A stretch of 64,000 bases of DNA, taken from contig JBFWWG010000004.1 of assembly GCA_050246315.1 (NCBI GenBank), positions 160,001 through 224,000 of the forward strand. Direction: 5' to 3'. The position numbers and the translations under genes were made by a program. The DNA is from Nitrospiraceae bacterium. GTDB lineage: Bacteria > Nitrospirota > Nitrospiria > Nitrospirales > Nitrospiraceae. The notes under the pieces were generated by a model. It ran no database searches, had not been told where the DNA came from, and worked only from the letters and a program-made list of their open reading frames with translations. Positions 1-64,000 of the stretch are shown piece after piece (position 1 is the first letter of the stretch; each line of letters starts with the position of its first letter).

Positions 1-850
1 TCCGCACATGCTGGCCCAGCACTACGGTGCCGGTCCGCTCGTTCACCACCACCTTGGCCGGCGTATCGACGACCACATTCTGTCCTTCTAAGGCGGCGAT
101 GTAATGGGCGACCCGCCCCCGATAATCGGCCGGTACCGTCGCGCGCACCAACCCCGCATTGACCGGGGTAGCGGTGCCTGATCCGAAGACGCCATCGATG
201 GCCTCGGCCACCCGGATCGCAGTCGTGAAGTCGGCATGCCGGAGGAGCACGGAGACCGAGTCCCATGCATCCAGGTCGACGACGACTTCCTTTTCAATGA
301 GCGCGCCGCTCGGCACCACTCCCGCAGCCTGATGGTTCTTGACGACTGTGCTTCCTCCTGGGCCGCCGACCCCTCCAAGAAACCCGCCGATCGAAATCGG
401 ACCCTGCGCCACGGCATAGACCTGCTGGTTGGGCGCTTTCAAGGGCGTGAGTAGCAGCGTGCCTCCCTGCAGGCTCTTGGCATTCGCCATCGACGACACG
501 ATCGCATCGATAGCCATGCCGGGTTTGCCAAACGGCGGCAGTTTTGCTGTCACCATCACCGATGCAATGTTGCGAGTGAGCAATTGAATCGGATCGATCA
601 CCAGATTGATCCCCATTTTATTCAACATCGACATCATCGCCTGGACCGTGAACTGCCCACCGATGACCTGGTCGCCAGTCCGGTCCAATCCGACAACCAG
701 ACCGTAGCCGATAAGCTGGTTCTCGCGAACACCTTCAATGGACCCGACGTCTTTGATCCGCACCGCCAAAGCCGGGTCGGCCAGCAAGGTCACGAGCAAC
801 CACAGGATCAGCACGCCGCACCGTCTGCTGCGACGAAACATTGCGCTCAT
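1..850 (-). CDS. flgI: Flagellar P-ring protein FlgI (5' part; runs off the window start)
   Basis: Translated by hand from ATG at 850 (AGGAG RBS): MSAMFRRSRR...AVRIKDVGSIEGVRENQLIGYGLVVGLDRTGD...NIASVMVTAKLPPF...AKSLQGGTLLLTPL. Absent from the ORF track because no stop falls inside the window. Confidence 0.95.
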   Translation of the reverse strand, partial: MSAMFRRSRRCGVLILWLLVTLLADPALAVRIKDVGSIEGVRENQLIGYGLVVGLDRTGDQVIGGQFTVQAMMSMLNKMGINLVIDPIQLLTRNIASVMVTAKLPPFGKPGMAIDAIVSSMANAKSLQGGTLLLTPLKAPNQQVYAVAQGPISIGGFLGGVGGPGGSTVVKNHQAAGVVPSGALIEKEVVVDLDAWDSVSVLLRHADFTTAIRVAEAIDGVFGSGTATPVNAGLVRATVPADYRGRVAHYIAALEGQNVVVDTPAKVVVNERTGTVVLGQHVR

Positions 851-890
851 GGCGACTCCTTGCGGGTGTTCATGTCAAACTTTCGATCGC

Positions 891-1097
891 TCATGCGACC
901 GGCTGGCGGTGGAAGATCCGCCCCCACCAACTTGCAGGGGCGGCCTCATGGTGCACGGCCGGCTCGGTCTCTCTGTCGGCTTCACCACTCTCCCGAACCG
1001 CCAGCATCAAGGGTCTCACCGAATCGGCGGGGCGGACCACCCCGCTCGCCACAAGCAACCACATCGGAACCCGTTGCCATTCCCGCTGTCGCTCCAT
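891..1097 (-). CDS. Small hypothetical protein (~68 aa) between flgH and flgI
   Basis: Strong GGAGGGAGGA RBS before ATG 1103/1097; co-oriented ORF fills the flgH-flgI gap (MERQREWQRVPMWLLVASGVVRP...WWGRIFHRQPVA). Confidence 0.5.
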   Translation of the reverse strand: MERQREWQRVPMWLLVASGVVRPADSVRPLMLAVRESGEADRETEPAVHHEAAPASWWGRIFHRQPVA

Positions 1098-1157
1098 CGC
1101 CATTCCTCCCTCCGCTCTTCCCGCTGGTGGCCGGCACCCCATTCCACTGACACTCGA

Positions 1158-1907
1158 CTAGAACGGATAGATCCAGTCCAGAATCCTCGTAAACCAACCT
1201 GGTCGCTGGACATCATCCACCACGCCGAGCCCGGAATATTCGATCTTGGCGTTTGCAATGGCAGAAGACAGTACGGTATTTTTCGTATCTACATCCACCC
1301 GCCGGACATGCCCGCTCAACACCATCCGCTGCCGTTCGCTATTGACCGTGACTTCGCGATGGCCCTCGATCCGCAAGTCCCCGTTAGGCAGGACTTCCAG
1401 CACCATCGCCGACAGCGTGCCGGTTAACGTATCGGCTCGGCTGGTTGCGCCCTTGCCGCCGAACTTGTTCTTGGCGCTGACTTCGATGCCCAAGCTCTGC
1501 CGTGCGTTCTCACTCAGACTCACGCCGGGGACACCGAGATAGCCTCGACCGGTGCCAGCCATGCTGTGATCAATCGTGGATTCCCGTTCGGCTGTGGTGT
1601 CTGCACTCTTCGATCCCTTATGGTTTTCCACGATCTTCACGGTCAGGATGTCCCCCACCCGCATCGCCCGGAGGTCTTCATAGAGATAGGCACGGCCGTT
1701 TTCTTCCTGCCATAAGGACCCGACGGTTTTCGGCGGCGGCAGCGGCTGTACGGTGATGCCGGGTGGCTTGGAAGCATCCGTACTGCAGCCGGACCACAAC
1801 GCGAAGCAGACCAGGGACCAGACCAGTCCATCACACAAGGCCCTTCTGTCGGACAGTTTACGTAGGTGCATCAGATCGAACGACGCCCGGAAGGATTCGG
1901 GAACCAT
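1158..1907 (-). CDS. flgH: Flagellar L-ring lipoprotein FlgH
   Basis: Lipobox LWSGC; GSLW...LYEDLRAMRVGDILTV, VLPNGDLRIEG, PGWFTRILDWIYPF. Confidence 0.95.
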   Translation of the reverse strand: MVPESFRASFDLMHLRKLSDRRALCDGLVWSLVCFALWSGCSTDASKPPGITVQPLPPPKTVGSLWQEENGRAYLYEDLRAMRVGDILTVKIVENHKGSKSADTTAERESTIDHSMAGTGRGYLGVPGVSLSENARQSLGIEVSAKNKFGGKGATSRADTLTGTLSAMVLEVLPNGDLRIEGHREVTVNSERQRMVLSGHVRRVDVDTKNTVLSSAIANAKIEYSGLGVVDDVQRPGWFTRILDWIYPF

Positions 1908-1919
1908 CTATCACCCCGG

Positions 1920-2747
1920 TCAGAATTCGACGCGGACCAGTCCCGGCCCGGCCACAAGGCCGCGCACGTCCTTTCCCGAATCCTGGTTGGTCACGGTGAC
2001 ATATTGTCCGAGTTGCGCCGCCGCTTTGGTGATGCCCATTGTTTGAATGGAAAGCCCACCCCGCCGGGCTTCGATCATGACCCGGTCGCCTTTACGCACG
2101 GTAAAAGGTTTCACCAGGGAAGACCCGCGAATGGGCATCTGCGGCTGGAGGACCTTTCCGGGACTCTTCCCGATCGCCTCTTCCGGATTCATCAGAAAAT
2201 GGTGCGGCACACCGTTGACCTTGACCCGCACCACGTCAATATCCTCGGCCTCGATCAACTCATCCGGCTTCAGCATCCGCGTCGGAGCCACCACGTCCGC
2301 GTAGAGCGAGACATCGGCGATCACATCGAGCGACTCGGTCTCGTGTCCGGCCACCAGCGGAACGATCCGAAATCGGCGGCGACCCGCCGTATCCGCTCCT
2401 CCACCGCTCGCGACCGTTATTTTGAGCGGGCCAGCCGGACGCACGACCGGCTCGGAGGGATCCAGAACCTCCGCCTCGACTTCGCCCACGCGGCCGCTGA
2501 ATCGGGCTTCCAGATAGGCGACGATGGCTTTCCGAAGTTGGTCAACCGTAATGTGTTGCACGCTCTGTTTTGCGCTATGCGAGGCCTTGCCGGCATTCGG
2601 TTTGTCCGCATGGTCGGATGTCGCCCTGGTCGCGGAGGTGGGACCGGAGCCGGCAGAGGCGGATACGATTCCGAAGGCGGAACCGGTCAATAGAAGGACT
2701 CCCATCAGCAGCACAATCCGACGAGACTGGTCAGGGTACCGCATCAT
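1920..2747 (-). CDS. flgA: P-ring formation chaperone FlgA
   Basis: Signal peptide, SAF-like region, VRKGDRVMI...G...G..VTVTNQDSGK; lies between flgG and flgH. Confidence 0.9.
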   Translation of the reverse strand: MMRYPDQSRRIVLLMGVLLLTGSAFGIVSASAGSGPTSATRATSDHADKPNAGKASHSAKQSVQHITVDQLRKAIVAYLEARFSGRVGEVEAEVLDPSEPVVRPAGPLKITVASGGGADTAGRRRFRIVPLVAGHETESLDVIADVSLYADVVAPTRMLKPDELIEAEDIDVVRVKVNGVPHHFLMNPEEAIGKSPGKVLQPQMPIRGSSLVKPFTVRKGDRVMIEARRGGLSIQTMGITKAAAQLGQYVTVTNQDSGKDVRGLVAGPGLVRVEF

Positions 2748-2749
2748 GC

Positions 2750-3541
2750 CTACCGTCGGATGTTATTCGCGATCGCCATCATCTCGTCGGAGGCCTGGAT
2801 GGTTTTTGAGTTGATCTCGTAGCTCCGTTGCGCAATGATCATATTGACCATTTCTTCCGCCAGGTTGACGTTGGAACTTTCCACGAATCCCTGCTGAATC
2901 AGCCCGAATCCGGTCGAGAATCCGGGGATGCCTTGAATCGCCGGTCCGGACGCGAAACTATCCAGAAAGAGGTTGTTCCCCATCGCCACCAGCCCGGATG
3001 GGTTATCAAACCGCACGAGCTGGATCTGCCCGACCTGAGACGCCTGCGTCACCCCCGGCAACAGCACCGACACGGTTCCATCCTGGCCAATGTCGACCTT
3101 GAGCGCACCGGAGGGAATCGTAATGACGGGATTCAACAGATCGCCGTCTCCGGTGACCAGGTTGCCGACGTTATCGCGCTTGAACGCCCCGTTGCGGGTA
3201 AACATGATGGTCCCGTCCGGACGAGACACCTGGAAGAACCCCGGACCGTCGATCGCCACATCCATGTCGTTTCCGGTCTGTTTCATGTTGCCCTGTTGCC
3301 ATTCCTTCGCGACGGTCGTCGGCCGCACGCCCGCCCCCACCTGAATACCGGCCGGGAACACGCCGACACTCGACGCGCTGGTGCCAGGCATCCGTTGAAT
3401 CTGATACAGGAGGTCGGCGAATTCCGCCCGACTGCGCTTGAAGGCGTTGGTATTCACGTTCGCCAGATTGTGCGCGATCGTATCGACATTGAGTTGTTGA
3501 GCCGTCATCCCCGTTGCCGCGGTCCACATGGCTCGAATCAT
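2750..3541 (-). CDS. flgG: Distal rod protein FlgG
   Basis: MIRAMWTAATGM..QQ...IAHNLANVNT, FADLLYQ, ESSNVNLAEEMVNMIIAQRSYEINSK. Confidence 0.97.
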   Translation of the reverse strand: MIRAMWTAATGMTAQQLNVDTIAHNLANVNTNAFKRSRAEFADLLYQIQRMPGTSASSVGVFPAGIQVGAGVRPTTVAKEWQQGNMKQTGNDMDVAIDGPGFFQVSRPDGTIMFTRNGAFKRDNVGNLVTGDGDLLNPVITIPSGALKVDIGQDGTVSVLLPGVTQASQVGQIQLVRFDNPSGLVAMGNNLFLDSFASGPAIQGIPGFSTGFGLIQQGFVESSNVNLAEEMVNMIIAQRSYEINSKTIQASDEMMAIANNIRR

Positions 3542-3584
3542 CAGGTCCTCCGACGGTCGTTCCCGTCACGCTCGAACATGAAGG

Positions 3585-4352
3585 TTATCCCACCCGTCCC
3601 ACGTCCTGAACCGCCAGTTCGGCCATCCGGTCGATGGTCTGAATCATCTTTTGCGCGGATTCGTACGACCGCATACCCTGGATCAGCTTCACCATCTCGC
3701 TGAGCGGATTCACATTGGACTCTTCCACAGCGGCGCTCATAATGGTCGGGAGTTTCTGATCCGCCCCTCCCTCTCCCGCGAAAAGACTCTCCGCCACCTT
3801 ATGAGGCATTCGCTGCTCCGGAAACTCAACGACCTTCACGGTTCCGACCGGCTGGCCACCCACGGAGATGGCGCCTCTCCCGTCAATGACCACCTCACCG
3901 GGCGGCAGTTTCAGCTCGCCCTTCGTACCCATCACCGGAAAGCCGGCCTGCGTCACCAATCGCCGTTTCTCATCCAGATGAAATACGCCATTCCTCGTAT
4001 AGCGGAAACCCTCTGGCGTGCGCACTTCGAAGAATCCGGACCCATCGATCGCCAAGTCGAGGGGATTGCCGGTTGTTCGCAGCCGCCCGGAATCAAATTG
4101 GGTATGGTTCCCGTGTGGCCCGACGAAGACCCGCTCGGCCGCACCACCAACCGGTTGCGTCATTCCGGAAACCAGCCGGATCTGAGACTCGGGCGAAGGG
4201 ACAAGGCGGCGATGCGGGAGCAGGGCCTGAAACAGCGGTTCCTCCTGCTTGAACCCCTTGGTGTTCACGTTGGCGATATTGTGTGCGAAAACCTGGGTCC
4301 GCTGTTCCTGTGCCAGCGCTCCGGACAGGATAGGGTAGATGCCTCGATTCAT
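3585..4352 (-). CDS. flgF: Proximal rod protein FlgF
   Basis: NIANVNT, TGNPLDLAIDGSGFF, YTRNG, EESNVN; directly upstream of flgG. Confidence 0.92.
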   Translation of the reverse strand: MNRGIYPILSGALAQEQRTQVFAHNIANVNTKGFKQEEPLFQALLPHRRLVPSPESQIRLVSGMTQPVGGAAERVFVGPHGNHTQFDSGRLRTTGNPLDLAIDGSGFFEVRTPEGFRYTRNGVFHLDEKRRLVTQAGFPVMGTKGELKLPPGEVVIDGRGAISVGGQPVGTVKVVEFPEQRMPHKVAESLFAGEGGADQKLPTIMSAAVEESNVNPLSEMVKLIQGMRSYESAQKMIQTIDRMAELAVQDVGRVG

Positions 4353-4392
4353 CGTCGATTCTCCATCGTCTCCTCAACGGCTACCATTCCGT

Positions 4393-4408
4393 AGCAACCC
4401 ATGTGCCA
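4393..4408 (-). promoter_or_regulatory. sigma54 -24/-12 promoter of the flgFGAHI operon
   Basis: Minus strand TGGCAC-ATGGG-TTGCT, a perfect consensus ~40 bp upstream of the flgF ATG. Confidence 0.85.
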
Positions 4409-4476
4409 TCGTCGAGTCGTTCAAACCGCCTCATTCTGCGCGGCGGATCGGAGGTTTCGTGCATACCGTCTGATGC

Positions 4477-4525
4477 CGGCAAGCGTTGACCTGGTTCCTT
4501 CCTCCCCAGTGGGAAAAGTTTTCCC
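4477..4525. promoter_or_regulatory. Putative enhancer boxes for the FlrC-like activator
   Basis: CGGCAAGCGTTGACC (4477-4491) and GGGAAAAGTTTTCCC (4511-4525); similar 15-mers occur upstream of flgB and fliK. Confidence 0.5.
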
Positions 4526-4558
4526 TCCTGCCCATCCAGCTTGCTCCTGCATCCTCGT

Positions 4559-5332
4559 TCAGCTTTGCAGCATCTGGAGCTTGGCTTTCAATCGAACGAT
4601 CGTTTTCGCATGGATCTGACAGATGCGCGATTCGGTGATCGAGAGGATCCCGCCGATCTCCTTCATGGTCAACTCTTCGCAATAGTAGAGCGTCAGCACC
4701 AACCGCTCCTTCTCGGGCAACTCCTCAATCGCCCGCTCGAGCGCGCGCCGGACATCCTCGGTCACGACATGGGACAGCGGATCGGGGTGCTGCGTATCCA
4801 CCAGCATGCGGAGTATCTTGTCTCCGTCTGAATCCTGCACCGCCAGATCCTCCAGGCTCATGACGATCGCGCCCTGCGCCTGGGTGAGAAAGTCGGACAG
4901 CTCGCCGACGGACATCTGCAACGCCAAGGCCAGCTCGTCTTCCGTAGGCGCTCGACCGTGCCGACGCATCAATTCCAACTCGGTCTTGTGCAACAGCGTG
5001 ATGCGCTCGTGGACGGACCGCGGTATCCAGTCCATGGACCGAATCTCGTCGAGCATGGCGCCTCGAATGCGAAACTCCGCGTAGGTCTTGAAGTTCGCCT
5101 CTCTCGTGGGATCGTATTTGGTCATCGCATCCATCAGGCCGATCACGCCGACTGAAATCAGGTCTTCGACATCCATATAGGCCGGTAGTCGAAAGGCCAA
5201 CCGATGCGCCATGATCCTGATCAAGGGGGCGAATTCCTGAATGATGCGCTCCCGGTCCGTCCCTATCGAGACTCCCATCGTCTTGGGGACGGCCCTCGTC
5301 CGTCCAAGGGCCGCTTGGTGGTCTTGTTTCAT
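4559..5332 (-). CDS. fliA: Flagellar sigma factor FliA (sigma28)
   Basis: DLISVGVIGL, FKTYAEFRIRGAMLDEIRSMDW, LTMKEIG..L.ITESRICQIH; start placed at ATG 5332 (GAGGGA RBS). Confidence 0.95.
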   Translation of the reverse strand: MKQDHQAALGRTRAVPKTMGVSIGTDRERIIQEFAPLIRIMAHRLAFRLPAYMDVEDLISVGVIGLMDAMTKYDPTREANFKTYAEFRIRGAMLDEIRSMDWIPRSVHERITLLHKTELELMRRHGRAPTEDELALALQMSVGELSDFLTQAQGAIVMSLEDLAVQDSDGDKILRMLVDTQHPDPLSHVVTEDVRRALERAIEELPEKERLVLTLYYCEELTMKEIGGILSITESRICQIHAKTIVRLKAKLQMLQS

Positions 5333-5349
5333 GATCCCTCGTCCAACAT

Positions 5350-6210
5350 TCACGCTTGCATGAGGAGCCGGTGCCAGAAAAACTGGACTCCTCCTTTGAG
5401 ATGACGGGCCGGCTCCCATTCCAACACGACTTCGGCCAGACGCCGAAACGCGGCGCTGGACGGCGCATGGGGAAAGGCGGCCAGCACGGCCTGTTGGCGC
5501 TGCACGGCCATGGGGAGGTAGTCGTCGGCGGGAATCATCCCCGCGTAATCGATCGAGATATTCAGAAAACGGCCGGAGACGAGCAACAGCCGTCGATACA
5601 CCTCCAGAGCCTCACGCCGACTCTTGGCCATGTTCACCAACAACCGGAACCGGGTTTCGCGATACCGTTGGGCAAGCACCTTCATCACCGCATAGGCATC
5701 CGCCATCGAGGTTGGTTCGGGAGAGGCGACGACCAGGATCTCTTGCGAGGCAGCTGCAAAGAACAATACGTTGGACGAGATGCCGGCTCCGGTGTCGAGC
5801 AACAGCACGTCGATCGAGGGCGCCAGTTGCTCCAACTCTTCTTGAATCACCACCTGCTGTTCGGAGGATAGGGCGGTCAAGTCCCATTCGGCAGAGCCGG
5901 CTGGCAGAATCATAATCCCCTCAGGGCCGCGCACCATGATCTCGGACAGCCGACGCTCTCCGGCCAAGACATGCGAAAGCGTGTAGCGCGGGACGATCCC
6001 GAGCAGCACATCCACGTTACCCAACCCAATGTCGGCATCGAGCACCAGCACGCGCTGCCCCGCCTGCGCAAGCGCAATACCCAGATTGAGCACCACGTTC
6101 GTCTTGCCGACTCCCCCTTTTCCGCTCGTCACGGCAATCACGCGGAATGCCGGCGGCGACGGCGGCCCAATCGGCTCCCGAGGGTTTGCGACCGTTACGG
6201 TGTCGTCCAT
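5350..6210 (-). CDS. flhG: MinD-like flagellar number regulator FlhG/FleN
   Basis: VTSGKGGVGKT, DADIGLGNVD, DTGAG, PEPTSMADAYA; AAGGAGG RBS before ATG 6210. Confidence 0.93.
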   Translation of the reverse strand: MDDTVTVANPREPIGPPSPPAFRVIAVTSGKGGVGKTNVVLNLGIALAQAGQRVLVLDADIGLGNVDVLLGIVPRYTLSHVLAGERRLSEIMVRGPEGIMILPAGSAEWDLTALSSEQQVVIQEELEQLAPSIDVLLLDTGAGISSNVLFFAAASQEILVVASPEPTSMADAYAVMKVLAQRYRETRFRLLVNMAKSRREALEVYRRLLLVSGRFLNISIDYAGMIPADDYLPMAVQRQQAVLAAFPHAPSSAAFRRLAEVVLEWEPARHLKGGVQFFWHRLLMQA

Positions 6211-7583
6211 CGACGTCCTCCTTCGGCACAAGAGACTTCCAGTGGTGACATATTGGGCTTGAAGTCCGAACCTGGCGGCCGGCGTTCTTGACCGCTCGTC
6301 CCTCCATCGGACAAGAACGAATCGCGTCGGTCACACCGACCGAATTCAGAGTGAGTCCCACAGAGCAGATCAGCCAGGCGTTCGGGTGTGGCCGACTGGA
6401 GGTCGTCCAATGCCCACTGGCCAGCCGTGAGGTAGGACACGGGCAACCGGCTCCGGCACAGAATTTCGAACAGCCGACCGAAACGCGTGGTTTCATCAAG
6501 TTTGGTGAACAACAGGCGGTGGACCGGAAGCCCTGTGTAGCGGCTGGCCACATCAAGAAAATCCTGGATGTCCGTATTGGCCGGCAAGGCCAGATGCACT
6601 TCAAGGGGAAGGACGTCCGAGAGCAATCCTCGCAGCCACTCCATGGCTTCCCAATTCAGCAGGCTGTGGCCGGGCGTGTCGATGAGCAGCAGTTCGGCAC
6701 CACCGTTGGTTGAAACCAGGTCGCTGAATTCCTGCTTCCCGCTCACCGTCTCGATCTTGAGGCCAAGGAAGCCTCCGAGGACTCTTAGCGGATCGACGCC
6801 GCCGGTCGGTTCCCGTTCGACCTTCGCAACCGCGACACTTCGTCCTTCTTTCAGCCGGTATTGGCCGGCAAGCTTGGTTATCGCGCTGGTTTTTCCCACT
6901 CCTGTTGGCCCGATCACGGCGATTGCCTTCAACCGTTTCTGTCCCGTAAACGGGGGCCCGCTCACGCGAACCTGATCCATCACCACGTCGCGCAGGGTCC
7001 GTCGCACGTGGACCTCGGCCGGCGAACCATGCGTGGCCGCGCGGGCGAACGCCTCGGCCACCAATCTTGTCGCCGTCCAGAGATCACAACCCCGAGTCAC
7101 CAGTTCCTGGCTTAACTGGAGAGTCAGTCGATCGACCTGCCCCGGTTCCCGATCACCATCGAGGGAAGGTCCAGCCTGCCGACCCGCCGAGTTCGGCGGG
7201 TCGCTCTCACCCGACTCACGATATCCCTCCGAACCGGCACGAGCCACCTCACTGGACTCTTGGGAATGTAGCCCCGCCCCATCTCGTCCCAACGAGGCCT
7301 CGAGCCATGACCGGAATGTCATGAAGTCGGCGGCCGCTCCGGTCGCATCGTCCTCGCCGGCGACTCCTGCACCGGCCTTGTTGATCTCAGCCGATACATC
7401 GCTCCGCGCGGTGCCGTCGACCGCCGCGACGACTTGCACTTGCTGCTTCCCGATCGGATGCCGCCAGTCCCATCCCGTCCGCGTGTACGTGGTGCTGAGA
7501 ATCACCGCATCCGGACCCAGTTCCGCTTTGATTGCCCGAAACGCCTCCGGGATACTGTCCGCGACGAAGGTCTTGAAATTCAT
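6195..7583 (-). CDS. flhF: SRP-family GTPase FlhF (DxxR motif degenerate)
   Basis: N-terminal IKAELGPDAVILST, GPTGVGKT, DTPG, TKLDET, GQ; lies between flhA and flhG. Confidence 0.9.
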   Translation of the reverse strand: MNFKTFVADSIPEAFRAIKAELGPDAVILSTTYTRTGWDWRHPIGKQQVQVVAAVDGTARSDVSAEINKAGAGVAGEDDATGAAADFMTFRSWLEASLGRDGAGLHSQESSEVARAGSEGYRESGESDPPNSAGRQAGPSLDGDREPGQVDRLTLQLSQELVTRGCDLWTATRLVAEAFARAATHGSPAEVHVRRTLRDVVMDQVRVSGPPFTGQKRLKAIAVIGPTGVGKTSAITKLAGQYRLKEGRSVAVAKVEREPTGGVDPLRVLGGFLGLKIETVSGKQEFSDLVSTNGGAELLLIDTPGHSLLNWEAMEWLRGLLSDVLPLEVHLALPANTDIQDFLDVASRYTGLPVHRLLFTKLDETTRFGRLFEILCRSRLPVSYLTAGQWALDDLQSATPERLADLLCGTHSEFGRCDRRDSFLSDGGTSGQERRPPGSDFKPNMSPLEVSCAEGGRRWTTP

Positions 7584-7596
7584 TCAGACTCGCCTC

Positions 7597-9681
7597 CTAG
7601 CCCGCATCTTCCGTCAAGCGCACGGTTTCGAACGCAATCACCTTGGTCATCCCGTCGATCTCTCCGATGGAAAGCACCGGCACGGAATGCAGGACCCGCT
7701 GCGTCAGCCGCCGCAGGTGTCGGCGCAGGCCTGGCGAACAGAGAACGATTGGCTGCTGACCTTTGGCGGCTACCCGTTCGGCCGCCTGCTTGAGCGCCGC
7801 CAGGAGGCGCTGGGTCAATCCCGGCTCAAGCCCCCAGGGGGCGCCCTGAGCGGCGGTCATGTGGTCGACGAGCGCCCGATCGAGCCGCGGATCAAGATTG
7901 ATGACCTGCAGCGACCCGTCTGGACCTGTGAATTGGTGCGTGATCATTCGCCCCAACGCCTGACGGACGCTTTCAGTCAGGGCGTCCGGATCTTTGGTCA
8001 TCGCCGCATGGTCGGCCACGACCTCAAGAATCGTCCGCAGGTCGCGGATCGGTACCTGCTCTTGAAGCAGATTCGCCAGAATCCGCACCAGCACTCCGAG
8101 CGGGACTTGAGCCGGCACCACCTCCTCGACGAGCTTCGGAGCTCCCTTGGCCAGTTCGTCCAGCAGCCCTTGCACCTCTTGCCGTCCCAACAGTTCATGG
8201 GCATGCCGCTTGATAATTTCGGAGAGATGTGTGGCAATGGCCGATCCGGCGTCCACCACCGTATAACCCGCAACCTGAGCCTGATCGCGCGAGGCTTCCG
8301 GCACCCACAAGGCCGGCAAGCCGAACGCCGGCTCCTTCGTAGGAATGCCCTGCACGATATGCTTCTGCGCGGTCCCGGGATCGATCGCGAGCAGATGGCC
8401 GGGTATGGCTTCGCTGCGGACCAGTTCGACCCCTTTCAGCAGCACCGCATATTCGTTGGGGCGAAGTTGCAGGTTGTCTCGAATGTGGATGGAGGGAACC
8501 AGAAAGCCGAGATCGGTGGCGATCTGACGGCGCAGGCCCTTAATGCGGTCGAGCAATGCGGCGCCGTCATGCCCGTCCACCAGGCCGATGAGCCCATAGC
8601 CGACCTGGAGTTCCATCAAGTCGAGCGGGGCGATGCGGGGCGAAAGGTCCTCCTGTTTGGCCGGCGCCGCCGGCTCGGCCTGGGTCGCCCGCTCCTCCCG
8701 CTCCTTCTTCACCATCTCATAGGCCACCCACCCGGCCACTGCCCCGAGCGTCAGAAACGCCACATGCGGGAGCCCAGGGACCAGACCTAATGCCATCAAA
8801 ATCCCGGAGGCGGCCGCAAGCGCCTTCGGTGAAACGAGCATCTGCTTGGTGATTTCCTCGCCCAAATTGGTATCCGTCGCAGCCCTGGTCACGACGATAC
8901 CGGCAGCGGTGGAGACAATCAGCGCCGGCACCTGCGCGACCAGGCCTTCCCCGATCGTAAGCAGCGTGTAATCCTGCGCGGCCGCGGCCAACGCCATCCC
9001 TTGCTGCAACACGCCGATCGTCAGCCCGCCCACAATGTTCACCAAGATGATGACCACCGCCGCAATCGCGTCGCCACGCACGAACTTGCTGGCGCCATCC
9101 ATGGCACCGTAGAAGTCCGCTTCCTCCGATACCTGGCGACGGCGGCGGCGGGCTTCCGTGTCGTTGATCAAGCCGGCGTTCAGGTCAGCGTCGATGCTCA
9201 TCTGTTTGCCCGGCATCGCGTCCAACGTGAACCGGGCGGCCACCTCGGCCACACGGCCCGCGCCTTTGGTCACGACGACAAAATTAATGACGACGAGAAT
9301 GGCAAAGACAACGAGACCGACCGTGTAGTTGCCGCCGACCACGAAATTGCCGAACGAACGAATGACTTCGCCGGCCGCCCCCGGACCCTCGTTGCCATGC
9401 AGAAGGATCAAGCGCGTCGAGGCGATATTGAGCGACAGACGAAACAAGGTCACCATGAGCAGGATTGATGGGAACACGGAAAATTCCAGCGGCCGCCGCA
9501 CCTGCATGCTGACCAACAGAACGGTGATCGACAGCGCGATGTTGAAGGCGAGCAGGAGATCCAGGATGACCCGCGGGAGCGGGAGCAACATGATCATCAG
9601 CACGCCCACGACACAGAGCGACATCAGCACGTCGGAGTGCCGCAGGAGTTGAAGGAGAGATTGATTCGGCGATTCTGCCAT
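7597..9681 (-). CDS. flhA: Flagellar export gate protein FlhA
   Basis: RVAEVAARFTLDAMPGKQMSIDADL, FYGAMDGASKFVRGDA. Confidence 0.98.
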   Translation of the reverse strand: MAESPNQSLLQLLRHSDVLMSLCVVGVLMIMLLPLPRVILDLLLAFNIALSITVLLVSMQVRRPLEFSVFPSILLMVTLFRLSLNIASTRLILLHGNEGPGAAGEVIRSFGNFVVGGNYTVGLVVFAILVVINFVVVTKGAGRVAEVAARFTLDAMPGKQMSIDADLNAGLINDTEARRRRRQVSEEADFYGAMDGASKFVRGDAIAAVVIILVNIVGGLTIGVLQQGMALAAAAQDYTLLTIGEGLVAQVPALIVSTAAGIVVTRAATDTNLGEEITKQMLVSPKALAAASGILMALGLVPGLPHVAFLTLGAVAGWVAYEMVKKEREERATQAEPAAPAKQEDLSPRIAPLDLMELQVGYGLIGLVDGHDGAALLDRIKGLRRQIATDLGFLVPSIHIRDNLQLRPNEYAVLLKGVELVRSEAIPGHLLAIDPGTAQKHIVQGIPTKEPAFGLPALWVPEASRDQAQVAGYTVVDAGSAIATHLSEIIKRHAHELLGRQEVQGLLDELAKGAPKLVEEVVPAQVPLGVLVRILANLLQEQVPIRDLRTILEVVADHAAMTKDPDALTESVRQALGRMITHQFTGPDGSLQVINLDPRLDRALVDHMTAAQGAPWGLEPGLTQRLLAALKQAAERVAAKGQQPIVLCSPGLRRHLRRLTQRVLHSVPVLSIGEIDGMTKVIAFETVRLTEDAG

Positions 9682-9715
9682 CACACGATCCACTTCACGT
9701 GAGACTCAGCGCCCT

Positions 9716-10804
9716 TCAGGTGGGCGTCCCGACCCGCACGCCTCTGGCGCGGTAAACCATTGCCAGAATTTCCGCCACTGCGCGATAGAGATCGGCCGGG
9801 ATCTCGCCGCCGATTCTCACCAGCTTGTACAGACTGCGAGCGACAACCGGCTGTTCCACGATCATGATGCCGTTCTCCCGCGCCACCTCTCTGATCCGTT
9901 CCGCAAGCAACTCCGCCCCTTTCGCCACCACCACGGGCGCCTTCATCGCCTGGTGGTCATACCGCAGCGCCACCGCGATATGCGTCGGATTCGTCACCAC
10001 GACATCCGCCGTGGGCACAGCCGCCATCATCCGTTGTCGAGCCATCTGACGTTGGAGCGTTTTGACTCGCGAGCGGACCAACGGATCGCCTTCCGATTCG
10101 CGCGTCTCCTCCTTGACTTCCTGGCGTGTCATTCGCAGATTACGGTTCCATTCGAAGCGCTGATAGCCGTAATCCACGGCCGCCAGCACCGTCAGCGCAA
10201 GCCCGACCCAGAGGGAGACACTCAACAACAGCCACCCCGTGGCTCCCAGCAGATGATCGACGCCCCGTTGCACCCACAGCGGCAACGACTCCAGATCGGT
10301 ACGGATCGCGAGATATCCGGCGACCGCGACCACCACGACCTTAAGGCCCGCCTTGATCAACTCCACGATCGCGCGTAGCGAACATAACCGCTGCCATCCC
10401 GCAATCGGGCTGATCCGGCTGAGGTCGAGGCTGAACGCATCATGTTTCCAAAGCAGGCCGGTCTGGGCCATCGTCGCCCCTGTAGCCATGACGAGCACGC
10501 AAGCCAGCACCGGCAAGAGGAGGATCAAGGAATCCGTCCCCATTTTCAGCATCGCAGCCTGAAGCATGTCGGCGGTGGCGGCGGACCATGAGCGCGGATT
10601 GGCTGCCATCGCCCACCATTCGCGCAGAATGCGGATCAGCGCCTGAATAGTCGCTTCCGAAGTCAGAGACAGCACGCCCAAGGCCGCCATGAGCACCAGG
10701 GCCATCGAGAGATCCCGGCTGAACGGGACCTGCCCCTTGCGTCGGGCCTCGGCTTTGCGCCGCGCACTTGCCGGTTCCGTTCTTGCGCCCGCCTGTTCAG
10801 CCAT
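9716..10804 (-). CDS. flhB: Flagellar export switch protein FlhB
   Basis: NPTH autocleavage motif, EGDPLVR, APVVVAKG. Confidence 0.97.
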   Translation of the reverse strand: MAEQAGARTEPASARRKAEARRKGQVPFSRDLSMALVLMAALGVLSLTSEATIQALIRILREWWAMAANPRSWSAATADMLQAAMLKMGTDSLILLLPVLACVLVMATGATMAQTGLLWKHDAFSLDLSRISPIAGWQRLCSLRAIVELIKAGLKVVVVAVAGYLAIRTDLESLPLWVQRGVDHLLGATGWLLLSVSLWVGLALTVLAAVDYGYQRFEWNRNLRMTRQEVKEETRESEGDPLVRSRVKTLQRQMARQRMMAAVPTADVVVTNPTHIAVALRYDHQAMKAPVVVAKGAELLAERIREVARENGIMIVEQPVVARSLYKLVRIGGEIPADLYRAVAEILAMVYRARGVRVGTPT

Positions 10805-11579
10805 GCCCCATCGTCCTCATCAGGTCGAGGATGCCTTCGTGCAGCTTCAGGAATTCCTCTTCACAGAGGCTTGCGACCGCCGGCAGGGCCAGACCAAACA
10901 CGAACAGTCCGCAGAGGATCGTCAATGGGAAACTGAGCACGAACACGTTCAGTTGCGGCACGGTCCGTCCCAACAGGGCCAGCACCAAGTTGACCACCAA
11001 TGTCACCACCAGCACCGGCGCCGCCAGTTTGAGGGCAACGAGAAACCCTCCTTGGAAGAGCCGCATGACCTCGTCGCCCAGCGTGTCCGACAGACTCGCA
11101 CCGAACGGAGGAATCAGCCGGAAGCTCTCGCCGATCGCGTGGACGATCAGCACGTGCGCGTTCAGGGACAGAAATATCAGCGAGGCCAGCACCGTATTCA
11201 ACTGCCCCATGAGGGGGACCGTGTGAGAGGTGACGGGGTCAAAGAGCTGGACGATGCTGAATCCCATCTGGCTGCCGATCAGTTCTCCGGCCACTTCGAA
11301 ACTCGCAAAGAGGCTCCTAACGGCCAGGCCGATCACGAGACCGACTAGAAACTCTGCAATCAGACCGAGCAGGAACAGCGCCGTATCGGCAGGCCAGGTG
11401 GCCGGGCCGACGAAGGGCACCACCACCAACGCCAACGCGGTTGCCAACCCCGTCTTGAGCTGCATCGGCAATGATCGGCTGCCGAGCATCGGCATCGCCG
11501 CCAGGATCGCTCCGATACGGATCAGAACGACGACAAAGGTTTGAAAGTGCGGCAGCCCGAGCTGAATCGTCTGGGTCAT
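10797..11579 (-). CDS. fliR: Flagellar export protein FliR
   Basis: Hydrophobic; AGELIGSQMGFS, GRTVPQLNVF. Confidence 0.95.
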   Translation of the reverse strand: MTQTIQLGLPHFQTFVVVLIRIGAILAAMPMLGSRSLPMQLKTGLATALALVVVPFVGPATWPADTALFLLGLIAEFLVGLVIGLAVRSLFASFEVAGELIGSQMGFSIVQLFDPVTSHTVPLMGQLNTVLASLIFLSLNAHVLIVHAIGESFRLIPPFGASLSDTLGDEVMRLFQGGFLVALKLAAPVLVVTLVVNLVLALLGRTVPQLNVFVLSFPLTILCGLFVFGLALPAVASLCEEEFLKLHEGILDLMRTMGHG

Positions 11580-11591
11580 CGAGGGAGGGTC

Positions 11592-11861
11592 CTAGCGTGC
11601 ATATTGCGGGATCGTGATGAGCAGTTGCATCATGAACCCGGTCAGGACTTGGATCATCCAGGGGAAGAACAGCATCGTCGCGAGAAAGACACCGAGGATC
11701 TTCGGCACAAATGAAAGCGTGGCTTCGTTGATCTGCGTCAGGGCCTGAAAGAGGCTCACCAACAACCCGATCGCGAGACTCATGCCCAACATGGGTGCCG
11801 CCACCAGTAGCGTCGTCTCCACAGCTCTGCGGCCGATCTCCACCACCATGTCCGGCGTCAT
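11592..11861 (-). CDS. fliQ: Flagellar export protein FliQ
   Basis: GLLVSLFQALTQINEATLSFVPKI; start MTPDMVV. Confidence 0.96.
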   Translation of the reverse strand: MTPDMVVEIGRRAVETTLLVAAPMLGMSLAIGLLVSLFQALTQINEATLSFVPKILGVFLATMLFFPWMIQVLTGFMMQLLITIPQYAR

Positions 11862-11900
11862 CGCTCCGTGCTCCTTTGCCTCACCGCGTCCATCGCTGCC

Positions 11901-11994
11901 CGTCATTCGTCACACGTCAAGCGTCATTCGCATGAAACGCTGCCGACCGTCTCCCCTGCGTTTCGGTTGTTGTAGGACCCTTGACGATTGACAG
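11901..11994. repeat. Heptamer repeat array (CGTCAnn) in the fliP-fliQ spacer
   Basis: CGTCATT-CGTCACA-CGTCAAG-CGTCATT (11901-11928) plus inverted TTGACGATTGACAG (11981-11994). Confidence 0.6.
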
Positions 11995-12002
11995 CTCCAT
12001 CG

Positions 12003-12818
12003 CTACTGGAAACTCTTCACCATCGAGCCGACCACGAGGTACCAGCCGTCGGCCAGCACAAATAGAATCAACTTGAACGGTAGCGAAATCATGACCGGCG
12101 GCAACAGCATCATGCCCATCGACATCAAGACGCTCGCGACGACCATGTCGATGATGAGGAACGGGATATAGATCAAGAACCCGATCTGAAAGGAAATCCG
12201 AAGCTCGCTGAGCATGAAGGCCGGGAGGACCACTTGCATCGGCAACTCCGCCGAGGAGGACACGCGCGGCAATTTCGCCAGGTCGATGAACAGCTCGAGG
12301 TCCTTCTCTCGCACCTGGTTCAACATGAAGGTTCGGAGGGGGGCGGAGGCTTTGGTCCAGGCTTCCTCATAGCCGATCCGTTCGGCCATCAGCGGCTGCA
12401 CGGCATCCTCATAGACCGCCTTGCCTACCGGAGCCATAACGAACGAGGTGAGGAAGAGGGCCAGGCTGATGAGAACTTGATTCGGCGGCACCTGCTGGGT
12501 CCCCATGGCCTGTCGGAGGAAGGACAGGACGATCACAATGCGGGTGAACGACGTGGCCATGATGAACAGCGCGGGGACCAGCGACAGGATGGTCAGAAGG
12601 GCGAGGATCTGCAGTACCACGGCGATCTGGCTTTGTCCGCTTCGACCGAGATCGATGGTCAACGAAGGACCGTCTCCCGCCAGAGCAGAGGTCGATAGGC
12701 ACAGACCCACCAGCAACAGAACCGTGGTCGGCAGAGCCCTTTGACCGAACCGACCGAGCCGGGGAAAGCCCTCGGCTCCAAAATGACCATCCGCCGGCAG
12801 CCGGAGGGAGCGACTCAT
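12003..12818 (-). CDS. fliP: Flagellar export protein FliP
   Basis: TSFTRIVIVLSFLRQAMG.QQ.PPNQ, SMGMMLLPP..ISLPFK; ATGA overlap with the fliO stop. Confidence 0.97.
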   Translation of the reverse strand: MSRSLRLPADGHFGAEGFPRLGRFGQRALPTTVLLLVGLCLSTSALAGDGPSLTIDLGRSGQSQIAVVLQILALLTILSLVPALFIMATSFTRIVIVLSFLRQAMGTQQVPPNQVLISLALFLTSFVMAPVGKAVYEDAVQPLMAERIGYEEAWTKASAPLRTFMLNQVREKDLELFIDLAKLPRVSSSAELPMQVVLPAFMLSELRISFQIGFLIYIPFLIIDMVVASVLMSMGMMLLPPVMISLPFKLILFVLADGWYLVVGSMVKSFQ

Positions 12819-13153
12819 CTGTTCACCCTGGCATCGATCGTGACCGGCGATACAGCTTTGGCGGATGAAGCACCCGCTTCTGGTGCCCCCCCATGCGGCG
12901 GTCGCAAGGTGCCCAGGCACACCAGATTGGTGGCTGTAGTCCCGAGAATCAGTGTCTGATCCGCCACCGTCACCAGCATGATGCTCTTACGACCCCCAAG
13001 GTGTGCCGTCGCCAGCACCCGGATCGCAGGCGCGACCCCCGGCATCAAGGGTTTGCCCAACAGACGCCGGGCTCCCCACGCGACAGCCGCCATCAGACTC
13101 AAGACCACAGCCAGAGCGGTGATCATACGAATCAGGCTGTCGTAAAATTCCAC
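12815..13153 (-). CDS. fliO: Flagellar protein FliO
   Basis: GTG start; one TM helix then IRVL...LGGRKSIMLV.V....LILG; lies between fliN and fliP. Confidence 0.88.
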   Translation of the reverse strand: MEFYDSLIRMITALAVVLSLMAAVAWGARRLLGKPLMPGVAPAIRVLATAHLGGRKSIMLVTVADQTLILGTTATNLVCLGTLRPPHGGAPEAGASSAKAVSPVTIDARVNR

Positions 13154-13198
13154 CGCGTCGTCATCCGTGCTGGAAGGTTGGGTACGCTGTGATCGGTA

Positions 13199-13570
13199 TT
13201 ATCCGAGCTTTTGCACACGTTCGACCGGGCTGACCACGTCGGTCAGACGGACGCCGAACTTTTCGTTGACCACGACCACTTCGCCGCGGGCCACCAAGCG
13301 ATGATTCACGAGCACCTCCAACGGCTCGCCCGCCAGCTTGTCCAACTCCACAACGGACCCCTGCCCCAACTGGAGGAGTTCCCGAATCACCATGCGGGTC
13401 GTGCCCAACTGCACCGACACCTGCATGGGGATATCCAACAACACATCCAGATTCTTTGCCCCTGCCAGCGGTTTTGCCTCTTGCGGTGGAATCGTCGCCG
13501 GTTGCCCAGCCGCCTCCGCCCCTGCTCCCGCTCCACCCATCGTCGCCTGACTGGATTCACTTCCATTCAT
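13199..13570 (-). CDS. fliN: Motor switch protein FliN
   Basis: LLDIPMQVSVQLG, GSVVELDKLAGEP, GEVVVVNEKFGVR. Confidence 0.97.
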   Translation of the reverse strand: MNGSESSQATMGGAGAGAEAAGQPATIPPQEAKPLAGAKNLDVLLDIPMQVSVQLGTTRMVIRELLQLGQGSVVELDKLAGEPLEVLVNHRLVARGEVVVVNEKFGVRLTDVVSPVERVQKLG

Positions 13571-13595
13571 TCGCGCCTCCTCACCCCGCCGTCCT

Positions 13596-14564
13596 TCAGA
13601 TCGACTTGACGACCCGGTAGGCGTTGGCTCCCTTGACCACTCCCGCCGCGCCCAGCAGTTTCGGAATACCCTCGACGAATCCGGTCATCAAATCCCCCGG
13701 GCTTTGCTCCAGTAGGACGACGTCGCCTACCCCGAACTGCAAGACCTCCTTCATCGCCACCGAGGTGACGCCCAGTTGGATCGTCAACTCGACCGGACAA
13801 TCCAACAACTGTTCGCGGAATCGATTCATCCAGCTTTGATCCTCTTCCATCTGATCGGCAAAGAAGCCCGCCGACAGTTTTTCCTTGATCGGCTCGATCA
13901 TGGAATAGGGATACATCACCATGATCTTGTGTGAGATCCCCGCCAGATCGACATGGAACGAGACGGACACCACGATCTCCGGAATCGAGACGACCATCGC
14001 GAACTGGGGGTTGCTTTCGGAGCGGACGAAATGGACCTTGACTGGAAGAACGGCGTGCCACGCCTTTTCGAGGTCGGTGAGGAGCCGTTCGAGCATGGTC
14101 TTGATCACGCGCTGCTGAACCGGCGTAAAATCCCGTCCTTCCGTCTTCACGTGCGTCTGGCCGTGCCCACCGAACAAACTGTCGACCAGGGCATACACCA
14201 GCGGAGCGCCCATGATGACCAGGGCGTGGCCCCGAAGCGGCTTGAGTTGAAACAGGCTCAGCGACGCGGGCACCGGCAGCTTCTTCAGCATCTCCCCAAA
14301 CTTCATGATGTCGGTGGAGCCCATCGAGAATTCCACGGGACGCCTGAGCACGCCTGCCCATGACACGGTCTGCATTCGGCAAAATCGGTCGTTGATCATC
14401 TCGAACGTCGGCATCTTGCCGCGCACCATCCGCTCCTGCGCCGAGAGGTCCAACGTGCGAATGCCCCCGGTCTCTTCTTCCTTCGGTGTCGTGTCGACGT
14501 CCCCCGCGTCCATACCGCGGAGCAATGCATCAACTTCGTCCTGGCTCAGAATATTATCGGCCAT
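13596..14564 (-). CDS. fliM: Motor switch protein FliM
   Basis: ILSQDEVDALL CheY-binding peptide, FGG.G, EGRDFT, C-terminal SpoA domain. Confidence 0.97.
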   Translation of the reverse strand: MADNILSQDEVDALLRGMDAGDVDTTPKEEETGGIRTLDLSAQERMVRGKMPTFEMINDRFCRMQTVSWAGVLRRPVEFSMGSTDIMKFGEMLKKLPVPASLSLFQLKPLRGHALVIMGAPLVYALVDSLFGGHGQTHVKTEGRDFTPVQQRVIKTMLERLLTDLEKAWHAVLPVKVHFVRSESNPQFAMVVSIPEIVVSVSFHVDLAGISHKIMVMYPYSMIEPIKEKLSAGFFADQMEEDQSWMNRFREQLLDCPVELTIQLGVTSVAMKEVLQFGVGDVVLLEQSPGDLMTGFVEGIPKLLGAAGVVKGANAYRVVKSI

Positions 14565-14628
14565 CCGAAATCACCCCTGATCAAGCAGGCAGACAGGCCT
14601 CCCACGTGGCGCCCCCCACTACCTCGGC

Positions 14629-15174
14629 CTACTGGACGATGAAATCCGTAAAATAGACGCCGCGGATGCCGCCCTTCGGCAGGAGCGCGTTCACCCGTTG
14701 CAGTATCTCCTCGCGCAGTTGGAGCTTGCCCTGGGTGCTGCGCACCGTCGCGGCCTCCTTGCTGGACAACAACACCAGGATCGCGTCCCTCGTCTGCGGC
14801 AGCCGTTTGTTGAGTTCTTCGGTCACGTCGGATCGCTCTAACTCGACCTTGACGGTCACCTTGAGATAGTGAATCTCCGGCGTATCGGCCAGGTTGACGA
14901 TGAAGGGGTCCAAGTCATAAATCGCGCCGACTTGGGACGTCGCTCCTGCTTCAGCCTTCGACCCGGCATCCTGTCCTTCCTTGTCCGTGGTCGACCTCTC
15001 CGACGCCCGTTCCTCGCTTTTCACCGATGGACCGCCTCCCTTCATGAAGTGAAACAGTAAAGCCGCCACGCCGAGTCCCAACAGCAACATGCCCACTGCG
15101 ATCAAGATGACCATTTTCATCGGCAGCCCCGGCGCAAGCGCCGGCGCTTTGGCTTCTTCTGCAACTTCCGCCAT
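14629..15174 (-). CDS. fliL: Flagellar basal body-associated protein FliL
   Basis: Single TM helix; LDPFIVNLAD, RDAIL..LSSK, VYFTDFIVQ. Confidence 0.93.
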   Translation of the reverse strand: MAEVAEEAKAPALAPGLPMKMVILIAVGMLLLGLGVAALLFHFMKGGGPSVKSEERASERSTTDKEGQDAGSKAEAGATSQVGAIYDLDPFIVNLADTPEIHYLKVTVKVELERSDVTEELNKRLPQTRDAILVLLSSKEAATVRSTQGKLQLREEILQRVNALLPKGGIRGVYFTDFIVQ

Positions 15175-15211
15175 AACAGTCCCCTTGGTGAAGTGATCGG
15201 GCCCGTGGTTT

Positions 15212-15227
15212 TGCAATGGATATGCCA
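15212..15227 (-). promoter_or_regulatory. sigma54 promoter of the fliL...fliA operon
   Basis: Minus strand TGGCAT-ATCCA-TTGCA, 38 bp upstream of the fliL ATG. Confidence 0.82.
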
Positions 15228-15351
15228 TGTCAACCCGACTCACGGTGTGGCCGGCAGCCTGGCCAAATGCGCGTCCTGTTGGGGTTTGCGCCGATCAGCG
15301 CGATGAGGACTCGTCCAGTGACGGTCTGGCGGCCAGCCAGGAGCTTGACAT

Positions 15352-15367
15352 CGTCAGAATTCTGACG
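15352..15367. promoter_or_regulatory. Perfect 16-bp palindrome, putative FleQ-type enhancer
   Basis: CGTCAGAATTCTGACG (GTCA-N6-TGAC), ~125 bp upstream of the sigma54 site. Confidence 0.55.
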
Positions 15368-15410
15368 CCCGTCGAGGATAAGTGGAAAAGAGGAAGAACG
15401 GTGCATCAAA

Positions 15411-15481
15411 CGTCAATCGTCAATCGTGATGCGCCCGGACCGGCCACATCACGATTGACGAATGACGGATGACGAATGACG
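15411..15481. repeat. Heptamer-repeat hairpin directly after the flgE stop
   Basis: CGTCAATCGTCAATCGTGATG (15411-15431) pairs with CATCACGATTGACGAATGACG (15447-15467) at 20/21 positions; four nnTGACG heptamers run to 15481. Confidence 0.75.
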
Positions 15482-15484
15482 AGC

Positions 15485-16711
15485 TTACCGCTTCAGATTG
15501 ACGAGCTCCTGCAGCATCTCGTCGCTGGTGGTGATCGCCCGCGAGTTGGCCTGGAACGCCCGTTGCGTGATGATCATGTCGACGAATTCCTCACCCAGAT
15601 CGACGTTGGACTGCTCGATCGCGCCGGAAATGATCCGGCCCAGGCCGTTGCTGCCCGGGGAACCTTGGATGGCAGCGCCGGATTCCGCCGTCGTGGAGAA
15701 CACGTTGTTCCCCAGGCGCGCCAACCCCTGCGGGTTCGGGAATCGAGTTAACGCGAGTTGTGCCAGAAGTTGAGACTGCCCGTTGGTGTACTGAGCCAAG
15801 AGCTGTCCCTGGGAGTCGATCGAAAATTGCGACAAGGACCCGGCCGCATAGCCGTTTTGTGTCTGATCCAACAGAGAAGAGTTGGCGCCGTATTGCGTGA
15901 ACTGGGTGAAATTCACGGCCACACTCTGAGGAGTGGCTGCGCCGCCACCGATCGTGAGAGACAGGTTTTGCGTCCCTCCGGACGTCAGGGCTCCGGTCGA
16001 ATTAAAGACGAGATTCGTCCCGGCCGTCGCCGCACCGTTGTCCAGACGGGAGTAGAGGTTCCAGGTGTTGGCGGTCGCGGTTTTAACGAAATAGAACTGA
16101 AGCTGGTGGGATTGGCCGAGCGAATCATACATCGTCAAGCCGGTTGAGAAGTTATAGGTCGTGGGATCCGTCACATTAAAGGCGCCGGTCGGTACGGTCG
16201 CCGCCGCGTCCAGGTTGGCGCGAAGGCTCGCGGTCGTCGTGGCCTGTGGGGCGCGGTTGGTCGCGCTCATGGTGATACTGCCGATCGTGGCAGTAATCAC
16301 GCCGGCTGAATTCGCCTGGTAGCCCTGCAAGAGATAGTTGTTCGAATCGACGAGGCGGCCCTGATTGTCCACCTTGAACTGGCCGTTACGGGTGTACAGG
16401 TTCGTCCCGGCTGCATCCTGAACCATGTAGAACCCGTTTCCATCGATGGCAAGATCCAGCACGGAGCCTGTCGTCGTCAACGCTCCCTGAGAGAAGTTGC
16501 CCTGCACGTCGTTCAAGTAGACGCCCAGACCCACCTGATCCGCGCCCGATCCTCCGACCAGGCTGCTCGAGATCAGATCGGCGAACGAGGCACGGCTGCC
16601 CTTGAACCCGATTGTCCCGACATTGGCGATATTGTTGCCGATCACTCCCATCGCATTGCCGTACGCATTGAGCCCGCTCACCGCCGTAAACATCGACGTG
16701 AGAATTCCCAT
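15485..16711 (-). CDS. flgE: Flagellar hook protein FlgE
   Basis: VIGNNIANVGTIGFK, YTRNGQF, YDSLGQSH, EQSNVDLGEEF..MI..QRAFQAN. Confidence 0.97.
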   Translation of the reverse strand: MGILTSMFTAVSGLNAYGNAMGVIGNNIANVGTIGFKGSRASFADLISSSLVGGSGADQVGLGVYLNDVQGNFSQGALTTTGSVLDLAIDGNGFYMVQDAAGTNLYTRNGQFKVDNQGRLVDSNNYLLQGYQANSAGVITATIGSITMSATNRAPQATTTASLRANLDAAATVPTGAFNVTDPTTYNFSTGLTMYDSLGQSHQLQFYFVKTATANTWNLYSRLDNGAATAGTNLVFNSTGALTSGGTQNLSLTIGGGAATPQSVAVNFTQFTQYGANSSLLDQTQNGYAAGSLSQFSIDSQGQLLAQYTNGQSQLLAQLALTRFPNPQGLARLGNNVFSTTAESGAAIQGSPGSNGLGRIISGAIEQSNVDLGEEFVDMIITQRAFQANSRAITTSDEMLQELVNLKR

Positions 16712-16824
16712 GTGCTCCTCCTCGTAATGTTTCGCACGTTACGTCCTGGTCGAGATCAAATTACCGTTCATCACTGGTCAATGAACGTGGTTCTCTTCGG
16801 TGCTGAGTGCTTCGACTTCATGTA

Positions 16825-17169
16825 TCACGTCGTGATCGCGCCGTTCTCAGATGGTCGTACAACGGGCTCCTGCTGGGCCTCCTGGAGTTCGACCATTCGT
16901 TCCAGCAGCGTGACGACCTTGGTCAGTTGCTCGATCTGACTGAATTGGGCCGTCTGGACCATCATCTGTTCATTGTTGGTCGGGTTCAGTGGATCCTGAT
17001 TTTCAAGCTGCGCCACCAGCAACTTGAGAAAGTCGTCCTTTCCCAGTTGGGCCTGGCCCAAAATGGCCGAAGCCGCCTTATTCGTTGCGCTTCCGACCGA
17101 AGGCGCGCCCGGCGGAGTCGAATTACTCAGAGCCGCCTGAACGGCTTGCATCTCTGGTGAAAGTTCCAT
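16825..17169 (-). CDS. flgD: Hook capping protein FlgD (short form, N-terminal domain only)
   Basis: LGKDDFLKLLVAQLENQDPLNP....QTAQFSQIEQ; GGAGG RBS before ATG 17169. Confidence 0.9.
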   Translation of the reverse strand: MELSPEMQAVQAALSNSTPPGAPSVGSATNKAASAILGQAQLGKDDFLKLLVAQLENQDPLNPTNNEQMMVQTAQFSQIEQLTKVVTLLERMVELQEAQQEPVVRPSENGAITT

Positions 17170-17211
17170 CGTGTGTCCTCCCGTCACCGATCAGCCCGTG
17201 TCTCGATACTG

Positions 17212-18669
17212 CTAGATGAACAGATTCACATGCCGCGGTCCGCCTGGTTCGACGCTCTCGGGGATGGCCGCAACAACATCCGCCGAAGGCTCCTGTCCTT
17301 GCCGAACCGGCTGTGACCAGTTCGCCTCCCATCCGTATGACGAAGGTCCCTGGCCCTCCCGATCCACAAGAACGGAGAACTGGCCCATTTCCAATCCATG
17401 ATGGTGGAGCTGAGATTCCAATCGCGATTGATTCTTGAGCAGGAAGTCCTGAACTTCAGTGTGATCCGTCATGACCGTGGCATAGACCGTCTGCTCGACC
17501 AGCGAGACGTGCAGACGGACAGGCGGGCCGTCCGGAGACTGAAGTTCCAACCTCAAGGCCCGGGGAGCCGAGGGATCCCACATGGCTGCCGATTGCGGAG
17601 TTGGACGAACCGGCTCCAACAGAGGAGCGGCCGATCTGGTCTCGGAACCCTGGCCTGCGGATGGCGATTGGCCACCCAACGCAGTTCCTCCCTGACTCGG
17701 ATCTCCCTGAAAGCTCGATCCTGGACCGACAGGCTCTCCGTTCCCGCCCCATTGATCCTTCGCCGTCCTGGGGCTGGAAGCAGGATCACCGAGTGGTTTG
17801 ACCGACATTACCCATTCAGTTTGGTCACCTCCCAGGCCGACTGGGCTTGAAAGCACCTGCGGGTCGTCACCGATGGGCATCCCTCCTGCCTGCCGCCCGC
17901 CGTAGAGAAGGAACCGAGGTTCATGGGCGGCTGCGGCAGCCGACGGGAGATCTCCTTGCGGTCCCATCAACTGCGGTCCCGTAGGTCCGGCTGTCCCACT
18001 GAACGAGACAGCGGTTTCCCTGGGCGTCGCGGCGACGGCTAGCTGCCGGTCCAGTGAACGCATCACGGCCCCATCCGTTCGGGCCATTCCCGTTGCCGGT
18101 CCGGAGGCCATGTACATCTCGCGGACGTCCTCTCCAATCGTGGTGGAAGAGGCCGGGACCGCGTTCAAGGGCTTGTTTCCTAACGTCGTCTCCTGGTGAG
18201 AAATCGCCTGAGCCTGGTCCGTGCCCACCTCCTCTGTCATTTCTGCTCTACCGCCATTCTGTACCGACATCACTTGGACCTGCGACCCGATAGCCGGCAT
18301 CGTCTCCAGCAATGGTTCAATAGGAGAGGCTGCGGATGTCGCCTTCTCATCCACCGGCGTCGGAGCAGCCTGGTCTGCGGAATCCACACCCGCGAATCCA
18401 GTCAGAATATGATCAACGACCGCTTGCACCATCGCCGGCTCCTCCGATGGTTGGTCGTCCAACTGTGCTTCCTCCGCTTGAAGGCCGGCCGAAGACCCTT
18501 CGCCTGGCGCTTCGGGAACTGCCGGTCTACTGCCGGGCGCATCCTGAAGCATGCGGGAGAATGCTACGCCGTCCCCCGATGACGCTTCGGTCGCTCTGAG
18601 GGACGAACGTACCCCACTCTCGGCAGACGAGCCCACAGCCGCAGTTGGAACAAGGCTGATCTCACTCAT
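17212..18669 (-). CDS. fliK: Hook-length control protein FliK
   Basis: Long low-complexity N-terminus; C-terminal LRLELQSPDG.PVRLHV...L.....RLESQL...GLEMGQFSV; upstream of flgD. Confidence 0.85.
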   Translation of the reverse strand: MSEISLVPTAAVGSSAESGVRSSLRATEASSGDGVAFSRMLQDAPGSRPAVPEAPGEGSSAGLQAEEAQLDDQPSEEPAMVQAVVDHILTGFAGVDSADQAAPTPVDEKATSAASPIEPLLETMPAIGSQVQVMSVQNGGRAEMTEEVGTDQAQAISHQETTLGNKPLNAVPASSTTIGEDVREMYMASGPATGMARTDGAVMRSLDRQLAVAATPRETAVSFSGTAGPTGPQLMGPQGDLPSAAAAAHEPRFLLYGGRQAGGMPIGDDPQVLSSPVGLGGDQTEWVMSVKPLGDPASSPRTAKDQWGGNGEPVGPGSSFQGDPSQGGTALGGQSPSAGQGSETRSAAPLLEPVRPTPQSAAMWDPSAPRALRLELQSPDGPPVRLHVSLVEQTVYATVMTDHTEVQDFLLKNQSRLESQLHHHGLEMGQFSVLVDREGQGPSSYGWEANWSQPVRQGQEPSADVVAAIPESVEPGGPRHVNLFI

Positions 18670-18716
18670 GGTGCGTGGATCTCATCAAACTGATACGGCA
18701 ATCCGATCGGCACTAT

Positions 18717-18732
18717 CTCAAGTCCGATGCCA
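18717..18732 (-). promoter_or_regulatory. sigma54-like promoter of fliK-flgDE
   Basis: Minus strand TGGCAT-CGGAC-TTGAG (variant -12); boxes CGGCAATTCTTTCCT (18806) and GGGCAGTTTTCTCCT (18829) lie upstream. Confidence 0.6.
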
Positions 18733-18886
18733 TGCACGCTCCGATCACCGCCTCCCGCCAAATCAACGCCTTCTGCCGAGTCACCCCATCCTCGTCCGGC
18801 AACCCCGGCAATTCTTTCCTCACAGGCGGGGCAGTTTTCTCCTCCCGCGAGGCAGAGATGAACCGCTGTTAATCGGCATCAACCGG

Positions 18887-18914
18887 TCAAGTCCGCCATC
18901 CAAGCTGCCGATAG
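18887..18914 (+). promoter_or_regulatory. sigma28-like promoter ahead of the chemotaxis remnant
   Basis: TCAAG-N15-GCCGATAG; same spacing as the motif at 38191-38218. Confidence 0.5.
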
Positions 18915-18971
18915 TGCGGTGATCACGAGGCCCAAGCGGTGTCGATCCGTCGCGTCTTGCCGCTGGCGGCA

Positions 18972-18987
18972 CGGCCTGTGTCTTGCT
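18972..18987 (+). promoter_or_regulatory. Possible sigma54 promoter ahead of cheY
   Basis: CGGCCT-GTGTC-TTGCT (GG-N10-GC), 43 bp before the cheY ATG. Confidence 0.4.
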
Positions 18988-19029
18988 ATTTCGAATCGCT
19001 CCTCGGAAGGAACCAGAGGAGGAGCCCCT

Positions 19030-19410
19030 ATGCCAGTCGAGCCGAACATGAAGATTCTGGTCGTAGACGACATGTCCACCATGCGCCGCATCACCAAGAA
19101 CTTTCTGAAGCAACTGGGGTTCAACAACGCCGAGGAAGCGGAGAACGGACAGGACGGCCTCGCCAAGCTGCGCGCTGAGAGCTATGGGTTTGTCGTCTCG
19201 GACTGAAACATGCCCGTCATGACCGGCATTGAAATGCTGCGGGCGATCCGGGCGGATGAGAAATTGAAAACGCTCCCCGTTCTGATGGTCACGGCCGAAT
19301 CCCAAAGGGACAATATCGGCGAGGCCACGCAGGCGGGAGTCAGCAATTATGTCGTCAAGCCCTTCACGGCCGGGACCCTGCAAGACAAGATGAACAAGAT
19401 CTTCCAGTGA
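19030..19410 (+). pseudogene. cheY: cheY with an in-frame nonsense codon
   Basis: [20 protein letters not shown]...VVSD-TGA(19204)-NMP...VTAE...YVVKPF; TGA replaces the Trp of DWNMP. Strong AGAGGAGGAG RBS. Confidence 0.92.
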
Positions 19411-19465
19411 GACGCAGGGCTAGTCCATCCGCGACAGCCCTGCCCAGACCGACGTGGAGGCTCCG

Positions 19466-20027
19466 GTGAGCGATCAGAATCGGAAATGGTATGAAGAACT
19501 GGGCGACCTGGCCCGTTATATCGAACAGACGATGCACGGCTTTCAGAACCTGCAACAGCCGATCGAGGCGGCATCGCACCAGCTCCCCCAGGCGACAGCA
19601 CACCTGTCGGACCTCCCCAAAATGAGCGAGGAGGCCACCCACAACGTGATGGGGCAAACCGAGGCCATTCAAGACAATCACGGCCGCCTGCTGGCAGCCT
19701 TGAACGGCGTCCTCGCCAGCCTGAGCCACGCCGGCATCGGCGGGCCGCTTTTGGACGACTTGGAGGCTATGCGACAACTGTTGAACGACGACGAGAAGCG
19801 GCTGATCGAAATCTTCACCGCCCTGTCGTTTCAGGATCTCCTGGCCCAGCGCGTCAATAAATTGGTGACCGTGCTGACTGATGTCGAACACAAGCTGCTG
19901 GAACTGCTCGTGATTTTCGAATCGCAACACTCCAATGGCCAACAAGGCGACCAGGACAAGACCGGCGACATGCTGAAGCGGCTGGAGACCTCCAAGACCA
20001 CTACCCTCAAACAGAACCTCGTAGACA
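19466..20027 (+). pseudogene. cheZ: cheZ-like phosphatase, 3' end truncated
   Basis: EEATHNVM, LSFQDLLAQR (DxxxQ); breaks at KQNLVD where the acidic/hydrophobic C-terminal CheY-binding tail should continue, then runs into MCP sequence. Confidence 0.8.
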
Positions 20028-20042
20028 CTGGAGGAAGAGCAC

Positions 20043-20618
20043 CCGGTCACGGAAGCCCAGACGGTCTTGAGCGCCGTCGCCCAAGGCGATCTCACGCAGC
20101 ACATGACCGGGACCTATCAGGGCGAATTGGACAAATTGAAAGTCAGTGCCAATACCGCGATCACGACCCTGCTGACCACGCTCACCACGGTCAGAGCGGC
20201 CGCCGAGAGTGTCAGCACCGGCGCCGAGCAGATCACCCGCGGCAATGAGGACCATTCCCAGCGGACAGCCGAGTAGACCAGCGCCTTGGAGGAAACCTCC
20301 GCCTCCATGCACGAGATGACCTCCACAGTGAAACAGAACGCGGACAATGCCAAACAGGCCAATCAGTCGGCCATCGCCGCCTGCGTCATCGCCGACAAGG
20401 AGGGGTGCCATCACCACCCGAGCCGTCAGCGCCATCGAGGAGATCAACAAGAGCAGCAAGAAGATCGCCGACATCATCACGGTGATCGACGAGATCGCCT
20501 TCCAGACCAACCTCCTGGCCTTGAACGCGGCAGTGGAGGCAGCCGAGCCGGAGAGCGCCGCCGCGGGTTTGCGGTCGTGGCGACGGAAGTGCGAAATCTC
20601 GCGCAGCGGTCGGCCACT
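20043..20618 (+). pseudogene. Methyl-accepting chemotaxis protein fragment
   Basis: HAMP-like AVAQGDLTQ, SQRTAE-TAG(20274)-[48 protein letters not shown]; one stop and two opposite frameshifts (~20400, ~20545). Confidence 0.88.
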
Positions 20619-20909
20619 ACGCGCGACCCGATCGCCGGCGTGGGTGGAAAGATCTATGAGAGGGCCATGGACGTTGGAGCCAACAACACTCGATGGGTCC
20701 TGGATTTCATGAGGCAGGAGGGCTTCGTCCCGGCGAAGATGGACCTCGGCGACGTACACCCCCACAAGGTGTACTTCTTCGCCCAGACCGGCCGGCTGCT
20801 GGTGAAGAAGATCGAACGGATCAAGAACGACACGATCTTCGCGCGCGAGGCGGAGCATCGGAAGCAACTGCAACGCGAGACGGAAGCGAGCGATGTCACG
20901 CTCTTCTGA
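20619..20909 (+). pseudogene. cheD: cheD fragment with an internal deletion
   Basis: RDPIAGVGG joined directly to [13 protein letters not shown]...DLGDVHPHKVYF...TGRLLVKK...DVTLF; the catalytic Cys and His segments are absent. Confidence 0.8.
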
Positions 20910-20945
20910 TCTCCAAACGGGCGGTCGATCAAGAAGCGAGGGCAC

Positions 20946-20993
20946 ATGGGGAAGATTCGCACCTTGATCGTCGATGACTCGCCCAAGAAATAG
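20946..20993 (+). pseudogene. cheB: 5' stub of cheB (start of receiver domain)
   Basis: MGKIRTLIVDDSPKK* with GAGGG RBS directly after cheD. Confidence 0.65.
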
Positions 20994-21014
20994 CGACCCG
21001 CCGAGCATGCCATG

Positions 21015-21770
21015 TCATCGAGTGGCCTTGATCGAGGCAGCGGGAATCGGTTGCGACGCTGGCGCATTGACAATTTGCTCGGTCAACTTTGCGGCTTTGT
21101 CCGGCCTGACCTGCGCCAATATGGCGCCCGCAGTCTTGCTCTTCACGGTCCGCAACACCTGCACGGCCATTGGAGACGGCATCTTCTCGATCCTGGCTGC
21201 CGCCTCTTCGGCCGGCATCCCTTCATACATCTTGGCAACGACGCCCAGTTTTGCCTGAGCCTCGGCCGCCTGCTGATCGCGAGTCTTGTTCTCCCGTTCC
21301 TGGTTCGTCTGTTGAGCCTGGCCCTGCTTCGTCTCGAAGGCCTGGACCGACGCTTCATAGCGTACTAACAGCTCCTCAAGGTCGGCCTTCAGATTTTCAA
21401 GCCGTTTCAGTTCGGCTCGCATTGCTTGCTCCCGGCGGTCCAGATAGCGTTTTCGTTGATCCAAGAGATCGAGCACCTCGCGGGGTACATCCACAGCCGG
21501 CCCCTGTACTCGTCGATCCTGGAGATCACTCTCTTTCGTCCCCACTTGTCCGCTCACCGGCATCCTGTCATCCGACGCGCTTGCGGGCGGCGACTTATCC
21601 GGTGACTCCGAAGCCGTCTCCGCCAAGCCGGCTGAGTCCGCCCCGATGCTCTGGACCGTGACTGCCAGGCAAGGCCCACTCGCGGCCAGGACGGACCAGA
21701 GGATCAATCGAACAACTCTCGTTCGGTTCGTCGGGCTACAGATCGGTGTCCCTCCCGGATCCCGTATCAC
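21015..21770 (-). CDS. MotE/YlxF-like flagellar protein (signal/TM, coiled coil, MgtE_N-like helical domain)
   Basis: LGVVAKMYEGMPAEEAAARIEKM....AVQVL...KSKTAGAILAQV.PDKAAKLT; GTGA overlap with the fliJ stop. Confidence 0.75.
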   Translation of the reverse strand: MIRDPGGTPICSPTNRTRVVRLILWSVLAASGPCLAVTVQSIGADSAGLAETASESPDKSPPASASDDRMPVSGQVGTKESDLQDRRVQGPAVDVPREVLDLLDQRKRYLDRREQAMRAELKRLENLKADLEELLVRYEASVQAFETKQGQAQQTNQERENKTRDQQAAEAQAKLGVVAKMYEGMPAEEAAARIEKMPSPMAVQVLRTVKSKTAGAILAQVRPDKAAKLTEQIVNAPASQPIPAASIKATR

Positions 21771-22198
21771 GTGGCGCCCCTCATCCACCGTCGCCCAGCG
21801 AGGTCGTCAAGTAGCCGTTGGTCGAGTCGTCGCTGAGCCTGCTGCCTTCGATTGGCCGCCCGCTTCATCACCAACTCGATCTTCTTTCGGTCTCGGACCG
21901 CCTCCGTCAGCTCCACTTGCTTTTTTGCGCGTCGCTCCATCGCCGAAGCCACCGCCCGCTCGACGTTGGTCACGGTCGCCTGAATCGCATCCCATTCGTT
22001 TACCCAACCCTGCGCGAGTCCCGCATGAGCCCCTCGTCGGACTTCCGTCACGAAGCGGTCCGCACTGTCATCCGCGATCTGTTGCCATTGCACGCGGACC
22101 TCGTTGACCTTCTGCACGGCCCGATCCAACTCCGCCAGCTCCATCCGCACGACTTCCTCGACCTGGACCCGGTATCGGTATAGTCGCAGCCAGCTCAT
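21767..22198 (-). CDS. fliJ: Flagellar export chaperone FliJ
   Basis: 143-aa coiled coil after fliI; LTEAVRDRKKIE...DQRLLDD. Confidence 0.8.
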   Translation of the reverse strand: MSWLRLYRYRVQVEEVVRMELAELDRAVQKVNEVRVQWQQIADDSADRFVTEVRRGAHAGLAQGWVNEWDAIQATVTNVERAVASAMERRAKKQVELTEAVRDRKKIELVMKRAANRRQQAQRRLDQRLLDDLAGRRWMRGAT

Positions 22199-23502
22199 CC
22201 CGGCTGTCCCGCCAATTGGATCAACGCCTCGACCGAGGCGGGAAAGCTGGCGCATTCGTCCTTCTCCTGCTTCAGATAGGCATGGATGGCCTCGATCATG
22301 CCGACGGCGCGGTCCAGTTTGGGATTCACGCCAGGTTTGTAGGCCCCCAGGGTGATCAGGTCTTCCGCTCGCTGATAGGTGGCCATCAATTCGACAACAG
22401 CGCGGGCCGCCGCATCATGCGCCGGCGTGATGATCCCGTGCATGACCCGGCTCGTGCTTTGAAGGACGTCAATAGCCGGATAGTGGTTCCGGGAGGCCAA
22501 ATCGCGGGATAGTACGATATGGCCGTCAAGGATGGAGCGAGCCGAGTCGGCGATCGGGTCGCTCAGATCGTCCCCCTCGACAAGGATCGTATAGAGGCCG
22601 GTCAGGGTTCCGCTGCCTTCACAGGTGCCGACACGCTCCAGCAGTCTCGGAAGCAGGGAGAACACGGAGGGCGTGTAGCCCTTACTGGTCGGCGGTTCCC
22701 CGATCGCCAGCCCGACCTCCCGCTGACCCTGGGCGAACCTCGTAAGAGAATCCATGAGCAACAGCACGTGCCGGCCTTGATCCCGAAAGTATTCGGCGAT
22801 AGCGGTCGCCAGGAAGGCTCCGCGAATCCGTACCAGCGGAGGTTGGTCGGACGTTGCGGCGATGACCACCGTGCGTTGCATACCGCCCGGACGGAGATCG
22901 CGCTCGAGAAATTCCTTCACCTCGCGCCCGCGCTCGCCGATCAGCGCAATCACGCTGACGTCCGCCACGACGTTCCGACTCAGCATCCCTAACAAAATGC
23001 TCTTCCCCACGCCGGCGCCGGCGAAGATGCCGATCTTCTGTCCCAGGCCGCAGGTCAGGAGTCCATTGATCGCCCGCACCCCAAGATCGAGCGGCTGAGT
23101 GATGCGCCGGCGATGGAGTGGATTGAGCGGCGCCTGATACAAGGGATACTCGCCCTCCGCCTCGATTGGTCCCTTTTCATCAAGCGGGTGTCCCAGGCCG
23201 TCCAACACACGGCCGAGCAGTTTGGGTCCGACCGTGACGGACGCTTGACGCCCCTTGGTCATTAAGCGACTGGCCGGACCGATGCCGTGCATGTCGCCCA
23301 ACGGCATAAGCATGATACGATCGCCGCGGAACCCGACCACTTCGGCCGTCAGCGGCGCCGAGCCGTCGTCGCGGGTGACTTCACACAACTCCCCGATGGT
23401 CGTGGCCGTCCCGTATCCTTCGAGGACAATCCCGGCTGCCTGGGCTATCCGCCCCTGCACCGTCAAGGGATCAAGCCCCTCAAGCAGGTCGATCCGCTTC
23501 AC
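22195..23502 (-). CDS. fliI: Flagellar export ATPase FliI
   Basis: GIFAGAGVGKS, IGERGREV, DSLTRFA, LDGHIVLSR; GTG start overlaps the fliH stop. Confidence 0.97.
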   Translation of the reverse strand: MKRIDLLEGLDPLTVQGRIAQAAGIVLEGYGTATTIGELCEVTRDDGSAPLTAEVVGFRGDRIMLMPLGDMHGIGPASRLMTKGRQASVTVGPKLLGRVLDGLGHPLDEKGPIEAEGEYPLYQAPLNPLHRRRITQPLDLGVRAINGLLTCGLGQKIGIFAGAGVGKSILLGMLSRNVVADVSVIALIGERGREVKEFLERDLRPGGMQRTVVIAATSDQPPLVRIRGAFLATAIAEYFRDQGRHVLLLMDSLTRFAQGQREVGLAIGEPPTSKGYTPSVFSLLPRLLERVGTCEGSGTLTGLYTILVEGDDLSDPIADSARSILDGHIVLSRDLASRNHYPAIDVLQSTSRVMHGIITPAHDAAARAVVELMATYQRAEDLITLGAYKPGVNPKLDRAVGMIEAIHAYLKQEKDECASFPASVEALIQLAGQPG

Positions 23503-24638
23503 GTGGTCTGCCCCTTCCTCAGGACCTCTGCCATCCTCGCCAATTGTCCGTCCAGCGTCGCATCGACACAATGAGTCGGCGTCTGGACCAGACAGCCGCC
23601 TGGCACAATGGCGGCATCGGTCTCCAACCGGATCGTCACAGGTCCGTCGCAGACAGCGGTCAACCGGTCGTGCACCGCTTCCAGCGTGGGCAGATCCCGA
23701 GGATGCATCAGTATCCGGATGACCGGACTCTCTCGAACCCGCAGCACGGCCTGCCTGGCCTGCTCGACGATCAGGTCCCGCTTCTCCGCAGCACAGTCGT
23801 GCACCACCTTGCAGGCGACCGTAAAGGCCAGCTCAACCGCTTCTGATTCGATCCGACCGGGTATTTCCGCACAGGCCTGGGCCAACCGGCGGACGGTTTC
23901 CACCAGGTACTGCTCCTGCTGCTTCGCCAGCGCGATTTGCGCCTCCGCGCGGCGCAGCCCTTCCGCCAAACCTCGTTCGTACTCTTGCGCGCGGCTTGAA
24001 GTCGCTCCCTGGGACTCGGTCCGGATCGCGTCTCCCCGCTCGTTCAGATCTGTCAGGCGGAAGGCGTTCAGGTGCACCCCTTGCATTTTGCACACCGTCT
24101 GCTTCAAGACCCGGTTCTCCTGACGGAGCCGTTGCACCTCGAGTACGCGCCGCACCGCCATGAGCACGTCGTTCGGTTTGAACGGTTTGGTAAGCATATC
24201 GGCTGCGCCCACTCTCATGGCTTTCACCGCCAACTCGACCGTGCCATGTCCGGTAACCATGATCGCAACCGCCTTGGGGTCTTGCCGAGTCACCTGTTCG
24301 AGCAGGGAAAGCCCGTCCATGTCGGGCAATCGGTAGTCCACCAGCAGAACGGAGGCCGGATGATCGGCGAGCGCTCGAAGGCCCGCCTGTCCGGTTTCAA
24401 CGGATCGCACGGCAAATCCGTTCTGCGTCAACAGCCGGGTCAGGAGCGTTCGAACGCCCTCCTCATCCTCGATGACAAGGACCTGCGTCGGCCCACCGCT
24501 CCAAGGTTGGGGTTCCTCCTGAGAGGCCGGTCCGCCGCCGGAGCGGAACGTTGAGAAGGAATCCTGTCGTCCGGATGAAGCCGTTACCATCTGTTCGCCT
24601 ACCTGATGCTTGTCGGCCGTTGTACCATCGGGAGTCAC
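23499..24638 (-). CDS. fliH: Receiver domain-FliH fusion protein
   Basis: REC (VIEDE, D101 in LLVDYRLP, T129, K151PF), coiled-coil linker, then FliH (YERGLAEG, IRILMHPRD, GGCLVQT..VDATLDGQL); occupies the fliG-fliI slot. Confidence 0.9.
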   Translation of the reverse strand: MTPDGTTADKHQVGEQMVTASSGRQDSFSTFRSGGGPASQEEPQPWSGGPTQVLVIEDEEGVRTLLTRLLTQNGFAVRSVETGQAGLRALADHPASVLLVDYRLPDMDGLSLLEQVTRQDPKAVAIMVTGHGTVELAVKAMRVGAADMLTKPFKPNDVLMAVRRVLEVQRLRQENRVLKQTVCKMQGVHLNAFRLTDLNERGDAIRTESQGATSSRAQEYERGLAEGLRRAEAQIALAKQQEQYLVETVRRLAQACAEIPGRIESEAVELAFTVACKVVHDCAAEKRDLIVEQARQAVLRVRESPVIRILMHPRDLPTLEAVHDRLTAVCDGPVTIRLETDAAIVPGGCLVQTPTHCVDATLDGQLARMAEVLRKGQTT

Positions 24639-25630
24639 ACCATAGCCTCGGCGCCCGCGCCTCCCACGACGATCTTGCCTTCCTCCTCCAATCTGCGGAC
24701 CGTCTGAAGGATCTTCTGCTGCGCCCGTTCGATGTCCGTCACCTTCGCCGGCCCCTTCGCTTCCATGTCTTCCCTGAGGCCCTCGGCCGCTCGGCTCGAC
24801 ATGTTCTTGAAGATCTTGTCCTTGATCGCATGACTAGCGGCACGGAGGGCGAGCGTCAGCTCTTCCTTCCCCACTTCTTTCAGCAATTCCTGAATGCCGC
24901 GATCATCGATCTTGATCAAGTCGTCAAACACGAACATGAGGGACCGGATCGTATCAGCCAGCGCGGCATCTCGTTCGGCCAGCTTGGCCATGATGGTCCC
25001 CCCGTTGGTCTTGTCCAACCGGTTGAGGATATCGGCTGTGACCTTCGTGCCGCCGATACTCATGGATTGCGGGCGGGAGCGATCTTGCAAGACTTCCTCC
25101 AACACGTCGCTCAAGTGTTGCAACATATCGGGCTGAACCTCGTCCATCGTCGCCAATCGATGCAGCGTGTCGCTCCGCAATCCCTCCGGCAGTAGCGCGA
25201 TGACCTGGCTTGCCTGTTCCGGGTCCAGATGAGCCAAGACCACCGCGATCGTCTGGGGATGTTCGACCCGTAGCAGAGTGGCCACCGTCTTGGCGTCCAG
25301 CCATTTCAGCGTGTCGATGCCCGGATAGGTTTCCGTGGTCAACGAACGCATCAACTGCGTGGCCTTCCCGGTGCCCAACGCCTTGTCCAGTACGGTCTTC
25401 ACATATTTCCTGCCCTCGACGCCGATCTCGCCGCCGGAGGCGGCCGCCTTGAAGTCCTGAATCACCTCATGCTCCTGCTCCTTGGAAATCGAAGACAGAG
25501 CTGCGAGGTGGGCGCCGAGCTTGCGAATTTCCGTGGGAGACAGATGCTTCATCACGGCAGCGGCGGCATCTTCTCCAATGGTCAACAGCAGAATCGCGGC
25601 CTTTTGCTCACCCGTGAGCCGGTTCGTCAT
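24635..25630 (-). CDS. fliG: Motor switch protein FliG
   Basis: KAAILLL, EHPQTIA, IGG, MFVFDDL, NMSSRAA. Confidence 0.97.
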   Translation of the reverse strand: MTNRLTGEQKAAILLLTIGEDAAAAVMKHLSPTEIRKLGAHLAALSSISKEQEHEVIQDFKAAASGGEIGVEGRKYVKTVLDKALGTGKATQLMRSLTTETYPGIDTLKWLDAKTVATLLRVEHPQTIAVVLAHLDPEQASQVIALLPEGLRSDTLHRLATMDEVQPDMLQHLSDVLEEVLQDRSRPQSMSIGGTKVTADILNRLDKTNGGTIMAKLAERDAALADTIRSLMFVFDDLIKIDDRGIQELLKEVGKEELTLALRAASHAIKDKIFKNMSSRAAEGLREDMEAKGPAKVTDIERAQQKILQTVRRLEEEGKIVVGGAGAEAMV

Positions 25631-25639
25631 GAAGACCCC

Positions 25640-27241
25640 TTATGCGTTGTTGTTGAGCCACTGCTTGACAACCAGTGCGGTGGATTCCGGATTGCTCTTG
25701 GCCATATCGAGAATCTGCGCGTGGTGGGACGCTCCGGGAAGGCCTTCGGCCCGTACCTGGCCGACAGGCATGGGGGAGTGGGGTGTCCCAGTCCCACCGC
25801 CTGCTCCGGCGCGCAGTCCCATCCTCGTCTCCGTATCGGAGGGAGCGGTCATCACCGCGATGAGCGGCCGGACGACAAAGAACAGGATGAGCAGAAACAG
25901 CACCGTGCCGACTCCATAGCGGACATATTGCGCCCACGACATCGGGCTGGAGGCGGCGTCAACGCTCGTGCCGGCGTCCTCCTCCTGACCGAATCCGAAC
26001 TGCGCATTCACCACCTGCACCTCGTCGCCGCGTTCTGCGTTGTACCCCATGGCTTTCTTGACGATGGCCTCGATCTGTTTCATCTCCTCCTCGGACCGGG
26101 GACTGTACTTCCTCGGCGCCTCTCCCTCCGTCACAGCCTGAGCGGTATCGCTCTTGACCATGTCATATCGGCCATCGACCAGCACGGCAGCGGACAGTTT
26201 CTTGACAGTGCCGATCGGTTCCACGATTTTGGAGACGGTCCGGCTGATCTCGTAATTGACGGTCTCGTTCTTGTTCTGGCTTGTGTTCGTGCTGGTCTGG
26301 GTCGGTTCTGCGTCTTTTCCGGGCGGCACATTGGACGCCACTCCCGGGACACCGCCCGACACTCCATTCGTTCCAGCCGACTTTTCCTGTGCCCGTTGCT
26401 CGCTCCGTACCACCTGGCCATTGGGATCGTATCGCTCCTCGGTCGTCTCGACCTGGCGAAAGTCCAACACACTCGAGACGCGCACCACCGCCTTATTCGC
26501 TCCCACGATGTGCTCCAACATGGTTTGGATGCGGCCTTCAATGTCCTTCTCGATCGTCCGCTGATATTCCAGTTGCGAATCCGTCAGTCGCGCGCCGTCG
26601 TCCTGCGACGACCCGGACAGCAATCGTCCATGCCCGTCTACGATCGTGACGTCTTGAGGTTGGAGCCCCTCCACGCTGCTCGCCACCAAGTGCACGATGC
26701 CCTGGATTTGCGCCTTGCTCAGCGACTGTGCTCCTCGGAGGCTCAGCACCACGGACGCGCGGGACCGTTCTTGATTGGCATTGAACAGTCGCCGCTCGGG
26801 AATCGAAAGATGAATCCGCGCGCGTTCGACCTCCGGCATCTGGGCGATGGTGCGCGCCAATTCTCCCTGCAACGCCCGCCGGTAGTTCACCTTCTGCACG
26901 AACTCTGATACACCCAACGACGTCCGATCGAAGATTTCGAACCCGAATCCACCGCCATGGGGCAGGCCCTGCCCGGCCAATTGGAGACGAAGATCGTGCA
27001 CCTGCGTGCTGGGCACGAGAATCGACGTGCCTCCCGCTCCCAGTTCGTAGGGCACCTTCATGTTCTTGAGCCGGTCCACGATGGAACCGGCATCATCAGC
27101 GGCAAGATTCGTGAAGAGCACCTGCATGTCCGGTTGCTGAGTCCAGAGGGCCACGGCGGCGAGACCGGCGATGGCGGCCGCGAGGGCAACCATGACCGCA
27201 AACCGTTGCGTGAGGGAGAGCGTGGCGAACTTCGCAAGCAT
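25640..27241 (-). CDS. fliF: MS-ring protein FliF
   Basis: GFEIFD, RALQGELARTI, ASSVEGL, two TM helices, VVKQWL. Confidence 0.97.
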   Translation of the reverse strand: MLAKFATLSLTQRFAVMVALAAAIAGLAAVALWTQQPDMQVLFTNLAADDAGSIVDRLKNMKVPYELGAGGTSILVPSTQVHDLRLQLAGQGLPHGGGFGFEIFDRTSLGVSEFVQKVNYRRALQGELARTIAQMPEVERARIHLSIPERRLFNANQERSRASVVLSLRGAQSLSKAQIQGIVHLVASSVEGLQPQDVTIVDGHGRLLSGSSQDDGARLTDSQLEYQRTIEKDIEGRIQTMLEHIVGANKAVVRVSSVLDFRQVETTEERYDPNGQVVRSEQRAQEKSAGTNGVSGGVPGVASNVPPGKDAEPTQTSTNTSQNKNETVNYEISRTVSKIVEPIGTVKKLSAAVLVDGRYDMVKSDTAQAVTEGEAPRKYSPRSEEEMKQIEAIVKKAMGYNAERGDEVQVVNAQFGFGQEEDAGTSVDAASSPMSWAQYVRYGVGTVLFLLILFFVVRPLIAVMTAPSDTETRMGLRAGAGGGTGTPHSPMPVGQVRAEGLPGASHHAQILDMAKSNPESTALVVKQWLNNNA

Positions 27242-27262
27242 AGATCAGACGGGCTCAGCAGC

Positions 27263-27565
27263 TCATATTTGCATCCGGTTCATTTCTTCGTAAGCCGCCA
27301 CCAGCTTATTGCGGACCTGCATCATCAACTGGAAAGACGCATCGGCCTTCTGCAACGCCACCATCGTCTGATGGACATTCTCGGTCTGGCCCGTCATCAG
27401 GGCATCCACCGCACGGCCGGCTTCCAGTTGCAGATCGTTCACCTGGCTGATCGCCGATTTGAGCGAATCCAAGAACGGTCTCCCACCCTGGCCTGCCAGG
27501 GCCGACGGGGCGGTGGCTTCATGGAGATTCGAGGGCGAGATCCCTGATATCGCGGTTGGGTCCAT
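27263..27565 (-). CDS. fliE: Hook-basal body protein FliE
   Basis: VHQTMVALQKA..SFQLMMQVRNKLVAAYEEMNRMQI. Confidence 0.95.
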   Translation of the reverse strand: MDPTAISGISPSNLHEATAPSALAGQGGRPFLDSLKSAISQVNDLQLEAGRAVDALMTGQTENVHQTMVALQKADASFQLMMQVRNKLVAAYEEMNRMQI

Positions 27566-27582
27566 CGCGTGCCTCCTCGCCG

Positions 27583-28032
27583 TTATCTGCCGATATCCAG
27601 CGCCCGATTCCACATCGCGCGTGTGGCATTGATCGCCTGCACATTTGCCTCGTAGGCTCGGGACGCGCCGATCATATTGACCATCTCTTCCATGACATTG
27701 ACGTTGGGCATGATGACGTACCCCTTGGCATTCGCGTCCGGATGCTTGGGATCGTAGATGGACTGCCCGGGCTTGAAGTCCTCAATGACACGCGCGACCC
27801 GCACACCGTGGGCGTCCCCGCCCGATCCGCCGGAGACTGCGCGATTCAGCGCCCGCTGAAACGGAGGCGCGACCGGGGTGGCTTGGAACACCACGTCACG
27901 CCGGCGATAGGGGCCGCCGTTCACCGATCTGGTCGACTGTGCGTTGGCAAGATTGCTCGCAATGACGTTGATGCGTCGGCGTTGCGCGTCGAGCGCCGAA
28001 ACCGAAGGAGCCAGACTGTCTGAAATGTCCAT
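27583..28032 (-). CDS. flgC: Rod protein FlgC
   Basis: VIASNLANA, GGPYRRR, YDPKHPDA, MPNVN, ASRAYEAN. Confidence 0.97.
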   Translation of the reverse strand: MDISDSLAPSVSALDAQRRRINVIASNLANAQSTRSVNGGPYRRRDVVFQATPVAPPFQRALNRAVSGGSGGDAHGVRVARVIEDFKPGQSIYDPKHPDANAKGYVIMPNVNVMEEMVNMIGASRAYEANVQAINATRAMWNRALDIGR

Positions 28033-28039
28033 GACGTGG

Positions 28040-28320
28040 CCTCCATACCGCGCTTCGCTTGAGCCGGCGGCTCTTCGAGCGAAGCCCCTCTTCATTGATG
28101 CCGCTGAAGAAACCCCTTTCGCGAGTCTTCCTTCCTCCGGCCTTCATAGGCCGCCGGAGAGGTCTCGCCGTCGATCCGAGTCCGACACTCCACGCTTCGC
28201 TACAGCCGTCCGCTCCGTGACGAACGACCCTTAGTCGAACCGGCGGTGCGTTCGATCACTCTGGGCAGCCGGAGAACAACGCCTCAAGTGATTCGCCTCT
28301 TCATCGCCTGCTCGCGTCTT
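28040..28320 (-). repeat. Degenerate copy of the intergenic MITE-like element in the flgB-flgC spacer
   Basis: Reverse complement of 28040-28076 matches 61712-61748 at 32/37; 28087-28120 resembles 38532-38566 and 61625-61650. Confidence 0.65.
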
Positions 28321-28347
28321 TTGCGAACCGATCGCTCCTGTGCCGCC

Positions 28348-28755
28348 TCAACGCCCTTCTCGGATTGTCCCGAGCAATTGCCGCAAGCGCGCGCCCATGA
28401 TCGTCGCCGCGGTGTTGTAGTGCATCGCGTTATCCGAAAGCTTGGCCATCTCAAATTCCAGATTCACCGTATTGGCATCGAGTGGCACATCGCCTTCGCC
28501 GGTTTCCACCACTCGACCACCTGTGCGGGCGATTGCGTCGCCGCGGACGCCGAGATGAAGCCCATGCGTGGCAGCCAGGGACACGCCGGATCGATCTTGG
28601 GCCGCCGACAGGAGGGCGTCCTGAAACCGCATGTCCTTCGAACGATAGCCCGGCGTTTCCTCGTTCGCGATGTTGGAGACGATCACCTGATGCCGGGCCG
28701 CCCGCAAATCCAAGGTCCGTTCAATTAACCGCATGGTCTTGTCGAAAATGGTCAT
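28348..28755 (-). CDS. flgB: Rod protein FlgB
   Basis: R..VIVSNIANEETPGY, DANTVNLEFEM. Confidence 0.95.
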   Translation of the reverse strand: MTIFDKTMRLIERTLDLRAARHQVIVSNIANEETPGYRSKDMRFQDALLSAAQDRSGVSLAATHGLHLGVRGDAIARTGGRVVETGEGDVPLDANTVNLEFEMAKLSDNAMHYNTAATIMGARLRQLLGTIREGR

Positions 28756-28789
28756 GGCTCGCCTCGTCGTCTAGTCCACTCATCAACGT

Positions 28790-28805
28790 AGCAAACGTCA
28801 TTCCT
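28790..28805 (-). promoter_or_regulatory. sigma54 promoter of the flgBC-fliE...J operon
   Basis: Minus strand AGGAAT-GACGT-TTGCT (GG-N10-GC), 35 bp upstream of the flgB ATG. Confidence 0.7.
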
Positions 28806-28871
28806 CTGACAAGCACGCGATCCCGCCGTCTGGTGGCCGGTTCTCCGCGGCCATTTGGCAAGTCGGCGGAC

Positions 28872-28931
28872 CGGCAAGCGGTGCCGCGGCAGCTCACCCG
28901 GCAGGTTTTGCCGCGGAGGAATATTTGTCCT
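28872..28931. promoter_or_regulatory. Tandem palindromic enhancer boxes
   Basis: CGGCA-AGCGG-TGCCG (28872), CGGCA-GGTTT-TGCCG (28899), AGGAATATTTGTCCT (28917). Confidence 0.6.
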
Positions 28932-30369
28932 ACCCCCCGCCATATGGCCAGTCGCGCATAGATGGTCTCCCGATCGTGAGCTCCCGATACTCACGCAGCT
29001 TGTTACGCAGCGTCCTGACACTGATCCCCAATTCCTTGGCCGCCTTGGTCCGATTCTGATTCACACGGGCCAACGTGCCGACGATCAGCTCCCGTTCCAT
29101 GTCGCGAAGGGACCCTGTGGAGGGCACCTCTGTCCGACCTATGGGCTGAAGGGCCGTTGCCTGAGCCTGGGTGTCTGGGAGGCTCGGTTCGACCGGGAGG
29201 TGCATCGGATCGATCACTCCATTCCCGGTCAGCAGCACCGCCCGCTCGACTGCATTCTCAAGCTCGCGGATATTGCCTTTCCATGTCCGCTTGGCCAGTT
29301 CCTCCGCCGCCGCTTCGGACAACAACGGCACGGGGACCCCGTTGCGCGCTGCCGCCTGGTGGACAAAATGCCTGGCCAGCACGGCTATGTCGGCACGCCG
29401 TTCCCGCAACGGCGGCAATGTCACGGGAAACACATTCAAACGGTAGTACAGGTCCTCCCGGAACCGTCCCTGCTCGACCTCACGATGCAACGGACGATTC
29501 GTCGTTGCGATGACGCGGATGTTGATCGAGACAGGAGCAATCCCGCCGATACGATCCACCTCCCGTTCCTGCAACACCCGCAACAACTTCGCTTGAAGCG
29601 GTAGGGCCATCTCGCTGATTTCGTCCAACAGGATGGTACCCTGATGAGCCAGCTCGAACTTGCCAAGCTTCCGGACCATCGCCCCAGTAAAGGCGCCCCG
29701 TTCATGGCCGAACAGCTCGCTTTCCAACAACCCGTCCGGCAGCGCGGCGCAGTTCACCGCCACAAATGGCCGCTGCGCCCGAGGGCTGCGGCTGTGGATG
29801 AACCGAGCCAACAATTCCTTACCGGTTCCACTCTCCCCCGCGATGAGAATCGTCGCCTGCGAGAGCGCCACACTCTCCACTTGATTCAATAGTCGACGCA
29901 TCGCCGGATCGTCGGTCAGAATAGGGCGCGCGGGCGTCATCTGGGTGGTGTCCGCCACTGTCATCTCGAGGCCTGCTCCCGGAAGCCCCGACACGACTCG
30001 CTCCAACACGTCCGTCGCAAAGGGCTTCAGCAAGAAATCGCTCGCTCCCAGCTTGATCGCCTCGACTGCCGTTTCCACGGAACCGAAGGCGGTCATCACC
30101 ACGACGTGCGTCTGCGGTGTTCTCCGTTTGATCTCCCGCACCAGGGCAATGCCGCCCAGCCTCGGCATCTTCATATCAGTCAGCACCAACCAGGGCTTGG
30201 CGTCGGCCAACCGGTCCAACGCATCGCGGCCGTCGACGGCTTGGAACACCAAATAGCCTCTCCGTCGCAAAGATTCCGTCAGTGCGGTCCGCATGGCCGG
30301 CTCATCGTCCACAACCAGGACGGTCCGCAGCGGTGCGAGCGCAGTGTCCTCGACCGACCCCGTCAACAT
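28930..30369 (-). CDS. sigma54-dependent response regulator, FlrC/FleR/FlgR-like
   Basis: REC, GESGTGKE, ESELFGHERGAFTGA, LLDE, and a Fis-type HTH ending LGISVRTLRNKL. Confidence 0.92.
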   Translation of the reverse strand: MLTGSVEDTALAPLRTVLVVDDEPAMRTALTESLRRRGYLVFQAVDGRDALDRLADAKPWLVLTDMKMPRLGGIALVREIKRRTPQTHVVVMTAFGSVETAVEAIKLGASDFLLKPFATDVLERVVSGLPGAGLEMTVADTTQMTPARPILTDDPAMRRLLNQVESVALSQATILIAGESGTGKELLARFIHSRSPRAQRPFVAVNCAALPDGLLESELFGHERGAFTGAMVRKLGKFELAHQGTILLDEISEMALPLQAKLLRVLQEREVDRIGGIAPVSINIRVIATTNRPLHREVEQGRFREDLYYRLNVFPVTLPPLRERRADIAVLARHFVHQAAARNGVPVPLLSEAAAEELAKRTWKGNIRELENAVERAVLLTGNGVIDPMHLPVEPSLPDTQAQATALQPIGRTEVPSTGSLRDMERELIVGTLARVNQNRTKAAKELGISVRTLRNKLREYRELTIGRPSMRDWPYGGG

Positions 30370-31649
30370 GTGCGCGACTCCTGCCGTTCGTCGACTTGTC
30401 TCATCCTGCGACGAGCCTGCACACTCAGCGCCCGATTGTCCTGCGGCAGCACGACCGTCACAACCGTCCCCCGATTCAATTCGCTCTCGACATCCACTCG
30501 TCCCTCATGCCCCTCCACCAGGGCATGCACGATGGCCAGTCCCAGACCGGTGCCATCCTCGCGGGTCGTGAAGAACGGATCAAACATCCGAGACAGGTGC
30601 GCGGGCTCGATGCCTGTCCCCGTGTCCCTGACCGCAAGGTGAACCACCGGCTGATCCTGCAATGAACGGCGCTGCTCGCTCGCCGCGATTGTCACACGCC
30701 CGCCATCGGGCATCGCCTCCACGGCGTTCAGAATCAGATTCACGAGCACCTGACGCATCTGCATCCCGTCACACCACAGATTCGGCGGCGCCTTGTCCAG
30801 ATCGACCTCCATCGTCACGCGAGACCGGTTGAGGGCATGCGCCGCCAATGTCAGCGAATCGCTCACAAGCCCGTCGACTGCATGCCATGCCTTCTTCGGC
30901 TTCGCCGGTCTGGTATAGGTCAAGAGATTGGACAGCAATCGATCCATCGCTTGCACCGCGAGAGAGATATGCTCCGTGTAGGAGCGCAAGGTTGGGTCCT
31001 GCTCCAAATCCTGCCGCAACATCGATGCAAACAACTCGACGCTTCCCAGCGGGTTGCGAATCTCATGCGCGATGCGTCCGACCATCTCTCCCATTGATGC
31101 CAGACGATCCCGTCGGTGCAGCCGTTCCTCCAGCCGATGCAGGTCCGTGATATCGTGCAACAGAATCACCGTCCCCACCGCCTGTCCTCCGTCCCGATGG
31201 GCCAAGGTCCGCGACATCGTAATCAACGCCCCCGTCTTCGTGACCAAGGGGTAGTGCGTCGGACACGGCCAGGGCGGCTGATGCACCTCAAGCCCCTGCT
31301 CCTTCAGGAACGACTGTAATTCATGCCCGAGAATATTCTCCGTCCCGATACCCAACAACAGAGCAGTCGCCCGATTACAACGATGAATTCTTCCCTGCTG
31401 ATCTGCGACCAGCACGCCGGTGGACAACGACTCCAGGATGGCCTGGAGTTCGCTGCATACGGCTTCGTTCTTGAGCAGGTTGAGACGGAGCGCCTCGTTT
31501 CGGTCGGCCAGTTCAAGATCCAATTGCTCGACCTTGACCTGGAGCGCCCGATAGGACTGTTCCAGCGCCGCGGTGGCCGCTCCGAAACTACGGAACGCCT
31601 CTCGAAGCAGCTCAGCTCCGACCGGCTCTGTCGAGACCGCCTGATCCAT
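30363..31649 (-). CDS. Cytoplasmic PAS histidine kinase, FlrB/FleS/FlgS-like
   Basis: Coiled coil, PAS, AHEIRNPL H-box, NLILNA, DTGTG, FDPFFTT, GTGLGL. Confidence 0.92.
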   Translation of the reverse strand: MDQAVSTEPVGAELLREAFRSFGAATAALEQSYRALQVKVEQLDLELADRNEALRLNLLKNEAVCSELQAILESLSTGVLVADQQGRIHRCNRATALLLGIGTENILGHELQSFLKEQGLEVHQPPWPCPTHYPLVTKTGALITMSRTLAHRDGGQAVGTVILLHDITDLHRLEERLHRRDRLASMGEMVGRIAHEIRNPLGSVELFASMLRQDLEQDPTLRSYTEHISLAVQAMDRLLSNLLTYTRPAKPKKAWHAVDGLVSDSLTLAAHALNRSRVTMEVDLDKAPPNLWCDGMQMRQVLVNLILNAVEAMPDGGRVTIAASEQRRSLQDQPVVHLAVRDTGTGIEPAHLSRMFDPFFTTREDGTGLGLAIVHALVEGHEGRVDVESELNRGTVVTVVLPQDNRALSVQARRRMRQVDERQESRTC

Positions 31650-33831
31650 GATGCGTCCCCCTTTCTCGCGCCTGTTCCGTTCGAACAGTGGAGGTAATCA
31701 GCGCCATCGCCCGCCTGAGGACCTCGGTTCTGGCCGTGGCCCTGCCCTTGTCCGCGACCAAGACCGCCTCGTCGTACTGCCCTTGTGTCAACCACAATCT
31801 GGACAGCCGGAATCGAGCGTGCTCGGCCTCATTGGACGAAGGAGCGAGGCGAATCACATCTCCATAGCGCGCCGCTGCAGCCGCAGTCCGCCCGGCTTGC
31901 GCCAGGACATCCGCAAACCGCAGGATCGCGGGCACATCGGTGATCGCGCCCACCCGCTCCGCCAGATCAAAGGTCGCCGCCGCCTCAGCATGGGCTCCCA
32001 GCGAGGCCTGCGCCTCGGCCAATTGGAGCAGCATCTCATTGTACTGGGCGTCTTGCGTCGGCTGAGCGTCGTGCAGCTTGAGCCAGCGTCGACAAACCTT
32101 CACGACGCTGCGCGCATCACCCAATCGATTCCAGACATCGGCCAAGTAGTGCAAGGCTTCCATTCGATAAGGCCCCAACGGATTCTCCAGTTGGTACCGT
32201 TCAAAAACTCGTCGGGCGGCCTCCGGATCATCCTGATCGAGATAGGCGCGCCCAAGACCAATGAGGGCCTCTTGTCGCCAACGCGAACCAAGCTGTCGAT
32301 GGAGCACTTGTTGGTAGAGTTCCACCGCTCCTGCGCTGAAACCCAGACGCCGATGAGCATCCGCGCCGCGAATTACAAACTCCTCTTCCATGGCCAGGTG
32401 CTCAACACAGACATCCGAACGATGGAACGCTAGCACCACCCGCCAGTCGTCCGCCGATCGCAAGGCCGCTTCCAGAGCCGGCTTGGCTAAATCCGCAAGC
32501 CGCCGGCGCGCGACGGCCGGCCAGGGATCGCCGGATACGACGCCGTCACGCCGACAGGCGGACAGGAAATGGTGAATGGCTTCCTGTTCCTTGCCTGCCT
32601 CCTGGAACTGCTCCCCCAGTCGAACCAGCGCTTCGCTCGCGAGCGCATCAAACGCCTGTTCCTGGGAAACGGCCCGCAAGACTCGAACCCGTTGTTCGAA
32701 CGCCACGGGTAGCGGCGGTTGAACGTCGAAACTCATCTGCACCTCTAATGCGATTCGACGCTCGCCCGCCTGCTTGGCCAGATCCTGGCCGACCTCGGTC
32801 AGGCGCAGCCGTGCCCGACCCGCCTCCAGACTGTTCGGGAATCGGACGATCACCGTCCGATACAGCGTTTGGCTCGCTGCGATCTGACCGTCCTCGTCCA
32901 GGCTCTCTCCCCACGCCAACAGAGCGCGCGACGCCCGTTCATCGCGAGGATACAAATTGACAAATATGGACCAGAGTTGCCGTGCAGCTTTTCCCCGACC
33001 GTATTTATTTTCGATCTCGGCAAGTTCCAGCAGGCAGGATGGACAAGCACGGAAGGCCATCGGCCACCGCCGCATGACGGACTCAGCCAGCGCCGCCGCC
33101 TCCTCCCAACGGCCCTCGCCGTAGTGTGCCGCTGCCTCGCCGAGCGTCGCCCACTGCACGAGTGTTTCCTGCTCGGTACCGGTGCGAACCTGGTGAAACG
33201 CATGACGAGCTTGTTTCCATTCCTGCGCCGCCAACCATGTCATCCCCAATCCCAAGAAGGCCCGCGCCGCATCCCTGGCATTCGTCGATTCCGCCACCGC
33301 GCGCTGGTAGGCCGCTTGCGATTCGGCTGTCCATCCCAGGTCTCGGTAAAGATCGCCGATCCGCCAACGAGCCCGCTGAGCATTGGCCGATCCCGGAAAG
33401 TCGCGTATTAATTCGACGTAGTCTTGAACGACATCCAAGCGCCGCTGGGTCGTCTGCTCCCGATGAGCGGAAATCTCCGCAAGAAACGCACGCACCATCG
33501 GGACGACTACTGAGCCAGGAAACTGCTCCGCCGTTCGCCGGAAGTGCTGCTCCGCTGCATCCCATTCAGCATGGTCATAGAACACCATCGCATGGGCCAA
33601 CTGTAGCTCGGCAGCCTCCGTCAGTTGGGGTTCCGTGCGCGGTCCAGGATCAGGAAGGTCGGACCAGGCCAACGTCGCGCCCTGCCCAACAGTCGAACGT
33701 GACACGGAAGAAACCGGTTGAGCCAGACCGTCCGGCTCTGCCGCCGAGACTGAGCGTAGTATGGTCTGAGAGAACGGCACGGCCGTGATCAGGAGGACCG
33801 AGAGGGAGACGATGGTCGGTGGCATCCGCAT
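31612..33831 (-). CDS. Large TPR-repeat protein with a predicted signal peptide
   Basis: Repeated helical TPR units with FP.S-type turns; hydrophobic N-terminus; first gene of the flrBC-like operon. Confidence 0.85.
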   Translation of the reverse strand: MRMPPTIVSLSVLLITAVPFSQTILRSVSAAEPDGLAQPVSSVSRSTVGQGATLAWSDLPDPGPRTEPQLTEAAELQLAHAMVFYDHAEWDAAEQHFRRTAEQFPGSVVVPMVRAFLAEISAHREQTTQRRLDVVQDYVELIRDFPGSANAQRARWRIGDLYRDLGWTAESQAAYQRAVAESTNARDAARAFLGLGMTWLAAQEWKQARHAFHQVRTGTEQETLVQWATLGEAAAHYGEGRWEEAAALAESVMRRWPMAFRACPSCLLELAEIENKYGRGKAARQLWSIFVNLYPRDERASRALLAWGESLDEDGQIAASQTLYRTVIVRFPNSLEAGRARLRLTEVGQDLAKQAGERRIALEVQMSFDVQPPLPVAFEQRVRVLRAVSQEQAFDALASEALVRLGEQFQEAGKEQEAIHHFLSACRRDGVVSGDPWPAVARRRLADLAKPALEAALRSADDWRVVLAFHRSDVCVEHLAMEEEFVIRGADAHRRLGFSAGAVELYQQVLHRQLGSRWRQEALIGLGRAYLDQDDPEAARRVFERYQLENPLGPYRMEALHYLADVWNRLGDARSVVKVCRRWLKLHDAQPTQDAQYNEMLLQLAEAQASLGAHAEAAATFDLAERVGAITDVPAILRFADVLAQAGRTAAAAARYGDVIRLAPSSNEAEHARFRLSRLWLTQGQYDEAVLVADKGRATARTEVLRRAMALITSTVRTEQARERGTHHGSGGLDRAGRS

Positions 33832-33846
33832 CAGCAAGACCACCCC

Positions 33847-33862
33847 AGCAACTTCTGTGCCC
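33847..33862 (-). promoter_or_regulatory. sigma54 promoter of the TPR-flrBC-like operon
   Basis: Minus strand GGGCAC-AGAAG-TTGCT; GTCA-N6-(T/A)GAC boxes at 33903-33918 and 33935-33950. Confidence 0.75.
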
Positions 33863-33941
33863 CATCACAATCGACGCGATGGCGTAGGAAATCTCGCTGT
33901 CCCGTCAGAATGCAGACACGTGAATGAGCAGGCCGGTCAAA

Positions 33942-35393
<1,452 letters not shown>

Positions 35394-35656
35394 AAGACTC
35401 CCTTGTCAGCCGGTAGGGTATTGCAGCTTTGCACACTCCACCCCTGGGCGCGCGGGGCGCCTGTCAGAGAGCCGCGGCTCACAAGGGGTGCGTCGTCGCT
35501 GAAGCGAAAGCGTGAATCAACGGACAAGAACAAGCATAGACGAGGGAGGATGGTTGAGTAGAACCGTTTGATCGGTGCTTGAGTGGAAATATGACTCTAT
35601 TAAGATGGAATTATTTCCGCACTTTATAGATCTATTATTACCCATTTAGTAGGGCC

Positions 35657-37615
35657 TTATGGGCCGATTCCGGCGGCCTGAACAGACAGATTTGGCGGCA
35701 TCCCCTTCGGTTGATCCAACACTTTTCGAACCCGGTTCGCCAGGGCATGCGGGGTAAAAGGTTTTTGCAAAAATTCGACGCGCGCGGCGACCACTCCGTG
35801 TTTAAGAATCTCGTCATCGGTGTAGCCGGACATGAACATGACCCTAAGTTCGGGGGACTGGCCGAGCAAATGTTCCGCCAGTTCACGGCCTCCCATCTGC
35901 GGCATCACGATGTCCGTGACGAGCAGGTCGATGGTGTCCCGATACTGACTGACGAGCAAGAGTGCCTCCATTCCATCGTTGGCCTCCAGGACCCGATACC
36001 CTCGCGATCGAAGCGTATCACGCACCAAGGCACGGACGGCGGGTTCGTCTTCCACCACAAGAATGCTCTCGGTCCCCCGTTGTTTGGCCACATCCTGATC
36101 TTCGGAATGCTCCAACGTCACCGCCCCCTCGATCCGCGGGAAGTACATGGTGAAGGTCGTCCCCCGCCCCCGTTCACTGGTCACGGTAACCAACCCGCCG
36201 CTTTGCTTGACAACCCCGTACACCGTAGAGAGCCCCAGCCCTGTTCCCTTGCCCTTCGGCTTGGTCGTAAAGAACGGCTCGAAGATGTGTGAGAGGACAG
36301 CAGGATCGATTCCGGTCCCGGTATCCGCCACAACGACCTGTACGTACCGGCCGGGAGCAGCATCGAGTTGCCGCTCGCCGAGTTCCTGCGGTCCCAAATC
36401 GATGTTGCCCGGCTCAATTATGATCCGGCCGCCTTCCGGCATGGCATCGCGCGCATTCACGGCCAGATTCAAGATCACCTGTTCAAGTTGGCCTGGATCG
36501 ACCCGAATCGTCCCGAGGTCGAGACAGGGCCGAACAAGCAGTTCGATGTTGTCCCCGGCCAGCGTGCGCAACATCTGTATCATGCCCTGCAGAACCGTGT
36601 TCACATCGATGACCTTCGGTTGCAGAACCTGGCGTCGGCTGAACGCGAGCAGTTGGGACGTCAGACCCGCCGCGCGTTCGCCGGCTTTCAGGATCTGATC
36701 GACACTCTGGCGTTGATCCTCCGTCAAGGTGTCGTCTTCGGCCAAGAGACATCCGTGACCGTTGATGACCGTCAACATGTTGTTGAAATCATGCGCGATG
36801 CCGCCAGCCAGCTTGCCGACCGCCTCCATCTTCTGAGATTGCCGGACCTGCTCTTCCAGTTGCTGCTGCTTGCTGAGATTGTGAAGGAGCACTTGCACAA
36901 CCTCGTTGCCCGCGCCATCCGCGGGGGCGGCCCGCAACTCCACATCCACTCCTTTGCCGTCCAGGCGCAGGCACTTGACGATCGTTCCGGCGACCGCCCC
37001 GGTTCGTTCCAAGCTGCCACGGATATGTTCGAGCTTGCTCCGGTCGTAGTCGGGATGAACAAAATCCCAGAGGGATCGTCCGGTAAGCTTCTCGGCGCTC
37101 GCCGCGCCGAATAGATTGGCGGCCTCGCGATTGGCGGAGACGACACGTCCTTTCTTCACCAGCACGATGGCCTCGGGAAACAGCTCAAGCAGACGCCGGT
37201 ACCATTCGTATCCCTGGCGGCAGACTTCAACCTGGTCCCGACACGGATGGTAATCGGCGATCAGGCCTCCCATCAGCGGCAGCGCTGTGGAATGACGGAC
37301 AGGGAAGGTCATGACGGCCGGAGCCAGCTCGGTGCCGTCGGGAAGGCATTGGGCTTCGATCATTCCTTCCTGACAATCGCCCTCGGCCATCCGTGCGGCC
37401 AGTGCCCGCATGTGCTCCCACCAGGCCTGGAGCTGAGGAGTCGGTTCCGTTGTTCCATCACTATTGACCGCGCCAGCGACCCGTCCGTATTTCAGCAGGA
37501 AGCCATGGTTGGCGTAAATCAGATTCCCGTCTCCGGACAGGACGAATAGCTTGGCCGGGTGCCGATCCAGTAGCACCGTGGCCAATTCCCGATGGTTGAA
37601 TCCAAGCAAGGACAT
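35657..37615 (-). CDS. PAS-domain hybrid histidine kinase (PAS-PAS-HisKA-HATPase-REC)
   Basis: GGIAHDFNNML, NLAVNARDAM, FEPFFTTK, GTGLGL; C-terminal REC LVTDIVMP...KPF. Confidence 0.93.
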   Translation of the reverse strand: MSLLGFNHRELATVLLDRHPAKLFVLSGDGNLIYANHGFLLKYGRVAGAVNSDGTTEPTPQLQAWWEHMRALAARMAEGDCQEGMIEAQCLPDGTELAPAVMTFPVRHSTALPLMGGLIADYHPCRDQVEVCRQGYEWYRRLLELFPEAIVLVKKGRVVSANREAANLFGAASAEKLTGRSLWDFVHPDYDRSKLEHIRGSLERTGAVAGTIVKCLRLDGKGVDVELRAAPADGAGNEVVQVLLHNLSKQQQLEEQVRQSQKMEAVGKLAGGIAHDFNNMLTVINGHGCLLAEDDTLTEDQRQSVDQILKAGERAAGLTSQLLAFSRRQVLQPKVIDVNTVLQGMIQMLRTLAGDNIELLVRPCLDLGTIRVDPGQLEQVILNLAVNARDAMPEGGRIIIEPGNIDLGPQELGERQLDAAPGRYVQVVVADTGTGIDPAVLSHIFEPFFTTKPKGKGTGLGLSTVYGVVKQSGGLVTVTSERGRGTTFTMYFPRIEGAVTLEHSEDQDVAKQRGTESILVVEDEPAVRALVRDTLRSRGYRVLEANDGMEALLLVSQYRDTIDLLVTDIVMPQMGGRELAEHLLGQSPELRVMFMSGYTDDEILKHGVVAARVEFLQKPFTPHALANRVRKVLDQPKGMPPNLSVQAAGIGP

Positions 37616-37790
37616 CGTCCGTGCAGCCCGGGTCAGAATCGGCTCAGAGCAAGACGCCGTGAGGTTTCACTCGGCGGAGGTCCAGGCGGTGCAAGCGCAG
37701 CCTGTGTCGGTTCGCGAATCCAAAGCACAATCGTTACGAGTGTGCCGCAGGAGAGAGGAGACCGTGAGCCGGCCCGCCTGCGGACTCTGT

Positions 37791-38171
37791 TCATACCGTT
37801 CGAGCTGACTTGCCCTGAGCCAAGGCGCGAGCCAGCGCATCCCCAAGCCGATGGAGTGAGAATTCTTTCGGTAAGAAATCGACGACGCCCAATTCCCGGG
37901 CCTCATCCTGAGCAGTTTCCGTTCCACCGCCGGTGAGGATGATCACTGGGGCCGCTGGATTTACCTGCCGGATCTGCTTGAGCATGGAAATTCCGTCCAT
38001 ATCCGGAAGATTGAGGTCTAGGATGGTCACCTGTGGTGATTCTTGAACGAACGACTCGATACCACGCTGCGCGGCCGTGGCTACCAGCACTTGATGCCCT
38101 TTGCGTTTCAACACCGTCTTCAAAAGCTCGAGAACAAACGGTTCATCGTCAACGACAAGGACTTTGGCCAT
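37791..38171 (-). CDS. Single-domain response regulator (CheY-like)
   Basis: MAKVLVVDDE, ILDLNLP, ILTG, LPKEF; 126 aa. Confidence 0.9.
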   Translation of the reverse strand: MAKVLVVDDEPFVLELLKTVLKRKGHQVLVATAAQRGIESFVQESPQVTILDLNLPDMDGISMLKQIRQVNPAAPVIILTGGGTETAQDEARELGVVDFLPKEFSLHRLGDALARALAQGKSARTV

Positions 38172-38190
38172 ACTGATACCCCCTGAGGCT

Positions 38191-38218
38191 ACATCGGCAT
38201 TCATTTCACGGATCTTTA
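38191..38218 (-). promoter_or_regulatory. sigma28 (FliA)-like promoter
   Basis: Minus strand TAAAG-N15-GCCGATGT, 20 bp upstream of ATG 38171. Confidence 0.65.
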
Positions 38219-38436
38219 GCGCACTGTTTCCGAGGGCTCCGATCGGGCGGATCGACCGTTACCTCAGCTCAAACCTACCGAATCGGAAAGGCTATGACAC
38301 CTGGAGGGTCGTGACGAATGGCGAGGTTCCGCACGGCAGATTGAAGGCAGGGCGACTGAGTTGGCCGATTCCGGCGCCGGGACGACCGAGATCGTTCCGT
38401 CATTGCTGACATTCTCCTGTCACGAGAACGCGGGAT

Positions 38437-38677
38437 CTAACAGGATGCTGAAAAAGGTCGCCAGCTTGGTTGGAGCACCCATGGCTGTACTTTCAGGATG
38501 CAATGGGTCTGACGCGAAGCGGCACGACCCTGAAGAGTGTTCTCCAGCGGCATCAATAGAAAGAGGCTTTACCCGATAAACGGTTTTTCCCCCATCCGAC
38601 GCAGGGTGTTGAGATCGTCCGTGATCCCTCGCTGTGCCGACATGCACGGGTACTCGAAGGGTTTTCAACAGCCTCCT
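38437..38677 (+). mobile_element. MITE-like non-coding element, copy A
   Basis: Ends CAGGATGCTGAAAA ... TTTTCAACAGCCT form an imperfect inverted repeat; 38441-38551 matches 61534-61644 at 84/111 ungapped (counted by hand). Confidence 0.7.
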
Positions 38678-38751
38678 CAGAACGGAAATCGTCAAGGCAT
38701 TCGAAGGACATACGTGGATGAAAATCGAGAGCAGAGGGGAAGGACTTGAGA

Positions 38752-38787
38752 CAAAACGGGCGGCATGGGAATCTCCATGCCGCCCGT
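38752..38787 (-). terminator. Rho-independent terminator of the cytochrome c gene
   Basis: 13-bp stem ACGGGCGGCATGG/CCATGCCGCCCGT followed by a T run on the minus strand. Confidence 0.8.
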
Positions 38788-38817
38788 CTGAGTGACCGAT
38801 CTATGTACCCTAAGAGA

Positions 38818-39264
38818 TTACTCTTTACAGAAGCTCCGCTCGTAGTTGATGATCGTCCAGGCCTCTTCCTCGGTGATCGCGGCCGGAACCAGGGATACCA
38901 TGCCGGTCCCTGCGCTGCCGTTCTTGATGACCCAGAACAATTCGCCGTCTTTCCGCTTCTTGTGGAACTTGCAGTTCGTGAAGTCGCGCGGGCTGGGGTT
39001 CAGAATCGCACCGGCCGGTCCGTCGCCCTTGCCCCCTTTCCCATGACAATTCACGCAGGTACCCTTCCCCTCAAACAGCGCCTTGCCTTTGGCAATGTTC
39101 TCCGGGGTGGCCTCTACGGGATTCTTCATTTGCTTGGCCTCGGCCATTTGATCCGCCGGAACGCGAGGCTTCAAGGGATCCTTTTCTTCCGCCACGGACG
39201 CTGTGGCGGACACGAACATACCAACCGCGACTAACACCAGAACCCTAGCAAGGTACCCCATCAC
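38818..39264 (-). CDS. Periplasmic monoheme cytochrome c
   Basis: Signal peptide, CVNCH heme motif, distal GTGM; AAGGAGGAG RBS. Confidence 0.93.
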   Translation of the reverse strand: MMGYLARVLVLVAVGMFVSATASVAEEKDPLKPRVPADQMAEAKQMKNPVEATPENIAKGKALFEGKGTCVNCHGKGGKGDGPAGAILNPSPRDFTNCKFHKKRKDGELFWVIKNGSAGTGMVSLVPAAITEEEAWTIINYERSFCKE

Positions 39265-39393
39265 ACTCCTCCTTTGTGGTAAACACTTGACGACACACTC
39301 CCTCCGCCCGTGCCGTTGAGCAGCTTTCCCTTATCCCGACAGGCCGCAACAAGGATCACGACAAAAAAGGACGTCGGGTATGAAAGGCGACGA

Positions 39394-39423
39394 ACTATAG
39401 CAACGCCTTCTCAACATTGTCAA
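39394..39423 (-). promoter_or_regulatory. sigma70 promoter of the cytochrome c gene
   Basis: TTGACA-N18-TATAGT on the minus strand. Confidence 0.7.
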
Positions 39424-39773
39424 CCCGCACAATGCGAAGATCGCCGCATTTGATGCGGTAGAGACCACTGCCTGCCATCGTGATCAGTTTCGCTTCCTGA
39501 TCCGACTTGATCGATCGCCTCAAGGATGGAGAGACATCAAGAGCCGTGCCGCGCACAAGAGATTCTCAGGTTGTCGGGTTCCAACGACTTGCACCTGGAT
39601 CCGGTCCAAGAAGGGATTCCGGAACGCGCCGTGTGGTGATATTGTGCCTCACCGCGGGACCGGACGCCTCATTCGTGAGTCAGCAACGGGGGGCGAAACG
39701 CAGACGGACTGGTCTCGTGAAGTTGGCAGGGCAGAGGGAGAGGCGAAGCGGAGAAGAGGACGACAGCCGGGCC

Positions 39774-40706
39774 TTAGCTTTCTCGTTTCAATACCACATC
39801 TCGGACGACCCGACCTGTCTGCCCGAAAGGCTTCTGCGGCTTGCCGTTCAGCGAGGCCTTGACGCCGCCGGCGTTGCCGAGCGTGAGGGCAAATTGATCC
39901 TGCGCTTTCCACCGTGCCCGTTCACCGGGACGGAGCAAGGCCTCGACGGGGCTACCGCCGTCGATTTGGACCACAACCCAACTAAGTTCGACGGCCTCCA
40001 AATCGAGCACGAGCGGTTCCGTGGCGCCCGGTCCCTCCACCGACAGTCCGGCCAAGGGTCCTTCTGATCGGGCCGTCACTTCCCCTGGAACCGACTCCGA
40101 TGCCATCGCAAGCGGCGGGACCGATGAATGGGAGGGTGCCGGCGCGGCAACCGGCGGCGTCTCGCTGACATCCGGCGGCGGACCGGACGCTCCCTTGGCG
40201 GACGGCTGTGCCTCCTCGACGGATCCTGGTGGGGCGGACTTTGTCTCCCTATTTGCAGACAACGGCCGGGCGCTGCCGCTCGTCCCGACGGTGAACTCCG
40301 CAGCGGTCCGTTTGATCAGTTGCCCGGATTGCTGTCGGGTCAGCAACACCACCAACGAGGCCACGGCAACCGCAATGGCGACACCGACCGCCTTGCGGCT
40401 CGCGCGGCGCCGTCGGTCCTCTTCCTCCTGCTTTAGCTTCAGCCGCTCGCGTTCGTTTTGCCGATCATAATAGGACCCCGCCGACTGAACGAACCGTTGC
40501 AGCGCATCCTCCTCGTCCAATCCCAACGAACGAGCGTATGATCGGACAAATCCTCGCGCGAACACCTGATCCGGAAGTCTGGCATAATTTCCCTCTTCGA
40601 TCGCACGCACGAAGTCGGCACGGATCCTCGTCTTGGAGGCCACTTCATCGACCGTCAAACCCTTGGTCTCCCGCACCTGTCGAAAGAAATCACCGATAGA
40701 ATCCAT
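39774..40706 (-). CDS. rodZ: Cytoskeleton protein RodZ
   Basis: HTH (IEEG....LP..VFARGFVRSYARSLGL), TM helix, C-terminal SWVVVQID...LGNAGGV. Confidence 0.9.
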   Translation of the reverse strand: MDSIGDFFRQVRETKGLTVDEVASKTRIRADFVRAIEEGNYARLPDQVFARGFVRSYARSLGLDEEDALQRFVQSAGSYYDRQNERERLKLKQEEEDRRRRASRKAVGVAIAVAVASLVVLLTRQQSGQLIKRTAAEFTVGTSGSARPLSANRETKSAPPGSVEEAQPSAKGASGPPPDVSETPPVAAPAPSHSSVPPLAMASESVPGEVTARSEGPLAGLSVEGPGATEPLVLDLEAVELSWVVVQIDGGSPVEALLRPGERARWKAQDQFALTLGNAGGVKASLNGKPQKPFGQTGRVVRDVVLKRES

Positions 40707-40720
40707 GCCGCCCCTTACCC

Positions 40721-41017
40721 TTGACAGACTGTTGGAACACTATGGTTAGACCCGCAAAATACGGGCCCGAGGGAGATTCGGTGTTGAGTCAAGAGTCGCT
40801 GTATGATGTCCAAAAAGATGAGGTGTCTCGCTCGCCCAACGCCCGTGCGCCGAGACGCACCCATCCACGGAAGCAGCCGCAGCAAGCACAGGCCCGAAGA
40901 GTATTCGTGGTCGCTGTTGCTCTTCCTCATGCCACAGGGCCTCATCATCGAGGGTCTGTGCGCCGCGATTACTCGCAAGGCGGATATCCGGCTGAGGAGC
41001 TGTTGCAACATGCTGCT
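40721..41017 (-). mobile_element. MITE-like element, degenerate copy C
   Basis: Imperfect inverted ends AGCAGCATGTTGCAACA ... TGTTCCAACAGTCTGTC resemble copies A and B; internal TTTTTGGACATC resembles TTTTGAACATCC of copy B. Confidence 0.5.
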
Positions 41018-41021
41018 CATA

Positions 41022-41705
41022 CTACTTCATTCGTTGGAGAAGTTGTTCCGCCGCCTGACCATACTCTCCGCCTTTATCCAGACTCGACACGCGCGTCAGC
41101 GCGTCCTTTGCTTTCTGTGCGTGCCCCATCTTGTAATAGGCCTGCCCAAGCTCGAGGTTGACCCTGGCAGGAGGAATGCTAGGTGGATTAACTTGCAGCG
41201 CATCCTCGAACGCGGCTGCCGCCGCCCTCATATCTCCTTCATGTGCCAACGCCCGTCCCAAATGAAACCGGGCCAGATCCGGCGTCGCATAGAGGGGGTT
41301 GGCCAGCGCCTGCCTGTAACTTCTGATGGCCTCGTCCCAGCGCCCCTGACTCGCCTGCACCTGCCCCAGATAGGTCAGAGCCTCTGAATGTTCCGGATCG
41401 ATCAGCAGCACCTGGCGAAACTCCGCCTCCGCCTCGGCAAACCGTCCCTGCTGGACATAGATGTGCCCCAGACCGTAATGGGCATCCTTGTTCTTGGGAT
41501 CGAGTTGGATGGCCTTCTGAAACGACACGAACGCCCGCTGGCGGTCAGTCGTCAGGTTCGCCAAGCCCTCCTGGTAATAGCCGGCTGATTTCTTGATCTG
41601 CTCCTCGGACGCGGCACAGCCGGTGAACAGCGACGAGACAATCAGACCCTGAAATACAGACCGCACAACCCACGATTTCATCATACAGGAAAGGCCGCCG
41701 CTCAT
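41022..41705 (-). CDS. TPR lipoprotein, PilF/PilW-like
   Basis: Lipobox LFTGC, TPRs, ALANPLYATP motif; upstream of rodZ, as pilF commonly is. Confidence 0.8.
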   Translation of the reverse strand: MSGGLSCMMKSWVVRSVFQGLIVSSLFTGCAASEEQIKKSAGYYQEGLANLTTDRQRAFVSFQKAIQLDPKNKDAHYGLGHIYVQQGRFAEAEAEFRQVLLIDPEHSEALTYLGQVQASQGRWDEAIRSYRQALANPLYATPDLARFHLGRALAHEGDMRAAAAAFEDALQVNPPSIPPARVNLELGQAYYKMGHAQKAKDALTRVSSLDKGGEYGQAAEQLLQRMK

Positions 41706-42619
41706 GTGGGGAGGTCCTCGAAATGGGTGAGCCGCTTGAATTCTTTGAAGCGTGCTTCAATCTCTTTGTAATCCAGGACTCGCAAACGGTCAAGGCTAAA
41801 GGCCTCTACTGTAAACGAGGCCATGACGCTCCCGAAGATCGTGGCCTGGCGAAACGCTTGGGGCGACCGATTTCCGGTGGCGGCCAGGTACCCGAGAAAT
41901 CCCCCAGCGAAGGTGTCGCCCGCTCCTGTCGGGTCGAGCACCTGCTCCAGCGGATAAGCCGGCGCGCCGAAGTACCCGCGTCCATCGAACATCAGTACGC
42001 CGTATTCGCCCCGTTTGATCACAAGATGTTTCGGTCCTCGACTCAGGATCTTCTTCGCGACCTGGACCAGATTCGGATGCTCACCCAACGCCCGTGCCTC
42101 CCCGTCGTTGACGATCAAGACATCGATCTGCTCCAAGACCTTCCACAGGGCTTCACGTTTCCCGTTGATCCAGAAATTCATGGTGTCGCACGCCACCAGG
42201 GCCGGTCGCGTCACCTGCGACAGCACCTCGAGCTGCAGTTCGGGATCGATATTCCCGAGAAACAGCACCTCCGGCGTCCGATACTGGGTCGGAATCTTGG
42301 GTCGAAAGCTTTCAAACACGTTCAGCTTGGTATCGAGCGTCTGCGCCTCGTTGAGTTGATGACTGTATTGGCCCCGCCAGCGAAACGTCTGGCCGGGCCG
42401 ACGCTCCAGCCCGGCCAGATCGATCTGCCGGCTTTTCAGAAACGCCAGATGTTTCTCCGGAAAATCCTCCCCGACGACGGCGATCAAATCCACACTCGTG
42501 AAGTAGCTGGCCGACGTAGAAAAGTACGTGGCCGATCCGCCCAACACATCGCTCGCTTCACCGAAGGGCGTGGCCACGGTATCCAGCGCGACCGATCCCA
42601 CCACCAGCAGTTTCCCCAT
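41702..42619 (-). CDS. PfkB-family sugar/nucleoside kinase
   Basis: VGSVALD, GGSATY, DPTGAGDTFAGG. Confidence 0.92.
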   Translation of the reverse strand: MGKLLVVGSVALDTVATPFGEASDVLGGSATYFSTSASYFTSVDLIAVVGEDFPEKHLAFLKSRQIDLAGLERRPGQTFRWRGQYSHQLNEAQTLDTKLNVFESFRPKIPTQYRTPEVLFLGNIDPELQLEVLSQVTRPALVACDTMNFWINGKREALWKVLEQIDVLIVNDGEARALGEHPNLVQVAKKILSRGPKHLVIKRGEYGVLMFDGRGYFGAPAYPLEQVLDPTGAGDTFAGGFLGYLAATGNRSPQAFRQATIFGSVMASFTVEAFSLDRLRVLDYKEIEARFKEFKRLTHFEDLPT

Positions 42620-42622
42620 GCC

Positions 42623-43528
42623 TCAGCTCCGTCCTTTCTTCGCTTCGAGATAGCGGCCGATCAGCAGATGCAGCCGCTTGCGTGCCGCGGCCGGAATCGC
42701 CTCCGGCGCGGTAATGACGGCGCCCTTCAGCGCCTGTTGGCACCCGCAGCTCACCTGTCCCTCCATTTTCCCGATCAGGTCCCGCAGCAACCGTTTCGCG
42801 AGCATGACATTTTGTCGGAGCACGGCAAGAATGGCCTCGACCTGTACTGCCTCCTCCGTCTCGTGCCAGCAATCGTAGTCCGTCACCAGAGCGATCGTGG
42901 CATAGCACAGTTCCGCTTCCCTGGCCAACTTGGCCTCCGGCATGTTGGTCATGCCGATGACGCTGACATTCCAACTGCGATACAAATGCGATTCCGCCTT
43001 GGTTGAGAACTGCGGGCCCTCGATACACAGATACGACCCGCCGCGGTGCACCACGGCTCCCGTCGAACGAGCAGCCTGTTCCACAATCTGTCCCAGCCGG
43101 CCGCAAACCGGCTCCGCCAACCCCACGTGGGCCACGACGCCCGCATCGAAAAACGTGGACACCCGTCGCTTGGTCCAATCCACAAACTGATCGGGCAGCA
43201 CGACGTGACCCGGCCGGATTTGCTCGCGCATGCTTCCGACGGCGCTGACGGAGAGAACTTGGGAAATGCCAATCGCCTTCAGCGCGTAGATATTCGCGCG
43301 GTAATTGATGGTGCTGGGACTGAATCGATGACCTTGCCCATGCCTGGCCAGAAATGCAACCCGGTGGCGGTCAAGCTGCCCGATGACCAGAGGCCCCGAC
43401 GGATCGCCGAACGGTGTCTTGAGCCGAATCTCCCGGACCCGTGTGAGCCCCTCCATCTCATAGAGCCCGCTGCCACCGATGATCCCAATGTCGGCGCGAG
43501 CCCGGCCTGTTCCGCTGCGCCGTCTCAT
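42623..43528 (-). CDS. mtnP: S-methyl-5'-thioadenosine phosphorylase
   Basis: IGIIGGSG, RHG..H, EGPQFSTKAES, GMTNMPEA, VTDYDCW; ATGA overlap with miaA. Confidence 0.93.
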   Translation of the reverse strand: MRRRSGTGRARADIGIIGGSGLYEMEGLTRVREIRLKTPFGDPSGPLVIGQLDRHRVAFLARHGQGHRFSPSTINYRANIYALKAIGISQVLSVSAVGSMREQIRPGHVVLPDQFVDWTKRRVSTFFDAGVVAHVGLAEPVCGRLGQIVEQAARSTGAVVHRGGSYLCIEGPQFSTKAESHLYRSWNVSVIGMTNMPEAKLAREAELCYATIALVTDYDCWHETEEAVQVEAILAVLRQNVMLAKRLLRDLIGKMEGQVSCGCQQALKGAVITAPEAIPAAARKRLHLLIGRYLEAKKGRS

Positions 43529-44592
43529 TGCATTTCCGCTCCGACATACGTGAGACCCGTTTCCGATCGAGCCGTCCCGCCGTTCGCGGCGAGTTGAGCA
43601 AGAAAGTCCTGGGTCAGGACAAATACCCGAGCGGCCACCTGTTCCATCGTTTCCTGCGATGCAATTGTCACCCAGTGAATGCCCGGCTCCGAGCGAAACC
43701 ATGTGAGCTGGCGCTTTGCGAACCGGCGGGTGTCCCGCTTCACCAGGCGCACCGCCTCCTCATAACCGTAGTCGCCCAAGAGGTACCCGACCATCTGTTT
43801 GTACCCGACGCTCCTCATGGCGCTCAGGTGGGGACCATATCCTCGGTCGAGTAAACGCCGAGTCTCTTCACAGAGTCCCCTGGCCAACATGGCGTCGACC
43901 CGCTCCTCGATCCGATGGTACAATTCGCTTCTCTCCCGAACCAGTCCGACTATCAATGCGGCATAGGGCGATTCGGCAAACCGGTGGGCGCCGTGGATGT
44001 CCGAAAGTGCCCGACCTGTCCGCTCGTACACTTCCAGCGCTCTGATGATTTTCACGTGGTCGTTCGGATGCAGCCGCCGGGCGGACGGAGGGTCCACGAC
44101 CGCCAACTTCCGGTACAAGAACTCGGTTCCCCGCGACAGCCCCTCCGCCTCCAACCTGGCCCGCATCGTCCAATCAGCCGGAGGTCCATCGCAGAGTCCG
44201 CGTAACAGCCCTCTGATGTACAGCCCCGCCCCCCCCACAACCAAAGGTACCTTGCCTGCCTGATGCAATCGCGAGATCTCGCCAGTCGCATATTGCCGGT
44301 AGAAACCGACGTTGAATGGTTGGTCCGGATTAACAAGATCGATGAGCCGGTGAGGGACGGTCAACCGGTCCTCTGGGCTCGGCTTGTCGGTGCCGATGTC
44401 CATGCCTCGGTAGACCTGGCGGGAATCCGCCGCCAATACGGCCGTCCCCAAGGCCTGAGCCAAACACAGACCCACCGCGGACTTCCCGACGGCGGTCGGT
44501 CCCACCAATGCCACAACTGGCTTGAGCTGAGGAGATTGGGCTGCAGACCGCACGATATCCTCTTTCTCCAAGGACTGTACTCGAGTGCGCAT
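43525..44592 (-). CDS. miaA: tRNA dimethylallyltransferase
   Basis: GPTAVGKS, DSRQVYRGMDIGTDKP, RALEV, FAKRQLTWF. Confidence 0.97.
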   Translation of the reverse strand: MRTRVQSLEKEDIVRSAAQSPQLKPVVALVGPTAVGKSAVGLCLAQALGTAVLAADSRQVYRGMDIGTDKPSPEDRLTVPHRLIDLVNPDQPFNVGFYRQYATGEISRLHQAGKVPLVVGGAGLYIRGLLRGLCDGPPADWTMRARLEAEGLSRGTEFLYRKLAVVDPPSARRLHPNDHVKIIRALEVYERTGRALSDIHGAHRFAESPYAALIVGLVRERSELYHRIEERVDAMLARGLCEETRRLLDRGYGPHLSAMRSVGYKQMVGYLLGDYGYEEAVRLVKRDTRRFAKRQLTWFRSEPGIHWVTIASQETMEQVAARVFVLTQDFLAQLAANGGTARSETGLTYVGAEMQ

Positions 44593-44595
44593 GCG

Positions 44596-46422
44596 TCAGC
44601 TTCGGCCGAAAAGACGATTCAGATCATCGAACGGCAGCCGGAGCGCCACACGCCTGCCATGGGGACAGGTCATGACCATCCCCTCCTGCGCCCAGTCTCG
44701 GATCAGTTGGGCGATCTCGGGCAGCGCCATCGACCGTCCGGCGCGGACCGCTGTATGGCATGCCAGGGTCGCCACCATCGCCTGCATCCGCGCGTCGAAG
44801 GAGGACGTCGTCCCCCATTCCTCCAAGTCCTCCAGAATGCCCTGCACCACCCCGGCGACATCACCCATACGCAGGATCGCCGGTACCGCCCGGACCGCAA
44901 ACGATCGATCTCCGAACGGTTCGACATGGAATCCGCAGGATTCCAAAGGCTCCAGATACTGATGCAACAACCTGGCTTGCTGAGCCGTCGTCTCTACCGA
45001 CAACGGTGCGACCAAGGTTTGCGCCTGCACCGTGCGGTCCTGCCAGGCCCTCCACAAGCGCTGGAAGAGGACCCGTTCATGGGCGGTATGTTGATCGATA
45101 ACCTGGAGTTCAGTCCCGAGTTGAGCGACCAGGAAGGTCTGTCTGACCTGGCCGAAGGCCACGACATCCTGGCTTGGTCGAATGGCTGACTCGGTGCCTA
45201 CCACAGAGGAAACAAATGCTCCGGACGGCTCGGCCTCCATGGCGATGTTCCGCCCGGCTCTATCGCTCGTTTCAGCCGCAACCGACGCGGGAAATAATCC
45301 AAGAGTCTGTGCGGCAAATCCGGCCGTACTCTGGGCGACATAGCTCTGATCGGGAACCGGAATCGCGATGTCTGCTCCCGCATCAGCCGCTCGCGCGCCA
45401 TCGCCCTGATCTCCCAGCGCGGTCTTCACGGCCTGGCGTACCGTCTGGTGAATCACTTCCTGCTCGGCGAAACGGACTTCACGTTTGGTCGGATGGACGT
45501 TGACGTCGATACGGGCCGGGTCGACATCCACAAACAAGATGAACTGCACATGGCGTCCCTTCGCCAACTGCGCCCCGTAGGCATCGGCAATCGCGTGCAG
45601 GATGGTGGGATTCTTCACCGGCCGCCGGTTGACGAAAAGTTCCTGCGGACTTCGAGTCCCGCGAAGATGCAGGGCATCGACCGTGACCCCTTCAATGCGG
45701 ATTCCGGCACGTTCCCCTCGAACGACCAGTGTCTGATTCAGGAACTGGCCGCGATAGATCTGCACCATGCGGTCCCGCCTGGTCGGCACGGCTGCACAGT
45801 GCAACACCTCTTGCCCGTTGTGCGTCAGCCGAAAATGCACCTGCGGCCAGGCCAGACTGGCTTGTTGGACCACCTGCGTGATGTGCGAGACCTCAGTCGC
45901 CGTTGATCTGAGAAATTTCCTTCGCGCGGGGGTGTTGAAGAAAAGGTCGGTCACGTCCATCTGAGTGCCGGGGGCAGCGGCGGCATCCTCCACCGACGTT
46001 ACCGTGCCGCCGACCACTTCGACCTTGCTGCCGACGGCGTCGTCCCGGCGGATGGTCACGAGTCTGACCTTCGACACGGCGGCAATGCTGGGTACGGCTT
46101 CGCCTCGAAAACCCATCGTTCGGATGGACGCGAGATCTTGATCGGACCGCAGCTTGCTGGTGGCATGCCGCCGAAAGGCCAGCAGTGCATCCTCCCGCGT
46201 CATCCCCTCTCCATTGTCGGTCACACGAATTCGGCTCAGCCCGCCGTCGGCCACCTCAATGGTGATCATCGTGCTGCCCGCATCGAGACTATTGTCGATG
46301 AGTTCCTTGACGACGGCGGCCGGACGCTCGACGACCTCCCCCGCGGCGATGCGACCGACGACCTCGGCGGACAGAATCCGGATTTTCGCCTGAGGGCTGC
46401 TCGTGATCATATCCTGTGGCAC
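44596..46422 (-). CDS. mutL: DNA mismatch repair endonuclease MutL
   Basis: IAAGEVVERP, GFRGEA, DVNVHPTKREV, DQHTAHER, ACH, CPHGR. Confidence 0.97.
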   Translation of the reverse strand: MPQDMITSSPQAKIRILSAEVVGRIAAGEVVERPAAVVKELIDNSLDAGSTMITIEVADGGLSRIRVTDNGEGMTREDALLAFRRHATSKLRSDQDLASIRTMGFRGEAVPSIAAVSKVRLVTIRRDDAVGSKVEVVGGTVTSVEDAAAAPGTQMDVTDLFFNTPARRKFLRSTATEVSHITQVVQQASLAWPQVHFRLTHNGQEVLHCAAVPTRRDRMVQIYRGQFLNQTLVVRGERAGIRIEGVTVDALHLRGTRSPQELFVNRRPVKNPTILHAIADAYGAQLAKGRHVQFILFVDVDPARIDVNVHPTKREVRFAEQEVIHQTVRQAVKTALGDQGDGARAADAGADIAIPVPDQSYVAQSTAGFAAQTLGLFPASVAAETSDRAGRNIAMEAEPSGAFVSSVVGTESAIRPSQDVVAFGQVRQTFLVAQLGTELQVIDQHTAHERVLFQRLWRAWQDRTVQAQTLVAPLSVETTAQQARLLHQYLEPLESCGFHVEPFGDRSFAVRAVPAILRMGDVAGVVQGILEDLEEWGTTSSFDARMQAMVATLACHTAVRAGRSMALPEIAQLIRDWAQEGMVMTCPHGRRVALRLPFDDLNRLFGRS

Positions 46423-46476
46423 ATGGCCGTCTGGACAGGCGCGAGACGGCGGCGAGCGCGTTGCCGGGCAGGCGGA

Positions 46477-47277
46477 TTATCGCAGCTCGGCAAGCCGATT
46501 CTTGGCAAGCTTGGCTTCTTCGGAAACCGCAAAATCCTCGATGACGCGTTTCAAATACTTCTTGGCCTTCCCGGTATCGCCGGTTTCCGACGCGGACAGC
46601 CCGATCTTGTACAGCGCGGCTGGCACCTTCTCGCTGCCCGGATATTCGGTGACAACCTGCTCATAGGCCTGCATCGCCCGCACGTAATCCTTCAAGTTGT
46701 AGTAGGACTCCCCGAGCCAGTAGTATCCGTTGGGCACCAAGGACGCGGTCGGAAAATCCTTGACGAATTTTTGAAAGCCGATCACCGCCATATCGTAGCG
46801 CCCGTTGAGATAGTCATTATAGGCAAGATTGAACGCGGAGGTCGGTGAGAGACCCGGCACACCGGGCAACAGGGCGCCGCTCTCGGGAGCCGGGGACGGT
46901 TTCGCCGGCTTGCTGCTCCTGCTCATCTCCGTCGCGGGAGACGGCTCGACCTTCGAGGAAATGGATGGTGTCCCGGAGCCGGGCGATTCTTCGAACCTCG
47001 CCATCCGACCCTCCAGTTTGCCGAGGCGCGCAGCCAAGTCGTCCAGGCGTTGTCGCAGTGGATCGGCATCCTTCTCCTTGACGGCCTCCAGCGTTTGGAC
47101 TCGCCGTGTGAGACCCTCCAGACGTTTTTGCTCCTGGTCCTGCGTTTTCACCGCCGCCCGGAGTTCTTCCCGGACATCCACAAAATCCGAGTGCTTGGCG
47201 CAACCCGAGACGAGCACACCAATGGAGAGGATGATCAGCAGACCAGTCGCTCGGCATGATAATCCGGAAAGGCACAT
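46477..47277 (-). CDS. cpoB: Tol-Pal protein CpoB/YbgF, short paralog
   Basis: Lipobox VSGC, coiled coil, TPR with YYWLGESYY and YP.SEKVP.AL.K. Confidence 0.85.
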   Translation of the reverse strand: MCLSGLSCRATGLLIILSIGVLVSGCAKHSDFVDVREELRAAVKTQDQEQKRLEGLTRRVQTLEAVKEKDADPLRQRLDDLAARLGKLEGRMARFEESPGSGTPSISSKVEPSPATEMSRSSKPAKPSPAPESGALLPGVPGLSPTSAFNLAYNDYLNGRYDMAVIGFQKFVKDFPTASLVPNGYYWLGESYYNLKDYVRAMQAYEQVVTEYPGSEKVPAALYKIGLSASETGDTGKAKKYLKRVIEDFAVSEEAKLAKNRLAELR

Positions 47278-47284
47278 CTCGATG

Positions 47285-49099
47285 TCAATGCTCCTTTTTG
47301 AGTTGGGCGAGCTTTTCGGTGGCCTTGCCCGCTTCCTGGCTGTTGGGATAGCGCGACAGCAAGTGCTGGAACGCAGCCGTCGCCTTGGCGCGGTCCCGCA
47401 AGGCCAACTGCGCATAGCCCTTTTTCAAGATCGCGGAGGGAACCTTTTCGCTGTGGGGATAATCGCGTTCCACCCGTTCATAGGAGTCGATCGCCCGTCG
47501 GTAATCCTTCTGGCCGTAGTAGGATTCGCCAAGCCAGAAGCGGGCATTCGGCGACAAATCGGAATTCGGATAGTCCGACAGAAACGCCGTGAATCCTTCC
47601 TGTGCACCGGGGAGATCTCCCTCGCGCATGCGTCCCAGCAACTGTTCATATCGCTCCCTCGCAGGATCTCGCCCGGTCGGTCCGGAAAACATGGCTGGCT
47701 GCGGAGGCCGCTCGCTGGGCGGCGCCACCCGCGGGGCCGTAGTTTTCGCCTGAATCGAAACCTGATCGTTGCTATTCGACGAGGTCGCAGGATGGTTTAT
47801 CGGCGCCGGAGCAGAAATCGGGTGTGCTGTCCGATCCGCGAGTTGCTGCTCCACCCGCTTATTGAATTCCTGAACGGCCGTGAGGTATTTGGTGAGATCT
47901 TCCAGCCGCCGATCCTGCTCCTCCAACCGGGTGACGACCTTGGCGTATTCCGGCCCCTGCTGCTCCACCCGTTTGGTGAATTCCTGAACACCGGTCACGT
48001 ACCTGCCAAGCTCCTCCAGGCGCCGGTCCTGCTCCTCCAACCGGTTCGCGAACTTGTCCCCGGCAGATTCAAGGGCCTTTGCCACGGTGTTCACGCTCTT
48101 GTTCACCTCTTCAAGATGGTCGCTGGTGCTCTTGTTGACCTCATTGACGTGATGGCTCATCGACTTCATATCGGCATCGAGTTTGACCGACAGTCCATCG
48201 ACCCGCTTGGCTAGCACCGACGACTGCTGACTCACCGATCCGGAGAGATCGGTCGCGGCCTTGTCTTGACTGACGATCTTGTCGCCCAATCCGGTGAGAG
48301 CCAACTTGAAATCGCCCAGAGCCTGCTTGAGGTCCGCCACGTTCTTATCCTGCACCTCCAATTTCTGGTTCAGTCCGGCCGACTTGGCCTCGGCATGCTT
48401 GATGTCCCGCTGCTGCTCGTCGAGACGCTCGCTAATTTTTTCCAATCGCTCGCTGACCTTCTTGAACATATTCTCCGACGTCGCAACCCGGGCGGAGACT
48501 TCGTCTACACGGATCGACAATTTGGCCACCTGTGCGGTGGAATCGCCGGATAGTTTGCTCAGATCCTTGGTAACCGCTTCCTTGAAATCGCTTCGGAACC
48601 GTTCTTGATCGCTCCGCAACCGATCCTGCTCCGTCTTGATCTCGGTTCTAAACCGGTCTTGCTCCATCTTGAGTTCTTGCCGCGAGGTCGTCACCAGATT
48701 GGACTGTTCAGTTAGCTCCTTTCGCAGCTTGTTCGCAGCCTGGGACAGTTCGCTGCGGATGTCGTCCTGCGAGCGCCGCAGTTTGTCCTCTTCATGCGCC
48801 CGCTTCTCGACGTCGCCCCGGAGCGCCGCCAATTCCCGTTCGCGAATCTGGCTGATATCTTCGTTCAACCTCGCTCGGGTTTCCCGCACAATGCGGTCCA
48901 TCTCGGTTTTCATCTCGGCCTTGGATTCACTGATGAGCTTCTGCATTTCGGTCTTGCTGTCACGAATACTCTTCTGCAGCTCGAGTTTATTATTCTTGAC
49001 ATCGGCCTGCTGGGCGAGGCACCCGGCGAGGACAAGGCAGCTCAACCCGCCGGCCGCCGGCAGGCTCCATTTCCAGACCGCGTGCGCAATCAGACTCAT
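47285..49099 (-). CDS. cpoB: Tol-Pal protein CpoB/YbgF, long coiled-coil paralog
   Basis: Lipobox LAGC, ~400-aa coiled coil, C-terminal TPR (NARFWLGESYY, SEKVPSAILKKG). Confidence 0.8.
   Translation of the reverse strand: MSLIAHAVWKWSLPAAGGLSCLVLAGCLAQQADVKNNKLELQKSIRDSKTEMQKLISESKAEMKTEMDRIVRETRARLNEDISQIRERELAALRGDVEKRAHEEDKLRRSQDDIRSELSQAANKLRKELTEQSNLVTTSRQELKMEQDRFRTEIKTEQDRLRSDQERFRSDFKEAVTKDLSKLSGDSTAQVAKLSIRVDEVSARVATSENMFKKVSERLEKISERLDEQQRDIKHAEAKSAGLNQKLEVQDKNVADLKQALGDFKLALTGLGDKIVSQDKAATDLSGSVSQQSSVLAKRVDGLSVKLDADMKSMSHHVNEVNKSTSDHLEEVNKSVNTVAKALESAGDKFANRLEEQDRRLEELGRYVTGVQEFTKRVEQQGPEYAKVVTRLEEQDRRLEDLTKYLTAVQEFNKRVEQQLADRTAHPISAPAPINHPATSSNSNDQVSIQAKTTAPRVAPPSERPPQPAMFSGPTGRDPARERYEQLLGRMREGDLPGAQEGFTAFLSDYPNSDLSPNARFWLGESYYGQKDYRRAIDSYERVERDYPHSEKVPSAILKKGYAQLALRDRAKATAAFQHLLSRYPNSQEAGKATEKLAQLKKEH
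47844..48044. repeat. Intragenic direct duplication with a 114-bp period
   Basis: RLEEQDRRLEELGRYVTGVQEFTKRVEQQ and RLEEQDRRLEDLTKYLTAVQEFNKRVEQQ; DNA copies at 47844-47930 and 47958-48044. Confidence 0.85.
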
Positions 49100-49182
49100 G
49101 CGTCACCCCCTACACCTTCCGTACCGCTTGCGATGGGCTCGCTCCGGATCATCCAGGTGCGTTCCGACCCTGTCGGCAGGTG

Positions 49183-50019
49183 CTACTTCTTCCTCACGAC
49201 CAGATGACCGCGCCGATTCTGTTGGTGGCAACTCTCGGCATGCTCATGGCAGAAGGGCCGCTCCTTGCCATAGGAGACGACCGACAATTGATTGGCCGCC
49301 ACACCGAGCTCCACCAGGTAGTTTCTGACGGCCTTGGCCCGCTTTTCTCCCAACACCAGGTTATAAGCCGAGGTGCCGCGTTCATCGCAGTGGCCCTCGA
49401 TCTTGACCAAGCTGTCGGGGTTCGTCCTAATCCAGTCCGCATCGACCGCCAGAACCCGCCGGCCCTCCTCATTGATCTGCCAGCTATCGTAGGCGAAAAA
49501 CACGTCCTGCAAGCCCGCGGCCGCAGAGGCCAATTGCTCTTGCCGCAATTCTTCGGTTTGGCGCGCCGCACTCTCGGAGGGCTGAACCTTCGCCAACAAC
49601 GGCCCGCCCCCGAGTCGCTCCTCACCCGGAGCGCTCCCCGATTTCATGGAATCCAGTCCGCTCAAATGGCTCGTGTCTCCGGCTGGATAGCCAGGAGCGC
49701 CCCCCATTTCCCCACCGGACTGCGACAGGCTGGGAATGTTGGAATTATAATCCGGTTCGATCGTTCGTCCTGTTCCGCCCGATGAGTCCGGCACCCCACT
49801 GGCCGAGTCCGGCATCCCGCTGGGTCCGATCGGCTGTTCCGAGACACTGCCGGTTCCGAATCCTCCCACCCCGCCGGGCCCGCCTCCCCCACGCTTGGCC
49901 GCCTCCGACGACTTGGAGCCCGAACTGGCCTGCACGGATTTCTTGGAGCACCCCGGCGTTGCCAGCAACAGCAACCCGACGGCTCCGATAAGACTGATGG
50001 TGACACACGATATCTTCAT
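49183..50019 (-). CDS. pal: Peptidoglycan-associated lipoprotein Pal with a long Gly/Ser/Pro linker
   Basis: Lipobox TPGC, IEGHCDERGTSAYNLVLGEKRA, SYGKERP, NRR. Confidence 0.93.
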   Translation of the reverse strand: MKISCVTISLIGAVGLLLLATPGCSKKSVQASSGSKSSEAAKRGGGGPGGVGGFGTGSVSEQPIGPSGMPDSASGVPDSSGGTGRTIEPDYNSNIPSLSQSGGEMGGAPGYPAGDTSHLSGLDSMKSGSAPGEERLGGGPLLAKVQPSESAARQTEELRQEQLASAAAGLQDVFFAYDSWQINEEGRRVLAVDADWIRTNPDSLVKIEGHCDERGTSAYNLVLGEKRAKAVRNYLVELGVAANQLSVVSYGKERPFCHEHAESCHQQNRRGHLVVRKK

Positions 50020-50090
50020 GGGTGAACTCCTCAGGTGAAAGTAAGTCGATCGTGCAACTCGGTCGGGTTAACGTCGGCGCCCGGCCGGTC

Positions 50091-51413
50091 TCAGGCTGGG
50101 GACCACGTCGGAGAGCTATTGTGATGCCCGTCGAAGGTAATGCGTTCAATGTCTTTTCCGTCAGCATTTACCATATAGATATGGCTTTTTCCATCAACGA
50201 TGGAACTGAAGACGACATGCCGGCCATCCGGCGACCATGACGGCGAATCGTCGAGTCCGGAACCGGTCGTGATCTGCTCACGTCGCTGGCCGTCCGGGCT
50301 GATCAGACAGATCTTATACTCACGCCGCGCCGTCCGGCAGACGTAGGCGATCCAATTCCCCTTCGGCGACCATGCCGGCGCCGCATTGTAGTCGCCTTCG
50401 AACGTCAATCGCCGGACATTGGAGCCGTCGGCACTCATAATATAGACTTGCGGCCCCCCGCTTCGATCGGAGACAAAGGCCAGCTCACGGCCGGTCGGAG
50501 ACCAGGTGGGGGACAGATCGCCGGCTTGGTTCGTGGTCAACCGCTCAAACGCCTTCGTCCTGGTGTCCTGCTTGTAAATTTCTGAGTTGCCGTCCTCACT
50601 GGAGGCAAAGGCCAAATAATTCCCATCCGGCGACAGGGCCGGGGTGATATTGAGCCCCTTTTTGGAAATCAACGTCCATCGCTTGCCTGTCGCGAGTTCA
50701 ATCATGTCAATGTCCTGCGTGTTGCGGCTTCGATAGGCGGTGAAAATGAGAAACCGGCGGTCGGCCGACCATCGGGGCATCAGGTTCAGGTAGCCATCGG
50801 CCGTCACCTGTCTCGGATCATGGCCGTCGTAATCCATGACGAAGAGTTCTCGCGCGCCCTTCTGTTCCGAGACATAGGCGATCTTTGTCCTGGCGATCCC
50901 CTGCTCGCCCGTGTACCGAAACACCAGTTCGTCGGCAAATCGATGGGCGATGAGACGGGTCACACCGGTCGCGCCGACGTACCGTTTTCCGCTGATCACC
51001 TCGTCCGTTCCCCCGTCGTAGACATACGCGTCGATATGAGCATCGGTGTCCTTGCTTCCGTCCTTGGCCGCCGCTTTGCCCCAGACGAGTACCGAAATGC
51101 CGTTGTCGGTGGCCTGCTTGAATACCGCCTTCTCATCGCCCTTGAGCTCCCGCACCTTAATGCCTCGGCTCGGCAAGTCCACCACGTCGAAGATCAACGA
51201 GCGGCGAAGATCGGCCTTCAATACTTCCTCGATACGGCTGCCCAGCCATTCAGACCCGTTGCTGGCTCGAAATCCCACCACGCCGAGCGGAATCTTCTGA
51301 AAATCAGGACGCGTCGCCTCCAGAAAGACATCCGTCGCCCGTGACTCGAAAATGGAAGCCACCCCGATCACCGCGATCATCGCCACACCGGTTAAAAGAG
51401 CACGCATGAGCAT
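50091..51413 (-). CDS. tolB: Tol-Pal beta-propeller protein TolB
   Basis: AHRFADE, TKIAYV, repeated P.WSPDG. Confidence 0.95.
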   Translation of the reverse strand: MLMRALLTGVAMIAVIGVASIFESRATDVFLEATRPDFQKIPLGVVGFRASNGSEWLGSRIEEVLKADLRRSLIFDVVDLPSRGIKVRELKGDEKAVFKQATDNGISVLVWGKAAAKDGSKDTDAHIDAYVYDGGTDEVISGKRYVGATGVTRLIAHRFADELVFRYTGEQGIARTKIAYVSEQKGARELFVMDYDGHDPRQVTADGYLNLMPRWSADRRFLIFTAYRSRNTQDIDMIELATGKRWTLISKKGLNITPALSPDGNYLAFASSEDGNSEIYKQDTRTKAFERLTTNQAGDLSPTWSPTGRELAFVSDRSGGPQVYIMSADGSNVRRLTFEGDYNAAPAWSPKGNWIAYVCRTARREYKICLISPDGQRREQITTGSGLDDSPSWSPDGRHVVFSSIVDGKSHIYMVNADGKDIERITFDGHHNSSPTWSPA

Positions 51414-52727
51414 TTACCCCGTAAAGTCTCCGACCACGAAACTGAAATGCGCGTCGAAATAGGCACTGGACAGATCCTTGGGAAAAGGCGGCAGCGGGTC
51501 CGCGTTCAGCACGGCCCGTTTTCCAGCCAGATCATAGTACTCGCTTCCTGAGGATAGTTCGACCGTTACTCCGCTGACGGCGCCGCTGCGGTTCAGCCGA
51601 AACCGAATGACCACGGTCAAGCCCTTGCCGATCATCTCAACCGGCGGAGCTGTCCAATGTTGGCTGATCAACTGTTGCACCCTCGCGAGATAGGCGTTCG
51701 ACCCTGGCCCAGCACCGGGCACGTTGATCGTCATTTCCGGGCGGATGCTCGCAAGCTTGGATGCCATCGCAGGAGGGACCGGGGCAGGCTCGATCTCTTC
51801 ATGCTTCACGACTTCACGCGGGCGAGCATCAACCGTCTTGACCGTCGCGGTACTGAAGGTCGGACTCTCCTGCGGCTTGGGCAGCGGCTGTTCCTTGGTT
51901 TTCTTGAGTTCTCGCTCCAATTCCTGCTGGAACTCGTCGGACAAAGATGCCCGCTGCTCTCGCGGCCGCGGGCGCTCCTCGACAGCCGGAGGGGGAACGG
52001 CAGGCAATTCCCTGGTCTCCGGCACCTTCAGCTTGCTGAGAAGCGATCTGACCTCCGTCCTCGTTCGGTCAGGCACCCGTTGCGGTGTGGCATCCGGGAT
52101 GGGCTGTGGTGCCGGTGCCACCGGCCGATCGGGGCTGAGTTCCCCGAACTTTGGGACCTCTCGTGGGAGGTCAACGTCCTTCAAGGCGCCGCGAAATGGA
52201 TTCTCCGCTCCCCGCTTCGGCCCGGAGACCGGCGGAGCAGGCGGAGGTACGATCGGCTCATACCTTGTCTGCGGAGGAGCCGGCGACACGGTCGGCAATT
52301 TCGGCGCCACGACAACCGGCGCCGGGGCCTTTTGGGTCGGAGCCGGAGCCTTCTGGACCGGCGCCGGGGTCTTTTGAATTGCCGGCGGGGGTGGAGGCAA
52401 CGTCCGCGAAGGTTGCGGCTCTGGCTTGCTTGGCGGCGGGGGCACGGCCCGCGACTGAGGCTGCACCGGAGTCGGCTGACTCTTCTGAACGGCAGGCTTA
52501 GGAGCCGGCGGCAAGGTGATCAACGACACTTGCACGGCAGCGGAAAGGGGACGTTCACCCGTCTTAAACGACATGAAGGCAAATACGAGCAGGAGGGCAA
52601 GATGGAGCGATAGCGAGAGGGCCAGCGGCCCGGTGACAGGCTCGGATTTCCCTCTGGCTCCGGTGAGAGGCAGGACCAACGGCAAGGACTGTGACGACGA
52701 TTGAGACCGTGCGGCCATCTGACCCAT
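51414..52727 (-). CDS. tolA: TolA/TonB-family energy transducer, Pro-rich
   Basis: SLSLHL TM motif, Pro-rich linker, C-terminal SSG..YYD.A..RAV....PLPP.P; lies between tolR and tolB. Confidence 0.85.
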   Translation of the reverse strand: MGQMAARSQSSSQSLPLVLPLTGARGKSEPVTGPLALSLSLHLALLLVFAFMSFKTGERPLSAAVQVSLITLPPAPKPAVQKSQPTPVQPQSRAVPPPPSKPEPQPSRTLPPPPPAIQKTPAPVQKAPAPTQKAPAPVVVAPKLPTVSPAPPQTRYEPIVPPPAPPVSGPKRGAENPFRGALKDVDLPREVPKFGELSPDRPVAPAPQPIPDATPQRVPDRTRTEVRSLLSKLKVPETRELPAVPPPAVEERPRPREQRASLSDEFQQELERELKKTKEQPLPKPQESPTFSTATVKTVDARPREVVKHEEIEPAPVPPAMASKLASIRPEMTINVPGAGPGSNAYLARVQQLISQHWTAPPVEMIGKGLTVVIRFRLNRSGAVSGVTVELSSGSEYYDLAGKRAVLNADPLPPFPKDLSSAYFDAHFSFVVGDFTG

Positions 52728-52767
52728 TGTTTCCAACCGCCCCCGACCGCTTGAGCCGAATGACGTG

Positions 52768-53217
52768 TTAGCGCTTTTGCTCTCCGACCTTAGTCGGCTC
52801 CTCGGCCACCCGCTCACTGGTTGTTGGTTCCGTCACCATGCCCATTTTTTCGATGCCGGCCTTCTTCACCCCGTCCATCACCTGGACGACCGTGCCGTAC
52901 GGCACATCCCGATCCGCCCGCAGAAATACCGACACATCGGCGTTCTGCTCCTTCGCTGATCGGAGTCGCCGCTCAAGTTGCGCGACGCTGATCGGGTCCT
53001 TATCCAGGTACAGCTTCTGATCCTTCTCGATCGTCAGCACCATTCGCACTTCCGGCTTGATGGTATTGCTGGCCGACGACGGCAGTTTAATATCGATCCC
53101 TCGGTACAGCATGGGCGCGGTGATCATAAAGATGACCAACAGCACCAAGACGACGTCCACGAGCGGGATAACGTTGATCTCGGCCATGAATCGCCGCTGT
53201 CGCGATTCCATCATCAT
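52768..53217 (-). CDS. tolR: TolR/ExbD
   Basis: INVIPLVDVVLVLLVIFMITAP, RAD..VPYG. Confidence 0.93.
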   Translation of the reverse strand: MMMESRQRRFMAEINVIPLVDVVLVLLVIFMITAPMLYRGIDIKLPSSASNTIKPEVRMVLTIEKDQKLYLDKDPISVAQLERRLRSAKEQNADVSVFLRADRDVPYGTVVQVMDGVKKAGIEKMGMVTEPTTSERVAEEPTKVGEQKR

Positions 53218-53927
53218 GAAGCCGTTCCCCTGGCGCCAGCGCGCCGAAGCAACGAATTCAACATCTCCACGCTGAAGGTCTCCAGACGGAACGCCATCCG
53301 TCGAATGCGCGAGAGAAAGTAATTATAGGCAACGACCGCAGGGATGGCTGTAAACAATCCCATCGCCGTCGCCACCAACGCTTCGGCGACCCCGGGGGCC
53401 ACGGCCCCGATGCTGGCCGTTCCCTGCTGCCCGATTTCCCGAAATGAATCGATGATCCCCAGCACCGTCCCAAGCAACCCGATGAAGGGAGTAATGTTGC
53501 CTGTGGTCGCGAGAAAGGGCAGATAGGACTCCATTCTGGCCAATTGGCCCTGCACGATATATGCCATCGAACGCTCGAGATAATGCCGGTCCACTGGAAT
53601 CCCTTCCGCTGACCCTGGATGGTCTTTGTGCGGATTCCCGCTGCCTTCAGGCGCCTCCGGTAGGCGATCCAGGACGTTGAGCAGCACGGCCGCCGACGGA
53701 CTGTCCCCGGCCCTTCGGGCCTGCCGTCGCATTTCCTCCACGTCGTTCAGTTTTGCAACACTCGACAGGAACCGTTGATCCTCGGCATCGCTCCGACGAT
53801 AGACTCGAAGCTTATAGAGAATGATGGCCCAGGATAGAACGGAAAACCCGAACAAGAAGAGCAGGATGATTTTGGATACTAGGCCGAGCGAACTAACGAG
53901 TCCGAGGGGACCGGCTTGCAAATTCAT
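53214..53927 (-). CDS. tolQ: TolQ/ExbB
   Basis: PFIGLLGTV.GI..SF, VAPGVAEALVATA.GL..AIPA. Confidence 0.95.
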   Translation of the reverse strand: MNLQAGPLGLVSSLGLVSKIILLFLFGFSVLSWAIILYKLRVYRRSDAEDQRFLSSVAKLNDVEEMRRQARRAGDSPSAAVLLNVLDRLPEAPEGSGNPHKDHPGSAEGIPVDRHYLERSMAYIVQGQLARMESYLPFLATTGNITPFIGLLGTVLGIIDSFREIGQQGTASIGAVAPGVAEALVATAMGLFTAIPAVVAYNYFLSRIRRMAFRLETFSVEMLNSLLRRAGARGTAS

Positions 53928-54010
53928 TCCCTTTTAGTATCCCTCTTGTACAGCTCGCGGGAAAATATGCACCGGTTGCGTACATGATGTCACCCACCTG
54001 GAGATAAAAA

Positions 54011-54089
54011 TGGCGGGGCCGACGGGATTTGAACCCGCGACCTCCAGATTGACAATCTGGCGTCCTAAACCAGGCTGAACGACGGCCCC
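54011..54089 (-). tRNA. tRNA-Asp(GTC)
   Basis: GGGGCCG acceptor stem, anticodon arm CCAGA-TTGTCAA-TCTGG, GGTTCAAATCC T-arm, encoded CCA. Confidence 0.95.
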
Positions 54090-54211
54090 GCAATGGATGG
54101 AGAGAGCTTGGCGACTGCGCAGTGCGAACTGTGGGTGCAGGTCGATGCTCAACGCAGCCTGAGATCAGCTCGTCAATAGGTTGAATACGTTGTCTGGTAG
54201 TCTTCTATTCC

Positions 54212-54287
54212 TGGTAGGCGGAACAGGGATCGAACCTGCGACCTCTGCCTTGTAAGGGCAGCGCTCTCCCGGCTGAGCTATCCGCCT
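54212..54287 (-). tRNA. tRNA-Val(TAC)
   Basis: AGGCGGATAGCTCAG..., anticodon loop containing TAC, GGTTCGATCCC, encoded CCA. Confidence 0.95.
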
Positions 54288-54315
54288 AAAGTTTTGTAAT
54301 CCCCGATAGTTGCGC

Positions 54316-54344
54316 ATGCTATCAAGTCGCCTCCGCGATGTCAA
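54316..54344 (-). promoter_or_regulatory. sigma70 promoter of the tRNA pair
   Basis: TTGACA-N17-TAGCAT on the minus strand. Confidence 0.7.
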
Positions 54345-54427
54345 CCGATCTACGGCAAGATCTGGGCGTCGTGGCAGAGTGCGTCAGGACGAATCACGAT
54401 TCGGTATCCGGCGGTACTGACGATCGA

Positions 54428-55450
54428 TCAGGCGTCTGTCACAGGTGGGCTGCGTCGCGACGCACCCGCGCGACGCGGGAAGTACCGGTCATGCACCTGC
54501 TTGAGCCGCTCCCGCTCGACATGCGTATAGATCTGGGTCGTGGCCAGGCTCGCATGCCCCAACATGGCCTGAACCGACCGCAGGTCCGCGCCGCGATCCA
54601 ACAGATGGGTGGCGAAGGAATGACGCAACACATGGGGCGAAAGGTGGGACGTGATGCCGGCTTGTCGGGCCCGGCTTCGGAGCACTTTCCAGAATCCCTG
54701 TCTGGTCAAGGGTCCTCCGCGGCGCGTCACGAACAACATCGTCGAGGTGCATCGTTTCAACAACACGCCCCGCACCTGCGAAAGGTACTGCATGACCTTT
54801 CGGCGCGCCACGTCGCCGATGGGCACAATTCGCTGCTTGTTCCCTTTCCCCGATACCAGTAGGTACCCCACCGGGAGATTCAGACTCGAAAGAGGCAGCG
54901 CCACCAGTTCCGACACTCGGAGTCCGGATGCATACAGGAGTTCGATCATCGCATCGTCCCGCACCGCTTCCGGACCGTTGGAAACCCGACCGTCGAGCAG
55001 GGCTGCCACTTCTTGCTTGGTCAAGGTACGTGGAAGTTTGACACCCGCCTTGGGAGCGCTCAGAAATTCGGTGGGATCATCCCGGCAGAGTCCTTCCCGT
55101 TGGAGAAACCGATAAAAGCCGCGGAGCGTCGCCAGATATCGGGCGCGGGAAGAGGACGCGCCGCCCCCTCGGGCAACGTCGACAAAAAATTCGGCCAAGA
55201 CAGCGGGCGTGACGTTGGAGGGATCCGACAAGCCTCGCCTGCGAAGATGGGAAAGGAATTTTGCCAGATCCAATCGGTAGGATTCGGTGGTGTTGGCTGC
55301 CAGCCCGCCCTCGACCCGCAGATACCGCACGAAATGATCAATCCATTGATCAGTCCGGATCCTTCGCTCCGCGCCGTCCTGACGTGCGGCAGGAGTATCG
55401 ATAGGTTGTCTTCTCCGCGCTGCCCGCATCGCTCGCGTGGGATTCTGCAT
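54428..55450 (-). CDS. xerD: Site-specific tyrosine recombinase XerD
   Basis: LYASGLRVSEL, GKGNKQR, LTRQGFW, SPHVLRHSFATH, LGHA, TQIYTHV. Confidence 0.93.
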   Translation of the reverse strand: MQNPTRAMRAARRRQPIDTPAARQDGAERRIRTDQWIDHFVRYLRVEGGLAANTTESYRLDLAKFLSHLRRRGLSDPSNVTPAVLAEFFVDVARGGGASSSRARYLATLRGFYRFLQREGLCRDDPTEFLSAPKAGVKLPRTLTKQEVAALLDGRVSNGPEAVRDDAMIELLYASGLRVSELVALPLSSLNLPVGYLLVSGKGNKQRIVPIGDVARRKVMQYLSQVRGVLLKRCTSTMLFVTRRGGPLTRQGFWKVLRSRARQAGITSHLSPHVLRHSFATHLLDRGADLRSVQAMLGHASLATTQIYTHVERERLKQVHDRYFPRRAGASRRSPPVTDA

Positions 55451-55472
55451 CGACGGCCGGTTCCTGTTCGCA

Positions 55473-55577
55473 ACTATAGCGAAGCGTGAGATTCAACTCA
55501 AACACCCACTCCGTTTTCGCGCATGATTTCCCGTATCGTACGATTCCTTGACAAGATTTCTCATGCTTACCTATAGT
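55473..55577. promoter_or_regulatory. Divergent sigma70 promoters (xerD and lpoA-like operon)
   Basis: Minus: TTGAGT-N17-TATAGT (55473-55501). Plus: TTGACA-N18-TATAGT (55548-55577). Confidence 0.65.
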
Positions 55578-55616
55578 CACCTTCGTCGCGGCGAGTCTCG
55601 CGATGCTCACGTTCCC

Positions 55617-57608
55617 ATGCCTTCCATCTGGCTCCGATTATTCTCGACCGTACGAACGACGGTGCCCCGTCGGCTTGTTCCGGCTACCGGACTGATCCTT
55701 GGTGCCGTCCTCTGTCTGCTGGCGCCATTCTCAGGCACCGCCGCCACTTCGCCACCCGGAACGACCGACGGAGGCCGGACGCAAGCAAGTCGCGCCTCCG
55801 CGACGTTGGACAAAGCTAAACGGCTGATCGAATCCCAGCGCCCCGATGAAGCACTGGCGCTGCTCAAACCCTTCGTCAATCTCTCGCCGCGTCCGGCCCA
55901 AGCCGACCAAGCCTATCTGTTGATGGCCGCCGCCTATCGCGGAGCGAATCAGCATGCCGAAGCCGTCGCGGCACTCAACTTCTTTCTCAGCGAATTTCCG
56001 ACGTCGCCGCTACTCGATCGCGCCAAAATGCTCCTGGCCTCGGAGCACGCCGTGATGGGACATCCGGACCAAGCCTTGCCCCTTCTCGCGGAGATTCGCA
56101 GTCTGACCACCGATGTGGCCACCAAACGGGAAGCGTTGCTCCTGACCGGCGACATTCTCGCTCAAAAACGCGACGTCCCTCGCGCGATCCAGGCCTGGCT
56201 GGAGGAGATGGAGCTGGCCCAGCCAGAGCAACGCGGTGCCACGGCAGCCCGCATCCAGACGCTGATCCGTGACAAGCTGGACCGACCGGCGCTCGTACGA
56301 ATTCGCGATACCTATCCTTCGTCCTTCCCCGGCGATGTCGCCCTGATCCGGTTGATCGAATGGCACACGGCGCGCGGTGAAGACCATTTGGCCGAACGGC
56401 AACTCCGGCTGTTTCTCCAGCGATTTCCCTCGCACGAATACGCAGCGAAGGCCGCCGATCTGCTGAACGGCCTGGCCGCGAAACTGAAATCGAGCCAAGC
56501 CGTCCTGGTAGCGCTACTACCGTTAACCGGAAAGCTGACACCGTTCGGAACGGAAGCGCTGAACGGCATCCAACTCGCTTTGGAAAAGGCAAAGGAAGCG
56601 TACGGTCCAACGTCCACTGGCGCCTCGATCGGACTGATCGTGAAGGATTCTGCCGCACCCCGCGGAGGGTTGGCCCAGGATCTTACCGACACCCTGGAAG
56701 AGTATCGACCCATTGCCGTGATCGGTCCCCTCCTGTCGAAGCATCTGCCCACGGTCGCCGAGGTGGTCGCGCGTACGGACACGCCGGCGATCACTCCGTC
56801 GGCCACTGTGGCCGATGTCCGCCGGTACGGATCGTGGCTCTTCAGCACGGCCCTCTCCTATGCCCATCAAACCAAACGTCTCGCGTCCTACGCGACGGAA
56901 CAGTTGGGATACCGGCGGGTCAGTGTGCTGCATCCCGACACATTCTACGGCCGGGAATTGGCCCAGTTGTTCAGTCAAGAGGTGATTCAACACGGCGGCG
57001 AAATTATCGCGTCCGAGAGTTATAAAGAAGGCGATACGGACTTCGGGCAGGCGATCAAGCGGCTCAAGACCCAGGACCTGAAGAAATATGGGATGACCAC
57101 ACCGGTCGTCAGCTCCAAAGGCCAAAAACGCGATCTGTATGCGCCGGGATTTGATGCGATTTTCGTCCCGGGACGGGCGATGGACATTACCCTGCTCTCC
57201 CCTCAATTGACCTTTCACGACGTCAAGGTTCCGCTGCTCGGCACAAGCAGTTGGAACATGACGCCCGCTCCGACCACGAATGAGCCGGCCCTTGAGGGGT
57301 CGGTGTTTGTGGATGGGTTTTTCAGCGAGAGCCCCGACCCGGCCGTGCAGGAATTCGTCGATCGGTACCGCCAGCGATTTCAATCCAGTCCGACGGCCTT
57401 TGCCGCACAAGCGTTCGACGCCGCCACAATCATCCTCGACGCCCTGCGGAAGGGTGTCCTCTCGGGTCAGGCCATGAGAGAATACCTTCAAACACACCCC
57501 GACCTGCCGACGCTCGGCGGTCCCGCTCATTTCGACGGATCCGGTTCGTTGGTCCGACGGGTCTTCGTCATCGGCATCAAGGGCGGCCACCTGGTGCAAA
57601 TCGAGTAA
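55617..57608 (+). CDS. Penicillin-binding protein activator LpoA/LppC-like (TPR plus type I periplasmic binding domain)
   Basis: Signal peptide, TPRs, LLPLTG, VIGPL, YGRELAQLF, AAQAFDA; start moved downstream of the plus-strand promoter. Confidence 0.8.
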   Translation: MPSIWLRLFSTVRTTVPRRLVPATGLILGAVLCLLAPFSGTAATSPPGTTDGGRTQASRASATLDKAKRLIESQRPDEALALLKPFVNLSPRPAQADQAYLLMAAAYRGANQHAEAVAALNFFLSEFPTSPLLDRAKMLLASEHAVMGHPDQALPLLAEIRSLTTDVATKREALLLTGDILAQKRDVPRAIQAWLEEMELAQPEQRGATAARIQTLIRDKLDRPALVRIRDTYPSSFPGDVALIRLIEWHTARGEDHLAERQLRLFLQRFPSHEYAAKAADLLNGLAAKLKSSQAVLVALLPLTGKLTPFGTEALNGIQLALEKAKEAYGPTSTGASIGLIVKDSAAPRGGLAQDLTDTLEEYRPIAVIGPLLSKHLPTVAEVVARTDTPAITPSATVADVRRYGSWLFSTALSYAHQTKRLASYATEQLGYRRVSVLHPDTFYGRELAQLFSQEVIQHGGEIIASESYKEGDTDFGQAIKRLKTQDLKKYGMTTPVVSSKGQKRDLYAPGFDAIFVPGRAMDITLLSPQLTFHDVKVPLLGTSSWNMTPAPTTNEPALEGSVFVDGFFSESPDPAVQEFVDRYRQRFQSSPTAFAAQAFDAATIILDALRKGVLSGQAMREYLQTHPDLPTLGGPAHFDGSGSLVRRVFVIGIKGGHLVQIE

Positions 57609-57612
57609 CCCC

Positions 57613-58353
57613 ATGACGTCGTTGTCTCAGGTGCTTTACAAGATTTCCTACATGGGCCTGCCGCTGCTGTTCGCCATGGTCCTGCACGAATTCGCCCATG
57701 GTTGGGTGGCCAGTCGGCTCGGCGACCCGACGGCTCGTCTGCAAGGCCGGCTCACACTGAACCCGCTCGCGCATATCGATCCGTTCGGAACGGTGCTGGT
57801 GCCGTTGCTCTGCCTGCTCATGCCCGGAGGCTTCTTCATCGGCTGGGCGAAGCCGATTCCCATCGACCCACGGAACCTGTCGCATCCGCGTCGCGACATG
57901 GCCTGGGTCGCCGCCGCCGGTCCCGGAATGAACCTCGCACTGGCCATCCTCAGCGCCGCCGCGTTCAGCACTTTCCTGATGCTGGATCCGACGCTCGGTG
58001 AGTTCCTCTCGCGCTCGTCAAGCCCCAGGAGGCAGGATCTCGCGGGCCTGGTGTTGCTCCCGCTCGCGGTGATGGCACTCTATTCCGTCCTGATCAATGT
58101 GCTGCTGATGCTCTTCAACCTGATCCCGATCCCGCCGCTCGACGGAGGCCGGATCCTGACGAGCCTGTTGCCGCAACGGCCGGCACTGGCACTGGCGCAA
58201 CTGGAACCCTACGGCATGATCTTGATTTTTGCGCTGGTGCTGCTGGACCCGCAGATCCACCTCATCGGTACCATCACCGGTCCGCTTACGGATTTCACGG
58301 CCAATACGATTGTTCAACAGGTCCAGACCCTAACTCGAGGTGTCACACCATGA
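57613..58353 (+). CDS. Site-2 (M50) metalloprotease
   Basis: HEFAHG, AGPGMN, FNLIPIPPLDGG. Confidence 0.93.
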   Translation: MTSLSQVLYKISYMGLPLLFAMVLHEFAHGWVASRLGDPTARLQGRLTLNPLAHIDPFGTVLVPLLCLLMPGGFFIGWAKPIPIDPRNLSHPRRDMAWVAAAGPGMNLALAILSAAAFSTFLMLDPTLGEFLSRSSSPRRQDLAGLVLLPLAVMALYSVLINVLLMLFNLIPIPPLDGGRILTSLLPQRPALALAQLEPYGMILIFALVLLDPQIHLIGTITGPLTDFTANTIVQQVQTLTRGVTP

Positions 58354-59342
58354 CGGAGACTCCGCGCAAACGCGTTCTCAGCGGCATGCAACCCAGTGGC
58401 CTGCTCCACCTGGGAAACTGGCTCGGCGCGCTGGAGAACTGGAAGGCGCTGCAAGCGGACTACGACTGTTTCTTTTTCGTCGCGGACTGGCATGCGCTCT
58501 CGACTAATTATGAAAACACCGGCCGGCTGCGCGAGTTTTCGCGGGAGTTGGTCATCGATTGGCTGGCGGCGGGCATCGACCCCGCCCGCGCCACCGTCTT
58601 TGTGCAATCGCGGGTGCCGGACCACGCCGTCTTGCACCTGCTCTTGTCGATGATCATTCCGATCTCCTGGCTGGAACGGAATCCGACATACAAGGAAAAG
58701 CAGGAAGAGATCAAGGAACGCGATCTGGCCACCTACGGCTTCCTTGGATACCCAGTGCTGCAGGCTGCCGATATCCTTATCTACAAACCCGACTTCGTGC
58801 CGGTGGGCAAGGACCAGTTGCCCCACCTCGAATTGACGCGCGAACTGGCGCGTCGCTTCAACAGTCTGTATCGTCCCGTGTTCCCTGAGCCGATGGAACA
58901 CCTGACCAAGTTTCCCAAGGTCGTCGGCACCGACGGACGGAAGATGAGCAAGAGTTACGGCAACACGATCAACTTGTCCGACTCGGAGCCAGTCGTCCGG
59001 CAAAAACTCAAAACCATGATCACCGACCCCGCGCGCGTCCGTCGTACCGACCCTGGCAATCCGGATGTCTGTCCGGTCTACGACTTCCACAAGATTTTTT
59101 CTCCGTTACCCATCATCGAGCAGGTCAATCGCGAATGCCGTACGGCCGCCATCGGCTGCATCGACTGCAAAAAATTGGCGGCCGATGCCATCGTCGGTCG
59201 CATGCAGCCGATGTGGCACGCCCGTGCCGACTTGGTGAAGAAACCTGGACAGGTGGAAGAGATTGTGGCAGAAGGAAGTCAACGCGCTGCACGCGTGGCC
59301 CATCGGACGCTGTTGGAAGTCCAAGAGGCCATGAAGATCTAG
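58350..59342 (+). CDS. trpS: Tryptophan--tRNA ligase
   Basis: SGMQPSG.LHLGN, YPVLQAADIL, VPVGKDQ, KMSKS. Confidence 0.97.
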   Translation: MTETPRKRVLSGMQPSGLLHLGNWLGALENWKALQADYDCFFFVADWHALSTNYENTGRLREFSRELVIDWLAAGIDPARATVFVQSRVPDHAVLHLLLSMIIPISWLERNPTYKEKQEEIKERDLATYGFLGYPVLQAADILIYKPDFVPVGKDQLPHLELTRELARRFNSLYRPVFPEPMEHLTKFPKVVGTDGRKMSKSYGNTINLSDSEPVVRQKLKTMITDPARVRRTDPGNPDVCPVYDFHKIFSPLPIIEQVNRECRTAAIGCIDCKKLAADAIVGRMQPMWHARADLVKKPGQVEEIVAEGSQRAARVAHRTLLEVQEAMKI

Positions 59343-59367
59343 TCCGCAACGCGGCACTTCCTTTGAC

Positions 59368-59802
59368 ATGCCGACGGTTCGCCCTCAGACCCGCTCTGCC
59401 CTCCGCTTCAGTCTGCCGGCTCTCGGCCTCTCTGCGCTGCTTTCAGGCTGCGCCTCGCTGGCCCATGGCGACCATCAATCCGTGACGCTGTACACCGATC
59501 CACCGGAAGCGGACGTGGTGATCGATGAGCGGATTCACCTGACCGCGCCAGGGAAGGTGTCGCTCAACCGGAAAGAGGATCACACGGCAAGGATCGAAAA
59601 GGCCGGCTACGAGCCGATGACGGTTCGGATCGAACGGGGCATGTCGAACTGGGTCTACCTCGACGGCATTTGCTTGATCTTCATCTACTGGTGCATCACA
59701 AGCGACCGGCAGGACGGCGGGTTCTGGACTTTCGATGACGAGGTCCATGTTCCGCTCGCCAACCGGCTCGCGGTTTCAGATCCCCCCCCTCCCCAGCAGT
59801 AA
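59368..59802 (+). CDS. PEGA-domain lipoprotein
   Basis: Lipobox LSGC; TDPPEADV.ID, IEKAGYEP. Confidence 0.75.
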   Translation: MPTVRPQTRSALRFSLPALGLSALLSGCASLAHGDHQSVTLYTDPPEADVVIDERIHLTAPGKVSLNRKEDHTARIEKAGYEPMTVRIERGMSNWVYLDGICLIFIYWCITSDRQDGGFWTFDDEVHVPLANRLAVSDPPPPQQ

Positions 59803-59930
59803 GCCCACCCCGCTCGTGCCCCCCTACACGTCCTGTCTCCAACCGCTCCGTCCGCCGCTCCTCCCCTCCGGCCGGAGGTCGCCGCCCATGTCGTTCAGAC
59901 GGCTGTGATCGGAAAGGAACTGGCCGGGAT

Positions 59931-60929
59931 CTATTGAAGGGGCACAAGCGGCTCGGGGAAACAGTGCAGCGGAAAGGCCGGTTCGCGGCCGATCCGTCGC
60001 AGGGTGCTGGCGATCCGCTGCGGCCGCCCCCAATCACTCCAGAGCACATCCTGCATCTCAACCGCCGCGAGATAGTCCGGGATTTGTTCCAGAAAATCCT
60101 TGGAAAAATCATACGACGGAAGGGTATCCGACAAGACCGAAGGCATCGCCGGCTCCGACGAGCCTCCGGCAGACACGCTCAGCCCTTCCAGCGTCTGGAC
60201 CAGTTCAGGCAGGATCTGCCGGCCCAGATCCCACAAAGTCTCCACTTGCGCGGCGATCACCAAGGTGCTCCAAAGCGCGCCCTCCGCCAATACCCGGTCG
60301 GCCTCCAGCGCAGTGGGCTGCTCGACGAAGGCGCGCACGAGTTTGACGGGTGACTCGGTGCGCAGGATCACCTGCGCACCGGTCTTGATCCATCCATAGT
60401 CCAGTTCGAGCGACTCCGGCGGCACGCCCAACAACACCAGCCGATGCGACAGCTCCTTGGCGATCCAGACGGCTTCCTCAAGGGCCAGCAGGAACCGGCT
60501 TTCAGGATAGACAAAATGGTCCGATGGAAGGATGACCACGGTACCGTTCGGATCGCGGCTCCGCACACTGGCCAGGGCCATAAAGATTCCGACGGCGGTG
60601 CCTCTTTTCGTCGGCTGGACCATCAGATGATCGATGGTTCGATCTCCGAGCTGATCGAGCGCTTCCTGGTGGTGTTCCCGATTCACCACCGCGATCACTC
60701 GCTCCTGCCGACTGACCCATATGGCCCGGTCGATGCTGTGTTGCCACAAGGACCTGGTGCCGAGAAACGTGCAGAAGGGCTTCGGCTTCTGATGTCCCAA
60801 CCATTTCGTAATCAGCGGGCGCACGGAATGGCTGTCACCGCCCCCCAGCACAATGGACCAAGGTCTCTCGGATCTCGCATCGTCCGTATGATGGTCGGGC
60901 ATACGATCACCTCCAGATCTGGTGAGCAT
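59931..60929 (-). CDS. Mannose-1-phosphate guanylyltransferase-like nucleotidyltransferase, motifs degenerate
   Basis: WSIVLGGG, KPKPFC, ILPSDH, YGWI, FVEQP, WSDWG; no cupin/PMI domain. Confidence 0.75.
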   Translation of the reverse strand: MLTRSGGDRMPDHHTDDARSERPWSIVLGGGDSHSVRPLITKWLGHQKPKPFCTFLGTRSLWQHSIDRAIWVSRQERVIAVVNREHHQEALDQLGDRTIDHLMVQPTKRGTAVGIFMALASVRSRDPNGTVVILPSDHFVYPESRFLLALEEAVWIAKELSHRLVLLGVPPESLELDYGWIKTGAQVILRTESPVKLVRAFVEQPTALEADRVLAEGALWSTLVIAAQVETLWDLGRQILPELVQTLEGLSVSAGGSSEPAMPSVLSDTLPSYDFSKDFLEQIPDYLAAVEMQDVLWSDWGRPQRIASTLRRIGREPAFPLHCFPEPLVPLQ

Positions 60930-61078
60930 GGGCGCGCCCCTGTCCCGGGTTCAGACGGAGAGCCAGTCGAAGGGGGCTGGGATCACCGACAGATTCCAGC
61001 CGGATCCCGCAGCACCTTCCCCTCGACCATCATTTCGGAGGAAAACTCCTATCGAAGCGCGTGAGGCGACTGCCCGAA

Positions 61079-61315
61079 TCAAGCCGCCGACGTGTATCGA
61101 GACAGGCGCTCCACCGGGTAGAGGGACACCAAGTACTGAGACAAACTCGGCCTCAGGAGGACCAGCTTTGATTCACGGATCATCCGATCGACAGTGCCGA
61201 AGATTTCGTTCCAACTGTAGGTCGGCAATCCGGCGATCAGATCTTCGAGTGAACGGGGATCTTGTCCCTCCAACAAGCCGACAAGCTCCTGCTCCAACTC
61301 TTCCAGACGAGTCAT
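61079..61315 (-). CDS. Small hypothetical protein (78 aa)
   Basis: GAGGGTGGGG RBS; amphipathic SLEDLIAGLPTYSWNEIFGTVDRMIRE pattern. Confidence 0.65.
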   Translation of the reverse strand: MTRLEELEQELVGLLEGQDPRSLEDLIAGLPTYSWNEIFGTVDRMIRESKLVLLRPSLSQYLVSLYPVERLSRYTSAA

Positions 61316-61531
61316 ACCCCACCCTCAGTGGACTCCGCGATGAAGCACGTCAGCACTGATCAAGATAAGGACAAAAACCAAGAGGTGACGGTTGTCATAT
61401 ATCGCGGGAAGCTCATCATGTCTATCCTGAAGCCATTGAAATTTTTGTCGAAGACAACCAAGGAACGAATGTCGTGGTTTGTCCGACAACGACGTCGGGT
61501 CGCGTGATCGTGAGGGCGCTCTTGGGGTTCT

Positions 61532-62017
61532 CGCAGGATGTTGAAGAATCCCGCCGGCTTTGTTGAGGCACCCAGTGCAGGCAGTTCATGATGCAAAGGG
61601 TCTCACGCGAAGAGGCTCAACCTTGAAGGGATTTCTTCAGCGGCCTATGAAAATCAGATGAAGGGAAACGCATAGGGTGCTTCTCCGCCGGCGCAGTGAC
61701 GAGAAGCCGATGAAGGGCCGGCGGTTCAAGCGAAGCTTGGTATGGAGGGACTTCGCCCGATGAGCCGCTGGCTCACACATCGTGCGGTAGGTACCGGCCT
61801 CGCCCCTTCGCTGGCTATGGCCCCAACCGTAGAAGGATGTGTCCCGGATGATCGATTGCGAAGCAATCAGAGAGAGGAGGGGTGAGACTCACTCACCGGG
61901 GTTTGGCGGGTGAAGGACGGCTCTTTTGAACATCCTGCGGGCCGTTCCGATCTCATCTGCAATCGTTTGCGGTTCTGTGCTTCTTGGGAGTCCAGAAAGC
62001 TTTTTCGACCGCCTGCT
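61532..62017 (+). mobile_element. MITE-like non-coding element, copy B
   Basis: CGCAGGATGTTGAA (61532) is inverted as TTGAACATCCTGCG (61926-61939); outer end TTTTTCGACCGCCTGCT; shares blocks with 38441-38551 and 28040-28120. Confidence 0.72.
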
Positions 62018-62040
62018 CGGCCCGAGGGCGATCGGCGGGA

Positions 62041-62673
62041 CTACTCGGCAACTTGATGCATCAGGGCGTAACGGGTGAGTTCCGCGTTGTTCTTCAATTG
62101 CATCTTGTTCAGGATGCGGGCCCGGTAGGTGCTGACCGTCGTGACGCTCAGATTCAGCGACTCGGCAATTTCCGAGACCGTCCTCCCGGACCCGATCTGG
62201 CGAAGCACCTCAAACTCACGGTCGGACAGCAGCTCATGGGGAGGCCGCCCCTCGCCGGCCTTCATCGTGAGTGCCAACCGCTCGGCCACTTGCGGACTGA
62301 CATATTGCCCGCCGCTTGCGACCTTCTTGATGGCTTGCACCAACTCCTGGGGCGCGCTGGCTTTGTTCAGGTAGCCGTCCGCCCCGGCCTTGTACATGCG
62401 GACGGCATACTGATCTTCCGGATGCATGCTGAGCACGATCACCGGCAGCGCGGGGCGGTCGTGTTTCACCTGCTTCAAAGCCTCGGTCCCCGTGGTCCCG
62501 GGCATGGAAATGTCCATGATCACCACGTCCCATGGCTTTTTCTGCACCAAGTCGGCCAATTCGCGGGCGTCCCCTGCTTCCCCGAATTTCACTGGTCCCA
62601 GCCCCTCCGCAAGCATTTCTTTGACACCCCGTCGAAACAGTGGAAAATCGTCCGCAATTAGAATTTTGTACAT
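62041..62673 (-). CDS. NarL/UvrY-family response regulator (REC plus LuxR HTH)
   Basis: IADD, MDISMP, LSMH, LSDREFEVL, TVSTYRARIL.K. Confidence 0.95.
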   Translation of the reverse strand: MYKILIADDFPLFRRGVKEMLAEGLGPVKFGEAGDARELADLVQKKPWDVVIMDISMPGTTGTEALKQVKHDRPALPVIVLSMHPEDQYAVRMYKAGADGYLNKASAPQELVQAIKKVASGGQYVSPQVAERLALTMKAGEGRPPHELLSDREFEVLRQIGSGRTVSEIAESLNLSVTTVSTYRARILNKMQLKNNAELTRYALMHQVAE

Positions 62674-62940
62674 GGGTTCCTCGTTTAGCCCGCATTATTC
62701 ATGAAGGTTCGTCACGAAACCGCCAAGACGCCACGCGTTGGACCCATTGCATGGGAAGAGCAATGAGTGCCCCCGCGTGGAGACGCAAGGCCCCGAAGCA
62801 CACGTGAAACGGTATGTTGAGGAGACGAGCGGCGAGCCCGCCCGCCATACCGCACTTCGTGTGAACCGGCAACTCATCGGACAAAGTCTCTCTTTATTGT
62901 CGCCGCCGGAGAAATCTCTTCGCCGCCCAGGCTTGTCGCA

Positions 62941-62982
62941 GCCGTTCGACCCCTTTCTCCGTATTGCAACGGGTCGAACGGC
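62941..62982. terminator. 12-bp stem hairpin downstream of the kinase gene
   Basis: GCCGTTCGACCC ... GGGTCGAACGGC; no clear U-tract. Confidence 0.4.
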
Positions 62983-63015
62983 GGTTTCAGTTGAATCGCC
63001 CATTAATATTTCAGG

Positions 63016-64000
63016 TTATTGTAGGGGCAGTCTGTGTCGGTCCGCGGTCCCCTGCCCCGGCTCGCTCGCAATCGTCACCATTCCTCGATACCCACGGGCC
63101 CGTTCCCGCATACCCTGGAGGCCGAACGATTTCGTATCGGAGAGGCGGCCTTTCGGGACCCCCACCCCGTTATCCCACACCTCCAGCAACAGATCGTTGC
63201 CTGCGGTCTCCAATCGTACCGTCGCTTCACTTGCCGCCGCATGACGTGCCACGTTGGTGAGCGCCTCCTGGCAAATGCGAAAGACCGCCGTCGCCTGCCC
63301 TCGCTCCAACTCAAGATCCTCAATCTCCGTCGCGAAAGCACACTCGATGCCGGTGCGCCGCGTGAAATCCCGGCATTGCCAGTCGATCGCCGCCACCAGT
63401 CCAAGATCGTCCAGGACGCCCGGTCGAAGTTCCGCCACGATCCGCTGGACCGCAGTGATAGTCGCATCGATCTGCTGCGTCATGGAGTGCACCTTGTCGG
63501 TCAACTTGGCGCGCTCGCGCGGTGCCAGCTCGCCCATCACCAGCGTACGGATACGAGAGAGATCCAGCTTCAGGCACGTGAGCCCCACCCCCAACTCGTC
63601 GTGCAGTTCCCGCGCGATCCGGGTGCGCTCATCCTCACGCACCGCCTCCAGTTTGTGGGACAGGGTCCGCACGCCTTCCAGAGCCTGCTGCAATTCCTGT
63701 TCGGCCCGCTTACGGCCTGTGATGTCGTGGATGATGCCGGTGAAGAATCGACCGCTGGGAATTGTCCAGGATGAGAGGGACAATTCCAACGGAAACTCCG
63801 TGCCGTCTTGCTTGGTCCCGATGAACTCGAACAGCGTGCCATGCCCGGCATCCGCCGGCGCCGCCCCCACGCCCAATACGATCCGCCAATAGAGCGGATG
63901 GTGGCGCTCGGCCAGAAGTTGCGTCATCGGCTGCCCGAGCAGAGAGGCAGCGGCATAGCCGAACAGCCGTTCCGCCCCCCGGTTGCAAAAGACGATGGCG
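63016..64000 (-). CDS. PAS sensor histidine kinase, NarX/UhpB (HisKA_3) type (5' end outside the window)
   Basis: The frame stays open to the window end (AIVFCNRGAERLFGY...); ERTRIARELHDELG, EALTNVARHA, DNGVG, GLQGMRER. Confidence 0.92.
   Translation of the reverse strand, partial: AIVFCNRGAERLFGYAAASLLGQPMTQLLAERHHPLYWRIVLGVGAAPADAGHGTLFEFIGTKQDGTEFPLELSLSSWTIPSGRFFTGIIHDITGRKRAEQELQQALEGVRTLSHKLEAVREDERTRIARELHDELGVGLTCLKLDLSRIRTLVMGELAPRERAKLTDKVHSMTQQIDATITAVQRIVAELRPGVLDDLGLVAAIDWQCRDFTRRTGIECAFATEIEDLELERGQATAVFRICQEALTNVARHAAASEATVRLETAGNDLLLEVWDNGVGVPKGRLSDTKSFGLQGMRERARGYRGMVTIASEPGQGTADRHRLPLQ

What the first reader, a model, noticed from the sequence alone, without database searches (positions are those of the whole stretch)
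23499..24638. FliH fused to an intact phospho-receiver domain: possible two-component switch on the flagellar export ATPase
Seen: the only gene between fliG and fliI, coupled to both by GTGA overlaps, is one uninterrupted frame. It encodes a receiver domain with all key residues (E57-D58, D101, T129, K151), an NtrC-type coiled-coil linker (RLRQENRVLKQ), a hydrophobic AFRLTDL segment resembling the FliH N-terminal anchor, a single YERGLAEG repeat and the FliH C-terminal domain. Established: FliH is normally a stand-alone stalk that tethers FliI to the C-ring/FlhA through its N-terminus, and the TGHGTVELAVKAM..GA.D...KPF signature is typical of NtrC-family receivers. Inference: a receiver plus signalling helix was grafted onto the anchoring end of FliH, so phosphorylation could gate FliH dimerisation or docking and control export post-translationally. 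Nearby candidate kinases are the FlrB-like kinase (30363) and the hybrid kinase (35657). I know of no characterised example.
Basis: partly seen in the sequence, partly recalled or inferred. Interest (0 to 1): 0.88.

Follow-up and report, generated by a model that had tools for sequence, protein, structure and literature searches.

The report
Phospho-receiver domain fused to flagellar FliH
In this Nitrospira-type bacterium the only copy of FliH, the stalk that docks the flagellar export ATPase to the motor base, carries an intact two-component receiver domain copied from a neighbouring flagellar gene activator, which suggests, untested, that a kinase signal acts directly on the flagellum-building machine.

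Summary
Window 23499..24638 (-) is one 379-aa frame between fliG and fliI, joined to each by a GTGA overlap. It holds Response_reg (53-162) and FliH (241-368), and it is the genome's only FliH.

The fusion is not an artefact. It occurs in 103 of 110 FliH-bearing genomes of the family sampled. None of the 97 FliH-bearing genomes from other families of the phylum has it.

New here:
- The receiver plus its NtrC1/DctD-type coiled-coil linker is a duplicate of the receiver of the sigma-54 activator 10.7 kb upstream.
- The FliH N-terminal anchor motif survives just behind the linker.
- A FliH tree gives one gain and one later loss.
- One lineage has a dead receiver (D101G, T129V, K151V).
- D101, T129 and K151 are kept in 29 of 30 genome copies.

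Mechanism is inferred, not shown: phosphorylation re-arranges the receiver/linker dimer and changes how the anchor docks FliH2-FliI onto FliN/FlhA. No cognate kinase was identified.

Eight full-text searches were run, six of them aimed at the fusion; none found a description of it. This scan noted the same fusion three times before in other genomes. It is a new variant of a known kind.

The parts
23499..24638 (-). REC-fliH gene, 379 codons plus stop. It is the only FliH in the genome.
   Evidence: ORF; Pfam Response_reg + FliH; single PF02108 hit in the 100%-complete genome.
24489..24638 (-). N-terminal tail, residues 1-50. It is predicted disordered, and the start codon is uncertain: GTG at 24638 behind a GAGG, or ATG at residue 17. 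W46 is conserved in part of the family.
   Evidence: pLDDT below 50 for residues 5-44. Homologues and the ESM Atlas record start at residue 17. DNA read.
24177..24488 (-). Receiver (REC) domain, residues 51-154, with E57-D58, D101 (codon 24336-24338), T129 and K151.
   Evidence: Pfam hit. Invariant D101/T129/K151 in A1. Foldseek hits to the NtrC1 receiver at rmsd 1.0-1.1 and TM(target) 0.90-0.95.
24084..24176 (-). Helix alpha-5 extended into an NtrC1/DctD-type coiled-coil linker, residues 155-185. The heptad is V168-L171-N175-L178-V182-M185, with Asn at an 'a' position.
   Evidence: One continuous helix 155-185 in the model. Aligned to the NtrC1 linker. The same linker occurs in the neighbouring activator of sister genera. 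L171 and E174 are invariant; R172, N175, L178 and K179 are at least 90% conserved. The heptad reading is my inference from the sequence.
24003..24083 (-). FliH N-terminal anchor region, residues 186-212, containing G187-V-H-L-N-A-F193-R-L195-T-D197-L198.
   Evidence: Aligns with the first 20-30 residues of stand-alone FliH of other families of the phylum. D197 is conserved in 52 of 71 and a hydrophobic residue at 198 in 70 of 71 sequences. The model has low confidence here. Binding to FliN was not shown.
23784..24002 (-). FliH central long helix, residues 213-285, with the glycine-repeat stretch YERGLAEG (G223 and G227 invariant).
   Evidence: Helix 213-285 in the model. Invariant columns. Glycine repeats are a described FliH feature (PMC2674601, abstract seen in the listing).
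23502..23783 (-). FliH C-terminal globular domain, residues 286-379. It is the part expected to hold FliI.
   Evidence: The Pfam FliH match reaches residue 368. The model is confident here. Binding to FliI was not tested.
33942..35393 (-). Sigma-54 activator 'ACT1' (REC-AAA+-HTH), the donor lineage of the receiver and linker.
   Evidence: Pfam. Best non-self receiver match in the genome. Clade with the REC-FliH receivers. Same linker in sister genera.
30363..31649 (-). PAS histidine kinase. It is the only kinase kept in the core cluster of all four clusters inspected, which makes it a candidate partner. Untested.
   Evidence: Pfam.
35657..37615 (-). Hybrid histidine kinase directly upstream of ACT1. 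It is a candidate partner. It is adjacent to ACT1 in the own genus (g1: G000, G318) and in genus g5.
   Evidence: Pfam. Positions of the best matches compared with the ACT1 positions.
28930..30369 (-). Second sigma-54 activator 'ACT2', closest to FlbD/FleR types and downstream of the PAS kinase.
   Evidence: all NCBIfam matches lie below their cut-offs.
24635..25630 (-). fliG. Its stop overlaps the REC-fliH start.
22195..23502 (-). fliI (export ATPase). Its GTG start overlaps the REC-fliH stop.
13199..13570 (-). fliN, the expected docking partner of the anchor. Its valine patch V98-V101 is invariant.
   Evidence: The role of the FliN valine patch is taken from passages of PMC4185386.

Best explanation
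The gene encodes a response regulator whose output module is a complete FliH.

Shown:
- It is the cell's only FliH and sits in the canonical fliG-fliH-fliI position.
- Its receiver keeps every residue needed for phosphorylation.
- The receiver and its coiled-coil linker were duplicated from the sigma-54 activator of the same flagellar cluster. They were joined in frame to the very N-terminus of FliH. As a result the FliN/FlhA-docking anchor now lies as a roughly 27-residue loop between two helical stretches. One is the NtrC1-type linker. The other is FliH's own long central helix, taken as a dimeric coiled coil by analogy with known FliH (not shown here).

Inferred: as in NtrC1/DctD, the unphosphorylated receivers and linker form a zipped dimer. 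Phosphorylation of D101 re-arranges that dimer. This changes the freedom or spacing of the two anchor peptides and so changes how well the FliH2-FliI complex docks onto the C ring and export gate. A kinase signal would then tune flagellar protein export post-translationally. This could run in parallel with transcription, if the kinase of the parent activator is shared. Which phosphorylation state favours docking cannot be told from sequence.
For: Architecture and context. Sole FliH in a 100%-complete genome.

Conservation of the fusion:
- 33 protein clusters share it.
- 40 of 43 FliH-bearing family genomes have it in the phylum sample.
- 103 of 110 have it in the family sample of 201 genomes. 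This count includes the unpublished genome G305; without it the figure is 102 of 109.

Conservation of the phospho-site:
- D101, T129 and K151 are invariant in the 31-sequence alignment.
- They are kept in 29 of 30 genome copies.

The linker is more conserved than most of the receiver. It aligns with the NtrC1 (1ZY2, 1NY5, 4L4U; E about 1e-40) and DctD linkers.

Origin from ACT1:
- ACT1 receivers score 164-195 bits with the family profile in most sister genomes, but about 152 bits in the sister genus g5 (G083, G136), within the 150-159-bit range of the best other receivers of the phylum.
- REC-FliH receivers and family ACT1 receivers form one group (SH-aLRT 94) that excludes 20 other receivers of the own genome.
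- The linker string is shared.

The anchor is retained, and the FliN valine patch is invariant.

Established knowledge: the extreme N-terminus of FliH binds FliN and FlhA and localises FliI (PMC4185386, passages read).

The gene is present in RNA-library contigs of several studies. This is presence only, not proof of transcription.
Against: - No kinase was identified. No kinase gene is adjacent in all fused genomes.
- The kinase-facing helix of REC-FliH does not co-vary with that of ACT1: identity is 0.36 in the same genome against 0.32 across genera.
- Natural variants show that the phospho-function can be dispensed with. G092 deleted the receiver. G136 carries D101G/T129V/K151V in an otherwise intact gene. 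Five further family genomes, in genera g4, g10, g132 and g149, have unfused FliH.
- The behaviour of the linker is extrapolated from recalled work on NtrC1/DctD, not tested on this protein.
- Nothing here shows phosphorylation, dimerisation or binding.
Confidence: 0.5

Rival explanations
1. Feedback or phosphate-sink reading. The receiver on FliH mainly takes phosphoryl groups from the kinase that serves the parent activator ACT1, or holds that kinase at the flagellar base. The assembly state of the export apparatus would then be reported to sigma-54-dependent flagellar transcription, and FliH's own activity would change little.
For: The receiver is a paralogue of the ACT1 receiver. Two-component kinases that need the export apparatus, MS ring and rotor to become active are described for Campylobacter FlgSR and other polar flagellates (PMC3760246 and PMC7064773, abstract openings seen in the listing). 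Loss or decay of the receiver in some lineages fits an accessory regulatory role.
Against: There is no sign of shared kinase specificity. The strong conservation of the linker and its direct junction with the anchor suggests that the signal is passed into FliH and not only absorbed.
Confidence: 0.2
2. Constitutive scaffold. The receiver and linker serve only as an extra dimerisation or spacer module of the FliH spoke, and phosphorylation plays no part.
For: G136 keeps the fused gene with a receiver lacking D101, T129 and K151. D58 is replaced in G252 and G044.
Against: D101, T129 and K151 are retained in 29 of 30 genome copies and in all 31 aligned cluster representatives down to 35% identity. 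That is not expected without selection on the phospho-site.
Confidence: 0.12
3. Two products. A separate FliH of normal size is translated from an internal start at V177/L178 behind the AGGAG formed by the Gln-Glu-Asn codons, and it does the FliH job. The full-length form would then be a minor or regulatory isoform.
For: In the window, AGGAG lies 9 nt before TTG-178. 19 of 30 genome copies have GTG or TTG at 177 or 178. The junction coincides with the region where stand-alone FliH genes begin.
Against: 11 of 30 copies have no start-type codon there. The AGGAG is explained by conserved residues that ACT1 also has. The codon frequencies were not shown to exceed ordinary Val/Leu codon usage.
Confidence: 0.1
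4. Artefact: a frameshift or mis-assembly joins a separate receiver gene to fliH.
For: None found.
Against: The same frame is present in 103 genomes and in 33 protein clusters. There are no indels in four runs from four studies, and contigs span the junction.
Confidence: 0.01

Closest known systems
Canonical stand-alone FliH (FliH/SctL family, PF02108; Salmonella FliH in the FliH2-FliI complex)
   Same: Same gene position between fliG and fliI, C-terminal FliH domain, long central helix with a glycine repeat, and an N-terminal anchor motif. It is the only copy in the genome.
   Different: About 185 extra N-terminal residues (tail, receiver, coiled-coil linker) make the anchor internal. The NCBIfam FliH equivalog scores 61 bits against a cut-off of 180. 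No solved FliH is detectable by sequence.
NtrC1 (Aquifex) and DctD receiver-linker modules of sigma-54 activators
   Same: They are the best solved relatives by sequence and fold, and the match includes the coiled-coil linker. The immediate parent is such an activator in the same cluster.
   Different: The AAA+ and DNA-binding domains are replaced by FliH, so this is not an enhancer-binding protein.
Flagellar assembly checkpoints that use two-component systems (Campylobacter FlgSR; FlrBC/FleSR of polar flagellates)
   Same: A kinase-receiver pair is tied to the flagellar export apparatus and to sigma-54 activators (PMC3760246 and PMC7064773, abstract openings only; cluster content).
   Different: In those systems the phosphorylated protein is a transcription factor. 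Here a receiver is part of the export machine itself.
Other direct signalling inputs to the flagellar base: CheY binding FliM/FliN, the CheC-like domain fused to FliN in FliY, c-di-GMP binding to FliI (all recalled, none looked up)
   Same: A signalling module or messenger acts on a structural flagellar protein without transcription.
   Different: None of these places a phosphorylatable receiver on FliH or on the ATPase complex.

Membership tests
Response regulator receiver domain (PF00072) | Profile match above the curated cut-off | tested here: met
   94.6 bits against 30.2, residues 53-162.
Response regulator receiver domain (PF00072) | Acidic pocket, phospho-acceptor Asp, and the conserved Thr and Lys | tested here: met
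   E57-D58, D101, T129 and K151 are present. D101, T129 and K151 are invariant in 31 sequences and kept in 29 of 30 genome copies.
Response regulator receiver domain (PF00072) | (beta-alpha)5 fold | tested here: met
   The model shows five strand-helix units with pLDDT above 90. Foldseek finds NtrC1 receiver 1ZY2 at TM(target) 0.90-0.95 and rmsd 1.0-1.1.
Response regulator receiver domain (PF00072) | Phosphorylated by a histidine kinase | not testable with these tools
   Needs biochemistry. No partner kinase was identified.
Sigma-54 enhancer-binding response regulators (NtrC1/DctD type) | Receiver followed by a coiled-coil linker | tested here: met
   The alignment to 1ZY2 and 4L4U runs through the linker. 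The helix spans 155-185.
Sigma-54 enhancer-binding response regulators (NtrC1/DctD type) | AAA+ sigma-54 interaction domain and HTH | tested here: not met
   No PF00158 or PF02954 match; FliH follows instead. It is not a member of this family.
FliH / SctL (PF02108) | Profile match above the curated cut-off | tested here: met
   54 bits against 24.1, residues 241-368.
FliH / SctL (PF02108) | NCBIfam FliH equivalog cut-off | tested here: not met
   NF004270 scores 61.1 bits against 180. The protein is a divergent FliH, like the rest of the phylum's.
FliH / SctL (PF02108) | Encoded between fliG and fliI, and the only copy | tested here: met
FliH / SctL (PF02108) | N-terminal segment that binds FliN/FlhA | tested here: inconclusive
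   The motif aligns with the N-termini of stand-alone FliH. Binding itself is not shown.
FliH / SctL (PF02108) | Dimeric coiled coil, with the C-terminal domain binding the FliI N-terminus | not tested
   Only a long helix (213-285) and a confident C-terminal domain are seen in a monomer model.

The most novel reading that the evidence does not exclude
REC-FliH would be the first case of two-component phosphorylation gating a type III secretion ATPase complex. A flagellar kinase, possibly the one serving the parent sigma-54 activator, phosphorylates D101 at the motor base. This unzips the NtrC1-type linker and frees the FliN/FlhA anchor. Docking of FliH2-FliI, and hence export, would then be licensed by the same signal that switches on flagellar genes.
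Probability: 0.3. Interest if true: 0.85.

Novelty: new variant of a known kind. Interest (0 to 1): 0.65.

Why it matters
Flagellar assembly is known to be controlled at the level of transcription, by export-substrate switching and by second messengers. A phosphorylatable receiver built into the export ATPase stalk would add a direct post-translational route from a sensor kinase to a type III export machine.

The case is unusually testable, for three reasons:
- The parent of the receiver is known.
- The junction is defined to about ten residues.
- Nature provides controls within one family: unfused FliH, a receiver-deleted FliH and a dead-receiver FliH.

It also concerns Nitrospira-type nitrite oxidisers, key organisms of wastewater treatment. 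Their motility regulation has, to my knowledge, been little studied; I ran no search on that point.

Tried and rejected
- **Complex prediction.** I ran two FliN SpoA domains with residues 168-235 of REC-FliH, both given as alignments. The job returned no verdict (score 0.00, mark 0.32), so it says nothing either way.
- **Co-variation of the kinase-facing helix.** I compared helix alpha-1 and the beta5-alpha5 region between REC-FliH and ACT1 in 14 genomes. There was no signal (0.36 against 0.32, and 0.37 against 0.38).
- **Search for independent REC-FliH fusions elsewhere.**
  - The 1.84-billion-protein profile search listed 12 full-length family representatives and one fragment among its best 150. 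The rest were multi-receiver proteins that crowd the list, so distant independent fusions could not have appeared.
  - The FliH half searched against longer proteins found only 7 members of the same family.
  - The ESM Atlas gave four Response_reg+FliH clusters, all mostly Nitrospirota.
  - I therefore cannot say whether the fusion exists outside this family.
- **Kinase by neighbourhood.** The hybrid kinase belongs to a very large paralogous family. It is adjacent to ACT1 only in genera g1 and g5. Upstream modules differ between genomes.
- **Naming the activators and kinases with NCBIfam.** All matches were below their cut-offs.
- **Sequence search of the FliH half against solved structures.** Only three chance-level hits came back.
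- **Foldseek of the whole model.** The list is filled by receivers, so it gives no information on the FliH half.
- **Parts of 22900-25300 without cover in RNA runs X16 and X18.** These carry no meaning.
M185 is present only in the closest relatives.
Full report
**What is there**

Window 23499..24638 (minus strand) is a single 379-codon frame.
- Its GTG start shares the four bases GTGA with the fliG stop at 24635-24638.
- Its TGA stop shares GTGA with a GTG start of fliI at 23499-23502.
- An in-frame ATG at residue 17 is the start used by most homologues and by the ESM Atlas record. The first 16 residues are therefore uncertain, which does not affect the finding.

Pfam finds two domains:
- Response_reg at 53-162 (94.6 bits, cut-off 30.2).
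- FliH at 241-368 (54 bits, cut-off 24.1).

The neighbours are FliF, FliG, FliI and FliJ. The whole genome is 100% complete in 30 contigs and has one FliH match, which is this gene.

An AlphaFold2 model built on 31 homologues (mean pLDDT 82) shows the following layout:

| Residues | Feature |
|---|---|
| 1-50 | disordered tail |
| 52-154 | confident receiver |
| 155-185 | one continuous helix |
| 186-212 | low-confidence stretch |
| 213-285 | long helix |
| 288-378 | confident C-terminal domain |

**It is not an artefact**
- In four public runs from four studies, no letters are inserted or missing over 22900-25300.
- A 1897-base contig from an RNA library covers 22925-24821 without a difference.
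- A DNA contig covers 23252-25300 with one difference. That DNA run may be the window's own source.
- Contigs from RNA libraries show presence, not transcription.

**Distribution**

Thirty-three protein clusters at 38-100% identity carry both domains. Where sources name them, the names are Nitrospira, Nitrospiraceae or Nitrospirota.

In a sample of 301 genomes of the phylum:
- 140 have FliH.
- 40 have a full-length match to the fused profile, and all 40 lie in the window's own family f1.
- Of the 97 FliH-bearing genomes of other families, 96 carry FliH in open frames of 136-302 residues. One (G111) has only a sub-threshold hit.

In a wider sample of 201 genomes of family f1 (39 genera):
- 110 have FliH.
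- 103 have the fused form. One of these, G342, is matched from profile position 72 on. The unpublished genome G305 is among the 103; without it the count is 102 of 109.
- The seven unfused genomes are G065 and G343 (genus g4), G285 (g10), G310 and G338 (g132), G328 (g149) and G092 (g2).

I read the unfused gene in G092, G065 and G285, and it lies directly between fliG and fliI. For the other four, the absence of a receiver is inferred from the lack of a full-length profile match.

**History of the fusion**

I built a tree of the FliH part alone, rooted on six stand-alone FliH of other families. It had 39 rows and 186 columns, used a quick IQ-TREE search, and has SH-aLRT support only.
- Genera g4 and g10 together are sister to all remaining family members (support 95).
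- All of those remaining members are fused except G092.
- G092 is nested inside fused sequences of its own genus (support 96).

That reads as one gain and one later loss. G092 still carries a remnant of the linker in front of its anchor.

**Where the receiver came from**

The family profile matches a receiver in a 470-510-residue frame about 10-11 kb from fliH in most family genomes, including the unfused ones. These matches score 164-195 bits in most genera but about 152 bits in the sister genus g5 (G083, G136). The best matches to any other receiver in the phylum score about 150-159 bits.

In the window that gene is the sigma-54 activator at 33942..35393, which I call ACT1.
- It is the best non-self receiver match in the genome, though by a small margin: 127.9 against 120.0 bits.
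- It is 41% identical to the REC-FliH receiver. The second activator, ACT2 at 28930..30369, is 38% identical.

I built a tree of 72 receivers (127 columns, quick search).
- The 31 REC-FliH receivers and the 17 family ACT1 receivers form one group (SH-aLRT 94).
- That group excludes 20 other receivers of the own genome and four receivers of other families chosen for their high profile score; one of these (G275) also lies at the ACT1 position.
- The REC-FliH receivers form one clade within it (support 88).
- Caveat: the ACT1 rows were chosen because they scored best with the profile.

In sister genera, ACT1 continues after the receiver with the same linker that REC-FliH has, as far as about residue 184. 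It then enters its AAA+ domain. In the window's own genus and in genus g5, ACT1 has since lost that linker string.

**What kind of receiver it is**

By sequence, the best solved relatives are the Aquifex NtrC1 receiver constructs (1ZY2, 4L4U, 1NY5; E about 1e-40) and the DctD receiver (1QKK, 1L5Y). The alignments run through their linker. Foldseek agrees.

In the linker, L171 and E174 are invariant. R172, N175, L178 and K179 are at least 90% conserved. The spacing V168-L171-N175-L178-V182-M185 is a heptad with Asn at an 'a' position, which I read as a parallel two-stranded coiled coil. This is inference.

From recalled work on NtrC1 and DctD, such receiver-linker units form a dimer in the unphosphorylated state, and phosphorylation re-arranges it.

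**The FliH part is complete**

Stand-alone FliH proteins of other families of the phylum begin with a short basic stretch. Eight to twelve residues later comes a motif of the type V-[QKR]-P-[YF]-x-[PL]-x-x-[FL]-[DN].

The fused proteins keep a matching stretch straight after the linker.
- D197 is kept in 52 of 71 sequences.
- A hydrophobic residue follows at 198 in 70 of 71. The 71 rows overlap, because some genome copies and cluster representatives are the same protein.

Both parents have a similar [RK]-[VL]-[LV]-K stretch at the joint. The junction can therefore only be placed between N175 and G187.

In Salmonella, the extreme N-terminus of FliH (Trp7, Trp10) binds a valine patch of FliN and also binds FlhA, and this localises FliI to the basal body (PMC4185386, passages read). 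The corresponding valines of the window's FliN (V98-V101) are invariant in 35 homologues.

**Phospho-site conservation and exceptions**

D101, T129 and K151 are invariant in the 31 aligned cluster representatives. D58 is at least 90% conserved.

Of 30 genome copies, 29 keep D101, T129 and K151. The exceptions are:
- G136 (the same protein as representative P0130) has D101G, T129V and K151V in an otherwise intact fused gene.
- G252 has D58G.
- G044 has D58A.

**Kinase**

The core order is ACT1, TPR protein, PAS kinase, ACT2, flgB, flgC, fliE, fliF, fliG, (REC-)fliH, fliI. It is the same in the window, in two fused genomes annotated with Pfam (G252, G140) and in the unfused G285. A third fused genome, G219, matches by ORF sizes only.

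What lies upstream of ACT1 differs:
- a hybrid kinase in genera g1 and g5;
- a HAMP kinase with a third activator in G252 and G140;
- unrelated genes in G285.

No kinase tracks the fusion in this small look. The kinase-facing regions of REC-FliH and ACT1 are no more alike within a genome than between genera.

**How it most likely works**

Shown: the sole FliH is a phosphorylatable response regulator. Its receiver-linker unit comes from the flagellar sigma-54 activator. Its docking anchor is pinned between that linker and FliH's own long helix.

Inferred: phosphorylation of D101 re-arranges the receiver-linker dimer and thereby alters docking of FliH2-FliI to FliN/FlhA. The sign of the effect is unknown.

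Rivals:
- a phosphate sink or feedback device for the ACT1 pathway;
- a constitutive scaffold;
- separate translation of FliH from V177/L178 behind the AGGAG formed by the Gln-Glu-Asn codons. Start-type codons occur there in 19 of 30 copies, which I could not distinguish from ordinary codon usage.

**Literature**

Eight full-text searches were run. Six were aimed at the fusion. Two retrieved background on FliH-FliN binding and the FlgSR checkpoint. None found a paper describing a receiver-FliH fusion.

I also searched two papers for terms:
- the 2021 preprint 10.1101/2021.01.01.425057;
- the 2026 preprint PMC13277936.

Neither mentions such a fusion in the passages found. Subscription journals are not covered.

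**Earlier notes of this scan**

Three earlier reports describe the same fusion in other Nitrospira-family genomes. My counts agree that it is the family's rule, but it is not fixed. New here are the seven unfused genomes, the dead receiver, the origin from ACT1 and the retained anchor.

**Verdict**

This is a real, conserved and apparently unpublished variant of both the response-regulator family and the FliH family. The mechanism is plausible but untested.

Noticed in passing
window 19454-20909 (+ strand): A plus-strand insert lies inside the minus-strand flagellar cluster. It holds a CheZ-like ORF (19454..20248, PF04344, 8e-15). After it come pieces of an MCP signalling domain in two different frames: profile positions 17-62 in 20347..20712 and 61-98 in 20286..20909. 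The second frame then continues into a CheD C-terminal fragment. This looks like a frameshifted or mosaic MCP-CheD gene.
   Followed up: partly
window 33942-35393 (-), compared with L089-L096: The window's own ACT1, and that of genus g5, has lost the coiled-coil linker string that ACT1 of the other genera shares with REC-FliH. In this genus the linker therefore survives only on FliH.
   Followed up: partly
window 31612-33843 (-): A 743-residue TPR protein sits between ACT1 and the PAS kinase. Proteins of about 720 residues lie at the same place in G252, G219, G140 and the unfused G285. Its role in the flagellar cluster is unknown.
   Followed up: no
window 24489-24638 (-), residues 1-50: The disordered tail before the receiver carries a Trp (W46). 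By my reading of the printed alignment, about 15 of the 31 aligned homologues have a Trp at that column and a few more have one nearby; many also have a second aromatic residue about 12-15 positions earlier. Canonical FliH uses two N-terminal Trp residues to bind FliN (PMC4185386). Whether this tail is a second docking peptide was not tested.
   Followed up: no
L097 and L099 (G252, G140), upstream of ACT1: Some fused genomes carry a further module upstream of ACT1. It consists of a HAMP histidine kinase, a protein of about 260 residues with no Pfam family, and a sigma-54 activator without a detected HTH.
   Followed up: no
window 21015-21788 (-): The ORF downstream of fliJ has only a weak MgtE_N match (22.7 bits, below the cut-off). 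It may be the FlbB/FliG-like protein found at this position in other flagellar clusters. Unresolved.
   Followed up: no
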